From Obrimoposthia wandeli (Eukaryota): a stretch of 64,000 bases of DNA. Both the position numbers and the translations under genes were made by a program. Location: positions 372,001 to 436,000 of the forward strand of contig CDROCS010002469.1 in NCBI GenBank assembly GCA_977020255.1, read 5' to 3'. Within the stretch, counting starts at the first letter, position 1. Each line of letters opens with the position of its first letter. Below are positions 1-64,000 of this stretch, one piece after another. The notes under the pieces were generated by a model. It searched no databases, was not told the origin of the DNA, and worked only from the letters and a program-made list of their open reading frames with translations.

Positions 1-595
1 TTTAGATGCCAGTGATGAAATTTTAATTCAAAGATACAGTGCTACTCGCAGGCGTCATCCAATGGCGAATCAGGTTCAAGGGCTTAAATCGTCAATTGAA
101 TATGAAAAATCCGTACTGACAACAATTTCAGACCTAGCCTCAATACGCATCGACACAACTCATCTTTCTTTATATGAACTACGCGATGTTATTAAATACC
201 GAGTTGCTGAGCGTACCGAACAAAACTTATCGCTACAATTTATCTCTTTCGGTTTCAAGCATGGAGTACCTTTAGATTCAGACATGGTTTACGATTTAAG
301 AATTCTACCCAACCCCTATTGGGTACCGGAGTTAAGATCTTATAACGGAAAACAACAACCCGTCATTAATTTTCTATCTCAACAAGTCTTAGTCACTGAT
401 ATGATTAATGATATTAAAAGTTACGTAGAAAAATGGCTACCTCATTTCAAAACCAATAATCGTAGTTATGTAACAATTGCGCTTGGCTGTACTGGTGGGC
501 AACATAGATCAGTTTATATAGCTGAGCAATTAACTAGCCATTTCTTGCCGCTTATGGATAATGTATCTGTTTATCATCGTGAAATTGTCCAATAG
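1..595 (+). CDS. rapZ: RNase adapter protein RapZ (5'-truncated by window edge)
   Basis: Frame is open from base 2 (LDASDEILIQRYSATRRRHP). It carries the RapZ motifs SFGFKHG, DLRILPNPYW and IALGCTGGQHRSV, and lies upstream of an HPr-family gene as in rpoN operons. Confidence 0.93.
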   Translation, partial: LDASDEILIQRYSATRRRHPMANQVQGLKSSIEYEKSVLTTISDLASIRIDTTHLSLYELRDVIKYRVAERTEQNLSLQFISFGFKHGVPLDSDMVYDLRILPNPYWVPELRSYNGKQQPVINFLSQQVLVTDMINDIKSYVEKWLPHFKTNNRSYVTIALGCTGGQHRSVYIAEQLTSHFLPLMDNVSVYHREIVQ

Positions 596-841
596 CAACC
601 GACCTTTTATTCACAATAAAGTATTGAAAGTTGGTTTAAAAATAATAGATAGCAGCAATATTTCAAACCTGTGAGCCTTTAGTTGTTATATATTGGTTTT
701 TCACTGCGTTATTGACTGCTTCTATCTTACGCTTTCGTTAAATGGCGCGAAAGCACTGTGGAGTAGTTTAAAGCTGGCATTCACGATCAAGTATCATTAA
801 CGTTTTATAGCAACCCACTCGGCAATTTAAGGAAACAATAC

Positions 842-1111
842 ATGCCAAGTACTAATATTGAGATTATCAACAAACTAGGATTACACGCTAGAGCTGCGTC
901 TAAACTCGTTGCTGTTACAGGTAAATATTCGTGTGATGTTAGAATCACTAAAGGCGATAAAATCGTCGACGGTAAAAGTATTATGTCAGTGATGATGCTT
1001 GCAGCTAGCAAGGGAACACAGCTGCAAATCGCCACTCAAGGTGAAGACCAAGATCAAGCCTTAGAAGCCATTGTCTATTTAATAAGCAATAGGTTTGATG
1101 AAGAGGAATAA
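842..1111 (+). CDS. ptsO: HPr-family phosphocarrier (NPr/PtsO, nitrogen PTS)
   Basis: 89 aa with NKLGLHARAA (phospho-His) and VDGKSIMSVMML motifs, directly after rapZ. Confidence 0.9.
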   Translation: MPSTNIEIINKLGLHARAASKLVAVTGKYSCDVRITKGDKIVDGKSIMSVMMLAASKGTQLQIATQGEDQDQALEAIVYLISNRFDEEE

Positions 1112-1232
1112 ACTAACCTTTTCAGCCTAATACATTTATTTTTTCTCAAATCGGTGCTACTACTAAGCTATAATTATTATTAAGTTCATCTAAATTAGCT
1201 ATTTTTCATTCTCCCACTGAGATTTTTACTCT

Positions 1233-2585
1233 ATGAGTCAGCAAGCAAATGCATCTGAATTAGATAAATTGTCTCAGGCTTTAGATAGTGGAGCTTTTCA
1301 ACAAATACGCTTCACATTAAATAACACACTTCAAAGTGTTGAAGTCGCGCAGCTATTAGAAAAGTCTCCTCCTAAAGAGCGAAAAGTGCTTTGGAAACTC
1401 ATCCATAGAGATAACGAAGGCGCTGTATTACAGCATTTATCTGATGATATTCAAGCTGATATATTATCACGTATGGATAATAGCCGTGTTCTCGCCTTAG
1501 CGGACACTCTAGATACCGACGATTTGGCCGATTTACTGCAACAACTGCCAGACACAGTCATGCGTGAACTCCTCAAGGTTATGGATAAGCAAAACCGCGA
1601 GCGAGTCGAACAAGTACTATCTTTCCCTGAAGACACCGCTGGGGGCTTGATGAATACCGATACGGTAACCATTAGACCCGATATCACTGTAGAAACAGTT
1701 TTACGTTATATAAGACGCCACGATGAAATTCCAGAGATGACAGATAGCTTGTTTGTCATAAGTCGGCGCAAAGAGCTTTACATCGGAATTCTGCCCCTAA
1801 CAAAGTTACTAGTGACGGATCCCGATATAACTGTACGTGAAATAATGGTCACTGAGATAGAACCCATTTCCGCCAACATGCCGGATCATGAAGTAGCACT
1901 ATTATTTGAGCAACACGATTTAGTCTCCGCTCCAGTGGTGGATGATGACGGTAAATTATTAGGGCGAATTACCATCGATGATGTTATCGACGTCATCCGT
2001 GAAGATGCTGACCACTCTTTAATGAGTATGGCGGGCTTAGATGACGATGAAGACACCTTTGCCCCTGTTTGGAAAACCAGCAAAAGACGGGCTGTATGGT
2101 TAGGCATCAACCTAATGACCGCTTTTATTGCATCGGCTGTGATCGGCGTTTTCCAAGGAACAATAGATAAAGTTGTCGCACTCGCCGTATTAATGCCAAT
2201 AGTAGCTTCGATGGGAGGCATTGCTGGTAGCCAAACACTTACTTTAATCATTCGTGCGCAGGCATTAGATCAGGTAGAAAAGGCTAATGCCGCTTGGTTG
2301 ATACGCCGTGAATTATTGGTAGGCACTTTAAATGGCCTTCTTTGGTCTATTGTCGTGGCAGGGGTCGCAGTTCTTTGGTTTGGGGATTATACTATAGGCC
2401 TTATTATTGCCCTCGCCATTATTATTAACTTAATTGTTGGTACTTGCTCAGGTGCATTACTGCCTATTTTGCTCAAAGCAAAAGGCATTGATCCAGCGCT
2501 TGCCGGTGGGGTATTACTAACCACCATAACTGATGTTATCGGATTCTTAGCTTTTTTAGGCTTAGCCTCCTATTTTTACGGATAG
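1233..2585 (+). CDS. mgtE: Magnesium transporter MgtE
   Basis: N-terminal domain, tandem CBS pair (DTAGGLMNT, GRITIDDV), and TM region with MGGIAGSQ and DPALAGGVLLTTITD. Confidence 0.95.
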   Translation: MSQQANASELDKLSQALDSGAFQQIRFTLNNTLQSVEVAQLLEKSPPKERKVLWKLIHRDNEGAVLQHLSDDIQADILSRMDNSRVLALADTLDTDDLADLLQQLPDTVMRELLKVMDKQNRERVEQVLSFPEDTAGGLMNTDTVTIRPDITVETVLRYIRRHDEIPEMTDSLFVISRRKELYIGILPLTKLLVTDPDITVREIMVTEIEPISANMPDHEVALLFEQHDLVSAPVVDDDGKLLGRITIDDVIDVIREDADHSLMSMAGLDDDEDTFAPVWKTSKRRAVWLGINLMTAFIASAVIGVFQGTIDKVVALAVLMPIVASMGGIAGSQTLTLIIRAQALDQVEKANAAWLIRRELLVGTLNGLLWSIVVAGVAVLWFGDYTIGLIIALAIIINLIVGTCSGALLPILLKAKGIDPALAGGVLLTTITDVIGFLAFLGLASYFYG

Positions 2586-2589
2586 ACCC

Positions 2590-3108
2590 ATGAATAACGA
2601 CAAGTTTGACACGATAGAAGATGATGAAGATTGGATTAGTCGCTCGTCTTTGAAAAGAGACGCAGAAGCTTTACAAGACCTAGGCGCCAAATTAATCCAT
2701 TTAAAGCCAGCTCAACTAGATAGTATAGTTATGGACGAAGCATTGCGCTTAGCTGTTGATGAAGCCAAGCGTCTTAAGCCACGCAGTGGTGCATTAAAGC
2801 GTCAATTTCAATACATTGGAAAATTAATGCGCTTTGAAGATCTTGAAATAATAGAGAAAGGTATCAATGGCTGCGATTTACAACACGAAGAATACAATAA
2901 AATCTTTCACCGCCTAGAGCGTTGGAGAGATCGGTTACTAAATAATGACGAAGGCATGCTAGATGTCATATTAGCAGAATACCCTGATACCGATATGCAA
3001 CATTTACGACAACTCATTCGTAACACACAAAAAGAAATAGCCGCTGCGAAACCTCCTTTAACGTCTAAAAAACTATTTAAGTATTTAAGAGAGTTAGAAG
3101 GCTGCTAG
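2590..3108 (+). CDS. yjgA: Ribosome biogenesis factor YjgA (DarP, DUF615)
   Basis: Motifs ISRSSLKRDAEALQDLG, KRQFQYIGKLMR and HRLERWRDRLL. Confidence 0.9.
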   Translation: MNNDKFDTIEDDEDWISRSSLKRDAEALQDLGAKLIHLKPAQLDSIVMDEALRLAVDEAKRLKPRSGALKRQFQYIGKLMRFEDLEIIEKGINGCDLQHEEYNKIFHRLERWRDRLLNNDEGMLDVILAEYPDTDMQHLRQLIRNTQKEIAAAKPPLTSKKLFKYLRELEGC

Positions 3109-3119
3109 TGCAGAAGTTA

Positions 3120-3160
3120 GGTTATGCTTTTGTATTTAGATTTTCTACAAAAGCATAATC
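3120..3160. terminator. Bidirectional terminator-like hairpin between convergent yjgA and ABM gene
   Basis: GGTTATGCTTTTGTA ... TACAAAAGCATAATC forms a 15-bp stem (one G-U pair) with an 11-nt loop. Confidence 0.65.
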
Positions 3161-3200
3161 TTCAATTTAATGTAAGCCTCTTTTTATAATAGACAATTGA

Positions 3201-3554
3201 TTATTTATGAAAGCCGTTGAATGTTTGGTTATAAATCATTGGAAGCCCTTTTACAGCCTTTTTGAAAGACTCACTTACATCTCCATAGCAATCCATTTTG
3301 ATTGGGCTAAGCAACTGCATTAATTTTGGTAAACATTCGCCTACATTCGCTAAATGTTGAAGTGCCGCATCACTATTTTGATAGCGCTCGTAAATATACA
3401 ATATTGACTCATCTGGACTGAGTGACCACTCATAAGCGATAGCAGCTGTCTCTTGCTGCGTAAGCTCAATCATCGCACTAGCGAGCTCTTTTAACTGCTC
3501 TAAACTTCCTTGATTGATCGCTGCACTAAATGTCCAGTATATATTTTTACTCAT
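3201..3554 (-). CDS. Antibiotic-biosynthesis-monooxygenase (ABM/Dabb) family protein
   Basis: 117 aa with the ferredoxin-like pattern E...AYEW...IYERY.NSDAALQH typical of putative quinol monooxygenases. Confidence 0.65.
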   Translation of the reverse strand: MSKNIYWTFSAAINQGSLEQLKELASAMIELTQQETAAIAYEWSLSPDESILYIYERYQNSDAALQHLANVGECLPKLMQLLSPIKMDCYGDVSESFKKAVKGLPMIYNQTFNGFHK

Positions 3555-3633
3555 TTACCACCTCTTATCATTTGTTTAACAAAAACTTAAAAATTCAAAC
3601 TGTTTTTTTATTCCATAGATATAAATCTAAGAA

Positions 3634-5394
3634 CTAGATACGCAACGTAAATATTAGCAATATCCCTAACACAATTAACACTATTTTTTTAACAATATTG
3701 AAAGGTGCAATTAAGCCCATTGAAACACAATATAAAGCAGCCGCTATTTTTAAAGCACTAATAACCGCCATCAATGGCTCTGTACCTAGGTTAATTAATG
3801 AAGGATTGGCAATCATCGCTAAAGGAATTAAATATAATCCTACTCCCAACATCATCGCGGCTCCTGCCACCTTTAACCAATTTTCTTTAACCATACCTGC
3901 AGCTATAAACACGCAGCCACACACAGGTGGTGTAATGGTAGAAAGCAGTGCAAACCAAAATACAAACAAATGCGCTTGTAAAGGCGCTAGGCCTAATTGA
4001 GATAAAGCTGGGCCCGCTACAGATACGCAAATCACATAAGCGGCTGTTGTTGGCACTTCCATACCTAAAATAAGACAAGCGACGGCTGTTAGTATGATAG
4101 CTGGCCAAAGCGATCCACCCGAACCTGACAAAATAAGCGAAGTAATCTTTATACCTAGCCCTGTAATCGATAAAACGCCTATCACAATAGAAGCACAGAG
4201 AATAATCGCGGCGATCATGGCTATTTGTTTACCAGCATTAGTGCACACACTTTCAAAACGCGCCAGCCACTGCTTCTTTGATACAGCACCCTTTTCACTA
4301 AAGAAAAGCAATAACATTGCCGTAAATATAGCAATACAAGCGGCATATTGTGGAGTGTAAGCTGGGACAAACATTCCCCATAATAGAACACTAAAAGGCA
4401 GCATAAAAAATGCGCAAGTAATCAACACCTTGCGTAATTTCGGCTGTTCATCCTTGCTCATCCCTTTTAGCTCGTAGCGCAGTGCAAATGCATCTATACC
4501 AATCCATACCGCCCAAAAATATAATATTGCGGGTAATATGGCGGCTAACATAATGCTTTGGTAAGATATTCCTGTCAGCTCTACCATAACAAACGCGCCG
4601 GCTCCCATTAGCGGTGGCATGATTTGCCCACCCGATGAAGCAACGGCTTCTGTTGCGCCCGCTAAAGCTTTCGGATAACCAAGCTTGGTCATCGCTGGCA
4701 ACGTTATAGCACCAGTAGAGGCTACATTTGCAGAAGCTGAACCCGAAATAGAACCAAACAATGCTGAAGAAATAACGGATACTTTGGCAGCTCCTCCTCG
4801 TAAGCGCCCTGCTGCAACCATCGCCAAATTCATAAACCCTTGGCCTGCTTCCCCGGCATTTAGCACCGCACCAAAAATCACAAAAATGGCAACGATGCTC
4901 ACAGAAACGCCCGTCAGCTTTCCCCAAATCCCGCCTTCTGCGATGGTTAATGTACCTAAAAAGCTACCAATTGGAGTACCAGGGTGACCAAATTCTCCGG
5001 GAATATATTCACCAAACAGGCCATACATTAAAGCGATTGCGGCCACCAGCGGTAATGGCCAACCAATACAACGGCGCGCCATTTCTAAAACACTTAACAG
5101 TAGTGCGCCCGCAATCCATAATTGATAATTTTGAGAGATATATCCGTATTGATCTGCAAGTATGTCCGCGTTATAAGCCACCCAGCAGCTTGAAAACAAA
5201 CTAATGACGACAAAAAAATAGCCACTGATGCGCTGTAATTTAGTTTCACTGAGAAAAACAAACGCCCAAGGTAACGCTAAAGCCATATGCAAAGGTCTGC
5301 TGACTAAATTGGGCACTAATCCAGAGAAGATTAGCGTTAGATGAAAAATAATGCTGATAAGGCCTAATGCGGCCCAGAAATATCGCTGGTACAT
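3634..5394 (-). CDS. TRAP transporter fused permease (4TM/12TM, TAXI type)
   Basis: Highly hydrophobic, with motifs RGGAAKVSVISSALFGSISGSASANV, ASSGGQIMPPLMGAGAF, LGMEVPTTAAY and ITPPVC. Start placed at ATG 5394; the ORF track extends it to 5451. Confidence 0.9.
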   Translation of the reverse strand: MYQRYFWAALGLISIIFHLTLIFSGLVPNLVSRPLHMALALPWAFVFLSETKLQRISGYFFVVISLFSSCWVAYNADILADQYGYISQNYQLWIAGALLLSVLEMARRCIGWPLPLVAAIALMYGLFGEYIPGEFGHPGTPIGSFLGTLTIAEGGIWGKLTGVSVSIVAIFVIFGAVLNAGEAGQGFMNLAMVAAGRLRGGAAKVSVISSALFGSISGSASANVASTGAITLPAMTKLGYPKALAGATEAVASSGGQIMPPLMGAGAFVMVELTGISYQSIMLAAILPAILYFWAVWIGIDAFALRYELKGMSKDEQPKLRKVLITCAFFMLPFSVLLWGMFVPAYTPQYAACIAIFTAMLLLFFSEKGAVSKKQWLARFESVCTNAGKQIAMIAAIILCASIVIGVLSITGLGIKITSLILSGSGGSLWPAIILTAVACLILGMEVPTTAAYVICVSVAGPALSQLGLAPLQAHLFVFWFALLSTITPPVCGCVFIAAGMVKENWLKVAGAAMMLGVGLYLIPLAMIANPSLINLGTEPLMAVISALKIAAALYCVSMGLIAPFNIVKKIVLIVLGILLIFTLRI

Positions 5395-5757
5395 AGTGTT
5401 TAATTCACAGATGAGTAACACTTTAACTTGCAGGCTCAGCTGCTTATTCATTCCTTTATTGTATTGATCTAAAGAAGCTATTTACGATTGTTGCACTTGA
5501 GCGCCTATCAAATAAATAGCGCTTAAAAAGCATTCACCGATATCGTGTAACGTAATTAGATCAAAACATTAATTAGTTAAAACATATTATGACAAGGTTG
5601 ATATTACCTTGTTTATTTAGTTTACCTACTCTTTAATAAAATGCGCTTAAAGTTAATATAACTTTAATACTCTTATTAAAAAATAGAAGTTTTACAAGTA
5701 CTTAAATAGCACTGCCTGATACAAGCAGCGCTATGCACAAAAGATCAAACTATTAAT

Positions 5758-6711
5758 TTATAGCTGATCTGCACTTAATTGAATACCTAGCTCTGTATAG
5801 TACTTAGCAGCACCTGGGTGTATTTTACCAGTCACGTTGCCTAGCAGTTGAGTAGACACCCCTTTCCACCAAGGTGACGTGTCGGACATCAATTGCTTTT
5901 GATCCCAGTATGCCTTAGTTAAGGTGTAAGCAGTTTTTTCATCCATCGCTGTGGTTGTATAAGCTACAACCGGTAAAGAAGTGGTATTTATGTCACTTTT
6001 TTGACCTGCATAAGTGCCAGCAGGAATCACTAACTTAGTTCGCTTAGATTGTTTTATTTGCGCTTCGCTTAGCGACAAGATAGTAACACCAGTGCCTGCT
6101 GCTGCTTCAATTACGTTCGGTGCAGGGTAAGACCCAGCGGTTACAAAACCATCAATTTGGCCATTTTTCAAAGCAGGTACCGCATTTGATAACTCAACTT
6201 GAGCTAAATCAACTTTCCCTTCAAGACCAAATAATTTTAGGTACTTTTCACCTTCACGTGCACCAAAAGAGCCTTTACCTAATAATATCTTTTTCCCTTG
6301 CATTGCAGAAAAAGAATCGATACCACTTTTGTTAGACATAACAAAATGCATTGTCAGCGATGGAATTGGAAACAATGCTCTAATTTCAGCAAATTTAGGA
6401 TTGCTCTTATTCTTAAACATCGCTTTACCACCTTGTGCCAGCTTTACTAATACTGGTGGTGTGGTAAATACATAGTTACCGTTACGAATGGCTGACTCCA
6501 TCACGTTTTGAACAGAACCTTGGCTCTCTTCAACCGTAACGATGTACTGACCATCAGTACCTTGTTTAACTGCCTGCGATATTTCTACTGCCATTTGATA
6601 ATAAGAAGAGCTAGTTTTAGCTGATTTATACGTTATACGAGTTTCAGCAAAAACACCTTGAGCACTCACTAATACAGCAGCTGCGAGTAATACACGTGAC
6701 GCCTTAATCAT
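5758..6711 (-). CDS. TAXI family TRAP solute-binding protein
   Basis: Signal peptide followed by SSYYQMAV, ESQGSVQNV and IHPGAAKYYTELG. GGAG SD lies before ATG 6711, upstream of the fused permease. Confidence 0.9.
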   Translation of the reverse strand: MIKASRVLLAAAVLVSAQGVFAETRITYKSAKTSSSYYQMAVEISQAVKQGTDGQYIVTVEESQGSVQNVMESAIRNGNYVFTTPPVLVKLAQGGKAMFKNKSNPKFAEIRALFPIPSLTMHFVMSNKSGIDSFSAMQGKKILLGKGSFGAREGEKYLKLFGLEGKVDLAQVELSNAVPALKNGQIDGFVTAGSYPAPNVIEAAAGTGVTILSLSEAQIKQSKRTKLVIPAGTYAGQKSDINTTSLPVVAYTTTAMDEKTAYTLTKAYWDQKQLMSDTSPWWKGVSTQLLGNVTGKIHPGAAKYYTELGIQLSADQL

Positions 6712-6880
6712 TGTTATCTCCAAATAGTTATTATTTTCAAGTAAATAGCAAAATCACTTTTGACTGTCATCTTACAATTATAGAAATTATTTTCATTTTG
6801 CCGATAGGTAAAATACCTCATGAAAATAATATTTGAAATCATTTTTTAATAACTTACAGAAAAAACACATAATATGATGG

Positions 6881-6917
6881 GTTTGCAGCGCTCTCGTGTA
6901 TATGAGAGCGCGCAAAC
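6881..6917 (-). terminator. Stem-loop downstream of cpdB
   Basis: GTTTGC-A-GCGCTCTC (8-nt loop) GAGAGCGC-GCAAAC, a 14-bp stem with one bulge between the cpdB stop and the TAXI start. Confidence 0.5.
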
Positions 6918-6981
6918 AGTAAAGAAATCGCTCTAACCTTTAAAGTTTTATATCTTTAACTCTAACCTTAACCATTGATTA

Positions 6982-8952
6982 CTAATCCATTTTTAAGCGG
7001 TATTTAGCAAAACCATCGTTCCCTTCACCTACATACTCTATTGGCATGTCTGCTGTGATTGCAGTTTTTGCATTCGGTGAGCTTTCAAAGATAACATTGG
7101 TTTTATCTATGCTTAAGAATGACCAATTATTATCGGCTGTTGGATCAATCGTTTGCTGTGCGAAAATATCATTAGCCAGCACAGTGCGGTTCTCATCCGG
7201 TGCTGAGATGATAATGTTACTACCATCTAATGCTGGAAAGTGCCCGCCGCCACTAGCACGGTAATTATTGGTCGCAACAATAAAGGATTGATCGTCAGCT
7301 ACCGGTTTACCTTGAAATTTAAATTGCACAACTCTGTGAGTATCAGCAATTTTTTTACCATCTTTTGCATAGCGAGGTGTTTTTGATAAATCGACCTTAA
7401 AGGTAACACCGTCAATGATGTCAAAGTTATACGATGGGAAATCCGGGTTTAGCAAAGGCTGCTCAGCAACAGTGTTTTCTTTAATAGTATTAAACGCACC
7501 CATCGACATTTCTAGCCATTCACGAACTTGTGCACCATTTAACAGCACCGCACGCAAAGTATTAGGATAAATATACAGGTCAGCAACGTTTTTAAGCGCT
7601 ATTTTACCCGCGCTAATATTAGTGTAGTAATCTGCACCGCCCCGCCCGCCAGCTTTAAAAGGCGCACCAGCCGATAACACGGGAATACCATCATACTCAG
7701 TGCCTTGTATGAGCTTTTCAACATAGCGCTGTTGCGCGTTTGTCACGATTTGCACTGAAGGATCATCTTGCACCAGCGAAAAGTAACTATGAATAGGCGC
7801 TGTTGTTGTTCCTACACCTTTGTTCATGTACGCAATAGTCGCTTTATGCTCTTTTTGCACTGCTTCTACTACCGCATGATCAGCATCAACTAAGGATATT
7901 TTTTTACGGCCATCACGCTTATAAATCCCTCTTAGTGATCCTTTACCGTCGACAACGCTCCATTTGCCATCTTCTACCGTTAACTGTAGGTCTACCACAC
8001 CTAAATGTGATCCCCAAAATCCAGGCATCACTGAGGGAACACCATTTATCGTTCCTTTAACTATGTCAGCACCCGCTATTTGTGCAAACTTTTCACTTGG
8101 GAAAGGCTGATGAGAATGGCCAAATAAGATGGCATCTATACCTGCTACTTTTGATAAGGCTAAGGTAGAATTTTCAGCCATCGTTTTGCCTTTTAATTTG
8201 CCAAGCCCTGAATGAGGGATTGCCACAATCACATCAGCGCCTTGCTCGCGCATTAAAGGGATAAACTTTTTTGCATCTTCGATAATATCATGCGCGACTA
8301 ATTTTCCGGATAAATTGGCTTTATCCCATTGTGTTATCTGTGGCGGTACAAATCCTATCACTCCAATTTTAATCGCTACTTTATCCCCTTGCTCCGTAGT
8401 GAGCTCTCTATCTAAAATAAGATACGGTGTAAAATAGTTTTTATCATTACTTGGATCTGCATCACCATCATCTATGTAAGTATTGGCTGAAACGTAAGGG
8501 AAGTTAGCTCCTGCTATTGCTTTTTTTAAAAAATCTAATCCATAATTAAATTCGTGATTACCCATATTTGCAGCATCGTAATTAAGCAAATTCATCGCTT
8601 TATAAACAGGATGAATCTCTCCTTTACTCAATCCTTGCTCTTTAGCAATATAATCACCTAACGGGTTTCCTTGCAGCAGATCACCGTTATCAAATAACAG
8701 CGAATTCTTCACTTCTGCTTTGGCTTGTTTTATCAGACTTGCTGTTTTCGCCAAACCTAAAGTAGTACTCGCTTTGTCACGGTAATAATCATAATCAACT
8801 AAATTTACGTGAATGTCAGTTGTCTCCATAATTCTTAGCTGTACATTAGCCGCTTGGGCAGATAGGTATATGCTACTTATTGCAGCCGCCAAAATGCATT
8901 TTTTAAAGAATGAATGCTTGATAACCCGATTATATTCAGTATTTCTATTCAT
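6982..8952 (-). CDS. cpdB: Periplasmic 2',3'-cyclic-nucleotide 2'-phosphodiesterase/3'-nucleotidase
   Basis: Signal peptide and metallophosphoesterase motifs ETTDIH, DNGDLLQG, GNHEFNYG, HSG and GHSH. C-terminal 5'-nucleotidase domain with YIYPNT and ATNNYRA. Confidence 0.93.
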   Translation of the reverse strand: MNRNTEYNRVIKHSFFKKCILAAAISSIYLSAQAANVQLRIMETTDIHVNLVDYDYYRDKASTTLGLAKTASLIKQAKAEVKNSLLFDNGDLLQGNPLGDYIAKEQGLSKGEIHPVYKAMNLLNYDAANMGNHEFNYGLDFLKKAIAGANFPYVSANTYIDDGDADPSNDKNYFTPYLILDRELTTEQGDKVAIKIGVIGFVPPQITQWDKANLSGKLVAHDIIEDAKKFIPLMREQGADVIVAIPHSGLGKLKGKTMAENSTLALSKVAGIDAILFGHSHQPFPSEKFAQIAGADIVKGTINGVPSVMPGFWGSHLGVVDLQLTVEDGKWSVVDGKGSLRGIYKRDGRKKISLVDADHAVVEAVQKEHKATIAYMNKGVGTTTAPIHSYFSLVQDDPSVQIVTNAQQRYVEKLIQGTEYDGIPVLSAGAPFKAGGRGGADYYTNISAGKIALKNVADLYIYPNTLRAVLLNGAQVREWLEMSMGAFNTIKENTVAEQPLLNPDFPSYNFDIIDGVTFKVDLSKTPRYAKDGKKIADTHRVVQFKFQGKPVADDQSFIVATNNYRASGGGHFPALDGSNIIISAPDENRTVLANDIFAQQTIDPTADNNWSFLSIDKTNVIFESSPNAKTAITADMPIEYVGEGNDGFAKYRLKMD

Positions 8953-9299
8953 TACTCTCTCCATAGAATAGTGTTCAAAATGATATATGAAATCGCATAT
9001 TGATCTAGAGTCAAGCCTGTATCATCATATGGATGTACGCCGAAAAAAGTATCTCGTTAATACCTAATAAACTTAACACATCAATATAGATGCCCGCAAA
9101 ACTGTTCTGATACTATTTTACAAACATATTGTGTCAAATAAATGATACCCCCATTAAAAACTAATAAACGGCTAAGCAGCTAAATCTTCAACCAAAACAG
9201 CTTTAGATATCTCTACCAGCATAGCTACTATAAATTTGTTTCCTTTTGCACCACTCAATTCAATAAAGCTCGCTAGTGATTTTTTATAACAGGTTATTT

Positions 9300-9840
9300 A
9301 TGTGCCAAACTATTTGATTCGAATATTTTCCCTCTCGTTTTTGGTTATTACCTTTCTTATTTTTACCGTACTGTAAATGCCACCCTCGCCTCCGGTAAAA
9401 TTAATGAATTAGTTTTTTACTTCCGCAAAAATTTGCTGGGTGAGCAGGACATATTTTGCACTCTTTCAAATGCCTTTAGGGATTCTTTTAGATCGTCATG
9501 AAATTCGAAAATTTTGTACGTTTTTATTGTTATTCGCTACCATAGTTTCTTTAGTGTTCGCCTTAAATGATAATGTTGCTATGGTTTGGTTTGGTTTGGT
9601 TTGGTAGTTTTCTCATGGGCTTAAGCGTTAGCGTCTACTTAATGGGTGCTTTCAAAGCTTATTTAATGTGGCTAACTGCTGAGCGATCACCATTTATTGA
9701 ATGGTTTACAGTTAGGTGATAGGGGGGGGGAAACTGGGATTCTAACAGCCACTACACCTGTAGGGCTAGCGTTGCAAATAACTGACTGGCGTGGCATATT
9801 TTTATTGCAGTGGATGATGAGGCTCATCGTCCGTTTATAA
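9300..9840 (+). pseudogene. Decayed MFS transporter (N-terminal half, several frameshifts and stops)
   Basis: Frame-hopping fragments IFPLVFGYYLSYFYRTVNA, FALFQMPLGILLDRH, MGLSVSVYLMGAFKAYLMW and NGLQLG...GILTATTPVGLALQITDWRGIF are collinear with MFS TM1-TM6. There is no intact ORF. Confidence 0.72.
9582..9605 (+). repeat. Pentanucleotide microsatellite (TGGTT)4.8; G9 run nearby at 9722-9730
   Basis: Directly visible. Both tracts lie inside the MFS remnant, close to stops or frame breaks. Confidence 0.9.
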
Positions 9841-9979
9841 CCTATTGCAACAAATGGACACTCACCTTCAGTTTTTTATCAATATGCTTGTTCGTTAGAC
9901 ATCTCATTACAAGTCATCGGGTTTATTTGGTATATTACTCAGCGCAAAAAACTATTATCTTTAGTTAGGAGGCCTTTTA

Positions 9980-10657
9980 GTGAGTAATAAATTAACCAGC
10001 TTATTAGACAAGTTTGCAGTGCTAGGTAATCTAGAGCAAGCAGCAAAAGATATTTTGCAGCGTGATCTTATTTATATGAATGAGAATGCGGGTTGCCTAC
10101 TGTTCTCAGAAGGTAATATTTGTCATGGCTATGTACTATTGCTTTCAGGTACTGTTAAAGTACAAAAAATATCTGAGACAGGGCGTGAAATAGTCCTGTA
10201 TCGCGTTGAAGAACGTGAAACATGTATTATGACGACTAACTGCTTATTAGCCAACCATCATTACAGTGCGCAGGGAGTCGCCGAATCAGATATTGAGTTA
10301 GCTATCATCCCACAGCACTGTTTTGATGAATTATTAGGTATTTCTAAGCTATTCCGCACGTTTGTGTTTGAAGTTTATGCACAACGCATGTCAACACTTA
10401 TGATGTTAATTGAAGAAGTGGTTTTTAAAAAACTCGATGAGAGGCTCGCCAAAATTCTACTTGATAATGCAGTGGATTTTGAAATCACCCGAACTCACCA
10501 AGCGTTGGCCACTGAGCTTGGGACGGTACGTGAAGTGATTAGCCGGCAAATGAAAAACTTTGAGCGCCAAGGCTTAATTACGCTTAGCCGAGGGAAGATA
10601 AAAATATTATCTCCCATAGAGCTAGAGCGTTTTGCGCACTCCGGTAAAGATAACTAG
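9980..10657 (+). CDS. Crp/Fnr family transcriptional regulator
   Basis: AGGAGG SD with GTG start; cNMP-like domain (GREIVLYRV..ETC) and HTH (THQALATELGTVREVISR). Confidence 0.88.
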   Translation: MSNKLTSLLDKFAVLGNLEQAAKDILQRDLIYMNENAGCLLFSEGNICHGYVLLLSGTVKVQKISETGREIVLYRVEERETCIMTTNCLLANHHYSAQGVAESDIELAIIPQHCFDELLGISKLFRTFVFEVYAQRMSTLMMLIEEVVFKKLDERLAKILLDNAVDFEITRTHQALATELGTVREVISRQMKNFERQGLITLSRGKIKILSPIELERFAHSGKDN

Positions 10658-10870
10658 ATCCTTTGGTATGAACCTATAACAGCAGTGACCACTTGATTAT
10701 ATATTGCTGCTGTTTACAATCTAATTACCATTTGATTCCACCCCTCTTAACAACGGCCTTCCGATCATTACTTAAAAGTAAAATTATCCGCTTCAAATTA
10801 AGCACTTATGACTGACTATTTTTTAGCTATCCCTATTAAATTTGTTTTTTAACTATTTTTTTCCCTGCTA

Positions 10871-10886
10871 TGTAACTTAAGTCACT
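10871..10886. promoter_or_regulatory. Candidate Crp-family operator upstream of the DUF2892 genes
   Basis: TGTAA-CTTAAG-TCACT matches TGTGA-N6-TCACA at 8 of 10 positions, about 55 bp upstream of the DUF2892 ATG. Confidence 0.45.
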
Positions 10887-10940
10887 GATCTAATCTGAAA
10901 ATAAGCGTCTACTAAAGCTATTACTTAATTGGAGATAGAT

Positions 10941-11135
10941 ATGTTTAATAATGTTGGTGGTTTAGATCGTGTACTGCGCATCTCAATAGGCCTTGCTTTA
11001 ATCACTATGGCCATTCAAGGAATGTACACCCCGTACACATGGGTAGGTTTTGTTCCATTAATAACCGGGCTACTTTCAAGCTGCCCGCTTTATAAAGTGA
11101 TTGGCCTTAATAGCTGCCCAATTAAAAAAGGTTAA
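10941..11135 (+). CDS. DUF2892 (YgaP-like) small membrane protein
   Basis: NVGGLDRVLRI...GFVPLITGLLSSCPLYKVIGLNSCP signature, with GGAG SD before ATG 10941. Confidence 0.85.
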   Translation: MFNNVGGLDRVLRISIGLALITMAIQGMYTPYTWVGFVPLITGLLSSCPLYKVIGLNSCPIKKG

Positions 11136-11137
11136 TC

Positions 11138-11340
11138 ATGACAATTGATAGAGTCGTTTTGGCCTTTGCAAGCGTCATGATATTCCTTGGTCTATCACTA
11201 GGTTTATATGTTCACCCTTATGGCTTTGCTTTAGTTTTTTTGTTGCGGCTAATATGCTACAAGCAGCCTTCACTCGGTTTTGCTTAGTAGCAATTATTCT
11301 GAAAAAACTTGGGGTTATTCCCGGCAAAGCCTTTTTTTAA
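11138..11340 (+). pseudogene. Second DUF2892 protein, -1 frameshift in a T7 tract
   Basis: [33 protein letters not shown], then in another frame [33 protein letters not shown]. Adding one T at 11235-11241 restores a 67-aa ORF. Confidence 0.75.
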
Positions 11341-11682
11341 TTTACCGCATACATAGGGATATCGCTGTACTTTAGCCGCCTATCCTTAGTGTCACTTATG
11401 ATGATTGAAGTCTTGTATTGATGTGGCATCAATCATCTATTGATTCAATTAACGGCAATTACGCCATTAAAACAGTTAAGACCAAAGTTACTTGCTTAAT
11501 GTATCAACCATCCTTACTGCGCTGGTAACAAATAAGCCTAATTTCAAAAGGTGAAACTAAACACACCTTAATTGCACGCTATCTAGAAAAGTTGGGAAAA
11601 TTTACCCACAGCAGTAAACTTTACCGCGTATTAAAATACAACTTTTAACAATATACAAAACTCTATTAAGCGTTGTCTATGT

Positions 11683-13464
11683 TTAAGATGAGCACTGCTT
11701 AGCATAACCTTGAATACGTGAGGATTGTTGCAGTGAGTAATAATTATCTATATGACTAATAACCATAGAATTACCTGCATAGCTTTTTGCTGCATGCTTC
11801 AAAGGTGATAATTGACTGGAGATTTCAAAGTGATTAAGATTGTCATCTTCTTTGATTTCTAAAGCCGCAATGGACACCGAAGCGATTTGATGAAACCTCT
11901 CAACGCCGTATCTATCTTTACTTGATATACCACCCGCTTTGAGGTGTTCAGGGTAATAAAGCGCTGCGACCATCGTATCAAAATGTTTAATCGCATCTTG
12001 GATACGTTGCTGCCAATTATCACTATTATAAATGGCAATAAAATCATCACCGCCAATGTGTCCTACTGTATCTTTTTCTATGTTGCAAAATTTTTGCAAA
12101 CTCAACCCTAAAGCCAAGATCACTTGGTCACCTTTAGCAAATCCATATACATCGTTATAAGGCTTAAAGTTATCTATATCAAAATGCACAACCGCAAACT
12201 CATTATTACTTTTCACTAGCTGATCAATACAATCATTAACTGGAATTAAGCCTGGTAATTGGGTCAAAGGATTGGCATATCTCGCTTGGTTTACTTGTAA
12301 TTCTGTTACTTGCTTTAATAAGTCAATAACATGCGCAATGCCTATGAACTTATCATCTTCGCAAATAACAAAGTCATCTTCTTGCTGATAACGGGCACGC
12401 GAAGTGACTAAACGACTGACCTGTTCGATACTCAAACTGGCATCTACAACTAAAGGAATAGATTCCATTACCACTTCACTCGCTTTCTTATTGGAATATA
12501 ATTCTCTACCAAATGGTTTGATTAGCTTACCTTGCAAATTTTCACGTGAAACTAAACCTAAAATACGTTGATTACTCAGAACGGCAATTGAGTTTATCGA
12601 AGGCTTATCTTGAAAAATTTCAGCTAACTGAGAGACAGTATGATTCACATCTACCGCTATTTTATGGACCGACAAGCTTTTAGCCCTCACCGTTTTACTC
12701 ACGATCTTTGGGCTTTCAGCATTAACATCGATTATTTGTAATTTTGTTGGTGGAGTAAGTTGTGGCCGACAAAAGTAGTATCCTTGGAAATAATCAATGC
12801 TCAATTTTGATAAGTACTGAAATTCTGATTCAGTCTCTACACCCTCAGCAATGACTTTGCATTGCATTGACTTTGCAATTTCGACAAAAGAGCGCACAAA
12901 CTCCTGTTTAATAAGATCTAAATCGATATCTTGAATGAAATGGCGGTCAATTTTTACAAATTCAGGCCGTGATTTTGACCACAATTGCAAAGAAGAATAA
13001 CCCGCACCTAAATCATCAAGCGCGATTGAAAGCCCCATCTTTTGATAGTGGCGTAGCGCATTCAATAAAGTAGCTTCATCGCTACAGGGAAACTGTTCTG
13101 TTAACTCGATAACAACTTGACTTGTAGCTAACCCATAGCTATCTAACAAACGTATCGTTTGCCCATTCTGATGACTGGCTTGCTCTAGAGATTCAGGTGA
13201 TATATTGATAAACAACTTGCCTGGTAACTGTTGCTTAACGAAGCCTAGTATCGATTTCTCCCGACACAAGGATTCAATTTCATTGAGCAAACCAAATTGA
13301 CGAGCGTATTCAAATAATTGATTAGGGGAATGAAGAGGGCTATTTGAAGGGCCTCGACTCAGCGCTTCATAAGCAAATATTTCGCCACTGTAGCGGTCAA
13401 ATATCGGTTGATACAAACTCGTAATTGCACCTGTTGCCAGTATTTTTTGTAGTTCTTCTAACAT
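11683..13464 (-). CDS. EAL-CBS-GGDEF c-di-GMP enzyme
   Basis: N-terminal EAL domain (YEALSRG, DDLGAGYSS, AEGVE, QGYY), central CBS-like pair, and C-terminal GGDEF domain with HIGGDDF. Confidence 0.88.
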   Translation of the reverse strand: MLEELQKILATGAITSLYQPIFDRYSGEIFAYEALSRGPSNSPLHSPNQLFEYARQFGLLNEIESLCREKSILGFVKQQLPGKLFINISPESLEQASHQNGQTIRLLDSYGLATSQVVIELTEQFPCSDEATLLNALRHYQKMGLSIALDDLGAGYSSLQLWSKSRPEFVKIDRHFIQDIDLDLIKQEFVRSFVEIAKSMQCKVIAEGVETESEFQYLSKLSIDYFQGYYFCRPQLTPPTKLQIIDVNAESPKIVSKTVRAKSLSVHKIAVDVNHTVSQLAEIFQDKPSINSIAVLSNQRILGLVSRENLQGKLIKPFGRELYSNKKASEVVMESIPLVVDASLSIEQVSRLVTSRARYQQEDDFVICEDDKFIGIAHVIDLLKQVTELQVNQARYANPLTQLPGLIPVNDCIDQLVKSNNEFAVVHFDIDNFKPYNDVYGFAKGDQVILALGLSLQKFCNIEKDTVGHIGGDDFIAIYNSDNWQQRIQDAIKHFDTMVAALYYPEHLKAGGISSKDRYGVERFHQIASVSIAALEIKEDDNLNHFEISSQLSPLKHAAKSYAGNSMVISHIDNYYSLQQSSRIQGYAKQCSS

Positions 13465-13670
13465 ATCTACCTACTTCGCTATAATTTCAATAATTAACTA
13501 ATAGGTAGATTAAATGACAAATATATGACAACTTAATGACAGTGCATAAAATAAGCGAAGGATTTTTAAATTTAGGATAAAAAACAAATACTTAACCTAA
13601 TTTTATATAATTAAGCTGTAATATAAAATGTTAGCTTGTTAAGAGAAACATCGATAAAAATTTTTCATAT

Positions 13671-14123
13671 TTAAACTTCTTTTTCAGTGAAGACCATCAT
13701 CATAGATGGATTTGTTTGTGGTTCATGAAATCGATAAGCATTAACTGAATGCCCTATTACTTGCTCAATTAAAGATTTAATTTTCATCGCCTTGTTAAGG
13801 TCACCATGATTAAAAAAGATGTGACTAGGCGAATTTTTAGATCCTTTTAAAGCAGGAATTGTGGCAGCAGTTTGCATATCAACGTTGTAGCCATGCTCTT
13901 TAAAAAAGAATGTGAGTGCTTCTGCCTCAGGTTTTTTAGTAGGAAAATAATAAACAGTAATCTTATAAGCCTGATTCGCTTCCTCTCCTAGCACTACGTT
14001 AGATGCGATTTCTTTTTCTGGAAATAATAATGATTTATTGACTGAAAAAATCACTAAAATAAAAAATACTAAGCAAATAATAACCACCCAAAATTGACTA
14101 GAACTTTCCTTTTTCATCTTCAT
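13671..14123 (-). CDS. Hypothetical membrane-anchored protein (possible LytR_C-like domain)
   Basis: 150 aa; a single N-terminal TM (FWVVIICLVFFILVIFSV) followed by an alpha/beta domain. Confidence 0.55.
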   Translation of the reverse strand: MKMKKESSSQFWVVIICLVFFILVIFSVNKSLLFPEKEIASNVVLGEEANQAYKITVYYFPTKKPEAEALTFFFKEHGYNVDMQTAATIPALKGSKNSPSHIFFNHGDLNKAMKIKSLIEQVIGHSVNAYRFHEPQTNPSMMMVFTEKEV

Positions 14124-14254
14124 AAAATATTTTCCAAAACAAGTAGCTTATTAATTATATTAGTATAGTTGTAAATATTTTTTAAGCATCGTTTAATAGC
14201 GGCATCAAGCATATATTTCAATTAAAAGATCACGGAAATTAACATTTTATCGAT

Positions 14255-15250
14255 ATGAATGAATTTGAACCCGCAGCTGGATTAAAAAACCGACACTTGC
14301 AAACCTTATACTCAACTCTATTTAGAAAGCGCCCTTTAAAAAACTTTGATATTGAGATGTTTGAACTTAAAGATGGCGATTTCGTTGACTGTTATTGGTT
14401 ACAAAAGCCTCATATTAATACGCATAAGCCTATCGTTATATTATTTCACGGTCTAACGGGCTCATTCCATTCTTCATATATTCAAGGAATGATGTTACAT
14501 CTTGAGGATCTAGGATATGACTGCGTTCTCATGCATTTTAGAGGATGCTCACTTAGGTTAAATCGCTCGGCAAAAGCTTATCATGCCGGCGACACCACTG
14601 ACGCCATCGCTTGGACTAATCACTTAAAAGAACAATATCCTAATAGCCCATTGTTTGCTATTGGCTACTCTTTAGGTGCTAATATGCTATTGAACCTACT
14701 TGCCCAACTTAATATTAACTCACCTTTTACCGCTGCTGTGGCGGTATCTGCCCCGTTAGAATTAGCGGTTAGCGCAGAGACACTAAAAACAGGCTTTGCA
14801 AAAGTTTATCAACATCATTTATTAAAAGCGCTGAAAAAAAGCTTACTTAAAAAGTATGCCTTTCATGATTATCTTGAACTGATAAACCTGAGTAAAAAAC
14901 AAGTACAATCTTTTACCAGTATTGAACAGTTTGATGATTTATTTACCGCAAAAATACATGGTTTTTGTAACGCAAAAGAATACTATAAAGTGTGCAGCGC
15001 GAAACAATACTTAGGCGATATATCGACTAATACTCTTATTATTAACGCACTAGATGATCCATTTATGAAGCCCGAAGTATTACCTATATCGAGTACCTTA
15101 AAACACAATATATGCTTGGAAACACCAAAATACGGTGGTCATTTAGGGTTCATTAGTGGCAGTGTTTTTAAGCCGCAATACTGGCTAGAAAAGCGAATAT
15201 CCGGTTATTTTGAAGCGGTTACTGTAAAAAAAGAAACAGCGAATTTTTAA
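14255..15250 (+). CDS. yheT: YheT family alpha/beta hydrolase
   Basis: Motifs NRHLQTL, FHGLTGS, GYSLGAN (nucleophile Ser), NALDDPF and GGHLGF. Confidence 0.85.
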   Translation: MNEFEPAAGLKNRHLQTLYSTLFRKRPLKNFDIEMFELKDGDFVDCYWLQKPHINTHKPIVILFHGLTGSFHSSYIQGMMLHLEDLGYDCVLMHFRGCSLRLNRSAKAYHAGDTTDAIAWTNHLKEQYPNSPLFAIGYSLGANMLLNLLAQLNINSPFTAAVAVSAPLELAVSAETLKTGFAKVYQHHLLKALKKSLLKKYAFHDYLELINLSKKQVQSFTSIEQFDDLFTAKIHGFCNAKEYYKVCSAKQYLGDISTNTLIINALDDPFMKPEVLPISSTLKHNICLETPKYGGHLGFISGSVFKPQYWLEKRISGYFEAVTVKKETANF

Positions 15251-15319
15251 TCATAGGCGGACCAACCGAAATTTACCTTTTTTAAATAAATCTCGGCTAG
15301 TTTACTTTCTGTAAGCTGA

Positions 15320-15802
15320 TTAAGAGCTCAGTGGTACAACCAATACCGGTACATCTGAATGGCGCATTACTTTATTGGCAGTTGAGCCCATAAAGAACTG
15401 CTTAGTAGCACTGTGTGTACGTGTTCCCATCACTACCATATCAGCGTTTACTTTCTCTGCCACTTCAATGATTTTACGATGAATAATACCTTCTGCCAGC
15501 ACAGTATCGAACTCTGGCTTATAGGCAGAGTTTTCTAACTCCGAGCTACAAAATGCTTTAATTCTATCAGAAATAATTTGTTTTAAATTAGCAACTCCAT
15601 CACTTTGTAACAAGCTGTAGGCATCAGCTGATAAAGTGCTTTCTAGTGTTACTTTCACTGAATCAGGAATGGGCTCTATTACATGTAAAAAAGTAACTTT
15701 TGCATCATATTGCTCAGCCAAACTCACAGCCATACGAAAGGCAGGTCTTGAACCTTCACCAATATCAGAGACGTATAATATTTTCTTAATACTTGGAATC
15801 AT
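15320..15802 (-). CDS. Universal stress protein (UspA family)
   Basis: KKILYVSD at the N-terminus and DMVVMGTR...MGSTANKVMRHSDVPVLVVP at the C-terminus. GAGG SD before ATG 15802. Confidence 0.9.
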   Translation of the reverse strand: MIPSIKKILYVSDIGEGSRPAFRMAVSLAEQYDAKVTFLHVIEPIPDSVKVTLESTLSADAYSLLQSDGVANLKQIISDRIKAFCSSELENSAYKPEFDTVLAEGIIHRKIIEVAEKVNADMVVMGTRTHSATKQFFMGSTANKVMRHSDVPVLVVPLSS

Positions 15803-16104
15803 AATTTCCTCACAAAAATTGACTTTCAATTACATAATTATAAACCAAGCACTTACTAAACACAGTGACCTAAATCAAGATCTGAGTAATCTGCTTTCAG
15901 ATGTCTCACCTAAATTCTTGTTACTAAGCTGATTCTAAGAGAATCATATATTTATTTCGTTATCTACTCTTTATAACGGATCCACACGTATTGCTTTATA
16001 AAATCGATTTAAAGAATACTCTGCAAACGAGCAACACTGAACTTATCTTGATTTGCCATGGATATAGCGCTAATCTTTCTGCAAATTCCAATCGAGGTTA
16101 TGTT

Positions 16105-17715
16105 GTGGCTAAGAACATCTTATTTATTATGTGCGACCAACTCAGGTTTGATTATCTAAGCTGCTACGGCCACCCTCACTTACAGACACCACATATTGAT
16201 GCACTCGCTGCTAAAGGCGTGAAATTTGAAAATGCTTATGTGCAATCTCCTATTTGCGGCCCTTCACGAATGAGTTACTACACAGGCCGCTATGTACGTT
16301 CTCATGGCTCAACTTGGAACGGAACACCGCTTCGAATAGGAGAACCTACCTTAGGAGATCATTTAAAAGAAATCGGTGTGCGAAATGTACTGTTGGGAAA
16401 AACCCATATGCGCGCTGACATAGATGGTATGCACAAACTTGGCATTGATCCTAACTCCGAAATAGGTATATTCAATTCTCAATGTGGCTTTGAAGTTTAC
16501 GAAAGAGACGATGGTTTACACCCTGATAAGTATCACGGACCTGGCCCTTTATATAACAAATACCTTAATGATAATGGATTTGAGGGCAATAACCCTTGGC
16601 AGTCATGGGCAAATTCAGCTCAGGGCGATAGCGGAGAGCTTCTTTCTGGCTGGCTCATGAAAAATGCAGGCAAACCAGCACGTATACCTGAGTACTTTTC
16701 AGAAACACCCTATTTAACTCGCCGTGCTATGCAGTTCATTGATGAAGCAGATGATACGCCTTGGTGCTTACATCTGTCCTACATAAAGCCACACTGGCCT
16801 TACATGGCGCCTGCTCCTTATCACAACATGTATGGTGAGCAACATATAATGCCGCTTAATCGCACAGAACAAGAACGAGAAGCAGCCCATCCGCTACATA
16901 AAGCGTATATGGAACACTTTGTTTCAAGAACATTTTCCCGCGATAATACTCGAGCAACGGTCATCCCCACTTATATGGGGTTAATCAAACAAATAGATGA
17001 TCAAATGGGTATTTTATTTGCTCATTTGCAAGACAGCGGTAAAGCCGATGAGACTATGATCGTTTTCACTTCTGATCACGGCGATTATCTAGGTGATCAC
17101 TGGATGGGCGAAAAAGAACTGTTTCATGAAGAATCCGTTAAAGTCCCGCTTATTATTTATAACCCTGATAAAAGTACTGATGCAACGCGTGGTACTGTAT
17201 CCACTGAACTTATTGAAGCGATCGACCTAGCGCCCACATTTATTGAATATATGGGCGGCCAACCGAAGTATAACGTGTTAGAAGGACACTCTTTACTGGC
17301 TCTGCTAACTGGAGATAAGCAACGTTTAAGACAATACTCTTTTTCTGAATATGATTATTCAATGCGCCAAGCCAGCACCACACTTCAAGTAGATATTGCT
17401 GATGCGAGAATGATTATGGTGCGTGACGAGCGCTATAAATTCACTTACGTACAAGGCATGCGGCCAATGTTGTATGATTTACAACAAGATCCAAAAGAAC
17501 AACATGACCTTGCACTTAATACAGCATACTCTAAACACTGTAATCGATTTGAAAGTGCAATGACTCAATGGGCCTTAAAACACCACAATCGTATTACTAT
17601 TAGCGACCAACAAATTGATAACAACCGTGGTAAAGAAGTTAATTCCGGCATTTTAATCGGCTATTGGGATCAACAAGAGTTAAATCAAGCAAAGCTAAAT
17701 GGCGCTGATTTGTAA
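16105..17715 (+). CDS. Cytoplasmic Cys-type arylsulfatase (alkaline phosphatase superfamily, SpAS1-like clade)
   Basis: NILFIMCDQLR, the formylglycine motif CGPSR, then GKTHM, IKPHWP, SDHG and MGEK. No signal peptide. GAGG SD before GTG 16105. Confidence 0.88.
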   Translation: MAKNILFIMCDQLRFDYLSCYGHPHLQTPHIDALAAKGVKFENAYVQSPICGPSRMSYYTGRYVRSHGSTWNGTPLRIGEPTLGDHLKEIGVRNVLLGKTHMRADIDGMHKLGIDPNSEIGIFNSQCGFEVYERDDGLHPDKYHGPGPLYNKYLNDNGFEGNNPWQSWANSAQGDSGELLSGWLMKNAGKPARIPEYFSETPYLTRRAMQFIDEADDTPWCLHLSYIKPHWPYMAPAPYHNMYGEQHIMPLNRTEQEREAAHPLHKAYMEHFVSRTFSRDNTRATVIPTYMGLIKQIDDQMGILFAHLQDSGKADETMIVFTSDHGDYLGDHWMGEKELFHEESVKVPLIIYNPDKSTDATRGTVSTELIEAIDLAPTFIEYMGGQPKYNVLEGHSLLALLTGDKQRLRQYSFSEYDYSMRQASTTLQVDIADARMIMVRDERYKFTYVQGMRPMLYDLQQDPKEQHDLALNTAYSKHCNRFESAMTQWALKHHNRITISDQQIDNNRGKEVNSGILIGYWDQQELNQAKLNGADL

Positions 17716-17722
17716 AGCTAAT

Positions 17723-17756
17723 TTCGAATTGGTCACTTTTTTAGTGACATTTCGAA
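17723..17756 (+). terminator. Hairpin after the sulfatase gene
   Basis: TTCGAA..GTCACT-TTTTT-AGTGAC..TTCGAA, starting 8 nt after the stop codon. Confidence 0.45.
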
Positions 17757-17835
17757 TGATTAGTTACAGGTAAAACCACAGCTTTCAAAGCAAGCTATTT
17801 ATAAATAGCAATTGATATCCTTTGGGGATAAATTT

Positions 17836-18975
17836 ATGTTGTATAGAAAAATATCTTTGAAAGCTTGTTTAGCCACACTGTTGCTTTTTCCATTAATTAG
17901 CCTCTCAGTTTTCGCATTAGAAGTCACTGTGCTTACTGATCAATTAAAATCCCCCTGGGCTCTTGCTATAGTACCTAATAGTGAACAAATACTGATCACC
18001 GAAAAAAAAGGGCGTTTGCTACGCTTTAACATGGACGATAGGCAGCTTAAAGTGATTGCAACCATCCCTACTGTCAAAGTATTAGGGCAAGGTGGTTTAA
18101 TGGATATTGCATTAGCACCTGATTTTGAGGAAAGTGCCAAGCTATTTTTCACTTACGCTAAAGCGCAAAGCAATGGTGCTGCAACTACCCTTGCCAGCGC
18201 TAAATTACAAAAGAAAGCCAATGGCTGGTCTCTTACTAATTGGCAAGATTTGCTCATTACTCAACCGAGCAGTAATAGCGGCAGGCATTTTGGAAGCCGC
18301 ATCGCATTTGATAATGACAATCATGTATTTTTTTCAGTGGGCGATAGAGGGGAACGAGCAAGTGCGCAAAATTTAAGCACTCACACTGGCAGTATTTTGC
18401 GATTAAACTTAGATGGATCGACACCCACAGACAACCCGTTCATCAATAATCCTCAACACTTACCTGAAATATACTCTTATGGCCATCGTAACCCACAGGG
18501 GTTAACTTTTATAGAAAACAGTAATCAATTGCTGGCGGTAGAACATGGCCCTAGGGGAGGTGATGAAATCAACTTAATATTAGCGGGAAATAATTACGGC
18601 TGGCCCATTATTTCTTTTGGCAAAGAATACTGGGGGCCAGTTGCTGTAGGTAAAGGCACTGCTCAAAAGGGTATGCAACAACCTTTAATGCAATATACTC
18701 CTTCTATTGCGCCTTCAAGCTTAATTTATTATCAGGATAGTTATTTTCCCAAACTAAAAAATTCTTTTTTGCTTGGCGCTTTAGCATTACGCCACCTAAG
18801 CCAGGTACGTTTTGAGCAACCTATCCAAACAATAGTTACCGCAAAACAGCAACCACATCAAGTCACGCACTGGTTAAAGCGTTTTGAGCGTAGAATTCGA
18901 GATATCACTACTTTAACAGATGGCCGAATTGTCGCTATTAGCGATAGAGGAGAGTTGCTATTAATTGAGAAGTAA
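17836..18975 (+). CDS. PQQ-dependent aldose sugar dehydrogenase (YliI/Asd family)
   Basis: Signal peptide and motifs GQGGLMDI, HFGSRI, YSYGHRNPQG, EHGPRGGDEIN, NYGWP and RIRDI. Confidence 0.88.
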   Translation: MLYRKISLKACLATLLLFPLISLSVFALEVTVLTDQLKSPWALAIVPNSEQILITEKKGRLLRFNMDDRQLKVIATIPTVKVLGQGGLMDIALAPDFEESAKLFFTYAKAQSNGAATTLASAKLQKKANGWSLTNWQDLLITQPSSNSGRHFGSRIAFDNDNHVFFSVGDRGERASAQNLSTHTGSILRLNLDGSTPTDNPFINNPQHLPEIYSYGHRNPQGLTFIENSNQLLAVEHGPRGGDEINLILAGNNYGWPIISFGKEYWGPVAVGKGTAQKGMQQPLMQYTPSIAPSSLIYYQDSYFPKLKNSFLLGALALRHLSQVRFEQPIQTIVTAKQQPHQVTHWLKRFERRIRDITTLTDGRIVAISDRGELLLIEK

Positions 18976-19259
18976 ACAGCAGGCTATTTCAGACATCGTA
19001 CTATCGTTTTACCGCAGTCATATGGTAAAAATGAAACTGAAAAAGTAACGGTGTGACCCCTAGCATTCTATCACTGAAGGAAACAGTGATTAGTACTCAA
19101 AATGCACCGTGTATAACTTTACTGGCTAAGATCGCTGTTATTCTCAATTTCACTCCGTAAGCACATAAGCAGAGGCCAAATCAGCCCATTGAAAGCCATA
19201 TTCCGCTTTTAGACGGAGCTATCCTAAGGTTTTATCAACTAACCTAGCCTGTAAATATT

Positions 19260-20204
19260 TTATAAGGTCAACAGAATGACCAATTTGTTATCATTTTTTG
19301 CTACTCCTCGATAACGTGTTTTCCTAAATCCGAACAAACATTTAATAATCCTAAATGGATGTTCAAAAACAGCACGCACACTCGCATTCATATATTCGAT
19401 TTTAATCACCACTTTATTGATCCTAGAGTGCTCTTTGAGCTTTTTTACCTTACTCGGCTGCTCTGCAATGTACCAATCTAGATGATGATCAGAAAATTCT
19501 TCCCGCTTTTTTGCACCTTTGTATCCAGAATCTGCAAGCACGTATTCTTCATCCCCATGAAGAATACTGTGTGCTTCATTAATGTCATGTTGATTTGCTG
19601 CGATTGTGGTTGTGGTAAAGCTATGCATAAGGCCCAAGTTTACATCAATCCAGATATGCGATTTTCAGGTCGCACTTCCAAAGTACCATTGATTTCCTTT
19701 TTTAGTTTGATGCATTTCTGGGTCTCACATACCTGATTTATTTTTAATTGAACAAAGAGCATTGATATTAGTGGCAACTATAGCGCTACCTTCTTTGAGT
19801 AAGATACCAGCCTCTTCAAGCCAATAATTAATGGCCTCAAAAATCTGACGACCTAACTCGTACCGCTCCAATAAGTGGATAAAGTTCAAAATGGTAGTGC
19901 GATCTGGAATAGCATTCTCGAAAGGAAGCTGAGCAAAGCGACGGATTGTGTTTGTTTCATAAAGGGCATCTTCGGTGGCTAAATCGCTTAAGTTATACCA
20001 CTGTTGGAGGCATTGAATACGTAACATTACACTTAAAGAATAAGGTAGGCGACCATTGCCTCGTTTTGGATAGTAAAATTCAATAATTTCCCCAAGCATT
20101 GCCCAAGGAACGAGTTCGGTCATTCGGCCAAGAAATTCTTCTTTATATGTTTAGTTCTGACTCTTTCTTTGTTTAATGTCGGCAAACCCTAACTGCAATT
20201 CCAT
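19260..20204 (-). pseudogene. IS5 transposase pseudogene
   Basis: One frame throughout: MELQLGFAD...LVPW...MLRIQCLQQWYNLSD...DPEMHQTKKGNQWYFG...ADSGY...EHPFRIIK. In-frame stops start at 20153, 19727 and 19667. The first catalytic Asp (VDAT) reads IVAT. Confidence 0.9.
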
Positions 20205-20267
20205 ATATATTCCGCATAATGGTTCATACAGGATTTTTTTCATAGTAGGGACTTATTCACATCTTCC
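19260..20267 (-). mobile_element. Degenerate IS5-family (IS5 subgroup) insertion sequence
   Basis: Transposase remnant plus a left terminal IR (minus strand GGAAGATGTGAATAAGTCCCT, ending at 20267) directly flanked by CTAG at 20268-20271, the IS5-type target. The other IR is not recognisable, so that boundary is uncertain. Confidence 0.85.
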
Positions 20268-20339
20268 CTAGATATAAAAGCTATTAGGCCTAGAATACTT
20301 TTGTTATCCAATAATCAGGATGATTTTGCGACTCAACCC

Positions 20340-21488
20340 CTATTCAATCCCTGAATATCGAAATGCTTCTCTAGTGAAGGAATTCAGTTCAGAATTACTC
20401 ATTTTATTGTTAACAACAATAATTCTACCGAGATAGGTAAGCGGAACTTCTGATTGGCGTTTGTCTATATAAAATTTAATAGCTTCAGCTGTTGCAACAC
20501 CTAAATCATCACTCATTCTCATCGGTGTAGCATCTAATTCACCCGACTTTATTTTTTCAATTTCCTTAGCGGTCCCCCCCCAACCTGTGATAAATATCTC
20601 TGATGATTTTTTTGCTTTTACCAGCGCATCGACTGCTCCAATAGTCATTGCGGTATTGGCATTATGAATCATTTGAACCTCTGGAAAGTTATCGAGAAAT
20701 AACCTTGCACCATCAGCTCCTCCAAGTTTCTGGTATTGCCCAAAATGCTCATACATACTCAGCCAGCCAGCTTTTTCTTCCACACAATCAATAAAACCTT
20801 GAGAACGTTGTGTGTCTGTAATCCCCGGAATGCCTCTATTTACAGCAAAGTTTATATCTTCACCAAGGCGCTCTACGACGTAATTGCATAACACTTGTGC
20901 GCCCATAGAGCTTGAAAAATCAAACCATGCATCGGGCTGATATTCCCAGGTCGGATCCGGTGTGTGGAATGCCCAGATAAAGGTTTTAAATGTTTCTGAT
21001 GCTGCGAGTTTTTGAATATTGTCAGCTTGAAGAGCTAATTCAGATGGGCCGAAAATAACGAAATCATAGGGATTTTCAGCATTGAGAACCGTTTGTGTAT
21101 GTTGTGATTGTAATGAATGCTCTATCTGTTTAGAGGTATACTCATCAACTTCGAAAGGAAGTTCTAGTGCCGCTAGTCGTTTGTTCATTGCCGTGTAATT
21201 GCGGATCCAAAAGTCAGATATATCTGTACTTGGATAAATGACCGCGATACGAATTGGGGTCTTGACTGTTACATCTATCAGCGGTTCAGGGCTAGCGCTA
21301 ACAATCCCTTGAAACCTTTCTAATTTATCTTTATTTACTTGAGATTTAGAAAGCGAATTATTAGTTAAACCCTGTGCTTTACCATTAATAGAAGCGATCA
21401 TCAAAGCGAATATCAATGCAATAATAGAGATCGTATAGTTAAAACTAACCATGATTACACCACTGATAAATAGTTTCATAATGTTCAT
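20340..21488 (-). CDS. LuxP-like periplasmic binding protein (AI-2 receptor family)
   Basis: Segments PIRIAVIYP...SDFW.RN, ITGWGG, ELDATPMRMSDDLGVATAEAIK and C-terminal AFRYS are collinear with Vibrio LuxP (compared from memory). Hydrophobic N-terminal signal. Confidence 0.8.
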   Translation of the reverse strand: MNIMKLFISGVIMVSFNYTISIIALIFALMIASINGKAQGLTNNSLSKSQVNKDKLERFQGIVSASPEPLIDVTVKTPIRIAVIYPSTDISDFWIRNYTAMNKRLAALELPFEVDEYTSKQIEHSLQSQHTQTVLNAENPYDFVIFGPSELALQADNIQKLAASETFKTFIWAFHTPDPTWEYQPDAWFDFSSSMGAQVLCNYVVERLGEDINFAVNRGIPGITDTQRSQGFIDCVEEKAGWLSMYEHFGQYQKLGGADGARLFLDNFPEVQMIHNANTAMTIGAVDALVKAKKSSEIFITGWGGTAKEIEKIKSGELDATPMRMSDDLGVATAEAIKFYIDKRQSEVPLTYLGRIIVVNNKMSNSELNSFTREAFRYSGIE

Positions 21489-21528
21489 TTATCCTAGTAT
21501 AAACTAAATATTAAGTTAAGATAAAACA

Positions 21529-22650
21529 ATGATGAATAAATATTTTAGACATATAGTTACCGTATTTTCTTGTGCTTTTATTTCGTTCTCTTTTGCTGGT
21601 ACTCACTCTAATATCTTTCTTGAGTTTGCCCAAAAAAAAGTAGCTGAGGCGATCGAAAGCAATCGAATTTGGGACGGCCCGACTCAAGGACCTCGTCTGG
21701 AACATAACAAAAAACTTATTTTTATTGCGTCAGATCTTAGAAATGGTGGTGTCTATGGCGTTGCAAAAGGGATGTCTGAAGCTTTATCCAATTTTGATTG
21801 GCATTTAAGATTCATTGATGGTCGAGGTTCAAAAATTCGCCAAGGATCTGCATTAAGACAAGCCATTGGGTTTGAACCCGACGCTATTGTGCTGGGAGGC
21901 ATTGACGCCCTACACCACAAAGAAATTCTGAAACAGGCTCAAGACATGGGTATTGTTGTCATTGGGTGGCACGCATCAGAACTGGCAGGCGGTAATGACG
22001 AATTAGGTTTGTACACTAATATCACTACGGACCCTTTAGAAGTCGCAAAAGTTGCCGCATTACTAGCCATTGCAGACTCGAAAGGAAAGGCTAAAGTGAT
22101 CGTATTCAGTGACCCCAACTACAAAATTGCTTCCCTTAAAGCAAGTGTCATGGTCGAGACAATCAAACGCTGCACCTTATGTAGCGTATTAGAATTAAAA
22201 ACACTCCCGCTAGATAAGATTGCAGAGCAAACACCCAATACTTTTAAATATTTGTGGGAAACCTATGGCGAAGAAATCACTCATATCCTCACGATTAATG
22301 ATCTCTACATTGATTACGCCATACCTTCTTTAGAAGCCAGGTTGAAAGCAAAAAAAACAGTTCCAAGTAATATTTCAGCAGGCGATGGGAGCAAAGCGGC
22401 TTATAAACGAATTAACCAAAACTATTTTCAACTTGCCACTGTTCCCGAACCTCTCAACTTACACGGCTGGCAGATCATAGATGAACTCAACAGAGCATTT
22501 CATAAATACCCTCCCAGTGGATACTCAACACCTGTTCATTTGGTAGCACCAAACAATGTAGCTGAATTGACAAACCAAAAAGACACCGGCTTGTATGACC
22601 CTCATAATGGCTACCGAGAAGTGTATTTGAATATTTGGAAAGCGCAATGA
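21529..22650 (+). CDS. Periplasmic binding protein type 1 (RbsB/sugar-binding-like), sensor-associated
   Basis: Signal peptide and motifs WDGPTQGP, IFIASDLRNGGV, AIVLGGID and GWQIIDELNRAF. No ABC permease or ATPase nearby; the stop overlaps the next ATG (ATGA, 22647-22650). Confidence 0.8.
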   Translation: MMNKYFRHIVTVFSCAFISFSFAGTHSNIFLEFAQKKVAEAIESNRIWDGPTQGPRLEHNKKLIFIASDLRNGGVYGVAKGMSEALSNFDWHLRFIDGRGSKIRQGSALRQAIGFEPDAIVLGGIDALHHKEILKQAQDMGIVVIGWHASELAGGNDELGLYTNITTDPLEVAKVAALLAIADSKGKAKVIVFSDPNYKIASLKASVMVETIKRCTLCSVLELKTLPLDKIAEQTPNTFKYLWETYGEEITHILTINDLYIDYAIPSLEARLKAKKTVPSNISAGDGSKAAYKRINQNYFQLATVPEPLNLHGWQIIDELNRAFHKYPPSGYSTPVHLVAPNNVAELTNQKDTGLYDPHNGYREVYLNIWKAQ

Positions 22651-25106
22651 AACTAAACCAAATAACGATTATTCAACGGCTAATATTATCCAACTTACTT
22701 TCTTTGGTCATTGTAAGCTTGGCTATTTTTATAGTAATCCGATCACTCTACTACGTAGAGTCGACTCTAAAGACTCAAGCCTCCGAACATATAACCGTGT
22801 TAACAACCAGTTCCGATATTAGCCGACGAGTATTTAAGCTAACCTCTAGAGTAAAATTGTTAGAACAGACTTTTTTATTCAGTGAAACAACACTCTCTGA
22901 AGAAGCATTTTTCATCGACTTACAACTGCAAAAGCTACGAGAGCTGTCTACTAACCGAGACTTTTCTATCAAAATGGATACCTTTATCGAGAATTTTCAT
23001 CGTTTTTTAGGTAGCTCACTTTCATTGAATCGCATTCTTAAAAAAAGCCAGAAAATAGATAGTTTACTAGGTGAGCGAGTAGACCAGTTAGAATTTTATA
23101 TTGCCGAAAAGAAGCTACAACACCTCAACGATTCCGATTATACAGTTTACAATAACGATCTTGATTTAATCAGTATGCTGCGAGAAGCATTTCTAATGAC
23201 CGGTAAGATGGTTATTAATATTCACAGCCAAATAACACCAGAAACTGAAAAAATCCTTATCATAAAAGCGGAAAAAGAATTAGATATTTTCCTTTTACAT
23301 CTTGAAAACGTTGATATAAACACACCTCAAATTATTGATCAGAAAAAGCAAATAAAGCGAATCGTACGCCGCTATAATGCGGCATTAAGGCGTATTCGTG
23401 CCAACTTAGAGCAGCGTTGGTTAGTAATAGGTGCATTAGTGAACTCTCAAAATGAGCTCTTGGCTATGGTTGAACACACTGAAATACGCGTGCAAAAACA
23501 AGCGATAGAGCTTACTGAAAGTCTAAAAAAAGAAATAGAACAGTCGCGATTTAATGCAATAATCATCAGTATTCTAGCCTTTATTTTATCAGTCCTGCTG
23601 ATTAGTCTCGTGGTTAAGCGCCATATTCGAAAGCCTCTTGATGATCTTAAGAAAAGCTTTGAACACTTAGAGTCTGATGGGATAAACAAACCGATAAACC
23701 TGGGACGGACGGATGAATGGAGTCATATTGAAAACGCCTTTAATAAAATGACTCTTCGCCTCTCTGAGGCATATTTGGACCTCAATGATGAGAAGAAAAA
23801 TTTTGACTTCCTCGCTCACCATGACCCATTAACTGGATTGGCCAATCGACTTCTGGCCACTAAAAAACTCAATCAAAATATACTTGAAGCAAAAGCTAAA
23901 AACCTTTCGTTTTTGCTCATCTATTTAGATATTGATGAGTTTAAAACTATCAATGATTCTTTGGGACATAAATCAGGCGATAACCTACTAATAAACATAG
24001 CAAAAATACTTAAAGAACTGACCGCTGATATTGGATTTGTTGCCAGGATGGGCGGTGATGAATTCATGATTGTTGTGAGCGAAGACGCAAACTTAAAACG
24101 CGGAGAGCTTTTATCTGAGCGCATCAACAAAGCGCTTCGTAAACCTTATTATGTTGACGATAAAAATATATTTGTTTCCGCTAGTATTGGAGTTTGTCAG
24201 TTCCCATTACATGGGTCGGACGATGAAACACTCATTCGCAATGCAGATACCGCTATGTACCATGCTAAACGCAACGGGAAAGACCAATACCGTATCTATG
24301 CTGATAAAATGACTCTGGAGGTTACTGACTTAATTGAGACCAATATAGGGCTTCATCAAGCAATTAAAGATGATGAACTTGTAGTCTTTTTTCAACCTAA
24401 AGTAGACCTTCGTAGTCGAAAAGTATTAGGTGCAGAAGCTTTGGTTCGTTGGGAACATCCTAAGCTAGGGCTTCTACAACCAGCTGATTTCCTAGAAGTC
24501 GCGGAGAAAACCGACCTTATCATAGATATTGATAAATGGGTGTTTAAGAACGTAGCCAATTTGATTACTCAATGGCAACACGACGGAATAGATTTAGAGG
24601 GTATTGTTTTTGCCGTGAATTTTTCCGCGCGAATGTTCTATATGGCAGATCTGGCAGATCAACTTAAAACCATACTGGATGAAACACAATGCCAGCCACA
24701 TCAGCTTATACTAGAAATAACAGAAAGAGATATGATGCGTGACTTTGTAACATGCGTGAAAACTATTGAAACTCTTAGAGCGCAAGGTTATAAGATAGCG
24801 ATTGATGATTTTGGCACAGGGTATTCATCACTTTCAGTTCTAAAAAACCTTTCAGCAGATTACCTCAAGCTTGATCAAAGTTTTATACAAGATCTAGACT
24901 CATCCAAATTAGACTTTGAGATAACCAATGCAGTCCTCAAGCTTGCACAGATCTTAGGCTTATCTGTTATTGCCGAAGGCGTAGAAACACAAACCCATGT
25001 TGATACTCTATTACAGATTGGTTGTCAGCGCGCACAAGGATATTATTTCTCCAAACCCCTTTCAGTGGATCATTGGCTTAAGTATTTAAGAAATAATAGT
25101 TTTTAA
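22647..25106 (+). CDS. Membrane sensor with periplasmic helical domain, HAMP, GGDEF and EAL
   Basis: Two TM helices flank a long helical periplasmic region, followed by HAMP (KPLDDL...EWSHIENAFNKM) and RMGGDEF (no RxxD I-site). The EAL domain retains AEALVRW, LEITE, DDFGTGYSS, KLDQSF, AEGVE and QGYY. Confidence 0.9.
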   Translation: MKLNQITIIQRLILSNLLSLVIVSLAIFIVIRSLYYVESTLKTQASEHITVLTTSSDISRRVFKLTSRVKLLEQTFLFSETTLSEEAFFIDLQLQKLRELSTNRDFSIKMDTFIENFHRFLGSSLSLNRILKKSQKIDSLLGERVDQLEFYIAEKKLQHLNDSDYTVYNNDLDLISMLREAFLMTGKMVINIHSQITPETEKILIIKAEKELDIFLLHLENVDINTPQIIDQKKQIKRIVRRYNAALRRIRANLEQRWLVIGALVNSQNELLAMVEHTEIRVQKQAIELTESLKKEIEQSRFNAIIISILAFILSVLLISLVVKRHIRKPLDDLKKSFEHLESDGINKPINLGRTDEWSHIENAFNKMTLRLSEAYLDLNDEKKNFDFLAHHDPLTGLANRLLATKKLNQNILEAKAKNLSFLLIYLDIDEFKTINDSLGHKSGDNLLINIAKILKELTADIGFVARMGGDEFMIVVSEDANLKRGELLSERINKALRKPYYVDDKNIFVSASIGVCQFPLHGSDDETLIRNADTAMYHAKRNGKDQYRIYADKMTLEVTDLIETNIGLHQAIKDDELVVFFQPKVDLRSRKVLGAEALVRWEHPKLGLLQPADFLEVAEKTDLIIDIDKWVFKNVANLITQWQHDGIDLEGIVFAVNFSARMFYMADLADQLKTILDETQCQPHQLILEITERDMMRDFVTCVKTIETLRAQGYKIAIDDFGTGYSSLSVLKNLSADYLKLDQSFIQDLDSSKLDFEITNAVLKLAQILGLSVIAEGVETQTHVDTLLQIGCQRAQGYYFSKPLSVDHWLKYLRNNSF

Positions 25107-25337
25107 ATATAGTAAATGAAACGGTGGTTGTGTCGCTAAGTTTACCCGTTACTCGATAATGGTATGTATTTTAAGAGAATAACAATTTATTAGCTTTTCT
25201 TCGTCTTGTCATTTTCTTCCATAGAGGAGCCCAAATAATGGTTTTGAAATAGATATCTGCCTGTGGCGTACTAGAAGTTAACTATTGATATCTAAGCCTA
25301 GCTTGCCTTGAGGGTATGATCAATGCCAAAGTAAGCG

Positions 25338-26327
25338 TTATTTATTTTCCTTATCCAGAGACATCCTAGATAATTCGGGCGCTAATCTTCGATCTTCGCG
25401 TGGCGACAAGCCAAAAACAGTATGATAGCGGCGAGAAAAATATTCAGGGGAGCGAAAACCGCAAGCCACTGCCACTTCAACAACGCTCATTTTAGTTTGC
25501 TTTAATAGCTGACGCGCACGCTCTAAGCGTAGTCGTAAATAGAAAGCGATTGGAGGTTCATGGCAATGTTTTTTAAATAGCCGTTCAAGTTTGCGTAACT
25601 CTATACCGCTCATTACTGCTAATTGGGTTGCTGACAACGGCTCTTCGACGTGCTGCTCCATTAAATCAATTACTTTGGCAACATCTTTATGGCGAATAGC
25701 TAAACGCTGTACCGTTTGTAGGCGTTGATACTGATTAGATTCTCGCATTGGATCATGCATAAAAGCGGCGCAAACCTGTTCTCTCAATGCTTTTCCATGC
25801 TGTCTTTGAATGAGGTGTAATGTCATATCCATTGCCGAAACCCCTCCGGCGCAAGTGATGCGCTTTTCATCTATTTGGTATAACTGCTCAGAAGTTTCAA
25901 GGTGCGCAAAACTCTCCTCAAAAGCGTGCTTTGCTTCCCAGTGCAAAGCAATACGATGCCCTTCAAGTAAATTGGCATGTGCCAGTGCATAACACCCGGT
26001 TTCTATCCCACCAAGCACTGAACCTTTACGGTCCATTTGCCGCAGCCAGTTGATTAAGCGTTTATCAATCGTTTGCTCAGGCTCAAAACTTGCACACACA
26101 AAAATAATTGAGAATTCATTGTCACTAGCGATGGCTGCTTCAGCTGCCACGGGGATACCGCTACTTGATGTAACCGCTTCCCCATCAATCGATAAAAAAT
26201 GCCAACTAAACAAAGCACCCGCAAAACGATTCACCACGCGCAAGGGTTCTAATGCACTAAATAATGACACCATCGAAAACCTAGGTTGCAATAAAAAAGC
26301 AATGCGCTCGGGTGGATTTGTGGTCAT
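25338..26327 (-). CDS. GlxA/CdhR-type AraC family regulator
   Basis: N-terminal DJ-1-like domain (FSMVSLFSALEPLR, TCAGG) and C-terminal AraC HTH (VAVACGFRSPEYFSRRY), next to carnitine-type genes. Confidence 0.85.
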   Translation of the reverse strand: MTTNPPERIAFLLQPRFSMVSLFSALEPLRVVNRFAGALFSWHFLSIDGEAVTSSSGIPVAAEAAIASDNEFSIIFVCASFEPEQTIDKRLINWLRQMDRKGSVLGGIETGCYALAHANLLEGHRIALHWEAKHAFEESFAHLETSEQLYQIDEKRITCAGGVSAMDMTLHLIQRQHGKALREQVCAAFMHDPMRESNQYQRLQTVQRLAIRHKDVAKVIDLMEQHVEEPLSATQLAVMSGIELRKLERLFKKHCHEPPIAFYLRLRLERARQLLKQTKMSVVEVAVACGFRSPEYFSRRYHTVFGLSPREDRRLAPELSRMSLDKENK

Positions 26328-26435
26328 TTATATTCCTTTATAGAATGCGCCTGTGGATGTTATAGGAATTATTTATGTAGGCTACCAACTATTAAAACAT
26401 TCAGAGATTGAGCGCTCTGAATTGATAAGAAAACC

Positions 26436-27224
26436 TTACTTTGCCTGCCACACGGGATCTCGCCCTTCACTGTAAGCTAAATTTCCTTCCTGCGCATCTT
26501 CACTGTGTAATACTTTAGGATAATTTTTTAGACCCCCGCTGCGTATATGTGCATAACCTTGTGCTACCGTCATCTCACTTGTGCTACGTACAATTTCTTT
26601 AACCGCAGCGATAGATAAAGGTGCATTGGCTACAATTGTCAGTGCTAATTCACGCGCGCATGCCATCAAATCAGCACTTTCTACTACACGATTAACCAGG
26701 CCCCAGCGCTGCGCTTCTATTGCATCCATTACTCGCCCTGTCATTAACAGCTCATTTGCAATAGCCATAGGTAAATGCTTAGGTAAACGAAGCACTCCAC
26801 CGCTATCTGATATTATCCCAAGCCCTACTTCAGGTAGCGAAAATTTAGCATGTTCAGCGCACACAATCATATCTGCTGCGAGTGCTAACTCAAAACCACC
26901 GCCTGCTGCATAGCCATTAACGGCGGCAATCACTGGCTTATCTAAATCAAATATTTCAGTTAATCCTGCAAATCCACCTAACCCGAAATCAGCATCCGCA
27001 GCCTCTCCTGCTGCAGCAGCTTTTAAATCCCAACCCGCTGAAAAAAATCGCTCTCCTGCACCCGTTATAATCGCAACACGTAATGTAGGATCATCACGAA
27101 ACGCCAAGAAAGCTTCGCCCATCGCAAAACTAGTCGGTGCATCAATTGCATTTGCTTTAGGCCGGTCTAAGGTGATTTCTAAAATAGCGCCATTGCGCAC
27201 AATATTCAAAGCTGTCGTTGTCAT
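26436..27224 (-). CDS. caiD: Carnitinyl-CoA dehydratase / crotonobetainyl-CoA hydratase
   Basis: Motifs [51 protein letters not shown] and RDPVW. Confidence 0.85.
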
Positions 27225-27269
27225 TTTATTTATTCCTTTAGAAACTAGCTGGCTGTGCTAAAAAATTAA

Positions 27270-29450
27270 TTATTGTAAAATACGGATATACGCATCTGCT
27301 GCATATGCGCCACTGCCTTTTGGTCCCACTATAAGTGGATTAATATCTAACTCTAACAAAGTTTCGCCATGTTGCTGTGCAAAATTCGCTACCGCCATAA
27401 CAGCATCAACACAGGCATCAATATCCCCTGGTTGCTGCCCTCTAAAACCTGTTAATAAGCCAGATAAGCGTAAGTTTAAAATGGCTTGATGAATACTTTC
27501 CTTATCGGTAGGCAGCAATAAATTTGCGCTATCTTTTAATAGTTCAACCATCACACCACCAGTGCCTATCACCAACGTTAAGCCGAATTGTGCTTCACGC
27601 GTCACACCTATAATTAATTCTCCAATGCTGTTTTTAAGCATTTTTTCAATTAGAAAACAATCACTTAAGTGCTGCATTCGTTTAAAAGCAGCGCTTACTT
27701 GCTGGGAATTTTGCAAATTTAACTGCACAGCGCCCAACTCTGTTTTATGCACAATGGTGCTGCTTAATGCTTTCATCACCACTGGATAGCCTAAACGCTC
27801 AGCACAATCAATAAGTTTAGTAATGTTGCTTAGCTGTTGATCTTGCTCATTCTCATCTACTGTTATCATCACTTTTTGTGCTGCGGGGATCGCTAGCCCA
27901 AAATTTGCTAATGTTTGCTTAGCTTGGTATTCATCAATGTTGCAGCTATCTTTCTCTGCTAGTATCGCGTCACCCAGCGATGATCGCAACAAAGGTTGAG
28001 GTAGTGGCTGTTGGTGTTTTTTACCTATTTTATAAGCTGCGCTAATCGCACAAAGGCAAGTATCTAAACCTATCATGGGTACTATATTGGCTGCGATACA
28101 GGCATCAATTGCTGTTTGCGGTAAACATTCAGCAAGGGATGCAACTAACACACCTTGATGACCTGTGGCTTGGCTAGCATTTACTAAGCCTTGCATCGCC
28201 ATATTCCAAGGACCTGGATCTGCACCGCTAAAACTTGGCCAATCTAATAACAGTAATGTTGCATCAAAGCCCGCTTGCATCATGGTTGTAAAAGTTGCAT
28301 TTAAGCGCGCTTGATCACCCCAAATAAAGGTGTGGTAATCCAAAGGATTATCAACGTTTACATATTCACTTAACGTTTCACGTACGGCTATTTGGTGTGT
28401 TTTAGATAGTTGAGGAAAGCTTAAATCGTGCTGCTCTATTAAATCAGCCATTGAGCCTGCTTCACCGCCGGAACAGCTCATTGAAGCGAGTTTATTACCG
28501 TTAAGCGAACCTGCTATACTGACAAATTTTAACGTTTCGATAAAAGCTTCTAACGTATAAACCCTAGCGATAGCTAAACGCTCGAACAAGGCTTCAAATA
28601 ATTGATCAGATCCTGTTAAAGAGCTAGTGTGGCTCATTGCTATTTTTGCCGCTGCTTCACTGCGGCCATTTTTGATGGCGACTATGGGTATTTTTTTGCG
28701 CATGGCGCGCCGGCACACCTGATCAAAGTGATGGATGTCGGTTAAGCCTTCTATATGTAACCCAATCGCACTTACCCGTGGGTCATCCAATAGAATATCA
28801 ATAACATCACTCACACCGACATTCGCTTGATTTCCCATGGTAAACATATACGCCAAAGGTAAACCACGCTTTTGCATGGTGATGTTCAAGCCGATATTAC
28901 CGCTTTGGGTAATAATAGCCACACCGCGCCCACTATCAGCATCCAGTGCTTTACAGCCATGTTGATCAGGCCAAAGTACTGCTTTATCTAAGCAATTTAA
29001 TATTCCGTAGCAGTTCGGGCCGATAATAGGCATTCTACCTGCCAATGCCACCAGCTGTTGTTGGCGAGCCGAACCTTCATCGCCGACTTCTGAAAAACCA
29101 GAGGCATGCAACACAGCTCCTCCACAGCCTAGCTCGTTTAACTGCTTTACTATGCTCATGGTTTTATCTGCATTAACCGCAACATAAGCAGCATCTGGAA
29201 CAGCAGGCAATTCTTGTAGGGATGTATAGCAACGCACACCTTCCATTTCAGTGCGCGTTGGGTGGATTGCCCAAATATCACCACTAAAGCCTAATTTTAA
29301 ACTTTCGCTGATGGCATACCTCGCACCTATGCCACCGATAACAACAATAGATTTAGGCTTAATCAGCCGTTCGAAACGGGCCTTGTCAAAGCTAGTGGTA
29401 GGACTAGGGGTATAGATAGGTGTTTGAGGTGCCAGGTTTTCAACATTCAT
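27270..29450 (-). CDS. ATP-grasp (NDP-forming) acyl-CoA synthetase, probable gamma-butyrobetaine-CoA ligase
   Basis: CoA-binding N-domain, IIGPNCYG, QSGN, SHTSSL (phospho-His) and ATP-grasp HKTELGAV...ELDINP. Substrate is inferred from context. Confidence 0.8.
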   Translation of the reverse strand: MNVENLAPQTPIYTPSPTTSFDKARFERLIKPKSIVVIGGIGARYAISESLKLGFSGDIWAIHPTRTEMEGVRCYTSLQELPAVPDAAYVAVNADKTMSIVKQLNELGCGGAVLHASGFSEVGDEGSARQQQLVALAGRMPIIGPNCYGILNCLDKAVLWPDQHGCKALDADSGRGVAIITQSGNIGLNITMQKRGLPLAYMFTMGNQANVGVSDVIDILLDDPRVSAIGLHIEGLTDIHHFDQVCRRAMRKKIPIVAIKNGRSEAAAKIAMSHTSSLTGSDQLFEALFERLAIARVYTLEAFIETLKFVSIAGSLNGNKLASMSCSGGEAGSMADLIEQHDLSFPQLSKTHQIAVRETLSEYVNVDNPLDYHTFIWGDQARLNATFTTMMQAGFDATLLLLDWPSFSGADPGPWNMAMQGLVNASQATGHQGVLVASLAECLPQTAIDACIAANIVPMIGLDTCLCAISAAYKIGKKHQQPLPQPLLRSSLGDAILAEKDSCNIDEYQAKQTLANFGLAIPAAQKVMITVDENEQDQQLSNITKLIDCAERLGYPVVMKALSSTIVHKTELGAVQLNLQNSQQVSAAFKRMQHLSDCFLIEKMLKNSIGELIIGVTREAQFGLTLVIGTGGVMVELLKDSANLLLPTDKESIHQAILNLRLSGLLTGFRGQQPGDIDACVDAVMAVANFAQQHGETLLELDINPLIVGPKGSGAYAADAYIRILQ

Positions 29451-29500
29451 CGAACTTTCCTTAAATAAAAGCTTCCTTAAATTTCAACTTAATCGCAATC

Positions 29501-30676
29501 TTAGCGAGTTTCTAATGGGCGCAACATCGCTCTAGAAATGATGTGTCGTTGAATTTCACTGGTGCCATCCCAAATGCGTTCCACTCTGTGATCTCGCCAT
29601 ATTCGCTCTAACGGCAGCTCATCCATTAGCCCCATACCGCCTAAAATCTGGATCGCTTCATCGGCGACAACCCCCAACATTTCTGTGGATTTCAGCTTCG
29701 CCATAGCTGCATCTGTATCACTCATTTGACCTTGATCTAACTTGTAAGCTGCAAACATGGTGAGTAACTCAGCACTTTTAAGCTCTAACGCCATATCTGC
29801 CAATTTAAAGGAAACACCTTGGAACTTACCGATTGTTTGTCCAAATTGTTTGCGCTCTGCCGCCCAACTTACTGCTATTTCAAGTGCTCTTTCTGCACGG
29901 CCTAAACACATAGCAGCAACAGATAAGCGGGTTCCTCCTAACCATTCATTGGCAACATCAAAGCCGTGGTCTTCTACACCCAGTATTTGTGATTGATGAA
30001 CACGACAATTATCAAAGTTTAAAATACAGTTTTGATACCCTCGATGGGAAACGCTGTTATAGCCTTTTTCAACGCTGAAACCAGCAGTACCCATATCAAC
30101 TAAGAAACTGGTGATTTTTTGTTTAGGGCCACGCGCTGTTTGCTCGGTGCCAGTGGTTGCAAATAAAATCACAAAGTCAGAAACATCCGCATGGCTGATA
30201 AAATGCTTACTACCATTAATGATAAAATGCTCACCATCGCCTCCCTCTTCGCGCTGGGCGCGACACTTCATAGAGCGCACATCAGAACCAGCTTCGGGCT
30301 CCGTTAGCGCTAAACAATCTACTTTTTCTCCACGGATAGTCGGTAATAAATACTTTTCACGCTGCTCCCCTTCACAGGCTAAAAGAATATTACTGGGCCT
30401 TGCAACAATGTACTGTAGCGCAAAGCTCGCTCTGCCTAGCTCTTTTTCCAATAAGCATAGTGTGACTGCATCTAGTCCGCCGCCGCCTAACTCTTCAGGC
30501 ATATTAGCCGCATATAGCCCGTAATCTAATGCCGCTTTTTTTATTTTTGCGTGTATTTCATCGCTGACAATACCCGTTTTTTCCACCTCATTTTCATAAG
30601 GATAAAGCTCACTCTCTACAAACGCCTTGACAGTGTCTATAATCATTTGCTGCTCGCTGTTTACCGAGAAATCCAT
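29501..30676 (-). CDS. Acyl-CoA dehydrogenase (probable gamma-butyrobetainyl-CoA dehydrogenase)
   Basis: Motifs LALTEPEAGSD, INGSKHFIS, RKQFGQTIG, GGMG and RIWDGTSEIQR. Confidence 0.88.
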   Translation of the reverse strand: MDFSVNSEQQMIIDTVKAFVESELYPYENEVEKTGIVSDEIHAKIKKAALDYGLYAANMPEELGGGGLDAVTLCLLEKELGRASFALQYIVARPSNILLACEGEQREKYLLPTIRGEKVDCLALTEPEAGSDVRSMKCRAQREEGGDGEHFIINGSKHFISHADVSDFVILFATTGTEQTARGPKQKITSFLVDMGTAGFSVEKGYNSVSHRGYQNCILNFDNCRVHQSQILGVEDHGFDVANEWLGGTRLSVAAMCLGRAERALEIAVSWAAERKQFGQTIGKFQGVSFKLADMALELKSAELLTMFAAYKLDQGQMSDTDAAMAKLKSTEMLGVVADEAIQILGGMGLMDELPLERIWRDHRVERIWDGTSEIQRHIISRAMLRPLETR

Positions 30677-30760
30677 AATATTTTCCTATTGTTATGTAAC
30701 TAGCTAGATTTCATCCACAAAAAGACCTACTGCGAATACCTTCCTAAACCAACCTAAAAA

Positions 30761-31333
30761 TTAAGCTTTCACCCGCATAACGCGTCCTACTTGTCTCGGT
30801 TTATCTAGGCTTTCATGTGCCTTCATTATTTTGGCGAGCACTTCTTGCACCGCGCTTTTAATTGGCGCCGCTTTTGATTGTTGCATATCGACGTGCAACA
30901 GCATTTGCTCCGTCGTGGCTAATAGTTCGTGGGTATCCTTGTGGTACATACTGTGGAAAAAATGTAAGCGCTTTGCATCTAAACCTAGCAATTGGGTAGT
31001 GAAATACAAAGGCTCACCTTTAGAAACTTCCAAGAAGTAATTGATATGGGTTTCAACTGTGTAAAAAGAATATCCACTTTCTCGATAAGCTTCATCGATA
31101 CCGATATAGCGAAATAGGGCATCAGATGCATCGCCAAAAGCGAATAGATAAAAGGATTCACTCATGTGATTGTTATAATCCACCCAAGCTGGTGACACAA
31201 CACAATCGTATAGTTTAAGGGGGCTTGCGAGCTCGTGCGCTTCTTCAAAGCGTAAGTATTCACGGGTTAAATAAATTTCATTATCCAAAACAACTCTCCG
31301 ATGTTTTTGTTTTCTCGGATCAGCAGCGAGCAC
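30761..31333 (-). CDS. Hotdog-fold thioesterase (carnitinyl-CoA thioesterase-like); resembles the isolated C-terminal domain of fused carnitine dehydrogenase
   Basis: Motifs WVDYNNHMSESFY, YTVETHINY, LDAKRLHFFH and EQMLLHVD. Start is uncertain: GTG 31333, or TTG 31288 with a GGAGAG SD. Confidence 0.78.
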   Translation of the reverse strand: MLAADPRKQKHRRVVLDNEIYLTREYLRFEEAHELASPLKLYDCVVSPAWVDYNNHMSESFYLFAFGDASDALFRYIGIDEAYRESGYSFYTVETHINYFLEVSKGEPLYFTTQLLGLDAKRLHFFHSMYHKDTHELLATTEQMLLHVDMQQSKAAPIKSAVQEVLAKIMKAHESLDKPRQVGRVMRVKA

Positions 31334-31692
31334 TGATAATAAGTATTATTCTATGCTGATGTTTTGCACACAACATGACTTAAATAGCACTTTTATCTTC
31401 ACTATTTCGACAGATATATTGATTAAAGAACATAGAGAAAGAGATGTTGATAAGTAGATAGGTATGAATGATGCTTAATGCATAAAGGAGACTTTGATAG
31501 GTATATAGCTTCAAACTAGTTGAATCGATGCACTATCTCGCATCGCTGAATATGGCTCCTCTGGAAAAAAGTAAAAAAGTGCTACTCAGATGCTAATTTG
31601 ATTATTAGCTTAAATTTATGTTCGGACTAAAGAATTATTTAAAATCATTGTATGAGGAATATTTCTCATGGGCTTAGCCCTGCAGTACAAGC

Positions 31693-32151
31693 TCATGTCA
31701 TTTCTAAACGCATAGGTAAGTCTTTAATCCCAGCGCGTTCTCGCACATCCATGTAAGGAATAAAACCCCATTTTTTATATACTTGCACAGCATTTAAAGC
31801 TGAATTAACCGTAAATGTGCCATTATTCCCCTGCTTGATGCATTGTGATTTTGCATGCTGCCATAGCTGTTTAGCAAAACCTTTACCTTGGTGTAAATCA
31901 TCGACAAAAAGGTGATATAAATGTGAATTTTCTTTAATTGCGACAACACCAATAATTTCATTATTTACTTCACCAACATGATATTGATAACCTTGTTCTA
32001 TATAGCTCTTTATACTAGTTACGTCCATTGAATTAAGCAGTATCTGCGCACCTGAATCGCTACAGCTAGGTGCGATATGCTTGATAACTAATGTAGATAT
32101 TAATGCACTTATCGCGCTGCTGTCATTTTGATTTGCTTTTCTTATGATCAT
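31693..32151 (-). CDS. GNAT family N-acetyltransferase
   Basis: Motifs HLYHLFVDDLHQGKGFAKQLW and TVNSALNAVQVYKKWGF. Confidence 0.85.
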   Translation of the reverse strand: MIIRKANQNDSSAISALISTLVIKHIAPSCSDSGAQILLNSMDVTSIKSYIEQGYQYHVGEVNNEIIGVVAIKENSHLYHLFVDDLHQGKGFAKQLWQHAKSQCIKQGNNGTFTVNSALNAVQVYKKWGFIPYMDVRERAGIKDLPMRLEMT

Positions 32152-32333
32152 ATTTTTATTTTCGAAAATAGTCTTTTATTAGCATTATTACCTTGAGACC
32201 TCACACTAGCGTATCCATCCACAATCAGATAAAGGAAAATCGACATTATAGAGAGTTTAATACTGTAAAAGAGCATTTTAAGCCGATTTTTTAACGCTGC
32301 ATCATTGAGCGTAGTCGTTATCCGAGGGCTCAC
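32148..32333 (-). CDS. Putative 61-aa single-TM ORF (small protein or truncated sensor)
   Basis: The GTG start overlaps the upstream stop (GTGA) and its TGA overlaps the GNAT ATG (ATGA). One hydrophobic stretch, MLFYSIKLSIMSIFLYLIV. Confidence 0.4.
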   Translation of the reverse strand: MSPRITTTLNDAALKNRLKMLFYSIKLSIMSIFLYLIVDGYASVRSQGNNANKRLFSKIKI

Positions 32334-33331
32334 TTTGTATTTAAATCTGTTTTCTTGTGTATTGAAAGACAACTATTCTTTACCCATGAAAGAACAACCT
32401 GCTGATACTTTTGCAACCACAAAAGAGCTGCTTCATCTTCTGTATACCCATCATAATCAACCAGTGCAGCGGCTTCGGCTATCATTTGATTATTTAAATC
32501 TATATTGCTGATAAACTGATAAGCACAGGGAAAGGTTTCCTCAAATGGTGACCACGCCGCTTTTTTAATCCAACCATCTCGAATATTGCCGCAATCAAAT
32601 GCTATATAAGGGCTTACTCCCCAGCTGGGATCAGTTTCACACTCAGGTGTGTATTTTGGGAACTCCACAAACTTACCTTTAACTCTTTGGTCAGTCCAAT
32701 TAGGCGTCCAATTAAGTAGCAAAATGGGTAGGTTCGCGGTTTGTGCTTTTTCTAACTTTTCCCAAATATCACTACTATCTGTATGGCGTTGAATGCGAAA
32801 GTTGAGTTTAAGTGCGCGAATCAGATCAGCATCTCGATAAGGCCAAGGACCCGTAAGATATAAACCTTCTGATTTTCCATCCTCAGAAAATAATTCAGCA
32901 CAGCCTTTTAAGGCTCTCCAATCAGGTAAACCTGGGCACAGCTTTTCTACATACAGTGGGTACCACCAATCTTCTATGGTTAATGCTGAGTGAACACCTA
33001 AATCTGTAATGCGCTTTTTTTGCAGCATATCAGTAAATTCATTACTGGCGGATGCTTGCCAAATTTCAAGTTGAAAATGCACGCGACCTCTAGCTAATGC
33101 GCCCCACAATGCATCTTCTGACATAGTTTGGTACGTAACCTCATACTGATATTGGCTAAAGGTTTTACCCATAGCAATAGAAATAACCCTTTGGCTACTC
33201 CAATCCAGCAATGGGATTTTAATCGTCTTATGTTCAGCTATCGCAATGTTACTGAAGGTGAATAGTGTCGAATAGCCCAACAAAAAACACAGCACTTTAA
33301 AGGTACTTATTTTTACGTCGCGTATCTTCAT
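32330..33331 (-). CDS. Orphan glycine-betaine/ProX-like substrate-binding protein
   Basis: Signal peptide and motifs DWSSQ, FQLEIW, WWYPLYVEKLCPGLPDW, WTPNW and WIKKAAW (aromatic-cage family). No permease in the window. Confidence 0.82.
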   Translation of the reverse strand: MKIRDVKISTFKVLCFLLGYSTLFTFSNIAIAEHKTIKIPLLDWSSQRVISIAMGKTFSQYQYEVTYQTMSEDALWGALARGRVHFQLEIWQASASNEFTDMLQKKRITDLGVHSALTIEDWWYPLYVEKLCPGLPDWRALKGCAELFSEDGKSEGLYLTGPWPYRDADLIRALKLNFRIQRHTDSSDIWEKLEKAQTANLPILLLNWTPNWTDQRVKGKFVEFPKYTPECETDPSWGVSPYIAFDCGNIRDGWIKKAAWSPFEETFPCAYQFISNIDLNNQMIAEAAALVDYDGYTEDEAALLWLQKYQQVVLSWVKNSCLSIHKKTDLNTK

Positions 33332-33402
33332 TGATTCATCGCCTTAGTCATTCCCCGACTTATAACAAAGCTGCTATTTTTTTGTGTAAACCTCTATTAG
33401 AG

Positions 33403-33510
33403 ATCATTAGTGTCCGGTTTAATTTTTATTGTTCTTTAACTCATTGATTTCACGCTAAACATAAATCAATGAGTTAGAGAGCTTACACTTCTTAACCGGA
33501 CAGCAATGAT
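33403..33510. mobile_element. 108-bp MITE-like nested palindromic element
   Basis: 17-bp imperfect terminal IRs (15/17), a perfect internal 14-bp IR, and TAGAG repeated directly on both sides (33398-33402, 33511-33515). Confidence 0.6.
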
Positions 33511-33540
33511 TAGAGATACTAGTCATTGGATATATAACCG

Positions 33541-34320
33541 TTATTTGGGAGTATATTTCTTACCACATATTTGTGTTGTTATTTCACCAGATGTCGTGCG
33601 CAAAGCTTGAATTAAGCGCTGCTGAATTTCTAGTTTGCTCATCATGGCTTCTGGACCTGAAACATTAATCGCGGCAATAACTTCACCATTGTAACTATAT
33701 ACAGGCACAGCAATTGCAATAGAGAAATCGGAACCATTTATATGGTAACCTTTTTCCTGCTCACCTTCACACTGCGTAATTAAATCAGGTAATGTTTGCG
33801 GCGACGGTGCTGGATAGTCATCTAGCTTTTTACCTTGATACAACTGCTCTAAAGCTTGTACTGATAACCCTGATAAAAGCGCTCTGCCCGTTGCGGTGCA
33901 ATGGCAGGGAAAGCGGCTGCCTACGGGTACATTAACTGAGAGTGTTTGCAGTGCAAGTGCACGAAAAACGTATAAATTTTCGTTTCCTTCGCGAATAGAT
34001 AAATGGCTTGAAAGTGAAGTGCTGTCACGTAATTTAGTAATATAAGGAGCTGCCTGCTCTACTATTTCACGACTCGCCAAATAACTAAATCCACTGGAAA
34101 GCACCTTAGAGCCCAACTCATAAGTGTTAGTACTTATTTTATTTAAGAACCCCATGTTTGTCAGTGTTTGAATTATTCGATACAACGAGCTAGAGCTAAC
34201 CCCAAAAGCCTGTGCAATTTCCGCTTGTGTTAAGCTGCGCTGATGGCTATCGAACATTTCTAAAATTTGTAACCCTTTCTGTAACGCGGGTACAGTGTAA
34301 TCTTTTTGTGACACTAACAT
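33541..34320 (-). CDS. IclR family transcriptional regulator
   Basis: Motifs VPALQKGLQIL (HTH), HCTATGRALL and IAAINVSG. Confidence 0.9.
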   Translation of the reverse strand: MLVSQKDYTVPALQKGLQILEMFDSHQRSLTQAEIAQAFGVSSSSLYRIIQTLTNMGFLNKISTNTYELGSKVLSSGFSYLASREIVEQAAPYITKLRDSTSLSSHLSIREGNENLYVFRALALQTLSVNVPVGSRFPCHCTATGRALLSGLSVQALEQLYQGKKLDDYPAPSPQTLPDLITQCEGEQEKGYHINGSDFSIAIAVPVYSYNGEVIAAINVSGPEAMMSKLEIQQRLIQALRTTSGEITTQICGKKYTPK

Positions 34321-34842
34321 TCCTTAATTTATGTTATGCAGTATTAATAATACGGTATAAACACAAAAGAGGCTAAAACTATTGGTGTATCTGAAGAGCA
34401 AACATAGCGATAGGTATTAACTTCATCATTCTATAGTTGAATCTAGCCATAAAAGAACTTCTTAGACAGAAATTAGCTGTATAAATACTATATAAACGCC
34501 ATGTACTTAGAAACCTTTACACGCTTGCTTGAGCTTGTAAATCGTTTGGTGTAAAGATTTCATAAGCTAATGCTTCACCTTAATTGTTTTTCACACTGTG
34601 CGTAAAGCAGTACCTTCTCGATAATTACGCACTAATATTGGTATAACCCAGCAAACAATAAATATATGAGATAAGGCCTCAACTTAATTTCTATTTTCAC
34701 AGAACCCGAAAGATTTGCCTTTGATTTTAGTGAGGTTTTATACTGAAAAAATCAATTTATCGAGTTACGCAAAACTTAATGTACAACCTGCTCCTTTGAG
34801 CGATGAGATCACCACATCGTGCAAATCTACAGACACACTAAT

Positions 34843-35532
34843 TCATGTACTTTCTAAGTTAAACAAGTGAGCTTTAATTCTTTCGTAACCATAGCCAATG
34901 TAAATTTTTTGAATGTAACCGACCGCGTTTAAATCATTATTTTGTAAAGCTCTTTCAAGTTCGCTAAGCTCCGCCACTAAAGATGGAAATGCTTTAATAC
35001 CAATAGAGTCAACGATGCGATACCAAACACTTGCTGCTTGATAATAAGTTTGCTGCCAAAATGACTGCAGCACGGTATTTGAAATGAGCTGACATAAAAG
35101 TTGCTGTAACTCATGGTTTATTTGCATATAACTGCGCGCTTGCTCCATTGAGCTTAAGGTCCTCGCTCTTTGCAACAAATGATTAATCGATGCTAAATGC
35201 GATGCTTCTACTGTGACGAATGAAAGTTCACCAATTAAAGGGGCTAAGCGTAATCGAGTTTCATAAACATCAGCAATTTTCGCATGCGTTAATGGCTTAA
35301 CAATCGTCCCTACCCCATTGCGCGTTTCAATTAAATCTAAATGGGCGATTCGACTTAATGCATCTCGCACTGGAGTGCGGCTGACGCCAAACTGGGCTGC
35401 AATTTCTGCCTCTTTAAATTGATACCCCGCTCGATAATCGAGCAGGCAAATCCCCTCTAAAATAGCCTCTTGTATTTTTTGTACCATTTGAGTTCTATCT
35501 TCATTTAAAGCGATTTTACCAGTAGTGATCAT
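34843..35532 (-). CDS. GntR (FadR subfamily) transcriptional regulator
   Basis: HTH EAEIAAQFGVSRTPVRDAL with an FCD-like C-domain; divergent from the M24-nitrilase pair. Confidence 0.88.
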   Translation of the reverse strand: MITTGKIALNEDRTQMVQKIQEAILEGICLLDYRAGYQFKEAEIAAQFGVSRTPVRDALSRIAHLDLIETRNGVGTIVKPLTHAKIADVYETRLRLAPLIGELSFVTVEASHLASINHLLQRARTLSSMEQARSYMQINHELQQLLCQLISNTVLQSFWQQTYYQAASVWYRIVDSIGIKAFPSLVAELSELERALQNNDLNAVGYIQKIYIGYGYERIKAHLFNLEST

Positions 35533-35879
35533 ATTACGTTTTCCGCTGCTATTTTCAGAGGATAATTCTAGAGAGATGTAAATTGAGGGTCAATACAATT
35601 CCTCTTTCCTTGCTCGGCTCACCTTATCGGATAAATTTTCATATTTAACTTCCCACTAACAATGACGACTCAAACGCTAATAACTTTCATTTAATAAGCT
35701 ATTATCCCTTGAGTTCAGACAATGACGAAATAAGTACATTTTCCCTTACTAAAGCGACTGATGCATACAGCAACCTTGTTATTATGCTATTTTTGGAATT
35801 ATTATTGTTTAATTCCAATAAGCTGTATACAGTTGAGTTATTAGTTAATCATTAGAAACCTTTAAATAAGGATTTTCAC

Positions 35880-37037
35880 ATGTTAGAGCAAGCAAAAATT
35901 CGTACCCTTGAGTTACAAGCCCGTATGCGTGAATTAGGTATCCAAAAAGCGTTATTTACTGACGAAAGCTCTATCGCATACCTTGCTGGTTTCTGGGGTT
36001 ACTTAGGAATTGAGTTTGGACGCCCTAGCATGCTGATTATCGATGCTAATGAAGCTCCTATTGTAATCACTCCTTTTATGGAGTCTGAAATGGTTGAAGC
36101 GATGACTTGGATAGAAGAGGTACAAGTTTGGGATGACGTCGGCCCTAGAAGTTGGGGAGCCGCTTTACAAAAAGCTTTTGGTAGTTCAGTGCAACAACTG
36201 TGGATAGAAAAAAACCATATTCCTGCTATTGTGCGTAATTTCTTAGATGAAACATTTAAAGGGGCATTACTACAAGACATAACACCGGTGCTTGGAATAC
36301 AAAGAATGATAAAAACGCCTTTTGAAATCAATATAATGAAAGAAGCGGGTGCTATCGCTGGGGCGATGATGTCTGCAGCGCATGAATCACTCGCACAAGG
36401 CAAGCTTGAATACGAATCGGCACTGGCGGTGATAAATGCAGGTTCTCACAAGGCGGCTGGTTTTTTAACCGATAGTGGCTGGGAGCGCTTTGTATCTCCG
36501 ATGATTCATAACCTGCAAATTCTGCAAAGTGGTGAGCAATCTTCTATGGTACATCGGCGCGCTTCCGTAAAAGCGTACCAAAAATTTGATCCGGTGTATT
36601 TTTGTTTTTGCAATATGGTGCAATTTAAACAATATAAATTAGGCTTTGATCGAATGTTTCATATCACCGATATTACCGACCAAGCCAGGCATGTGCAGGA
36701 AGCGGCAATTGCCGCTCAACAAGCCGCTATTGCAGTTATTAAACCCGGTGTGCTTGCTGAGGAAGTCGCCGCTGCTGCCAATGAAGTTTATCAGCAAAGA
36801 GGTTATCAAACAGGCTATAGAACAGGTCGCTCTATCGGCGTTTCATACCTTGAAGCCCCTGAACTAAAAAAAGGTGACAAAACCGTACTACAAGCGGGCA
36901 TGACATTTGCTGTAGATGGGGGTATATCAATAGATGGGCAATCGGCTGGGCGTATTGGAGATTCGATTGTTGTCACTGATACAGGCTTTGAATATTTAAC
37001 TCATTACCCGCGTGAAATTCTATTGAGCCAGGATTAA
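35880..37037 (+). CDS. M24 (pita-bread fold) family hydrolase, Xaa-Pro peptidase/creatinase-like, lacking canonical metal ligands
   Basis: Creatinase-N domain, RMIKTPFEI, GMTFAVDGG and IGDSIVVTDTGFEYLT. See findings for the active-site changes. Confidence 0.8.
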   Translation: MLEQAKIRTLELQARMRELGIQKALFTDESSIAYLAGFWGYLGIEFGRPSMLIIDANEAPIVITPFMESEMVEAMTWIEEVQVWDDVGPRSWGAALQKAFGSSVQQLWIEKNHIPAIVRNFLDETFKGALLQDITPVLGIQRMIKTPFEINIMKEAGAIAGAMMSAAHESLAQGKLEYESALAVINAGSHKAAGFLTDSGWERFVSPMIHNLQILQSGEQSSMVHRRASVKAYQKFDPVYFCFCNMVQFKQYKLGFDRMFHITDITDQARHVQEAAIAAQQAAIAVIKPGVLAEEVAAAANEVYQQRGYQTGYRTGRSIGVSYLEAPELKKGDKTVLQAGMTFAVDGGISIDGQSAGRIGDSIVVTDTGFEYLTHYPREILLSQD

Positions 37038-37044
37038 TATAACA

Positions 37045-37827
37045 ATGAATAGCCTTAGTGTGATGGTTTTACAAAACCCCGCTTCATTAGTAGGCCCAAT
37101 GCAGCGCTTTACATGGCTAGCTGATACTTTGGCGAAGACTGATCTTAGTGAGATTGATTTAATATTACTGCCTGAGTTATTTCTATGTGGATATAATATT
37201 GGCACTAAAGTGACTTTGTGGTGCGAGAGTGCGCAAGGTGAATACGCACAGAAAATAGCTGCTTTATGTAAACTTTATGGAGTCGCTATTCACTATGGTT
37301 ATGCCCAAAGTGACCAAGCAAAGCTATATAACGCTAGTAATTGCTTTTCTAAAGATGGCAAAAAACTAGCCACACATCAAAAACTAGTGCTTCCACCAGG
37401 GGATGAAAAAACCTATTTTAGTGCCGGTAAGCAGCACACTACCTTTCTACTTAATGGTTTTAAAATAGGTACATTAATTTGCTATGATGTTGAGTTCCCA
37501 GAAAATTGTCGACACCTTGCTAACATGGGCGTTGATGTAATTTTAGTCCCTACCGCTCTTGCTGCACAATGGGGGGTTGTTGCGCACAAAGTCATCCCCA
37601 CTCGCGCTTTTGAAAATGGTGTTTATATTTGTTACGCCAATCAAGCAGGTAGTGAGCAGGATTTAACTTACCTCGGCGCCAGTTGTATTATTGGCCCCGA
37701 TGGCCAAGAGTTACAACGCGCCACTGAACATGCTGAAGTTCTAAAAGCTAATTTACATAAAGAACAAGTTACAAAAGCTCAAACAAGACTACCTTACCTG
37801 CAGGACTTACAACAATTATCAATATGA
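37045..37827 (+). CDS. Carbon-nitrogen hydrolase (nitrilase superfamily amidase)
   Basis: Intact Glu-Lys-Cys triad in LLPELF, HQKL and LICYDVEFPE; also RAFENG. Confidence 0.88.
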   Translation: MNSLSVMVLQNPASLVGPMQRFTWLADTLAKTDLSEIDLILLPELFLCGYNIGTKVTLWCESAQGEYAQKIAALCKLYGVAIHYGYAQSDQAKLYNASNCFSKDGKKLATHQKLVLPPGDEKTYFSAGKQHTTFLLNGFKIGTLICYDVEFPENCRHLANMGVDVILVPTALAAQWGVVAHKVIPTRAFENGVYICYANQAGSEQDLTYLGASCIIGPDGQELQRATEHAEVLKANLHKEQVTKAQTRLPYLQDLQQLSI

Positions 37828-37856
37828 AAAATCACCTATATTAATTCGTTAGACAT

Positions 37857-37890
37857 AAAAAGCTGAACAATAACGAATTCATGTTCAGCT
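37857..37890 (-). terminator. Rho-independent terminator of the aldo-keto reductase gene
   Basis: AGCTGAACA...TGTTCAGCT 9-bp stem preceded by an A-run on + (a U-tail on the minus-strand transcript). Confidence 0.55.
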
Positions 37891-37916
37891 GCTTAAAGCC
37901 ATTCTCAAAAGTAAGT

Positions 37917-38945
37917 TTATCCCTGCGAAGAAAGCGCCCACAAATTAATTCCAGATTCTTGTGCATAGCTATCAATAAGGGAAAGCTGTGTATCACTAAA
38001 TTGTAAGTTAGCTAACGCCCCTATGCTATTTTCAAGCTGAGCAACACTGCTCGCGCCTACTAAGGCACTGGTTACTCTTCCCTTGCGTAATACCCAGGCA
38101 ATTGCCATTTGTGCCAGCGTTTGTCCACGTTGTTCAGCAATATCATTTAGCGCTTTTATACGTTGCATGTTTTCATCGCTTAACTGTTCTTCCCCCAACG
38201 ATTTTCCCTGCGAGGCGCGGCTACCAGCACTGACCCCTTTTAAGTATTTATTGGATAACAAACCTTGAGCCAAAGGAGAAAAAGCAATCGAGCCAATCGC
38301 CAAATCATCCAGCGTATCTAATAAACCGTCATCTTCTACCCAGCGGTTTAGCATTGAATAACTGGGCTGGTGAATTAGGCAAGCTGTACCTAAATCTTTA
38401 AGTATCGCCACTGCTTCTTTAGTACGCTGCGAATTATAAGAAGAAAGACCCACGTACAACGCTTTTCCTTGTTTCACAATACTATCTAGTGCCCCCATTG
38501 TTTCCTCTAAAGGCGTATTTGGATCAAAGCGGTGCGAGTAAAATATATCCACATAGTCTAAACCCATGCGCTGTAAACTTTGATCTAAGCTGGCAATTAA
38601 ATACTTGCGACTACCCCACTCCCCATAAGGCCCCGGCCACATATCGTAACCTGCTTTAGAAGAGATAATCATTTCATCTCGATAACTGGCGAAATCCTTT
38701 CTCAGCATCTCACCCATAAAGGACTCAGCAGCACCGGCGGGTGGCCCGTAATTATTTGCGAGATCAAAATGAGTAACACCTAAATCAAAAGCGCGTCGCA
38801 CTATATCGATTGACGTTTGGCGTGCAACATCTTCTCCGAAGTTATGCCACATGCCTAAAGAAATAGCAGGGAGTTTCAAGCCACTGTTCCCACAGCGATT
38901 ATATTGCATTTCTTGGTATCTATTTGCCAAGGCTGCATAGCTCAT
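37917..38945 (-). CDS. gpr: L-glyceraldehyde-3-phosphate reductase (aldo-keto reductase MgrA/YghZ)
   Basis: Motifs CGNSGLKLPAISLGMWHNFG, HFDLANNYGPP, ISSKAGYDMWPGPYGEWGSRKYL and HQPSYSMLNRW. Confidence 0.92.
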   Translation of the reverse strand: MSYAALANRYQEMQYNRCGNSGLKLPAISLGMWHNFGEDVARQTSIDIVRRAFDLGVTHFDLANNYGPPAGAAESFMGEMLRKDFASYRDEMIISSKAGYDMWPGPYGEWGSRKYLIASLDQSLQRMGLDYVDIFYSHRFDPNTPLEETMGALDSIVKQGKALYVGLSSYNSQRTKEAVAILKDLGTACLIHQPSYSMLNRWVEDDGLLDTLDDLAIGSIAFSPLAQGLLSNKYLKGVSAGSRASQGKSLGEEQLSDENMQRIKALNDIAEQRGQTLAQMAIAWVLRKGRVTSALVGASSVAQLENSIGALANLQFSDTQLSLIDSYAQESGINLWALSSQG

Positions 38946-39080
38946 AATATCTCCATTGCTTTATTAATTACCCATTAAATAATGGGCTTACGTCCTTTTA
39001 CGATAGCCGCTAATACATGTTTAAATCAAGCTTGTGGAGTTAAATTAAAATTGTAGTTGCTTTTTATATACAATACATAT

Positions 39081-39104
39081 TTAATTTATCAATTGATTAA
39101 CTAA
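39081..39104. promoter_or_regulatory. Candidate TetR operator (imperfect palindrome)
   Basis: TTAATTTATCAATTGATTAACTAA is 20/24 palindromic with a perfect ATCAATTGAT core, 19 nt upstream of the tetR start. Confidence 0.5.
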
Positions 39105-39122
39105 TTATTAAATGTATAAATA

Positions 39123-39776
39123 ATGAATAAAATTGCGATACAAAAAGCACTGGGCAGGCCTGTCGATTTATCACTTCAGGAAACACATAAACAAAGACTA
39201 TTAGCGGCGGCAGCTAAATTGTTGCAAACAAAAAGCTATAAAAGCATCACCATAAGACAGCTTGCCGAAGAAGCTGGCACCCAATCAGCCATGATCAGCT
39301 ATTATTTTAATAATAAACAAGGGTTATTTCAGGCGTTGATAGACAGTGTTTTGCAAAACCCTACCAAAGCACTAACAAAAATTGCCAGCGCTACTCATCC
39401 CATACATGCATTTATAGAATTCATGTTAGATTTAGCGAACCAAAAACAAGGATTAATTCGCTTCATTCACGATGAAGTACTCGCTCAAAAATCGCCACTG
39501 AGTGAGCAATTCTTGCAAGGTTTTCCCAAGAAACTGAGTATTTTTCTAACCCAACTCATTCAAACAGAAATAAATCAGGGCCGCTATCGATCTGATCTTA
39601 ATCCAAAACACGCAGCTTTTTCTTTAATGAACTTAATAATGACACCTTTTATCAACACCACTATAAGTCAGCAAGTATGGCAAATTGATAGCGAATTACT
39701 CACCACTAAAGCTTGGACTGAGCATATATATCAACTGTTTAATCTAGGTTGCCAAGTTTTGCCGCTAGATCGCTAA
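39123..39776 (+). CDS. TetR/AcrR family regulator
   Basis: HTH ITIRQLAEEAGTQSAMISYYFNNKQGLF; first gene of the RND operon. Confidence 0.9.
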   Translation: MNKIAIQKALGRPVDLSLQETHKQRLLAAAAKLLQTKSYKSITIRQLAEEAGTQSAMISYYFNNKQGLFQALIDSVLQNPTKALTKIASATHPIHAFIEFMLDLANQKQGLIRFIHDEVLAQKSPLSEQFLQGFPKKLSIFLTQLIQTEINQGRYRSDLNPKHAAFSLMNLIMTPFINTTISQQVWQIDSELLTTKAWTEHIYQLFNLGCQVLPLDR

Positions 39777-39835
39777 AAATACAGCAGGACCGATTCGAGA
39801 ACAAAAAAATCAGCAACTGCTGTCGGAGATTCACT

Positions 39836-41197
39836 ATGAAAGAGCATAAAAAACAACCGTTTCTACTGCCAATATGTGCCGTAGTGGGCATAGGTTTAGC
39901 CTTTATCATTGTTAAATCACAACCAGCTCTTGAGCACAAAACCATTAAACAGCAGCCTATTGCAGTAAAAACAGTACAGGCTTTTGCACAATTAGTGTCC
40001 CCTGCGATTGAAGGTTTCGGAACCGTAGCGGCTGATAAAAAACTTACTATTAAGAATGAAATAGCGGCTAAGGTTATATATTTAAACCCACAACTTAAGC
40101 AAGGTGCATTATTGGCAAAAGGCACTTTAGTGATGGAACTTGATGATAGTGATATCCAGTTGTCTTTAAAACAGTCGCTAGCAGACTTAGCCGTTAATAA
40201 AGCCAATTTAGCTGAGTTTGAACATACTATTACTAGCACTACAATCGACTTAAAAATCATTCAGGAAAAACTCTATACTTACCAAAAAGAGTACCGCCGT
40301 AAACTCACTTTAAAAAAACGCGGCGCTATTTCACAATCTGCTGTCGATGCAGATTACCGCCAAGTATTAAATATTAAACAAGAGCAACAAAATCTACTCA
40401 ATAAGCAAGTAACTTTTGACGCTCAAAAAGCGGTTTTACTGGCCAAAATAGCCATAAGCCAAACAAAGGTTAGCTTGCAACAGCGCAACTTAGCGCGCAC
40501 CCATATCACACTTCCCTTTGGAGGGCGCATTGGTAAGGTATTTATTACTCAAGATCAATTTTTGAGCACCGCCACCAGTTTATTTTCTATTCAAGCCATC
40601 GAAAAGGTCGTTATAAGTGCGCAGTTTTCAGTGGATAAATTCAAACTGATTGCCCAAAGCTTTGATCAAAATTTAGCTATTTTACAACAAGCTTTAGCAG
40701 AAAAGAGTGTCGACAAGTTATTTGAAAAACTAGGCCTCAGTGCCACTGTCTTTAGTACTGATCAACAAGTGAACTCGTGGCAGGCTAAAGTAGAGCGCAC
40801 TGCGGGTACTATAGACCCATTAAGCCGCACTTTAGGTGTTACGGTCAGTGTTACTGGTTCCTATAAAGCACTTAACCCAGCGGTTAAACCGCCACTCATC
40901 GAGGGCATGTATATGCGGGTTGCACTGAAGGCCTCACCCAGTAGCTTTGTGATCGTGCCACGTTTTGCGTTACGTGAAAAACAATTATTTCTAGTCACCA
41001 AGGACAATAAATTAGAGCGTTATGAAGTTAAAGACAGTCAATTACAAGGAGAGTTAATACTCTTGAAAGATAGCGATTTAATAGGCCGCGCTGTGGTTGT
41101 ATCTAAACTTTTCCCCGCTATCCCTAACATGTTGTTAGCGCCTAGTACCGATCATCAGCTGACATCCCAAATACAGCTTTGGCTACAGGATCTTTAA
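39836..41197 (+). CDS. RND efflux periplasmic adaptor (MFP)
   Basis: N-terminal TM, long coiled-coil hairpin, LPFGGRI and IDPLSRT..V motifs. GGAG SD before ATG 39836. Confidence 0.85.
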   Translation: MKEHKKQPFLLPICAVVGIGLAFIIVKSQPALEHKTIKQQPIAVKTVQAFAQLVSPAIEGFGTVAADKKLTIKNEIAAKVIYLNPQLKQGALLAKGTLVMELDDSDIQLSLKQSLADLAVNKANLAEFEHTITSTTIDLKIIQEKLYTYQKEYRRKLTLKKRGAISQSAVDADYRQVLNIKQEQQNLLNKQVTFDAQKAVLLAKIAISQTKVSLQQRNLARTHITLPFGGRIGKVFITQDQFLSTATSLFSIQAIEKVVISAQFSVDKFKLIAQSFDQNLAILQQALAEKSVDKLFEKLGLSATVFSTDQQVNSWQAKVERTAGTIDPLSRTLGVTVSVTGSYKALNPAVKPPLIEGMYMRVALKASPSSFVIVPRFALREKQLFLVTKDNKLERYEVKDSQLQGELILLKDSDLIGRAVVVSKLFPAIPNMLLAPSTDHQLTSQIQLWLQDL

Positions 41198-41200
41198 ATT

Positions 41201-44200
41201 ATGATCAGGTTCTTTGCGTCACATCCCACTGCCGCTAGCTTAATGATGTTAATTGCATTACTAGCAGGCTTGGTCACTTTACCTAATTTAAAACGTGAAA
41301 CAATGCCTCAGGTCAAATCATTTGAGGTGCGTGTACAAGTAGCATACCCTGGGGCTGCACCACTGGATGTTGAAAAAGCTATTTGCCTTCCCCTTGAAGA
41401 CGCCACCGATGGCATTGCCTTTATTGATGAAAAACGTTGTGAAGCTAAGCAAAGCACTGCCATTATGACTTTAAAAATGTTGCAGCAAGGCGACTTCTCC
41501 ATCTTTATAGAGGATATCAATAGCGCTGTCGATGCAATTAGCGATTTCCCAGATTTGAGTAAAAAGCCCGTTATTAGCGAACTAAATCGTACGCAAGCAG
41601 TGGTAAAAGTGGCCCTCACCGCCGACATACCCAGGTCCGAATTAAAAGATTTAGCAGAGTATTTAAAGCAAGAGATGCTCAAGCAACCTTCCATTCCACT
41701 CGTAAATATCGAAGGTTTTTCGGATCGCCAAATCCAAATAAAAATATCCAGCGATAAGCTGCGCCAACACAATTTAAGCTTGCAGCAACTGGCTGATATA
41801 ATCGCCAAGCAAAATATAGATTTACCTTTAGGCAGCATACAAACCGCTTATGTTACTCAACAATTACGTTTTAACGATGAAAAGCGTACTGCACAAGAAC
41901 TGGCACAACTCGCCATTATTAAAAGTGAAAACGGTACTGAGCTAACTTTGGCTGACATTGCCACTATTACTGATAGCTTTGAGCTAAATGAACAAAAAAT
42001 TATCTATCAAAATAAAATGGCTGCTTTTCTAGCCGTCAGTAAAAACAACAGTGATGACAGTTTAAATGTGCTGGCTAATGTTAAAAGCTTCATTGCAAAA
42101 CAGCAACAATCTTTACCAGCGGGAGTAAGCTTAAACTTAACAGAAGACAATACCAGTATCGTCAATGATAGAATTAACTTGTTACTAAACAACGCTTGGC
42201 AAGGTTTATTATTAGTCTTCGCGGTTATGTGGCTATTTTTTTCGATACGCTATGCTTTTTGGGTTGTCATGGGTTTACCGGTCTCTTTTTTGGCCAGTTT
42301 TTATTTACTCGGCCTTTTAGGTGTGACTATTAATATGATTTCGATGGTGGCGTTATTACTATCTTTAGGCATTCTAATGGATGATGCCATCGTAATTTCT
42401 GAAAGTATTGGTGTACAGTTAAAAAAAGGAAGGCAGCCCTTGCAAGCTGCAATAGATGGCACTGCTATCGTTGCACGTGGAGTGCTCTCTTCTTTTGCGA
42501 CCACGCTTTGCCTTTTTATCGGGCTTATTTTTATTGAAGGTGATATAGGTCAAGTGCTTAGGGTTATTCCAATTGTGCTTATTTGTGTCATCAGTGTTTC
42601 GCTATTAGAGGCATTTTTCGTTTTACCCAGCCATCTTTACCATTCTTTACAGCATGCTAAAAATCGTTCGGTTCACCCCTTTCGTATTAAATTCGAACAC
42701 TATTTTGAGCGTGTGACACAAAGAATTAACAATTTAGTTATCACTTGTATACACTTTCGATATGCTTTTATAGGCAGCTTAATTGCCTGTTTTTTTATCT
42801 CTCTCGCGTTACTGATTAGCGGTGTTTTAAAATTCAGCGCATTCCCAAATACGGAAGGTGACTTAATCCAAGCGAGAATACAAATGCCCGCGGGAACCCC
42901 GCTAAAACATACTGAGCAAGTGGTAGAGCAACTGTTAAAAGCTCTACAACAAAGCGGCGATAAATTCCAACAAAATGAAACTAGCCCATTACTAGAATCT
43001 ATCGGCGTCAATTACAGTAAAAACGCTGATGCTTTCGCAACAGGCCCACATTTAGCCACTATCAACGTCAACTTACTCACCGCACAAAAACGCAGCACTC
43101 ATATCGATCGATTAATCAATGACTGGCGAGAAAACACTGCTAAGCTCACTGATATTAATAATATTCTTTTTAAGGAACCCGTTTTAGGTCCCAGTGGCCG
43201 AGCTGTGATGATTCGCTTAAGTGCAAATGATTTATCACTACTGGCTGACGCGGCAGATACACTTAAAACATGGTTTGCCGGCTATCAAGGCGTTGATAAT
43301 ATTTTCAGTGACCTACATTTGGGTAGCCCTGAATATACTCTGCATTTAAAAGCGGGTGCTTTTGCTTTAGGACTAGATGCGCAAACGATTAGTAAACAGA
43401 TAAGGGCCGCCTTTCAGGGTATTGATGTACTACAAAGTAACGGCGAACTCGATACTTTCTTTATCACCGTAAAGCTTGATGATACCAGCCGTGATCAATT
43501 TGCTGATTTTGATAATTTTCCGATAGTTAACCCCACCAATGGCGCGTTAATTCCATTGGAAGTACTCGCTGACATTGAGCTAACCAATAGTTTTTCGAGA
43601 ATCAACCGCATAAATAACCAACGCACTGTTACTATATATGGTGATGTAGATGCTAAAACCAACAACACCAAAGCCGTGATTGCCGATTTTCAGCAAAATT
43701 ATCAAACGCAGTTTTTACAGCGCTACCCTCAGGTAAAATTAACTATTGAAGGGGAAATAAAAAATGCGGGTATCACTCAGTCATCGATGAAGAAAGTTTT
43801 TATATTTGGCTTATTGGGTGTATTTATCTTACTTAGTTTGCAATTTAAATCCTATCTAGAGCCTATCATTGTGCTATTGGCAATTCCGCTCGCTCTAATA
43901 GGTGTCATTTGGGGTCATATGCTGATGGGGTTAGATTTTACTATGCCATCCATATTGGGCTTCGTCGCTCTCGCAGGGATTGTGGTTAATGATTCAATTT
44001 TATTAGTCGAGTTTGTAAAAAAAGGCATTGCCAATGGAATGTTAGTGCACGATGCCGCCGCCAAAGCCAGTAGTGAGCGCTTTCGGGCGATTTTACTCAC
44101 CTCCGTTACCACAATTGCAGGTATGACACCGTTACTATTTGAAACTAGCTTGCAAGCACAAATTTTAATCCCCTTAGTCACCAGCATCGTTTTTGGTATT

Positions 44201-44302
44201 TTAGCCGCCACTTTATTAGTACTATTTGCGATACCTGCTTTGTACACTATTTTAGAAGATTTTAAGCTAGCCGTCGTAATAGATACGCCAACAGAAACTT
44301 AA
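41201..44302 (+). CDS. RND efflux permease (AcrB/AcrD/AcrF family)
   Basis: 1033 aa with motifs GILMDDAIV..E, GIVVNDSILLVEF and RFRAILLTSVTTIAGMTPL. Confidence 0.93.
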   Translation: MIRFFASHPTAASLMMLIALLAGLVTLPNLKRETMPQVKSFEVRVQVAYPGAAPLDVEKAICLPLEDATDGIAFIDEKRCEAKQSTAIMTLKMLQQGDFSIFIEDINSAVDAISDFPDLSKKPVISELNRTQAVVKVALTADIPRSELKDLAEYLKQEMLKQPSIPLVNIEGFSDRQIQIKISSDKLRQHNLSLQQLADIIAKQNIDLPLGSIQTAYVTQQLRFNDEKRTAQELAQLAIIKSENGTELTLADIATITDSFELNEQKIIYQNKMAAFLAVSKNNSDDSLNVLANVKSFIAKQQQSLPAGVSLNLTEDNTSIVNDRINLLLNNAWQGLLLVFAVMWLFFSIRYAFWVVMGLPVSFLASFYLLGLLGVTINMISMVALLLSLGILMDDAIVISESIGVQLKKGRQPLQAAIDGTAIVARGVLSSFATTLCLFIGLIFIEGDIGQVLRVIPIVLICVISVSLLEAFFVLPSHLYHSLQHAKNRSVHPFRIKFEHYFERVTQRINNLVITCIHFRYAFIGSLIACFFISLALLISGVLKFSAFPNTEGDLIQARIQMPAGTPLKHTEQVVEQLLKALQQSGDKFQQNETSPLLESIGVNYSKNADAFATGPHLATINVNLLTAQKRSTHIDRLINDWRENTAKLTDINNILFKEPVLGPSGRAVMIRLSANDLSLLADAADTLKTWFAGYQGVDNIFSDLHLGSPEYTLHLKAGAFALGLDAQTISKQIRAAFQGIDVLQSNGELDTFFITVKLDDTSRDQFADFDNFPIVNPTNGALIPLEVLADIELTNSFSRINRINNQRTVTIYGDVDAKTNNTKAVIADFQQNYQTQFLQRYPQVKLTIEGEIKNAGITQSSMKKVFIFGLLGVFILLSLQFKSYLEPIIVLLAIPLALIGVIWGHMLMGLDFTMPSILGFVALAGIVVNDSILLVEFVKKGIANGMLVHDAAAKASSERFRAILLTSVTTIAGMTPLLFETSLQAQILIPLVTSIVFGILAATLLVLFAIPALYTILEDFKLAVVIDTPTET

Positions 44303-44442
44303 ACAATTACGCTAGTAATTCAAAACTTTGAATGGTAAATTTCAGTTAAAATAAGTATTTATTTACACTTGCTAATTCAGCAGGACAGACGTAGTAAATT
44401 CACTAATAATCATCAATATTTTTACCATACAAGGCGCTAAGT

Positions 44443-45567
44443 ATGAGTCAATGGATTAAAGTCAGAAAACATTTGCACAAACACCCAGAGCTATCCGGGG
44501 CAGAACAAAATACAGCGGCTTATGTGTTAGCCCAATTACAAGGGCTTAATCCTGATAGAACCTATCAAAACTTAGGCGGCCAAGGTATCGCGGTATGCTT
44601 TGACGCAGCAGATTCAGGCCCTAACGTATTATTTCGCTCAGAATTAGATGCACTGCCAATTGAAGAGCTGAATCAATTTGCACACCGTTCAGTTAACCAA
44701 GGCGTTTCACATAAGTGCGGACACGATGGTCACATGGCAACTATTTTAGCGCTAGGTGAAAAAATTGCCGCGAACCGCCCGCTTAAAGGCACCGCGACAT
44801 TATTATTTCAACCTGCTGAAGAAACCGGCGAAGGCGCTATTGCCGTCGTAGCAGATCCCCAGTTTAATGATTTCAAACCTGATTACTGTTTTGCACTACA
44901 TAACCTACCCGGTCATCCCTTAGGGCAAGTGCTAATTCGTGCAGGAAGCTTTAACTGCGCATCAAGAGGCATGTCCATTGAGCTAAAGGGGAAAACAGCA
45001 CATGCCGCTTACCCAGAAACAGGTATCAGCCCAGCTAATGTATTAGCAGAACTAATACAAACACTTCCCGCTTTAGCGGCTGAATTAGATTTTGCAGAAC
45101 TAACGATGCTGACTTTAATTCATTGCAGTATGGGTGAAGAGGCTTTTGGTACATCTCCAGGCGCTGGGAAACTATTGGCAACACTTCGCACAGAAAGTAA
45201 TGAGGCAATGGCAACACTGGTAGACGCTGTTTCACACAAAGCGCAAACCTGTGCTAATGCACAAGATTTAGAATTAAGCATTACTTGGCATGATGTGTTT
45301 AACGCAAGCGTCAACGATGAGCAATGTGCGCAGCAAGTCGCCAGTGCTGCACAATTTTGTAACAATGAAGTTATCTGGTTAGACGAACCGCTGCGTTGGT
45401 CAGAAGATTTTGGCGCATTAAGCCAAACGGCAAAAGGTGCTATGTTCGCTTTTGGCGCAGGTCAAGATGCCCCACAAATCCACAACCCTGATTATGATTT
45501 CCCCGATGCACTCGTGGAGCAAGGCAAAAATATTTTCTATAAGATCTATCAAGATTTACTGCGCTAG
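44443..45567 (+). CDS. M20D family amidohydrolase
   Basis: Motifs LHKHPELS, ELDALP, HKCGHDGH, FQPAEETG, SEDF and IHNP. Confidence 0.88.
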   Translation: MSQWIKVRKHLHKHPELSGAEQNTAAYVLAQLQGLNPDRTYQNLGGQGIAVCFDAADSGPNVLFRSELDALPIEELNQFAHRSVNQGVSHKCGHDGHMATILALGEKIAANRPLKGTATLLFQPAEETGEGAIAVVADPQFNDFKPDYCFALHNLPGHPLGQVLIRAGSFNCASRGMSIELKGKTAHAAYPETGISPANVLAELIQTLPALAAELDFAELTMLTLIHCSMGEEAFGTSPGAGKLLATLRTESNEAMATLVDAVSHKAQTCANAQDLELSITWHDVFNASVNDEQCAQQVASAAQFCNNEVIWLDEPLRWSEDFGALSQTAKGAMFAFGAGQDAPQIHNPDYDFPDALVEQGKNIFYKIYQDLLR

Positions 45568-45673
45568 TTGATCGAATACTCATGCTTCTTTAAGATATTA
45601 TTGACAATAATACATACTAAAATGATAGTTTCAATAATGTCCAAAAGCAGCATGAGTGATTTTTATAAAAATG

Positions 45674-46699
45674 TCACGCCAAGCTTTGGACACAGTTACG
45701 GCCACTATCTTTTGCCATATAAAGCGCTTTATCTGCCCTTTCTACTAAACTATGTAATAGCTCAGCCCCTTTAGATACAGACACTCCGAAAGAGGCTGTC
45801 ACTGGCGGTAATTTCTCACCTGTACGTTTATTGCTTAGTGAGATTTTTGCTAGTTTTACCCGTAATTTTTCAGCTACTTTTATCGCTTGCGACATATCAA
45901 GACTAGGGCACAATAATGCAAATTCTTCGCCACCAAAACGCACGGGAACTAATGGTTTTGGGCACTCTGATTTTAACAAACTACCGACAAATTTTAAGAC
46001 TTGATCACCCATTAAATGCCCATGAGTATCATTGAAAACTTTAAATTTATCGATATCCATCATAATTAGCGAAATTTCCGGCTGGTGCTGATTTCCCGTG
46101 AATTCATCATAAATAGATTCAAACACTCGACGATTGCTTAACCCAGTTAATGAATCCGTGTTGGCTTGCGCTTTACTTTCTTGCAGCTGTGCTTTTAAAG
46201 AATTAATCTCTGATTGCGCTGTGAGCATCTCCCCTTGAAAAGAATCATTTATCTTACACAAAGCATTAGCGTTTTCACTGAGTTCATTCAATAATTGTGA
46301 TTGATCATCCCCAAGTTCACAACTACCCAGGCTCACGATATTTTCACTTAATGCACTAGAAAAATCATTACTTTGCTTGGCTGTTTGATCAATCGATTCC
46401 GATAAATTCTCGACTAATGCATCAATAGCATGCTGGAAAACATCTCTACTTTCTTCCTCTTTTTCATCTTTTTGGATGATGTATTTTAACAGCAGGGATT
46501 CACTCATTTCAGGGGGACAAGTGCTAAACCTATCGATTACATAATCGAGTTCTGTGTTTAATTGCGGAAATTGATGAGAATAATAGCTATACCACAAAGT
46601 GAAATTAAAAGGGTTAGGTACAATGTTATGCTTAATCATTTTGGGAACAGCTTTGCGTAACAGTACTGCAGCTTTACTTGCATCTTCGGTAAAGATCAT
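45674..46699 (-). CDS. Cytoplasmic diguanylate cyclase (VdcA-like, coiled-coil plus GGEEF)
   Basis: N-terminal AVPKMIKHNIVPNPFNFTLWYSY, then DSLTGLSNRR, DIDKFK, RFGGEEF and ADKALYMAKDSGRN. Confidence 0.9.
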   Translation of the reverse strand: MIFTEDASKAAVLLRKAVPKMIKHNIVPNPFNFTLWYSYYSHQFPQLNTELDYVIDRFSTCPPEMSESLLLKYIIQKDEKEEESRDVFQHAIDALVENLSESIDQTAKQSNDFSSALSENIVSLGSCELGDDQSQLLNELSENANALCKINDSFQGEMLTAQSEINSLKAQLQESKAQANTDSLTGLSNRRVFESIYDEFTGNQHQPEISLIMMDIDKFKVFNDTHGHLMGDQVLKFVGSLLKSECPKPLVPVRFGGEEFALLCPSLDMSQAIKVAEKLRVKLAKISLSNKRTGEKLPPVTASFGVSVSKGAELLHSLVERADKALYMAKDSGRNCVQSLA

Positions 46700-46728
46700 T
46701 TAACAGCCTCGAAAACTAGTAAAAAACA

Positions 46729-46748
46729 AATATTTGAATGCAAATATT
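46729..46748. promoter_or_regulatory. Palindrome upstream of the diguanylate cyclase
   Basis: AATATTTG-AATG-CAAATATT is a perfect 8-bp IR 30 nt upstream of the ATG. It is AT-rich, so chance is not excluded. Confidence 0.3.
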
Positions 46749-47336
46749 CATTACATTAGCGAATTCAACATCAACAACCGCGTAAAAACCTTGCATATTC
46801 TACGCTTCCAATAATAACTACGGACCAATGTTGGCATCTATTATGCTTTTCAAAAGATATTGCTATAAAACCTAATTATAATCAAAATTACATCCCTATT
46901 ATCAAGCCTAGTGAAGTAATGCTATTGTATTGTAATATCAGAATATTTTAAGATTTTATTTTTCAATACTTACTATAGATTAAAATAATGACAAAGATGT
47001 TGGTACGCATTTAAGCAACAAAGTTTATCATTTATTTACCAAAAAAAAAAATGAACTTTTTTATATTGCCCTATTTAATCAGAAAAATTATACTTTAAAG
47101 CTATAACGCCACTATTTCCTAGTGTATTTTGAAATTGTTAGTTTAACTTGCCTCTTACTTACGCTCATGCATTCACCCATTTGCAGCCGACTAAAAATTA
47201 CCTCAAAGACATATCTCTCTGTTTCGATTTGCTTTTCCTTAAGTTAGAAACGCCTATCTGACCTGCAAATTGTTTCTATCTTTGACAACGCAATGCTAGA
47301 ATGCTTCCTTTAAATACTTTTATAGCAGATACTTTA

Positions 47337-48056
47337 ATGAGCAATACAACACCTAACGTAGATCCCGCTGAAATTGCAAAATTTGAAGAACTCGCCAGTC
47401 GCTGGTGGGATAAAAATAGTGAATTTAAACCACTTCATGACATCAATCCTTTAAGAGTAAACTATATCGACTCTAAAGCTTCTTTAGAGGGGAAAAAAGT
47501 ATTAGATGTAGGTTGCGGAGGCGGTATATTATCTGAATCAATGGTACAACGAGGCGCTCAGGTAACTGGGATTGACCTTGGGGCTGCACCTTTAAAAATT
47601 GCTAAGCTGCACGGTTTAGAAAGCGGTTTTATGGTCGATTATCAACAAATTTCAGCTGAAGATATGGCTGAGAAAAACCCTGCGAGTTACGATGTGATAA
47701 CTTGCATGGAAATGCTTGAACACGTACCTGACCCTAGCTCTATTGTTAACGCTTGTGCCGCTATGCTCAAGCCTGGCGGTCAAATCTTTTTTTCAACTAT
47801 AAATCGTAACCCGAAAAGTTATATTTTTGCTATATTAGGCGCTGAACATATTCTAAAAATGGTACCTAAGGGCACGCATGAATTTAAGAAATTTATTAAG
47901 CCTTCAGAGCTTGGAAATTGGATACGCAATAATCGTTTAGAAATAAACGATATGGTTGGTATGAATTACAATTTGCTCACTAAAGAATACCGTTTGCAAG
48001 CAGATGATTTAGAAGTAAACTACATCATTTCTGCACATAGCGAAACTGCAGCCTAA
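47337..48056 (+). CDS. ubiG: Ubiquinone biosynthesis O-methyltransferase UbiG
   Basis: Motifs [39 protein letters not shown] and [12 protein letters not shown]. Confidence 0.96.
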
Positions 48057-48130
48057 CAACGATAAAACGATAAAACGACAGGCTAAACTCTCTCAATTTA
48101 CCAATGCATCGCTGCTATACGAGTAAACTA

Positions 48131-48823
48131 ATGAATAAAATTGAAGCTGTGCTATTTGATTTAGATGGTACATTATTAGATAGTGCACCTGATTTTCAAT
48201 TAGTTATCAATGAAATGCTCCAAAGCAGAAACAGAGGTTTGATCAGTTTAGCCACTTTAAAACACCAAGTATCGAACGGTGCTCGGGCAATGGTAAAGTA
48301 CGCCTTCCCAAAGGCGACAACCACTATTGAGCTTGAAAGTTTAAAAACTGAATTTTTAGCGCTTTATTTTGAAAGGATTAATCAGAAATCATCTTTGTAT
48401 TCAGGGATTGAGCAAGTCATTTGCTTTTTAGAAGCAAACAATATCAGTTGGGGAATTGTCACCAATAAGCCTGAGTATTATACCACCCCTATCATCGCGC
48501 ATTTTCAATGTTTTGCAGGAGCGCAGGTGGTCATTTGCCCTGATCATGTAAAACATACAAAGCCAGATCCAGAGCCGCTTATTCTCGCTTGTGAAAAAAT
48601 GTCTATACCCGCTGAAAAATGCTGTTATATAGGTGACCATGAGCGCGACATCACTGCCGGAAAGGCAGCGAACATGTATACCATTGGTTGCAATTACGGC
48701 TACTTAAACGAAAATGAAGATAGTAGTACTTGGCAAGCCGATATTTTAGTCGATCACCCCTTACACATTATTGAACAACTTAAAACGCAACTGCCTAGCA
48801 ATTGCACTACTAGCTTATTATAG
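48131..48823 (+). CDS. mupP: HAD phosphatase (MupP / phosphoglycolate-phosphatase-like)
   Basis: Motifs FDLDGTLLDSA, VTNKP, KPDPEP and YIGDHERD. The ubiG-HAD-yciK order matches the mupP locus. Confidence 0.75.
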   Translation: MNKIEAVLFDLDGTLLDSAPDFQLVINEMLQSRNRGLISLATLKHQVSNGARAMVKYAFPKATTTIELESLKTEFLALYFERINQKSSLYSGIEQVICFLEANNISWGIVTNKPEYYTTPIIAHFQCFAGAQVVICPDHVKHTKPDPEPLILACEKMSIPAEKCCYIGDHERDITAGKAANMYTIGCNYGYLNENEDSSTWQADILVDHPLHIIEQLKTQLPSNCTTSLL

Positions 48824-48831
48824 GATTTTTT

Positions 48832-49575
48832 ATGTTTGAATATTCCGCTCCTAAACAACTGTTACAAAACAAAATCATCTTAGTAACAGGCGCTGGTGAT
48901 GGTATCGGGCGCGCAGCGGCAATCAGCTATGCTAAGTTAGGTGCTACTGTTATTCTATTAGGGAAAACAGTAGAAAAACTCGAAGTTGTTTATGATCAAA
49001 TAGAAGCATTAGGTGCCCCTAAGGCAGCTATTTTACCGATGAATTTGGAAACGGCAAGTGAGCAAACTTATATAGATCTGACCAATATAATTGATGCCGA
49101 GTTTGGTCGTTTAGATGGATTATTGCACAACGCTAGTTTGCTAGGTATGCGCACACCCATTGAAAATTACGACCCCGTTACCTGGGAACAAGTTATGAAA
49201 GTGAATGCCACCGCCCCTTTCTATCTCACACAGAACTTGCTGCCATTGCTGCACTTGAGTAAGAACGCCTCTATTGTTTTCACATCATCAAGTGTAGGCA
49301 AAAAAGGTAAAGCCTATTGGGGAGCTTACAGCGTTTCAAAGTTCGCGACACAAGGTATGATGGAAATTCTTGCTGATGAATTAGAAAACACTAGTAATAT
49401 TCGCAGTAACTGTATAAATCCTGGAGCCACACGAACTGCAATGCGCGCTGCAGCATATCCAGGAGAGCAGCCTGAGTGCAACCCTACCCCAGAAGAAATA
49501 ATGCCAATCTATATGTATCTTATGGGGGATGAAAGCTTAAAAGAAAACGGTTTAACGTTTAATGCACAAGATTAG
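48832..49575 (+). CDS. yciK: YciK family short-chain oxidoreductase
   Basis: Motifs TGAGDGIG, HNASLLG, YWGAYSVSK and NPGATRTAMRAAAYPGE. Confidence 0.9.
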   Translation: MFEYSAPKQLLQNKIILVTGAGDGIGRAAAISYAKLGATVILLGKTVEKLEVVYDQIEALGAPKAAILPMNLETASEQTYIDLTNIIDAEFGRLDGLLHNASLLGMRTPIENYDPVTWEQVMKVNATAPFYLTQNLLPLLHLSKNASIVFTSSSVGKKGKAYWGAYSVSKFATQGMMEILADELENTSNIRSNCINPGATRTAMRAAAYPGEQPECNPTPEEIMPIYMYLMGDESLKENGLTFNAQD

Positions 49576-49620
49576 TACTACTTGCTGAAAATAGTTAATT
49601 TTATCCACTGCTTACCCCAC

Positions 49621-49657
49621 GCTTTAGCAGTAAATGTTCGTCATCTCCTGCTAAAGC
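49621..49657 (+). terminator. Stem-loop after yciK
   Basis: GCTTTAGCAG (17-nt loop) CTGCTAAAGC, a perfect 10-bp stem with no clear U-tail. Confidence 0.45.
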
Positions 49658-50288
49658 ACAACTAACTCCTCAAACACTTAATATTTGCGTTGAAGACAAA
49701 TTAGAAGATGCCTATATTCTCATAACCCTCACAATAAAACTAATTCGTATAATTAATAAAACTTATGCTATATAGCGTTTAAGCATCAATTTTGCTAAAT
49801 TTTAGAAGTAATTTATTAATTATCCGTGACATAATTAGAAAAAATAATACTATGTTATCAGAATTTCATTTTGTACTTGTGCCATTTGATTTTGCTGTTA
49901 GCATGCGTAATTAATAAATATCTGAAACCGTGTTAGTTGTTGTAACAAGTAAGCATAAAGACGAGTGTTATCAAGGTTACTACTTGAAGAATTGGCAATG
50001 TTAACTCACACAATTTTATTGAGTTTCCAATAAAAAATAATTCATTATTTCAATTTTGTTTGCTTTTTGCCTAACTTACAAGTACTCGACCGATACTTTC
50101 TTTATGTACAAATGTAGTGATTTCAGAACTTATTTAGTGAGTTGAATAAAAATCGACTTTAATGCATATTTGCTAACAAGTTGTGATAAATTTGATTTAT
50201 TTGAACATGAATTTACAACAAGCATTAACAACGGCAAAGCAATCAGAAAAATAAAATAATTTTCATTGATTACAAAGGCTTAAAACAA

Positions 50289-51668
50289 ATGATGAATCCC
50301 AGAGATGTTAAAACGATCCAAGATGCAAAACGCATAGTAGAAGAGCGTGGCCTTAAACATGTAAAAGTTGGCCTGTTTGATATAGATGGCGTGATGCGCG
50401 GCAAATATATGAATAAGGAAAAATTCTTTTCTAGCTTAGATAAAGGGTTTGCGTTTTGCGATGTGGTATTGGGTTGGGATTCCAATGATCAACTATATGA
50501 AGATGCTGGTATTAAATATACGGGGTGGCACACTGGTTATCCAGATGCCCCTGTAAGAGTAATACCGCAAACATGCAGAGATATTCCCTATGAGCCTGGT
50601 ATGTTGTTATTTGTCTGTGAATTTACCGACGAAGCCAGCAAAATTTGCCCACGTAATACTCTTAAACGTATCTTGACTAAAGCTTCTGATATGGGCTTTG
50701 ATGTGAACTCTGCTTTTGAATATGAGTTCTTCTTATTCAATGAAACACCAAAATCAGTGCGCGAAAAGAATTACAAAAATTTAGAGACGATTACTCCCGG
50801 TAATTACGGCTACTCAATGCTCAGAAGCTCTACTCATTCTGATCTTTATCATAGCATTATGAAACTCTCTGAAGAGATGGATTTTCCTATTGAAGGTTTG
50901 CATACTGAAACGGGTCCAGGTGTGATGGAAGCAGCATTGGCTGTGTGTAATGCCAGCGATGCTGCAGATAAAGCTGCTTTATTTAAAACCTTTACTAAAA
51001 TTTGGGCGCAAAAAAACGACATCATGGCCACTTTTATGGCTAAATGGTCTAATGATTATCCGGGCCAATCTGGGCACATACATGTTTCATTAGATCACAA
51101 AGATGGCTCAGGCTCTGCTTTTCATGATCCACAAAAAACGCATAATATGAGCGATACTCAGCGACATTTTCTAGCGGGCTTACAACATTTGATGCCTGAA
51201 TTATTAGCCATGATGGCGCAAAGCGTTAATTCTTACTCTCGTTTAATCCCTGGTTTTTGGGCGCCGACTGACGCCACTTGGGGGGTAGAAAACCGTACGA
51301 CAGCATTAAGAATCATTCCAGGATCAAGTAAATCACAGCGCATAGAGTTTCGCTTAGGGTCAGCAGATGCTAACCCTTACATTGCTCTCGCGGCTGTATT
51401 AGGCGCTGGATTGTATGGTATTGAACATAAACTAGAGCCACATGCGCAAGTTAAAGGTAATGCATACGAGCAGAAACATGACAGAGCGCTATCATTACCG
51501 CAATCACTATCTGCTGCTGCTTTTGCTCTGGAAAAATCAGATGCCGCTAGATCTTTATTTGGAGATGAGTTTGTTGACCATTACGCCGCCACTAGAGCGT
51601 GGGAGCAGCGCGAATTCAATAAGCACATTACCGATTGGGAACTAGCTCGCTATTTTGAGATCATCTAA
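50289..51668 (+). CDS. Glutamine-synthetase-like gamma-glutamyl-amine ligase
   Basis: GS fold motifs EYEFF, HTETGPG..E, GHIH, WGVENRT and RIEFR. The flap reads PGFWAP instead of PGYEAP. Confidence 0.85.
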   Translation: MMNPRDVKTIQDAKRIVEERGLKHVKVGLFDIDGVMRGKYMNKEKFFSSLDKGFAFCDVVLGWDSNDQLYEDAGIKYTGWHTGYPDAPVRVIPQTCRDIPYEPGMLLFVCEFTDEASKICPRNTLKRILTKASDMGFDVNSAFEYEFFLFNETPKSVREKNYKNLETITPGNYGYSMLRSSTHSDLYHSIMKLSEEMDFPIEGLHTETGPGVMEAALAVCNASDAADKAALFKTFTKIWAQKNDIMATFMAKWSNDYPGQSGHIHVSLDHKDGSGSAFHDPQKTHNMSDTQRHFLAGLQHLMPELLAMMAQSVNSYSRLIPGFWAPTDATWGVENRTTALRIIPGSSKSQRIEFRLGSADANPYIALAAVLGAGLYGIEHKLEPHAQVKGNAYEQKHDRALSLPQSLSAAAFALEKSDAARSLFGDEFVDHYAATRAWEQREFNKHITDWELARYFEII

Positions 51669-51692
51669 TATATCAATTATACCACTTGTGTT

Positions 51693-51722
51693 TATGTGAA
51701 AGGTCACTTGGTCTTTCACATA
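51693..51722 (+). terminator. Intercistronic stem-loop after the ligase gene
   Basis: TATGTGAAAG...CTTTCACATA, a 10-bp perfect stem extendable with G-U pairs. Confidence 0.5.
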
Positions 51723-51772
51723 ACCTTAATCGCATAAATAATACTATTAACGACAACAAGTAGACAAAAACT

Positions 51773-53161
51773 ATGAGCAATATACAAACCACCATCTCGC
51801 CTATCGATGGATCAACTTATGTAACTCGCGAACAGGCAACTAGTGAACAGATTAACAACTGTATTGATGCTAGTGCTAGCGCACAAAAAAAATGGAAAAC
51901 CACGCCTGTTTCACAACGTGCTGCATTGTGTAACAAAATGGTTGATGCTTTTGTCGCAAAAAAAGAAGCGATAGGCGAAGAACTCGGTTGGATGATGGGT
52001 CGCCCTGTTCGCTACGGTCAAGGTGAAGTAGCAGGCATGGAAGAACGTGCCCGCCATATGATCAATATTGCTGATAGCGCACTTGCTACTGTTAAGCTAG
52101 AAGAAAAAGAAGGCTTCATTCGCTATATTAAACGTGAAGCATTAGGGGTCGTTTTTGTTATAGCCCCTTGGAACTTCCCTTACTTAACCGCTATCAACGC
52201 TATTATGCCGGCTCTAATGGCGGGTAATACGGTTATTTTAAAGCACTCTGCGCAAACACCTTTATGCGCTGAGCGTTTAGCACAAGCATTTGAAGAAGCA
52301 GGACTACCTGAAGGCGTGTTCCAATATCTACACTTATCACATGCTGACACTGCAAATGTTATCCAAAATCCACACATCGCGCATGTATGCTTCACCGGTT
52401 CTGTAGATGCAGGTGCTAGTATTGAAAAGTCTGCCGCGGGTCGGTTCATCGGTTTAGGCTTAGAACTTGGTGGAAAAGATCCCGCTTACATTCGTGCTGA
52501 CGTTAATCTTGATGAAGCAGTAGAAACTGTCATAGACGGTGCTTTTTTCAATTCAGGACAATCTTGCTGTGGAATAGAGCGCATTTATGTCGATGCGAGT
52601 ATTCACGATGCCTTTATTGAAAAAGCGGCAGCGATTATCAACCAATACAAATTAGGCCCTGCAAATGATCCTGAAACAACATTAGGACCAATGGTTAAAG
52701 CCGCTGCAGCTGATTTCGTACGCTCACAAGTAAGCGATGCAATTGCACAAGGTGCTCAAAGCCACATTGATGCCAGCTTGTTTCCAATGAGTAAAACAGG
52801 TTCCGCTTATTTAGCTCCACAATTACTATCTAACGTTAACCATGATATGCGCGTTATGACAGAAGAATCTTTCGGCCCTGTTGTGGGTGTATACAAAGTA
52901 GAATCTGATGCACAAGCAATAGCGTTGATGAATGATTCAGAGTTTGGTTTAACCGCTTCAATTTTTACTAAAGATATTGAGCGTGGCATTGAACTGGGTG
53001 ATCAGTTAGAAACAGGTACTTTCTTTATTAACCGCTGTGACTACCTTGATCCTGCGCTAGCATGGACTGGCGTTAAAAATTCTGGCCGTGGCTGCACTTT
53101 ATCAAGTATGGGTTATGAACAACTAACGCGCCCTAAATCATTCCACATTAAAACCATTTAA
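51773..53161 (+). CDS. NAD(P)-dependent aldehyde dehydrogenase
   Basis: Motifs PWNFP, FTGSV, LELGGKDP (Glu), GQSCCGIE (Cys) and EESFGP. Confidence 0.93.
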   Translation: MSNIQTTISPIDGSTYVTREQATSEQINNCIDASASAQKKWKTTPVSQRAALCNKMVDAFVAKKEAIGEELGWMMGRPVRYGQGEVAGMEERARHMINIADSALATVKLEEKEGFIRYIKREALGVVFVIAPWNFPYLTAINAIMPALMAGNTVILKHSAQTPLCAERLAQAFEEAGLPEGVFQYLHLSHADTANVIQNPHIAHVCFTGSVDAGASIEKSAAGRFIGLGLELGGKDPAYIRADVNLDEAVETVIDGAFFNSGQSCCGIERIYVDASIHDAFIEKAAAIINQYKLGPANDPETTLGPMVKAAAADFVRSQVSDAIAQGAQSHIDASLFPMSKTGSAYLAPQLLSNVNHDMRVMTEESFGPVVGVYKVESDAQAIALMNDSEFGLTASIFTKDIERGIELGDQLETGTFFINRCDYLDPALAWTGVKNSGRGCTLSSMGYEQLTRPKSFHIKTI

Positions 53162-53206
53162 CACTTACAAAATCGTGTTGGTTTTTAAATAAAGTGGCAA
53201 GCGAAT

Positions 53207-53237
53207 AGCAGAGTTCAATTTAAACTCTGCTGGTTTT
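53207..53237 (+). terminator. Intercistronic terminator-like hairpin
   Basis: AGCAGAGTT (loop) AACTCTGCT followed by GGTTTTT. Confidence 0.55.
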
Positions 53238-53363
53238 TATAATTTCATTAATATTTGCATTATCAAACCAAAACACCACTGATTTATCAATCAACATTCA
53301 TTTAGTTTAAACAGCTTCACTGCTTATATCTTGGGCTGTTTAATTTAATTACAGGAGCTATTT

Positions 53364-54533
53364 ATGTCTTATCAAAATCTATCCGGAAACTGGAATTACC
53401 CAAATAACTTGCGCACAGGTGCTGGTCGTATCAGTGAATTAGCACAGTGCTGTAAAGAGTTAGGTATGTCATCCCCTTTGCTTATCACCGATTCTGGTTT
53501 AGCGGGCTTAGACATGGTTAAAGACGCCGTAAAAAGCTGTATTGACGCCGATTTAAGCTGCGCTATTTTTAGCCAAATTAAGAGTAATCCTAACGGTGAA
53601 AATGTTATGGATGGTGTTGCCGCTTATCATGCTGGTAATCATGATGGCGTGATTGCCTTTGGTGGTGGATCTGGTTTAGACGCTGCCAAAGCGATTGCAC
53701 TAATGGTTGGACAAGAACTTCCTCTTTGGGATTTTGAAGATGTAGGGGATAACTATTTAAGAGTCATCGAAGCGGGTGTTGCACCTATTGTTGCTGTCCC
53801 GACTACTGCAGGCACCGGCTCTGAAGTAGGCAGAGCTTCTGTCATTACTGATGAAAGTGCACATGTGAAGCGCATCATCTTCCATCCATTAATGCTACCT
53901 TCCATTGTTATTTTAGATCCACAATTAACCGTAGGCCTACCCCCTCACATTACTGCAGCTACCGGTATGGATGCGCTTTCTCATAACCTTGAGGCACTGT
54001 GCTCTCCTTTTTATCACCCTTTAGCTGAAGGAATTGCGGTTGAAGGCATTCGATTAGTTAAAGAATATTTGCCTAGCGCAGTAAGCAATGGCGCTGATTT
54101 AGAGGCGAGAACGCAAATGTTAGTCGCTTCAACAATGGGCGCCACAGCTTTTCAAAAAGGCTTGGGGGGCATGCACGCACTAGCACATCCTTTAGGTGCA
54201 TTATACGATGCCCATCACGGCTTATTAAACGCTATTTTAATGCCATATGTTTTAAAAGCGAATCAAGTTGCTATCACTGAACGTATAGAGCGTGTCGCAC
54301 GTTACATCGGATTAGAAGATAGCTCTTTTGATGGTTTTTTAAACTGGGTATTAGAGATGCGTAGCAGCTTAAATATACCTCACACTCTAGCTGAAATTAA
54401 TATTGACGATAGTCAGCAATCTCTTGTTGCTGTGATGGCAACTGAAGATCCATCTGCCGGCGGCAACCCAACCAAATTCACTATTGATCAGTACCAGCAG
54501 TTATTTATTAATGCGGTCAAGGGGAATCTTTAA
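53364..54533 (+). CDS. Iron-containing alcohol dehydrogenase
   Basis: Motifs GGGSGLDAAK and PTTAGTGSE; metal ligands in DALSH, HALAH and HHGLLN. Confidence 0.93.
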   Translation: MSYQNLSGNWNYPNNLRTGAGRISELAQCCKELGMSSPLLITDSGLAGLDMVKDAVKSCIDADLSCAIFSQIKSNPNGENVMDGVAAYHAGNHDGVIAFGGGSGLDAAKAIALMVGQELPLWDFEDVGDNYLRVIEAGVAPIVAVPTTAGTGSEVGRASVITDESAHVKRIIFHPLMLPSIVILDPQLTVGLPPHITAATGMDALSHNLEALCSPFYHPLAEGIAVEGIRLVKEYLPSAVSNGADLEARTQMLVASTMGATAFQKGLGGMHALAHPLGALYDAHHGLLNAILMPYVLKANQVAITERIERVARYIGLEDSSFDGFLNWVLEMRSSLNIPHTLAEINIDDSQQSLVAVMATEDPSAGGNPTKFTIDQYQQLFINAVKGNL

Positions 54534-54583
54534 CAGTATTTTTAAGCCCTTTGCAGGTTCAATGATTTAGATACATCTTAGAT

Positions 54584-54606
54584 GAGCTTCTAGTGTTTAG
54601 AAGCTC
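54584..54606 (+). terminator. Intercistronic hairpin after the Fe-ADH gene
   Basis: GAGCTTCTA-GTGTT-TAGAAGCTC followed by TTTAT. Confidence 0.45.
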
Positions 54607-54667
54607 TTTATAAATAGCAAAAGATTTAAACTGTTGCTATTTTCTTAGCTTAAAGTGAATGTAAAAG

Positions 54668-55384
54668 ATGCGTATTGGCATATTAATATGTGATCAAGTT
54701 CGGCCTGAATTTCGCGAACTATTTGACGATTACCCAATCATGCTCCAAAAAATGATGTTAAAGGTAGATCAGCAGTTAGCGTTTAGCTTTTATCGCGCAG
54801 TAGATGGTCATCTACCTGAATCGATAGATGAATGTGATGTGTATCTCACCACTGGCAGCAAACACAGTGTGAACGACAATTTAGAGTGGATTAAAAACTT
54901 GCTGGCTTTTATCGTAAAAATAGATCACAGCAAAAGGAAGTTAGTTGGAATTTGCTTCGGCCACCAGCTAATTGCAAAAGCGCTCGGTGGATCAGTGTCC
55001 ACATCCACTAGAGGATGGGGTATTGGCGTTGCTTTTAATCAAGTTATTAACGTGCAATCATGGATGACAGATGGCAACAATGACATACCAGCAAGCTTAG
55101 ATATCGTGGTCAGTCATAAAGAGCAAATAGATGAGCTTCCTGCAAACACTAAAGTGGTGGCTAATAGTCAATTTTGCCCTAATTTTATGATTCAAGTTGA
55201 GTCGCATATACTCGGTGTTCAAGGGCATCCTGAATTCTCAAAAGAATATTCAAGAGCGTTAACCAATTCACGATTAGATATCATTCCTGCCAACCGTGTT
55301 CGCGAGGGTTTTAATTCATTAAATGCTTCTATCGATGATATGAAATTAGCCCGCTGGATACTTAACTTCTTTAAAGGATTATAA
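54668..55384 (+). CDS. Class I glutamine amidotransferase-like hydrolase (probable gamma-glutamyl amide hydrolase)
   Basis: Cys-His-Glu triad in GICFGHQ and QGHPEF; stand-alone, with no synthetase domain. Confidence 0.85.
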   Translation: MRIGILICDQVRPEFRELFDDYPIMLQKMMLKVDQQLAFSFYRAVDGHLPESIDECDVYLTTGSKHSVNDNLEWIKNLLAFIVKIDHSKRKLVGICFGHQLIAKALGGSVSTSTRGWGIGVAFNQVINVQSWMTDGNNDIPASLDIVVSHKEQIDELPANTKVVANSQFCPNFMIQVESHILGVQGHPEFSKEYSRALTNSRLDIIPANRVREGFNSLNASIDDMKLARWILNFFKGL

Positions 55385-55404
55385 CGCTCATGCACTGAGC
55401 GATA

Positions 55405-56358
55405 TCACACTCCTACTTTTATATCAGAGGCTAGCCAGGGAAAATCTGCAGTAACAACATCCACATAGCTTTCAGAGAGAATTCGCCTACAATCTCTAGC
55501 AATAGCACCGGGTAAATCACCCAGCTCATTTTCCCTACTCACTAAGCTAATTTGCCGATCAAACTTATCAGTAAGAGGTAAAAGCTGAACTTGATGCTGC
55601 CGAATGCCACTTTGAAATAAGCACAGCGGTGTGGTTATCGTACAGCCAATCCCAGAACCTACCGCTGATACAACCGCAAAAGAATTATCCAATTGTAAGT
55701 GTGATATAGGATCTAATTGATTACGTCTTAAATACCGTTCTATTTGCTGCCCGATTAAAGTACCCGATGAGTAACGAATTAAGCTCAGCCTCTTCAATAT
55801 AGTTTCAATATCAGTAGGCCCTTTATAATCATTGGGCACAGCAAGTACAAATGGCTCTTTTAATATTCTATGACGCAACAACCCTGAGTAATCATCTAAC
55901 GGATCATCAGAAATAGTAATATCCACTTGCTTAGATAACAACATGTGCGAGTGTAAGTGTGATTGACCAGAAACAACACTCCAACTCTGGGTGCGATTCT
56001 TAATCACATCAATTAATGGTTTTCCGACCGCGGTGATAATAGAGTCAACTAAAGCGACTTTCACATGCCGCAACAGTTTAAAATCGGCTTTGCGCATGTC
56101 TAAGCTTGTCATCTCTGCGGCGGCTAAGATCCCTTGCGCCCTATCATAAAAAAAACGCCCTGCAGTCGTTACCGCCATAGGGCGCACACTTCTGTCCATT
56201 AACTGGTTTCCAAGAGATTCTTCTAATTGAGCGAGAATTTGCGAAACTGATGATTGGCTCAAAGCTAACCTTTTTGCAGCTTCTGTCAGGTTTCCTGTTT
56301 CTACTACCAATACAAAAGCGCTTAACGTTTTTAGCTCAAAGCCAAAAGATGAAGACAT
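55405..56358 (-). CDS. LysR family transcriptional regulator
   Basis: N-terminal HTH GNLTEAAKRLALSQSSVSQ..LEESLG.QLMDRS with a LysR substrate domain. Confidence 0.92.
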   Translation of the reverse strand: MSSSFGFELKTLSAFVLVVETGNLTEAAKRLALSQSSVSQILAQLEESLGNQLMDRSVRPMAVTTAGRFFYDRAQGILAAAEMTSLDMRKADFKLLRHVKVALVDSIITAVGKPLIDVIKNRTQSWSVVSGQSHLHSHMLLSKQVDITISDDPLDDYSGLLRHRILKEPFVLAVPNDYKGPTDIETILKRLSLIRYSSGTLIGQQIERYLRRNQLDPISHLQLDNSFAVVSAVGSGIGCTITTPLCLFQSGIRQHQVQLLPLTDKFDRQISLVSRENELGDLPGAIARDCRRILSESYVDVVTADFPWLASDIKVGV

Positions 56359-56422
56359 TACGGGTCCTTATTAATTAGAAAGTCACTCAGAGATTTAGAC
56401 ACCCAAAAGAGCAAGCTTGCGA

Positions 56423-58432
56423 TTATGACATACTGACCACTGCATCGTCAGTATCATGTTTACTCTCTTTAAAAACAGGTGCGACTAAGGGTAATTCGAT
56501 ACTAAATACAGTACTTACCGCCACTTGCGATTCTACCCAAATACGTCCACCTAAAATACTCGCAACGATGTTGTGCACGATGTTTAGGCCAAGGCCTGTT
56601 CCACCAGAACCTCTTTTTGTGGTGAAAAACGGTTCAAATATTTTATCAATATTTGCATCGGGAATGCCCTTGCCGTTATCAGTAAAGGTTATTTTTACAC
56701 TCACTTTATCTATCGATGCAACTTCAATACAAATATTACCCTTATCTTCTTGTCCATAACCGTGAGCCAATGCATTAGTCGTCAAATTAGTAATGACTTG
56801 CGCAAGAGAGCCCGGATAGCTGTCAAGATAGATGCCTTGAGGTATTTTTTCTTCTATTTGATGTTGCTTGTAGGTCGGCGCTAGAGTGGCGAGTAATTCG
56901 CTAACCATGATTTTTAAATCAAATTTTCTACGCGTAGAACTAACTTGATCAGCAGATACTTGCTTAAAGTTTTGCACTAATACGGCAGCTGTTTCTAAAG
57001 TTCTTCCCATCAAAACAGTTGCTTGAGCTACTCTAGAAACGAAATAATCCAATGTTTTTTTGGTTAATTTCCCCTCTTTCAATAAGTCGTTAATTTTTTC
57101 AACTTCAATTTCTAGTACTGAGTTAACAGTCACGCTGATACCGATAGGTGTATTAATTTCATGCGCGACACCGGCTACTAAGCGCCCTAAAGAAGCTAAT
57201 TTCTCAGTCTCTACTAGCGATTGCTGAGCATATTTCAAATCTTCAAAAGCCACCGCTAGCTTAGTATTACTTTCTTCCAAGCTTTCGGTGCGTTTAATCA
57301 CTTTCTCTTCAAGTTGATTATTTAAGACCGTTAATTGCAATTCGGCTGTTTTAAGCTGCGTAACATCCTGCCCGAAACCTATCATAAAACGAATCACGCC
57401 CCCATCGAAAAAAGGCGCAAAGCTCCAAATTAAAGTGTTATTTCTACCTGTACTGCTATTTAATTTCAACTCTATACTTTCTATAGATTGATGTCTTTTT
57501 AAGGCTTTTTTAAGTTCACTTTGCCTGTCTTGTGGTACAAAAATTGAAATCCAATCTTCGCCAATAAAATTATCAATGGTTAAGCCACTTAATTCAGCCC
57601 CTGCTGCATTAGAAGAATCTATGGTTAAATCACTATTTAAACAGCAAATAATGGTACTCGAATAGTTGATCACTGTTTTTGAAAAATCTCGCTCATAAGA
57701 CAGTTTTTCATTTACGATCTTTCTTGCATTAAATTCAGATGCTGTTTTAGCTCTGGCAAAATTAAATGCATCTGTTAGCTCATCAAGCTCATTATCTTGC
57801 TTACGCTCAACGCGCCCATCAAGCATCAAAGGTTTTTCTAAACCATCTGGAGTTGCGGTACGAATATACTCAACCATTTTCACTAAATGGCGAATAACAA
57901 CTTGATGAACCAACCCTAAGATAACAATAGATAATAACAGCGATATGATAATTTGGCTGATAACGACATAGATAACTTTATCTATAATACGATCATGAAC
58001 ACCTTCTAAACTGGCAAATATTTCGAGAAGGCCAACTTCTGTCCCTTGATACTCTAAAGCAAAAACTCGACCAAAAGATTCATCTTGGGGCAACACGCCT
58101 ACTTCGGACAATACATGATTGACGTTCTCGATTGTCTCTCGAATACGTACATATTGGATATCTGGAAACTCCAAAATGCCATCGACCTGCACTGCAATTT
58201 GCGCTTCGTTTAAATTCCAAACACTTACCGCAACCGATTGCCCAAAGCTGGTATAAATATTATCAATGTTTTCAAGGATTTGAGCACGATCAGCTAAGTA
58301 CTCACGATTAAGACTAAAACCTGAAGTCACTAGGGCGAACAAAAAATTACATATGATAATAAAAAACAATAAACGGTACGACAATCCCTGCTTGGGAATT
58401 AAGTGACTAGATAGCTTTCTTACTCTTTGCAT
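56423..58432 (-). CDS. Sensor histidine kinase (2 TM, HAMP-like, PAS, HisKA, HATPase)
   Basis: H-box VAHEINTPIG, N-box NLTTNA, and G-boxes DNGKGI, FEPFFTTK and GTGLGL. PAS region present. Confidence 0.92.
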   Translation of the reverse strand: MQRVRKLSSHLIPKQGLSYRLLFFIIICNFLFALVTSGFSLNREYLADRAQILENIDNIYTSFGQSVAVSVWNLNEAQIAVQVDGILEFPDIQYVRIRETIENVNHVLSEVGVLPQDESFGRVFALEYQGTEVGLLEIFASLEGVHDRIIDKVIYVVISQIIISLLLSIVILGLVHQVVIRHLVKMVEYIRTATPDGLEKPLMLDGRVERKQDNELDELTDAFNFARAKTASEFNARKIVNEKLSYERDFSKTVINYSSTIICCLNSDLTIDSSNAAGAELSGLTIDNFIGEDWISIFVPQDRQSELKKALKRHQSIESIELKLNSSTGRNNTLIWSFAPFFDGGVIRFMIGFGQDVTQLKTAELQLTVLNNQLEEKVIKRTESLEESNTKLAVAFEDLKYAQQSLVETEKLASLGRLVAGVAHEINTPIGISVTVNSVLEIEVEKINDLLKEGKLTKKTLDYFVSRVAQATVLMGRTLETAAVLVQNFKQVSADQVSSTRRKFDLKIMVSELLATLAPTYKQHQIEEKIPQGIYLDSYPGSLAQVITNLTTNALAHGYGQEDKGNICIEVASIDKVSVKITFTDNGKGIPDANIDKIFEPFFTTKRGSGGTGLGLNIVHNIVASILGGRIWVESQVAVSTVFSIELPLVAPVFKESKHDTDDAVVSMS

Positions 58433-59054
58433 ATTCTATTCTCTCGTTAAATCACCACCACATAAAAACGCACGGAAATGGAAATTGCCTAAACTTAATA
58501 ATAACATACAGAAGAATAATTTAATGGACTGATATTTCACAAAAATACTGGAATAAAAAACAACTAAACCCACTACCACGTAGAGGACCGTATGTAACAC
58601 ACAACATTAATGAGCTCTGGATCACAAATCATCAGGTTTAAGAACAATGTTAAAAAAAATTAGTACTTATGCTATGAAGCTAAATGTTCCTAAAACTTTA
58701 TCGGCATACACATAAGATTTGATCTTAACCGATGATCACTTCCTGACACTTACAAAAAGTAGCTACTGCACTTAGCGGGCCGATGTATAAAAAAGAAGAT
58801 GTTTAAATTATCAAAACGTTCAGCCATTCACTATTATAAGTTGTTTATAATCTACTTCAGCTTAAGTGTTTCACAACCTTTATTAATGAACAGATCTATA
58901 ATAAGCTTCACAGGCCTGAATGTAAGAATAAACCAAGTTGGAATTCTGATCTTACTCGAGCCTAATTTAGCTCATATCGATAAGGGTTATTACCCTCTCA
59001 AATCTAGGTATCTATATAATAATAGATTAATTTCAATTAGCTCTCTTAACGTTA

Positions 59055-59468
59055 CTAGACATCTACTTTTTTCCTCAATACTTTCGATGCTCCACGTTTT
59101 GTTTTACTATCGACTCGACGACGTTGAGAGCCTTTGGTCGGTTTGGTTGCTCTTCGAGTTTTCTGTATCGCTGCAGCAGATATAATTAATTCCTTCAATC
59201 GCTCTAAAGCGGCCTCTTTGTTTTGTAACTGAGTTCGAAATTGCTGCGACTTTATGATGATTACACCTTCTGAGGTAATTCGGCTATCAGCAAGTTTAAG
59301 CAACCTCTCTTTATAGAATACGGGTAAAGATGACCGCTTGATATCAAAACGAAGGTGAATGGCAGTCGCAACTTTATTGACATTCTGCCCGCCATTACCT
59401 GCAGATCTTATCGCGTTAAATTCGATTTCCCAATCAGAAATAGTTATGGCGTTTGAAATTGATAGCAT
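59055..59468 (-). CDS. arfB: Alternative ribosome rescue factor ArfB (YaeJ)
   Basis: GNGGQNVNKV (GGQ), RTQLQNK and a basic C-tail TKPTKGSQRRRVDSK. Confidence 0.95.
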   Translation of the reverse strand: MLSISNAITISDWEIEFNAIRSAGNGGQNVNKVATAIHLRFDIKRSSLPVFYKERLLKLADSRITSEGVIIIKSQQFRTQLQNKEAALERLKELIISAAAIQKTRRATKPTKGSQRRRVDSKTKRGASKVLRKKVDV

Positions 59469-59711
59469 GGTGATGCCTATTTACCTTGAAGTCGTTTTGA
59501 TAATTTAATCACTCAATTTACCATTAAGTGTCAATGGGGCTAAGGATAGCAAATAAACTATCTTCGACATACTTGATAGTCATGTGCTGTACTGCCCAGC
59601 TCCTATTTTGCGGATATATATTTAGAGAGAGCATATTTTACCTGAAGCTTCTCTATCAGTTCTTTTTGCATATACTGATAAAAATTTCGATTAATAACAC
59701 TGACAGCGCTG

Positions 59712-60347
59712 TTAAACGGGGAAGATTGTACCTTTTTGCGCACTCTCCCAAGGATCATATTTTCGCATAATCCCTTGAAAAATTGGGCTGTTAATCAATA
59801 CAGTTACCCAAGCTTGCACGTTTACAAACTCTGATTGGAAGAACCAGTTTCTATCCACATGTGCGAATTGGCGAATAAAAGGAAAAATAGCGGCATCAGC
59901 TAAGCGCATTTCCTGGGCAAACATAAAAGTATTTGTGCTGAGCTGCAGCTCTAATTTCTGCAAAAACTCACAGCACTGCTCTCTATAATACAACATAGAA
60001 TGTTCAGGGTGGCGATCTGCATATTTGTATTTATCCAAGCAAGCTTTAAACTTTAAGTCACATTCAGTTATCCATATCATTTGTAGGTCTTTTTTAGCTA
60101 ACCAGCCTTGAGTATCTCTTTGCGCTAAAGCCCAAAACATAATATCTAAGCTTTCATCAATAATGCCTGCAGAACCAAGATCAAGCACAGGCACTGTCGC
60201 TTTTGGTGAAATATCAAGAAGCTGCTGTGGCTTATTTTTCAAAACAACTTCCCTTAACTCTACCTGTGTATCAGTGTAGTAAATTGCTAGCCTTGCTCGC
60301 ATAGCAAAAGGGCAACGGCGAAAACTGTAAAGTATAGGATTAGGCAT
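59712..60347 (-). CDS. Glutathione S-transferase family protein
   Basis: Motifs LYSFRRCPFAMRARLA, SPKATVPVL, IDESLDIM and LADAAIFPFIRQFA. ATG overlaps the BatD stop (TAATG). Confidence 0.9.
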   Translation of the reverse strand: MPNPILYSFRRCPFAMRARLAIYYTDTQVELREVVLKNKPQQLLDISPKATVPVLDLGSAGIIDESLDIMFWALAQRDTQGWLAKKDLQMIWITECDLKFKACLDKYKYADRHPEHSMLYYREQCCEFLQKLELQLSTNTFMFAQEMRLADAAIFPFIRQFAHVDRNWFFQSEFVNVQAWVTVLINSPIFQGIMRKYDPWESAQKGTIFPV

Positions 60348-62071
60348 TACACCACCTTTGCTGATGTTGGATATAAACCTGCGCTGAAATGCTGTTTTTC
60401 AGCGACTAGAGCAGCCTTTCTTTTTCCCTGTAACTCTTTGCGTAATGCCTTTAGTTGCTGTTTAAAAGCATCCTTTTGCCAATTGATTGCCAGTGGCTCT
60501 TTTGCATATAATTGCCGCTCTAAGTGCTCTGTATAGTTTTGTAAATCAGTTGAAGGCCACTGGGTAATTCCCATGCATTTTTTCCAGTTGTGCAGCTTGT
60601 GATGTAATTGTTCTAGGTTAAGTTGCGTTTGGTCTTTGATCGAAAGTACACTCATCAATTCGTCGAACAATTGCGCTTCGCCTGTATCCGCATTTTTTTC
60701 CAATACTTTTTGACTATCAACCCTGATCGGCGTCGTTATTTTTCTAGCCTTATATAGCAGTATTGAAAGCACTAAAACCACCAGCAATAAAAGCAAGTTA
60801 GTCCATAATAACCATTGGTTAATTGGCTTTTCTACAAAGACTTTTTCCAGCTTGATTTCAGGTGTTACTGCTTCACTAACAACTTCTTTATTAGCAGCAT
60901 TTGGTGACATCACTGCCGGAGCATTTATCGGTGCAAGTACAGCTATTTTTTTCTCAGCTATTTTTGCTACTTGATACTGTTGCGCACTGGTATTCCACCA
61001 ACTAATTTCCATAGCAGGTAAGAGATAGGTTCCAGCATTTGTTGGCACTATTGCAAACTTTCTTGATCTGCTGGTAACTAAGCCTGAACTCGTTTTTTGT
61101 TCTATTTTATCACCAGCCTCAGGATATATTTTGATACCGTCAATATCTTCCATTGTTAATGGCGGGATAGTTTGAGCTAACGCTCCGTGTAATTGCAGCA
61201 CTACCTCTCGGGTTATAGAGTCACCTAACGATATTTCATCATTTTGCGAAGACCACTTTTCTGCCAAGGTTAAACGATCAGCAACTAAAACATTACTTCC
61301 TTTAGCATTTTCACTAATGGGTAGTTGTATCGCCTTGGTTTGCAAAGCAATTGTTTTTCCTTGTTGATTGCTAAATATTGAGCTGCGCCCTATACGTATT
61401 GCAACATTTTGAGCGGGTATTTGCATACTGCCCGCGCTATTGGCAAAAACTGCATAGCTAATTTCGTATACACCGAAGTTTCGGCCATTAATCGTCGTTT
61501 CATAACTATTATCTTCTAAACGAAGCACTTTGGCGTTTTCGATTTTAAATTCACTGTTTTGTAAATTACTCACATTTTTAGCAAACGATAATTTTAAAGT
61601 GACGATTATTTGCTCATTGACCTTCGCCTCACTTTTATTGGTTAGAATTTGTAATTTAAAGTCCGCATCATCTCCTGGGTTAGCAACCCCTTTACTTACT
61701 TTTAGCTGTAGCTGCTGCGAGTTGAAGCCTTCTAAACTAAAGCTAGCAATGGTTACTTCTCCTAAACGCTTTGCTTGTAATTGTAATTGCCAGACAATAC
61801 TTTGGCTATTTGCACCATTTATATTTTGAATATTGTGACTGACGTTCTTACTCAAAATCACAAAATCATTATTTAGCACAGTAAAATCAGGTTGCGATAA
61901 AGTACTAATATCATTCGCTTGCAGCTTGAATGTAAAAGAATCAGCAATGCTAATTTCGTTTCTATCAATACTGGCTGTTAAACTCTGGGCCATGACAACA
62001 GGTGTATACATTAAACTTATAAAGCTTAAAGCGATGCTGCAAATTAACTGTATTTTTTTTGAGATACTCAC
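60347..62071 (-). CDS. BatD family protein
   Basis: Signal peptide, Ig-like repeats, GDSITREV and IYPE...SRSRKFAIVP...G.YLLPAMEISWWNT, with a C-terminal TM. GTG 62071 overlaps the upstream stop. Confidence 0.85.
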   Translation of the reverse strand: MSISKKIQLICSIALSFISLMYTPVVMAQSLTASIDRNEISIADSFTFKLQANDISTLSQPDFTVLNNDFVILSKNVSHNIQNINGANSQSIVWQLQLQAKRLGEVTIASFSLEGFNSQQLQLKVSKGVANPGDDADFKLQILTNKSEAKVNEQIIVTLKLSFAKNVSNLQNSEFKIENAKVLRLEDNSYETTINGRNFGVYEISYAVFANSAGSMQIPAQNVAIRIGRSSIFSNQQGKTIALQTKAIQLPISENAKGSNVLVADRLTLAEKWSSQNDEISLGDSITREVVLQLHGALAQTIPPLTMEDIDGIKIYPEAGDKIEQKTSSGLVTSRSRKFAIVPTNAGTYLLPAMEISWWNTSAQQYQVAKIAEKKIAVLAPINAPAVMSPNAANKEVVSEAVTPEIKLEKVFVEKPINQWLLWTNLLLLLVVLVLSILLYKARKITTPIRVDSQKVLEKNADTGEAQLFDELMSVLSIKDQTQLNLEQLHHKLHNWKKCMGITQWPSTDLQNYTEHLERQLYAKEPLAINWQKDAFKQQLKALRKELQGKRKAALVAEKQHFSAGLYPTSAKVV

Positions 62072-64000
62072 TACCAGCGTTGCTCCTTTGGCGGTTGCCA
62101 CTCTCCGTTAAGATAGGCTTGGCGCTTTTTTTGAAATTCATATTTAAATTTATTACGAACTAAGCGACTCGCATCTTCAGGAAGCTGACCTAACCAATTT
62201 TGTAGTTGTTGCTGTTTTTCAACCTGCTCCGGGCTCATTACCTCTTTGGGGGTTACATCATTGGGTTGTACCTGTGCTTGCTGTTGTTGCTCCTCTCCTT
62301 TTGGTTGTTTATCTAATGCTTGCTGAGTTTGCTGTTGCTGCTCTTTTTGCAATTCTTCAAGCTGTTGTTTACTTAGCTGTTCTTTGTCTTTGTTGTTTTC
62401 TTGTTTATCTGCATCTTGAGATTGTTGATCCTTAGGCTTCCCGTCTTTTGACTTTTCGTCCTTGGACTTTTCGTCTTTCGATTGCTCGTCTTTCGATTGC
62501 TCGTCTTTCGATTTCTCGTCTTTCGATTTCTCGTCCTTCGATTTCTCGTCCTTCGATTTCTCGTCCTTCGATTTCTCGTCCTTCGATTTCTCGTCCTTCG
62601 ATTTCTCGTCTTTCGATTTCTCGTCCTTCGATTTCTCGCCTTTCTGCTCTTTCTGTTTTTTTAGCAGTTTTTCTACCAATCCCTTATTCGTTTGTGCATC
62701 CGCCAGTTCTGGTTCTAATAGCAAAGCTTTATTATAAGCTTTAATTGCCGCTTCTAACTCTCCTTGCTTGGCTAACGCATTGCCTTGGTTATAATATCCA
62801 CCAGCGTTGTTTAAAGCGGCGAAACTTTTTGCCGCGCCCACAAAATCGCCAGCTTTATACTGGGCAGCCCCACGCCAATTTTGGTCGCTAAACTTATCTG
62901 CAGCTTGGGTGTAATTTTGCTTTTTAAAAGCTTGTGAACCTTGTTGATCACTGCTTTGCCAAAGATCCTCCCAACCGAGAGCTTGAGCAGGCATTGGGTT
63001 TATAAATGGAACAATCAACAGCGACACTGCAAATACCTGTAATAGCCAGCCGCGGCGAAAGCTCAGTAAAAAGATCGGCAGTATTAGCAAAACTAACCAT
63101 TGACCAGCATCTTCCCATTGATCCATTTCACTCGATTGTGTTGTTAGCTCTTGATAAGTATCAGTGGCCTTCTCATTTAATCGTAAAACGTCTGCTATAT
63201 CTTCGTTTGATAAGCTTAAATCGCTATATATTCCATGATTCTTTTCAGCGAGCGTTTGTAAAAGCACTCTTGGTAGCTTAGCTAATACAATCTTACCACT
63301 TTCATCTTTAGCAAAACCTTCACTGTCAAGTGGGATCGGTGCTCCGGCTGTTGTTCCTACTCCGATGACCGACAATCTTATATTGCTGTTTTCTAGCAAT
63401 GCTGAAACGCTTTGCTGCGCCTGTGCGGTTACTCCATCGGTGAAAAGCACGATATCAGCAGCTTTATAACCTTGATCTTTGAGCAACGAAATAGACAGCT
63501 CAATCCCTTCTTCCGTTCGGCTTCCCGCTATAGGCATGACATTTGGTGACAAAGTTGGAATCAAAGATAACAAGGTTTTACTATCATCACTTAAAGGCGT
63601 TAAAACATGGGCATCTCCGCCATATACTACTAATGCCGTTAATCCTTGTTTTCGTGCCTTTATTAGGTCAATTAGTTTAAAGCGCATTTTAACTAATCGC
63701 GAAGGCTTTATATCTTCTACTAGCATAGAGGGCGATAAATCAACTAATATAATTAATGGTTTTTGATTGGCAAACTGCGGCTGTGGCAACTCCTGCCAAC
63801 TAGGTCCAGCTAATGCTAGCGCTGATAATAACCAGACACTGCAAAGTAACACAATCGGCCACAGAGAATTTTTCTCGTTTTTCCCAACAATTAAATGCGC
63901 TAACATCTCGTCTTCAATCAAGCCTTGCCATTGAAAATTTGCATGCTTAATGCGCCATAGTAGCCAGCTTATTAAAGGTATAGCCAATAGAGCTAGTAAC
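62071..64000 (-). CDS. VWA plus TPR domain protein (BatB/BatC-like), 5'-truncated by window edge
   Basis: MIDAS motif DLSPSM, VLTPLSDD, LFTDG and TPR YYNQGNALAKQG; low-complexity K/D/E/Q tail. Frame stays open to base 64000. Confidence 0.9.
   Translation of the reverse strand, partial: LLALLAIPLISWLLWRIKHANFQWQGLIEDEMLAHLIVGKNEKNSLWPIVLLCSVWLLSALALAGPSWQELPQPQFANQKPLIILVDLSPSMLVEDIKPSRLVKMRFKLIDLIKARKQGLTALVVYGGDAHVLTPLSDDSKTLLSLIPTLSPNVMPIAGSRTEEGIELSISLLKDQGYKAADIVLFTDGVTAQAQQSVSALLENSNIRLSVIGVGTTAGAPIPLDSEGFAKDESGKIVLAKLPRVLLQTLAEKNHGIYSDLSLSNEDIADVLRLNEKATDTYQELTTQSSEMDQWEDAGQWLVLLILPIFLLSFRRGWLLQVFAVSLLIVPFINPMPAQALGWEDLWQSSDQQGSQAFKKQNYTQAADKFSDQNWRGAAQYKAGDFVGAAKSFAALNNAGGYYNQGNALAKQGELEAAIKAYNKALLLEPELADAQTNKGLVEKLLKKQKEQKGEKSKDEKSKDEKSKDEKSKDEKSKDEKSKDEKSKDEKSKDEKSKDEQSKDEQSKDEKSKDEKSKDGKPKDQQSQDADKQENNKDKEQLSKQQLEELQKEQQQQTQQALDKQPKGEEQQQQAQVQPNDVTPKEVMSPEQVEKQQQLQNWLGQLPEDASRLVRNKFKYEFQKKRQAYLNGEWQPPKEQRW
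62446..62640 (-). repeat. Coding VNTR: 13 tandem 15-bp units encoding (E/Q)-K/Q-S-K-D repeats
   Basis: Consensus YTTCGATTTCTCGTC on +, 13 contiguous units, in frame within the VWA-TPR gene. Confidence 0.95.

Follow-up and report, generated by a model that had tools for sequence, protein, structure and literature searches.

The question raised by this locus is what a LuxP-like periplasmic binding protein senses when its gene lies next to those of a second binding protein and a membrane-bound GGDEF-EAL enzyme. The preliminary description of the window (the whole 64 kb stretch of DNA that was analyzed) proposed an autoinducer input. The divergent layout given there, with its 40 bp gap and ATGA overlap, was reproduced at all coordinates. 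The LuxP-sister binding-protein gene occupies 20340..21488 on the minus strand (longest ORF 382 aa). The second binding-protein gene (PBP2; 21529..22650, 373 aa) and the HAMP-GGDEF-EAL enzyme gene (22647..25106, 819 aa, two transmembrane segments) lie on the plus strand. Both binding proteins matched Pfam Peripla_BP_4. Counted between the longest-ORF starts (21488 and 21529), the divergent genes are 40 bp apart. The alignment with homologues begins at Met13 of the LuxP-like ORF, so the start may lie at 21452, leaving a gap of 76 bp; we consider this the probable start. The divergent control region (21453..21528) thus spans 40–76 bp, its length varying with the start assumed for the LuxP-like gene. 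A consensus scan yielded a sigma-70-like site (ATTACA-17-CATAAT, 21454–21482) for the plus-strand operon, which is only a candidate because shuffled sequences gave more sites than the real region. PBP2 is translationally coupled to the enzyme gene, its stop codon TGA (22648–22650) overlapping the enzyme ATG (22647–22649) as ATGA.

Neither binding protein has transporter genes alongside it in the window. A tblastn search of the 64 kb gave no further match to an ABC ATPase, a BPD_transp_2 permease, or LuxQ-periplasm, in agreement with the earlier claim that an ABC transporter and LuxQ are missing. The corresponding claim for luxS and lsr was checked in part: approximately half of the window's ORFs were scanned, and LuxS was not among the 23 other annotated ORFs.

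For the comparison across genomes, 80 of 437 related genome loci were used. The signalling loci, all gammaproteobacterial, came from 44 species-level genomes of Vibrio, Grimontia, Enterovibrio, Marinomonas, Oceanobacter, and Pontibacterium. The LuxP-like gene adjoined the PBP2-GGDEF/EAL unit in 43 of the 43 complete signalling loci, down to 42–50% identity, and the three-gene linkage sought in the synteny survey was conserved. The 44th signalling locus is cut by a contig end, and the adjacency is retained there too. PBP2 and the enzyme gene overlap by a 4-nt or 1-nt start/stop in approximately 39 of the 43 loci. The outer flanking genes vary among lineages while the triad stays, and no ABC genes are common to these loci. 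The CUT2 importer-type context (BPD_transp_2 permease and ABC ATPase) is absent from the window and from the 44 signalling-type loci. All carriers are marine, and a sequencing-run search revealed relatives in ice and seawater metagenomes. Judged by this genome comparison, the triad is a conserved sensory module, and its arrangement is not due to chance.

The other 36 loci (L045–L080) placed orthologues of the binding proteins in transport. Here, the LuxP-like orthologue is the third gene of an ATPase–permease–SBP set. These orthologues are 50–57% identical and carry the same nine pocket residues as the window protein. The loci belong mostly to marine alphaproteobacteria, with a few Granulosicoccaceae. 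In most of them, the LuxP-like set lies directly downstream of a second ATPase–permease–SBP set, the SBP of which is the PBP2 orthologue, and the paired importer sets lie under a divergent LacI regulator. The closest outgroups (P0121, P0122, and P0124) adjoin BPD_transp_2 permeases, and P0121 and P0124 also adjoin ABC ATPases. An SMP-30 lactonase gene was found in a third of the importer-type loci, and SDR, Zn-ADH, enolase-superfamily, DHDPS, and ALDH genes in some. Among the genes next to the importer-linked orthologues, no Lsr-type kinase was noted. The neighbouring catabolic genes vary by genome; they may indicate the class of the ligand (an aldose or polyol oxidized through a lactone) rather than the compound. 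A PdxA-like gene beside the Ruegeria importer was considered as a possible marker of D-apiose catabolism. D-apiose was dropped as a ligand clue, since the enzyme concerned, ApnO, has a KARI-like fold (PMC13753588) and the PdxA-like gene occurred in 5 of the 36 loci.

The AlphaFold model of PBP2 (pLDDT 89.7) predicts an RbsB/CUT2-type sugar-binding fold. Foldseek ranked binding proteins for ribose, galactofuranose, and arabinose highest (TM 0.8, 13–20% identity). The structure search returned generic sugar-binding folds only and gave no ligand clue, and PBP2 had no sequence match to any solved structure. The importer-linked orthologues also retain 58 of the 79 residues invariant in signalling loci. 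PBP2 might be the sole partner of the enzyme, the LuxP-like protein being an independent orphan (e.g., for a chemoreceptor or transporter elsewhere), tied to the pair by no more than a common control region. This would fit the translational coupling, which is limited to PBP2, and the position of the LuxP-like gene on the opposite strand. However, the LuxP-like gene is adjacent in every signalling locus (the 43 complete ones and the one at the contig end), in at least six genera and with changing flanks, and the two binding-protein genes are also linked in most importer-type loci. We consider this explanation unlikely.

Among solved structures, LuxP matched the first binding protein best (1zhh, 1jx6, 2hj9, 4yp9; E = 1.7e-38, residues 62–379), with approximately 30% identity over 318 residues, and the earlier expectation for this protein was confirmed by the structure search. 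The match to ribose-binding protein was far weaker (8e-09). The AI-2 contacts Q77/S79/W82/N159/R215/S265/T266/W289/R310 of LuxP correspond to D89, S91, W94, A173, R228, N278, T279, W303, and R324. Three of the nine are changed (Q77D, N159A, S265N). The six others (S79, W82, T266, W289, and the two borate-holding arginines R215 and R310) are kept, and they are invariant within the clade of the window protein. Asp at position 77 is the state of sugar-binding relatives. Q77, N159, and S265 are near-invariant in the true LuxP clade: among its 47 divergent representatives, most have Q77, nearly all have N159, and the full QSWNR signature is present in 34, their nine positions being Q S W N R [S/A/T] T W R. 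In the family tree, a quick IQ-TREE search rooted at midpoint only, the Q-type LuxP clade (47 rows) is split from the window clade's side with an SH-aLRT of 100 and a branch length of 0.82. The signalling clade is nested within importer-linked lineages (SH-aLRT 99). The tree places the window protein as a sister of LuxP, outside the clade bearing the AI-2 pocket signature.

If the autoinducer input were correct, the LuxP-like protein would bind AI-2 (the furanosyl borate diester), and the quorum signal would reach c-di-GMP turnover via the GGDEF-EAL enzyme. LuxP being by far the closest solved structure, the clade-invariant contacts with both arginines, and the marine origin of every carrier, an environment where borate is abundant, are consistent with this. 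The three substitutions, with a sugar-type Asp at position 77, and the long branch that parts the two clades argue against it. The orthologues with the same pocket belong to LacI-regulated ABC importers, often beside lactonase or dehydrogenase genes, and their neighbours did not include an Lsr-type kinase. Moreover, where true LuxP types feed into c-di-GMP, they do so through a LuxQ-periplasm domain, which is absent here. The autoinducer part of the preliminary description is not supported by these results, and we regard AI-2 as a quite improbable ligand. Most likely, the unit senses a sugar-like nutrient rather than this quorum signal.

The described architecture of the enzyme, with two transmembrane segments, HAMP, GGDEF, and EAL, complete catalytic motifs, and no I-site, was recovered, the HAMP match in Pfam being weak (E = 0.0011, below the cut-off) and those of GGDEF (4.8e-43) and EAL (1e-73) strong. 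The periplasmic sensor domain (22749..23546, approximately aa 35–300) lies between TM1 (aa 8–33) and TM2 (aa 303–323). It is followed by the HAMP linker (23619..23798, approximately aa 325–384), which is a helix–loop–helix in the model; in a profile search, the enzyme also matched NarQ in its TM2-HAMP part (E = 1e-05). The GGDEF domain (23826..24296) has an intact motif at aa 469–473 with no RxxD I-site before it, and the EAL domain (24363..25070) has intact EAL, N, E, DDFGTG, KLD, EGVE, and QG motifs. The GGDEF, EAL, DDFGTG, EGVE, and QG motifs are invariant across 45 orthologues. The sensor domain is nearly as conserved as the catalytic part (e.g., 74% vs. 80% in L001) and contains many invariant polar residues.

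For the sensor domain, no Pfam match was obtained up to E = 10, including LuxQ-periplasm, and the PDB profile search gave nothing beyond TM2-HAMP, leaving the fold comparison as the informative one. The AlphaFold model (pLDDT 79.7) is all helical, with long helices stacked as two bundles between TM1 and TM2, as in HBM-type sensors. VIA-align yielded Z values of 16.6–17.0 to TorS (3o1i, 3o1h, 3i9y) and McpS (2yfb, 2yfa), covering residues 46–290; the TorS and McpS matches at Z 17 span 226–230 residues. The comparison with TorS in the TorT complex (3o1i_B) gave Z = 17.0 over 230 residues, and that with the McpS ligand-binding domain (2yfb_B) gave Z = 17.0 with an rmsd of 2.8. Foldseek agreed with this TorS/McpS-type fold. 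According to the model, the sensor belongs to the all-helical bimodular (HBM) domains, in the manner of TorS and McpS, and is not a LuxQ domain, which bears out the helical, TorT/TorS-like sensor type suggested earlier. That this domain itself binds a small ligand, as McpS does, without the binding proteins being its input, would suit the equal McpS match and the many invariant polar residues, but we find it very unlikely, because it does not account for two transporter-less genes remaining tied to the sensor gene, start/stop overlap included, and because TorS, which is matched equally well, is a sensor that depends on a binding protein.

The explanation that we favor, with moderate confidence, is that a bifunctional c-di-GMP enzyme acquired two importer binding proteins as its sensors in a three-gene module. 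Each binding protein would bind a small, sugar-like periplasmic molecule, and one or both would dock on the TorS/McpS-type helical domain of the dimeric membrane enzyme. The signal would then pass through TM2 and the HAMP linker, tipping the enzyme toward diguanylate cyclase (GGDEF) or phosphodiesterase (EAL) activity. The resulting c-di-GMP level would decide between an attached and a motile life. The two proteins would originate from those of two neighbouring ABC sugar importers, an arrangement that persists mainly in marine alphaproteobacteria. We infer docking from gene linkage and fold analogy; the protein that docks, the ligand, and whether c-di-GMP rises or falls are likewise inferred. 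Against this explanation, HBM domains such as that of McpS bind small acids directly (malate, succinate, acetate), and the binding proteins might accordingly be accessory. The LuxP-like protein, being divergently transcribed, could serve another partner. Of the original reading, the conserved unit, the transporter-less proteins, the helical sensor, and the GGDEF-EAL output stand, the autoinducer falls away, and the two-receptor input is suggested by gene linkage only.

A more speculative extension, to which we assign a low probability, concerns the two arginines. The LuxP-sister clade may keep them because its ligand is a seawater nutrient of the furanose type that is itself complexed with borate or otherwise anionic. 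AI-2 recognition would then have arisen from an importer binding protein for such a compound, and the triad would act as a switch with two inputs, each binding protein driving the enzyme in the direction opposite to the other.

The two-protein recruitment favored above can be set beside known sensory systems. In the Trg chemoreceptor system, two different sugar-type binding proteins (ribose- and galactose-binding) feed one membrane receptor; there, each binding protein also works with an importer of its own, their genes are unlinked to trg, and the output is chemotaxis. With respect to LuxP-LuxQ, the six shared contacts are the likeness; the window protein differs by its place outside the LuxP clade, its three altered contacts, and its importer-linked orthologues, and the triad has no LuxQ-periplasm partner (no Pfam or tblastn match). 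True LuxP-type proteins elsewhere were seen to adjoin LuxQ-periplasm-GGDEF-EAL enzymes. The route from LuxP to c-di-GMP that had been suggested for the window is real in those proteins, where it uses these enzymes; the window sensor is devoid of LuxQ-periplasm.

Closer parallels are provided by NspS-MbaA of Vibrio cholerae and ScrB-ScrC of V. parahaemolyticus, GGDEF-EAL enzymes stimulated by binding proteins and the only binding-protein-controlled c-di-GMP enzymes listed in a 2021 review (PMC8050422). As in the window, a transporter-less binding protein adjoins and is co-transcribed with a GGDEF-EAL enzyme that has two transmembrane segments, keeps both motifs, and has c-di-GMP as output. Polyamine-type (SBP_bac_8) and amino-acid-type (SBP_bac_3) binding proteins serve these enzymes, whose sensors are dCache-like (PMC8050422), whereas the triad has two sugar-type Peripla_BP_4 proteins and a TorS/McpS-type helical bundle with HAMP. 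In the TorT-TorS system, the orphan binding protein TorT docks on the all-helical bimodular domain of TorS, which is the domain matched by the window sensor model. TorT is a Peripla_BP_1 protein that binds TMAO (PMC8050422) and TorS is a histidine kinase, in contrast to the Peripla_BP_4 proteins and the GGDEF-EAL output found here; sequence similarity of the window proteins to TorS or TorT was not detectable. In the literature, we found no described LuxP paralogue or sugar-type binding protein with a GGDEF-EAL partner, and a study on AI-2 and c-di-GMP in V. furnissii concerned a dCache kinase.

By analogy, the triad would be a variant of the NspS-MbaA and TorT-TorS kind. It would add a sugar-type case that is widespread in marine Vibrionaceae and Marinomonas, with a different, TorS-like docking domain and possibly two inputs on one enzyme, and it points to the re-use of an importer binding-protein pair as sensors. 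Many databases name the clade of the window protein 'autoinducer 2-binding protein LuxP', so AI-2 sensing may be overestimated where 'LuxP homologs' are counted in marine samples. As the closest non-AI-2 relatives of LuxP, the members of this clade make the origin of AI-2 recognition testable.

The three linked genes are best read as a binding-protein-dependent c-di-GMP switch. One or both binding proteins, loaded with ligand, would dock on a TorS-like domain of the enzyme, and the docking would bias this HAMP–GGDEF–EAL protein between c-di-GMP synthesis and breakdown. Gene linkage, folds, motifs and ancestry are observed here, and from them we infer the docking, the stoichiometry, the ligand and the sign of the response.

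ORF calls placed the LuxP-like gene (382 aa) at 20340–21488 on the minus strand, and the genes of the second binding protein (PBP2, 373 aa) and of the enzyme (819 aa) at 21529–22650 and 22647–25106 on the plus strand. As stated in the preliminary description, the LuxP-like and PBP2 genes are divergent, with 40 bp between the starts of the longest ORFs, and PBP2 is coupled to the GGDEF–EAL gene through an ATGA junction, in which the enzyme ATG (22647–22649) overlaps the PBP2 TGA (22648–22650). The true start of the LuxP-like gene may be at 21452, giving an intergenic gap of 76 bp, because homologues align only from Met13. A candidate sigma-70-like site for the plus-strand genes, found at 21454–21482 by consensus scan, would then be entirely intergenic. 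The start is ambiguous within 21452–21488 (Met1, Met4 or Met13, the last favored by homologues), and a Met13 start would give a signal peptide that lacks basic residues. A tblastn search of the 64-kb window gave no other match to an ABC ATPase, a CUT2 permease or a LuxQ-periplasm domain, in agreement with the earlier statement that ABC permease/ATPase and luxQ genes are absent from it.

The genes bordering the triad are unrelated to it: a broken IS5-family transposase, a PQQ-dependent dehydrogenase, a sulfatase, and a GbdR-like regulator with carnitine-type CoA genes. Immediately downstream of the LuxP-like gene, the transposase (19260–20123, minus strand) marks a decayed insertion sequence; its N-terminal (131 aa) and C-terminal (124 aa) parts are encoded by separate ORFs. 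The other flank (25338–30676, minus strand) holds genes for the GbdR-like AraC regulator, a crotonobetainyl-CoA hydratase-like protein, an ADP-forming CoA ligase-like protein and an acyl-CoA dehydrogenase. Further c-di-GMP genes of the window lie on the minus strand at 11683–13464 (N-terminal EAL domain, partial C-terminal GGDEF match) and 45674–46699 (341-aa ORF with GGDEF similarity), and a CRP-like regulator gene lies at 9980–10657. A sequencing-run search found near-identical DNA mainly in one 2025 run of the source organism, and partial matches of the window DNA in ice and seawater metagenomes.

One genome per species was scanned, yielding 437 loci with LuxP-like relatives, and the best 80 were fetched. 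Among these, 44 loci are of the signalling type (L001–L044), and every one that is long enough keeps the divergent LuxP-like and PBP2 genes followed by the GGDEF–EAL gene, so the three-gene linkage is conserved in other genomes. The hosts are Vibrio, Grimontia, Enterovibrio, Marinomonas, Oceanobacter, Pontibacterium and two uncultured Pseudomonadales, and the layout persists at protein identities as low as 42–50%. Clustering of all ORFs left only the triad common to these loci; the flanks are lineage-specific. PBP2 and enzyme genes overlap by 4 nt in 28 of 43 loci and by 1 nt in 11; a rival reading takes this co-transcribed binding protein as the enzyme's only partner. In Marinomonas sargassi (L013:438–5779), a tandem second GGDEF–EAL sensor gene adjoins the triad; this copy is 60% identical overall and 47% in the periplasmic domain, and comes without extra binding-protein genes.

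Pfam assigned both small proteins to Peripla_BP_4 and found GGDEF and EAL domains with a weak HAMP match in the large one, but no match in its sensor domain. A profile of the enzyme's N-terminal part matched the TM2–HAMP region of NarQ. As described earlier, the translation contains intact GGDEF, EAL, DDFGTG, EGVE and QG motifs and no RxxD (I-site) upstream of GGDEF. In 45 orthologues, no catalytic motif of either domain varies, so the enzyme is probably bifunctional, like MbaA and ScrC. The AlphaFold model of residues 1–385, built with 29 orthologues as input, is all-helical (mean pLDDT 79.7), and Foldseek ranked the sensor domains of PilJ, TorS and McpS highest. VIA-align matched model residues 46–290 both to the TorS sensor domain solved with its binding protein TorT (3o1i_B, Z = 17.0, 230 residues aligned) and to the McpS ligand-binding domain (2yfb_B, Z = 17.0, 226 residues aligned), above the Z of about 13–14 quoted for unrelated helical bundles. 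By these scores, the modelled sensor is a helical bimodular (HBM) domain of the TorS kind, not a double-PAS LuxQ-periplasm domain. In a second rival reading, the helical domain would bind the ligand directly, in the manner of McpS. Across orthologues, conservation of the periplasmic domain comes close to that of the catalytic part, and many of its polar residues are invariant.

A 2021 review of binding proteins in signalling (PMC8050422) lists only NspS–MbaA and ScrB–ScrC as binding-protein-stimulated GGDEF/EAL enzymes; these combine dCache-like sensor domains with non-sugar binding proteins, whereas the triad has sugar-type Peripla_BP_4 proteins and an HBM sensor. The same review describes TorT–TorS, a binding protein acting on an HBM-like kinase sensor. 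We found no published description of the window clade or the triad in the literature searched, which takes in a minority of subscription journals.

The closest solved relative of the LuxP-like protein is indeed LuxP (E = 1.7e-38), followed by ribose-binding protein (8e-09), and many sources name proteins of this type "autoinducer 2-binding protein LuxP". Pairwise alignment covered nine residues of V. harveyi LuxP, which we take from the 1JX6 work to be its AI-2 contacts; their numbering agrees with the chain offsets of the alignment. Six are retained (S79/S91, W82/W94, R215/R228, T266/T279, W289/W303 and R310/R324, LuxP/window) and three differ (Q77/D89, N159/A173 and S265/N278); all nine window residues are invariant across the clade. 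Searching 1.84 billion cluster representatives exhaustively turned up 341 relatives. Among the full-length ones, 34 divergent representatives carry the Q-S-W-N-R-[S/A/T]-T-W-R pocket, all members of the window clade have D-S-W-A-R-N-T-W-R, and D usually occupies the first position in remoter sugar-binding relatives. A quick IQ-TREE analysis put the Q-type proteins and the window clade on opposite sides of a branch of length 0.82 (support 100), and grouped the latter with the outgroup representatives P0121 and P0122 (support 99). Judged by pocket and tree position, the window protein is a sister of LuxP without two near-universal LuxP pocket residues. The preliminary description proposed an AI-2-like or sugar-like cue. 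AI-2 itself, the ligand in a third rival reading, is improbable: both borate-holding arginines are retained, but the pocket is altered, the protein lies apart from the Q-type clade, its orthologues occur in importer context, and the LuxQ-type domain is missing.

According to a 2025 paper, LuxP is still the sole LuxP-type AI-2 receptor identified in Vibrio. Elsewhere, P0130 and P0132, two true LuxP-type representatives whose pockets are Q-type, each precede a LuxQ-periplasm–GGDEF–EAL protein, in the case of P0132 one that also carries PAS. This looks like genuine LuxP-to-c-di-GMP wiring through a LuxQ-type domain in metagenomic bacteria. In L084:2435–5505, a LuxP-type protein (pocket QSWNRSTWR) precedes a same-strand 635-aa LuxQ-periplasm/GGDEF/EAL protein; in L088:5001–8837, one with QSWNRTTWR precedes a same-strand 912-aa LuxQ-periplasm/PAS/GGDEF/EAL protein. 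A 2016 Cache survey counted only one cyclase/phosphodiesterase among 115 LuxQ-periplasm proteins, and the literature searched gave no description of the pairing.

The remaining fetched loci (L045–L080) are of the importer type and come from Roseobacter-group genera, Hoeflea, Rhizobiaceae, Nitratireductor and a few Granulosicoccaceae. Here, the LuxP-like orthologue (50–57% identical, nine pocket residues unchanged) is the third gene of an ATPase–permease–binding protein set. In most loci, a second such set lies immediately upstream, with the PBP2 orthologue (36–40% identical) as its binding protein, and a LacI-family regulator gene is transcribed away from the importer genes, divergently. Most loci, for example L045:1–8017, thus hold two tandem CUT2-type ABC importers, one with a double-domain ATPase and the other with a single-domain 266-aa ATPase, each with its own binding protein. 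Variable downstream genes encode an SMP-30-type lactonase (12 of 36 loci), short-chain, zinc, 2-hydroxyacid and aldehyde dehydrogenases, and enolase-superfamily and DHDPS-family enzymes. Such genes are the usual set for aldose or polyol oxidation via a lactone. The outgroups P0121, P0122 and P0124 adjoin BPD_transp_2 permeases, and P0121 and P0124 also single-domain ABC ATPases. In the quick tree, the signalling-type proteins form a single clade (support 99) that sits within importer-linked lineages, so importer service is likely the older state. The PBP2 model has the standard ribose/galactofuranose/arabinose-binding fold (AlphaFold, Foldseek). PBP2 has 79 residues that are invariant in signalling loci; 58 of them, including loop motifs that usually contact sugar, also occur in at least 90% of importer-linked orthologues. 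Given this retention and the identical LuxP-like pocket, both binding proteins seem to have kept their ligands on the shift from transport to signalling.
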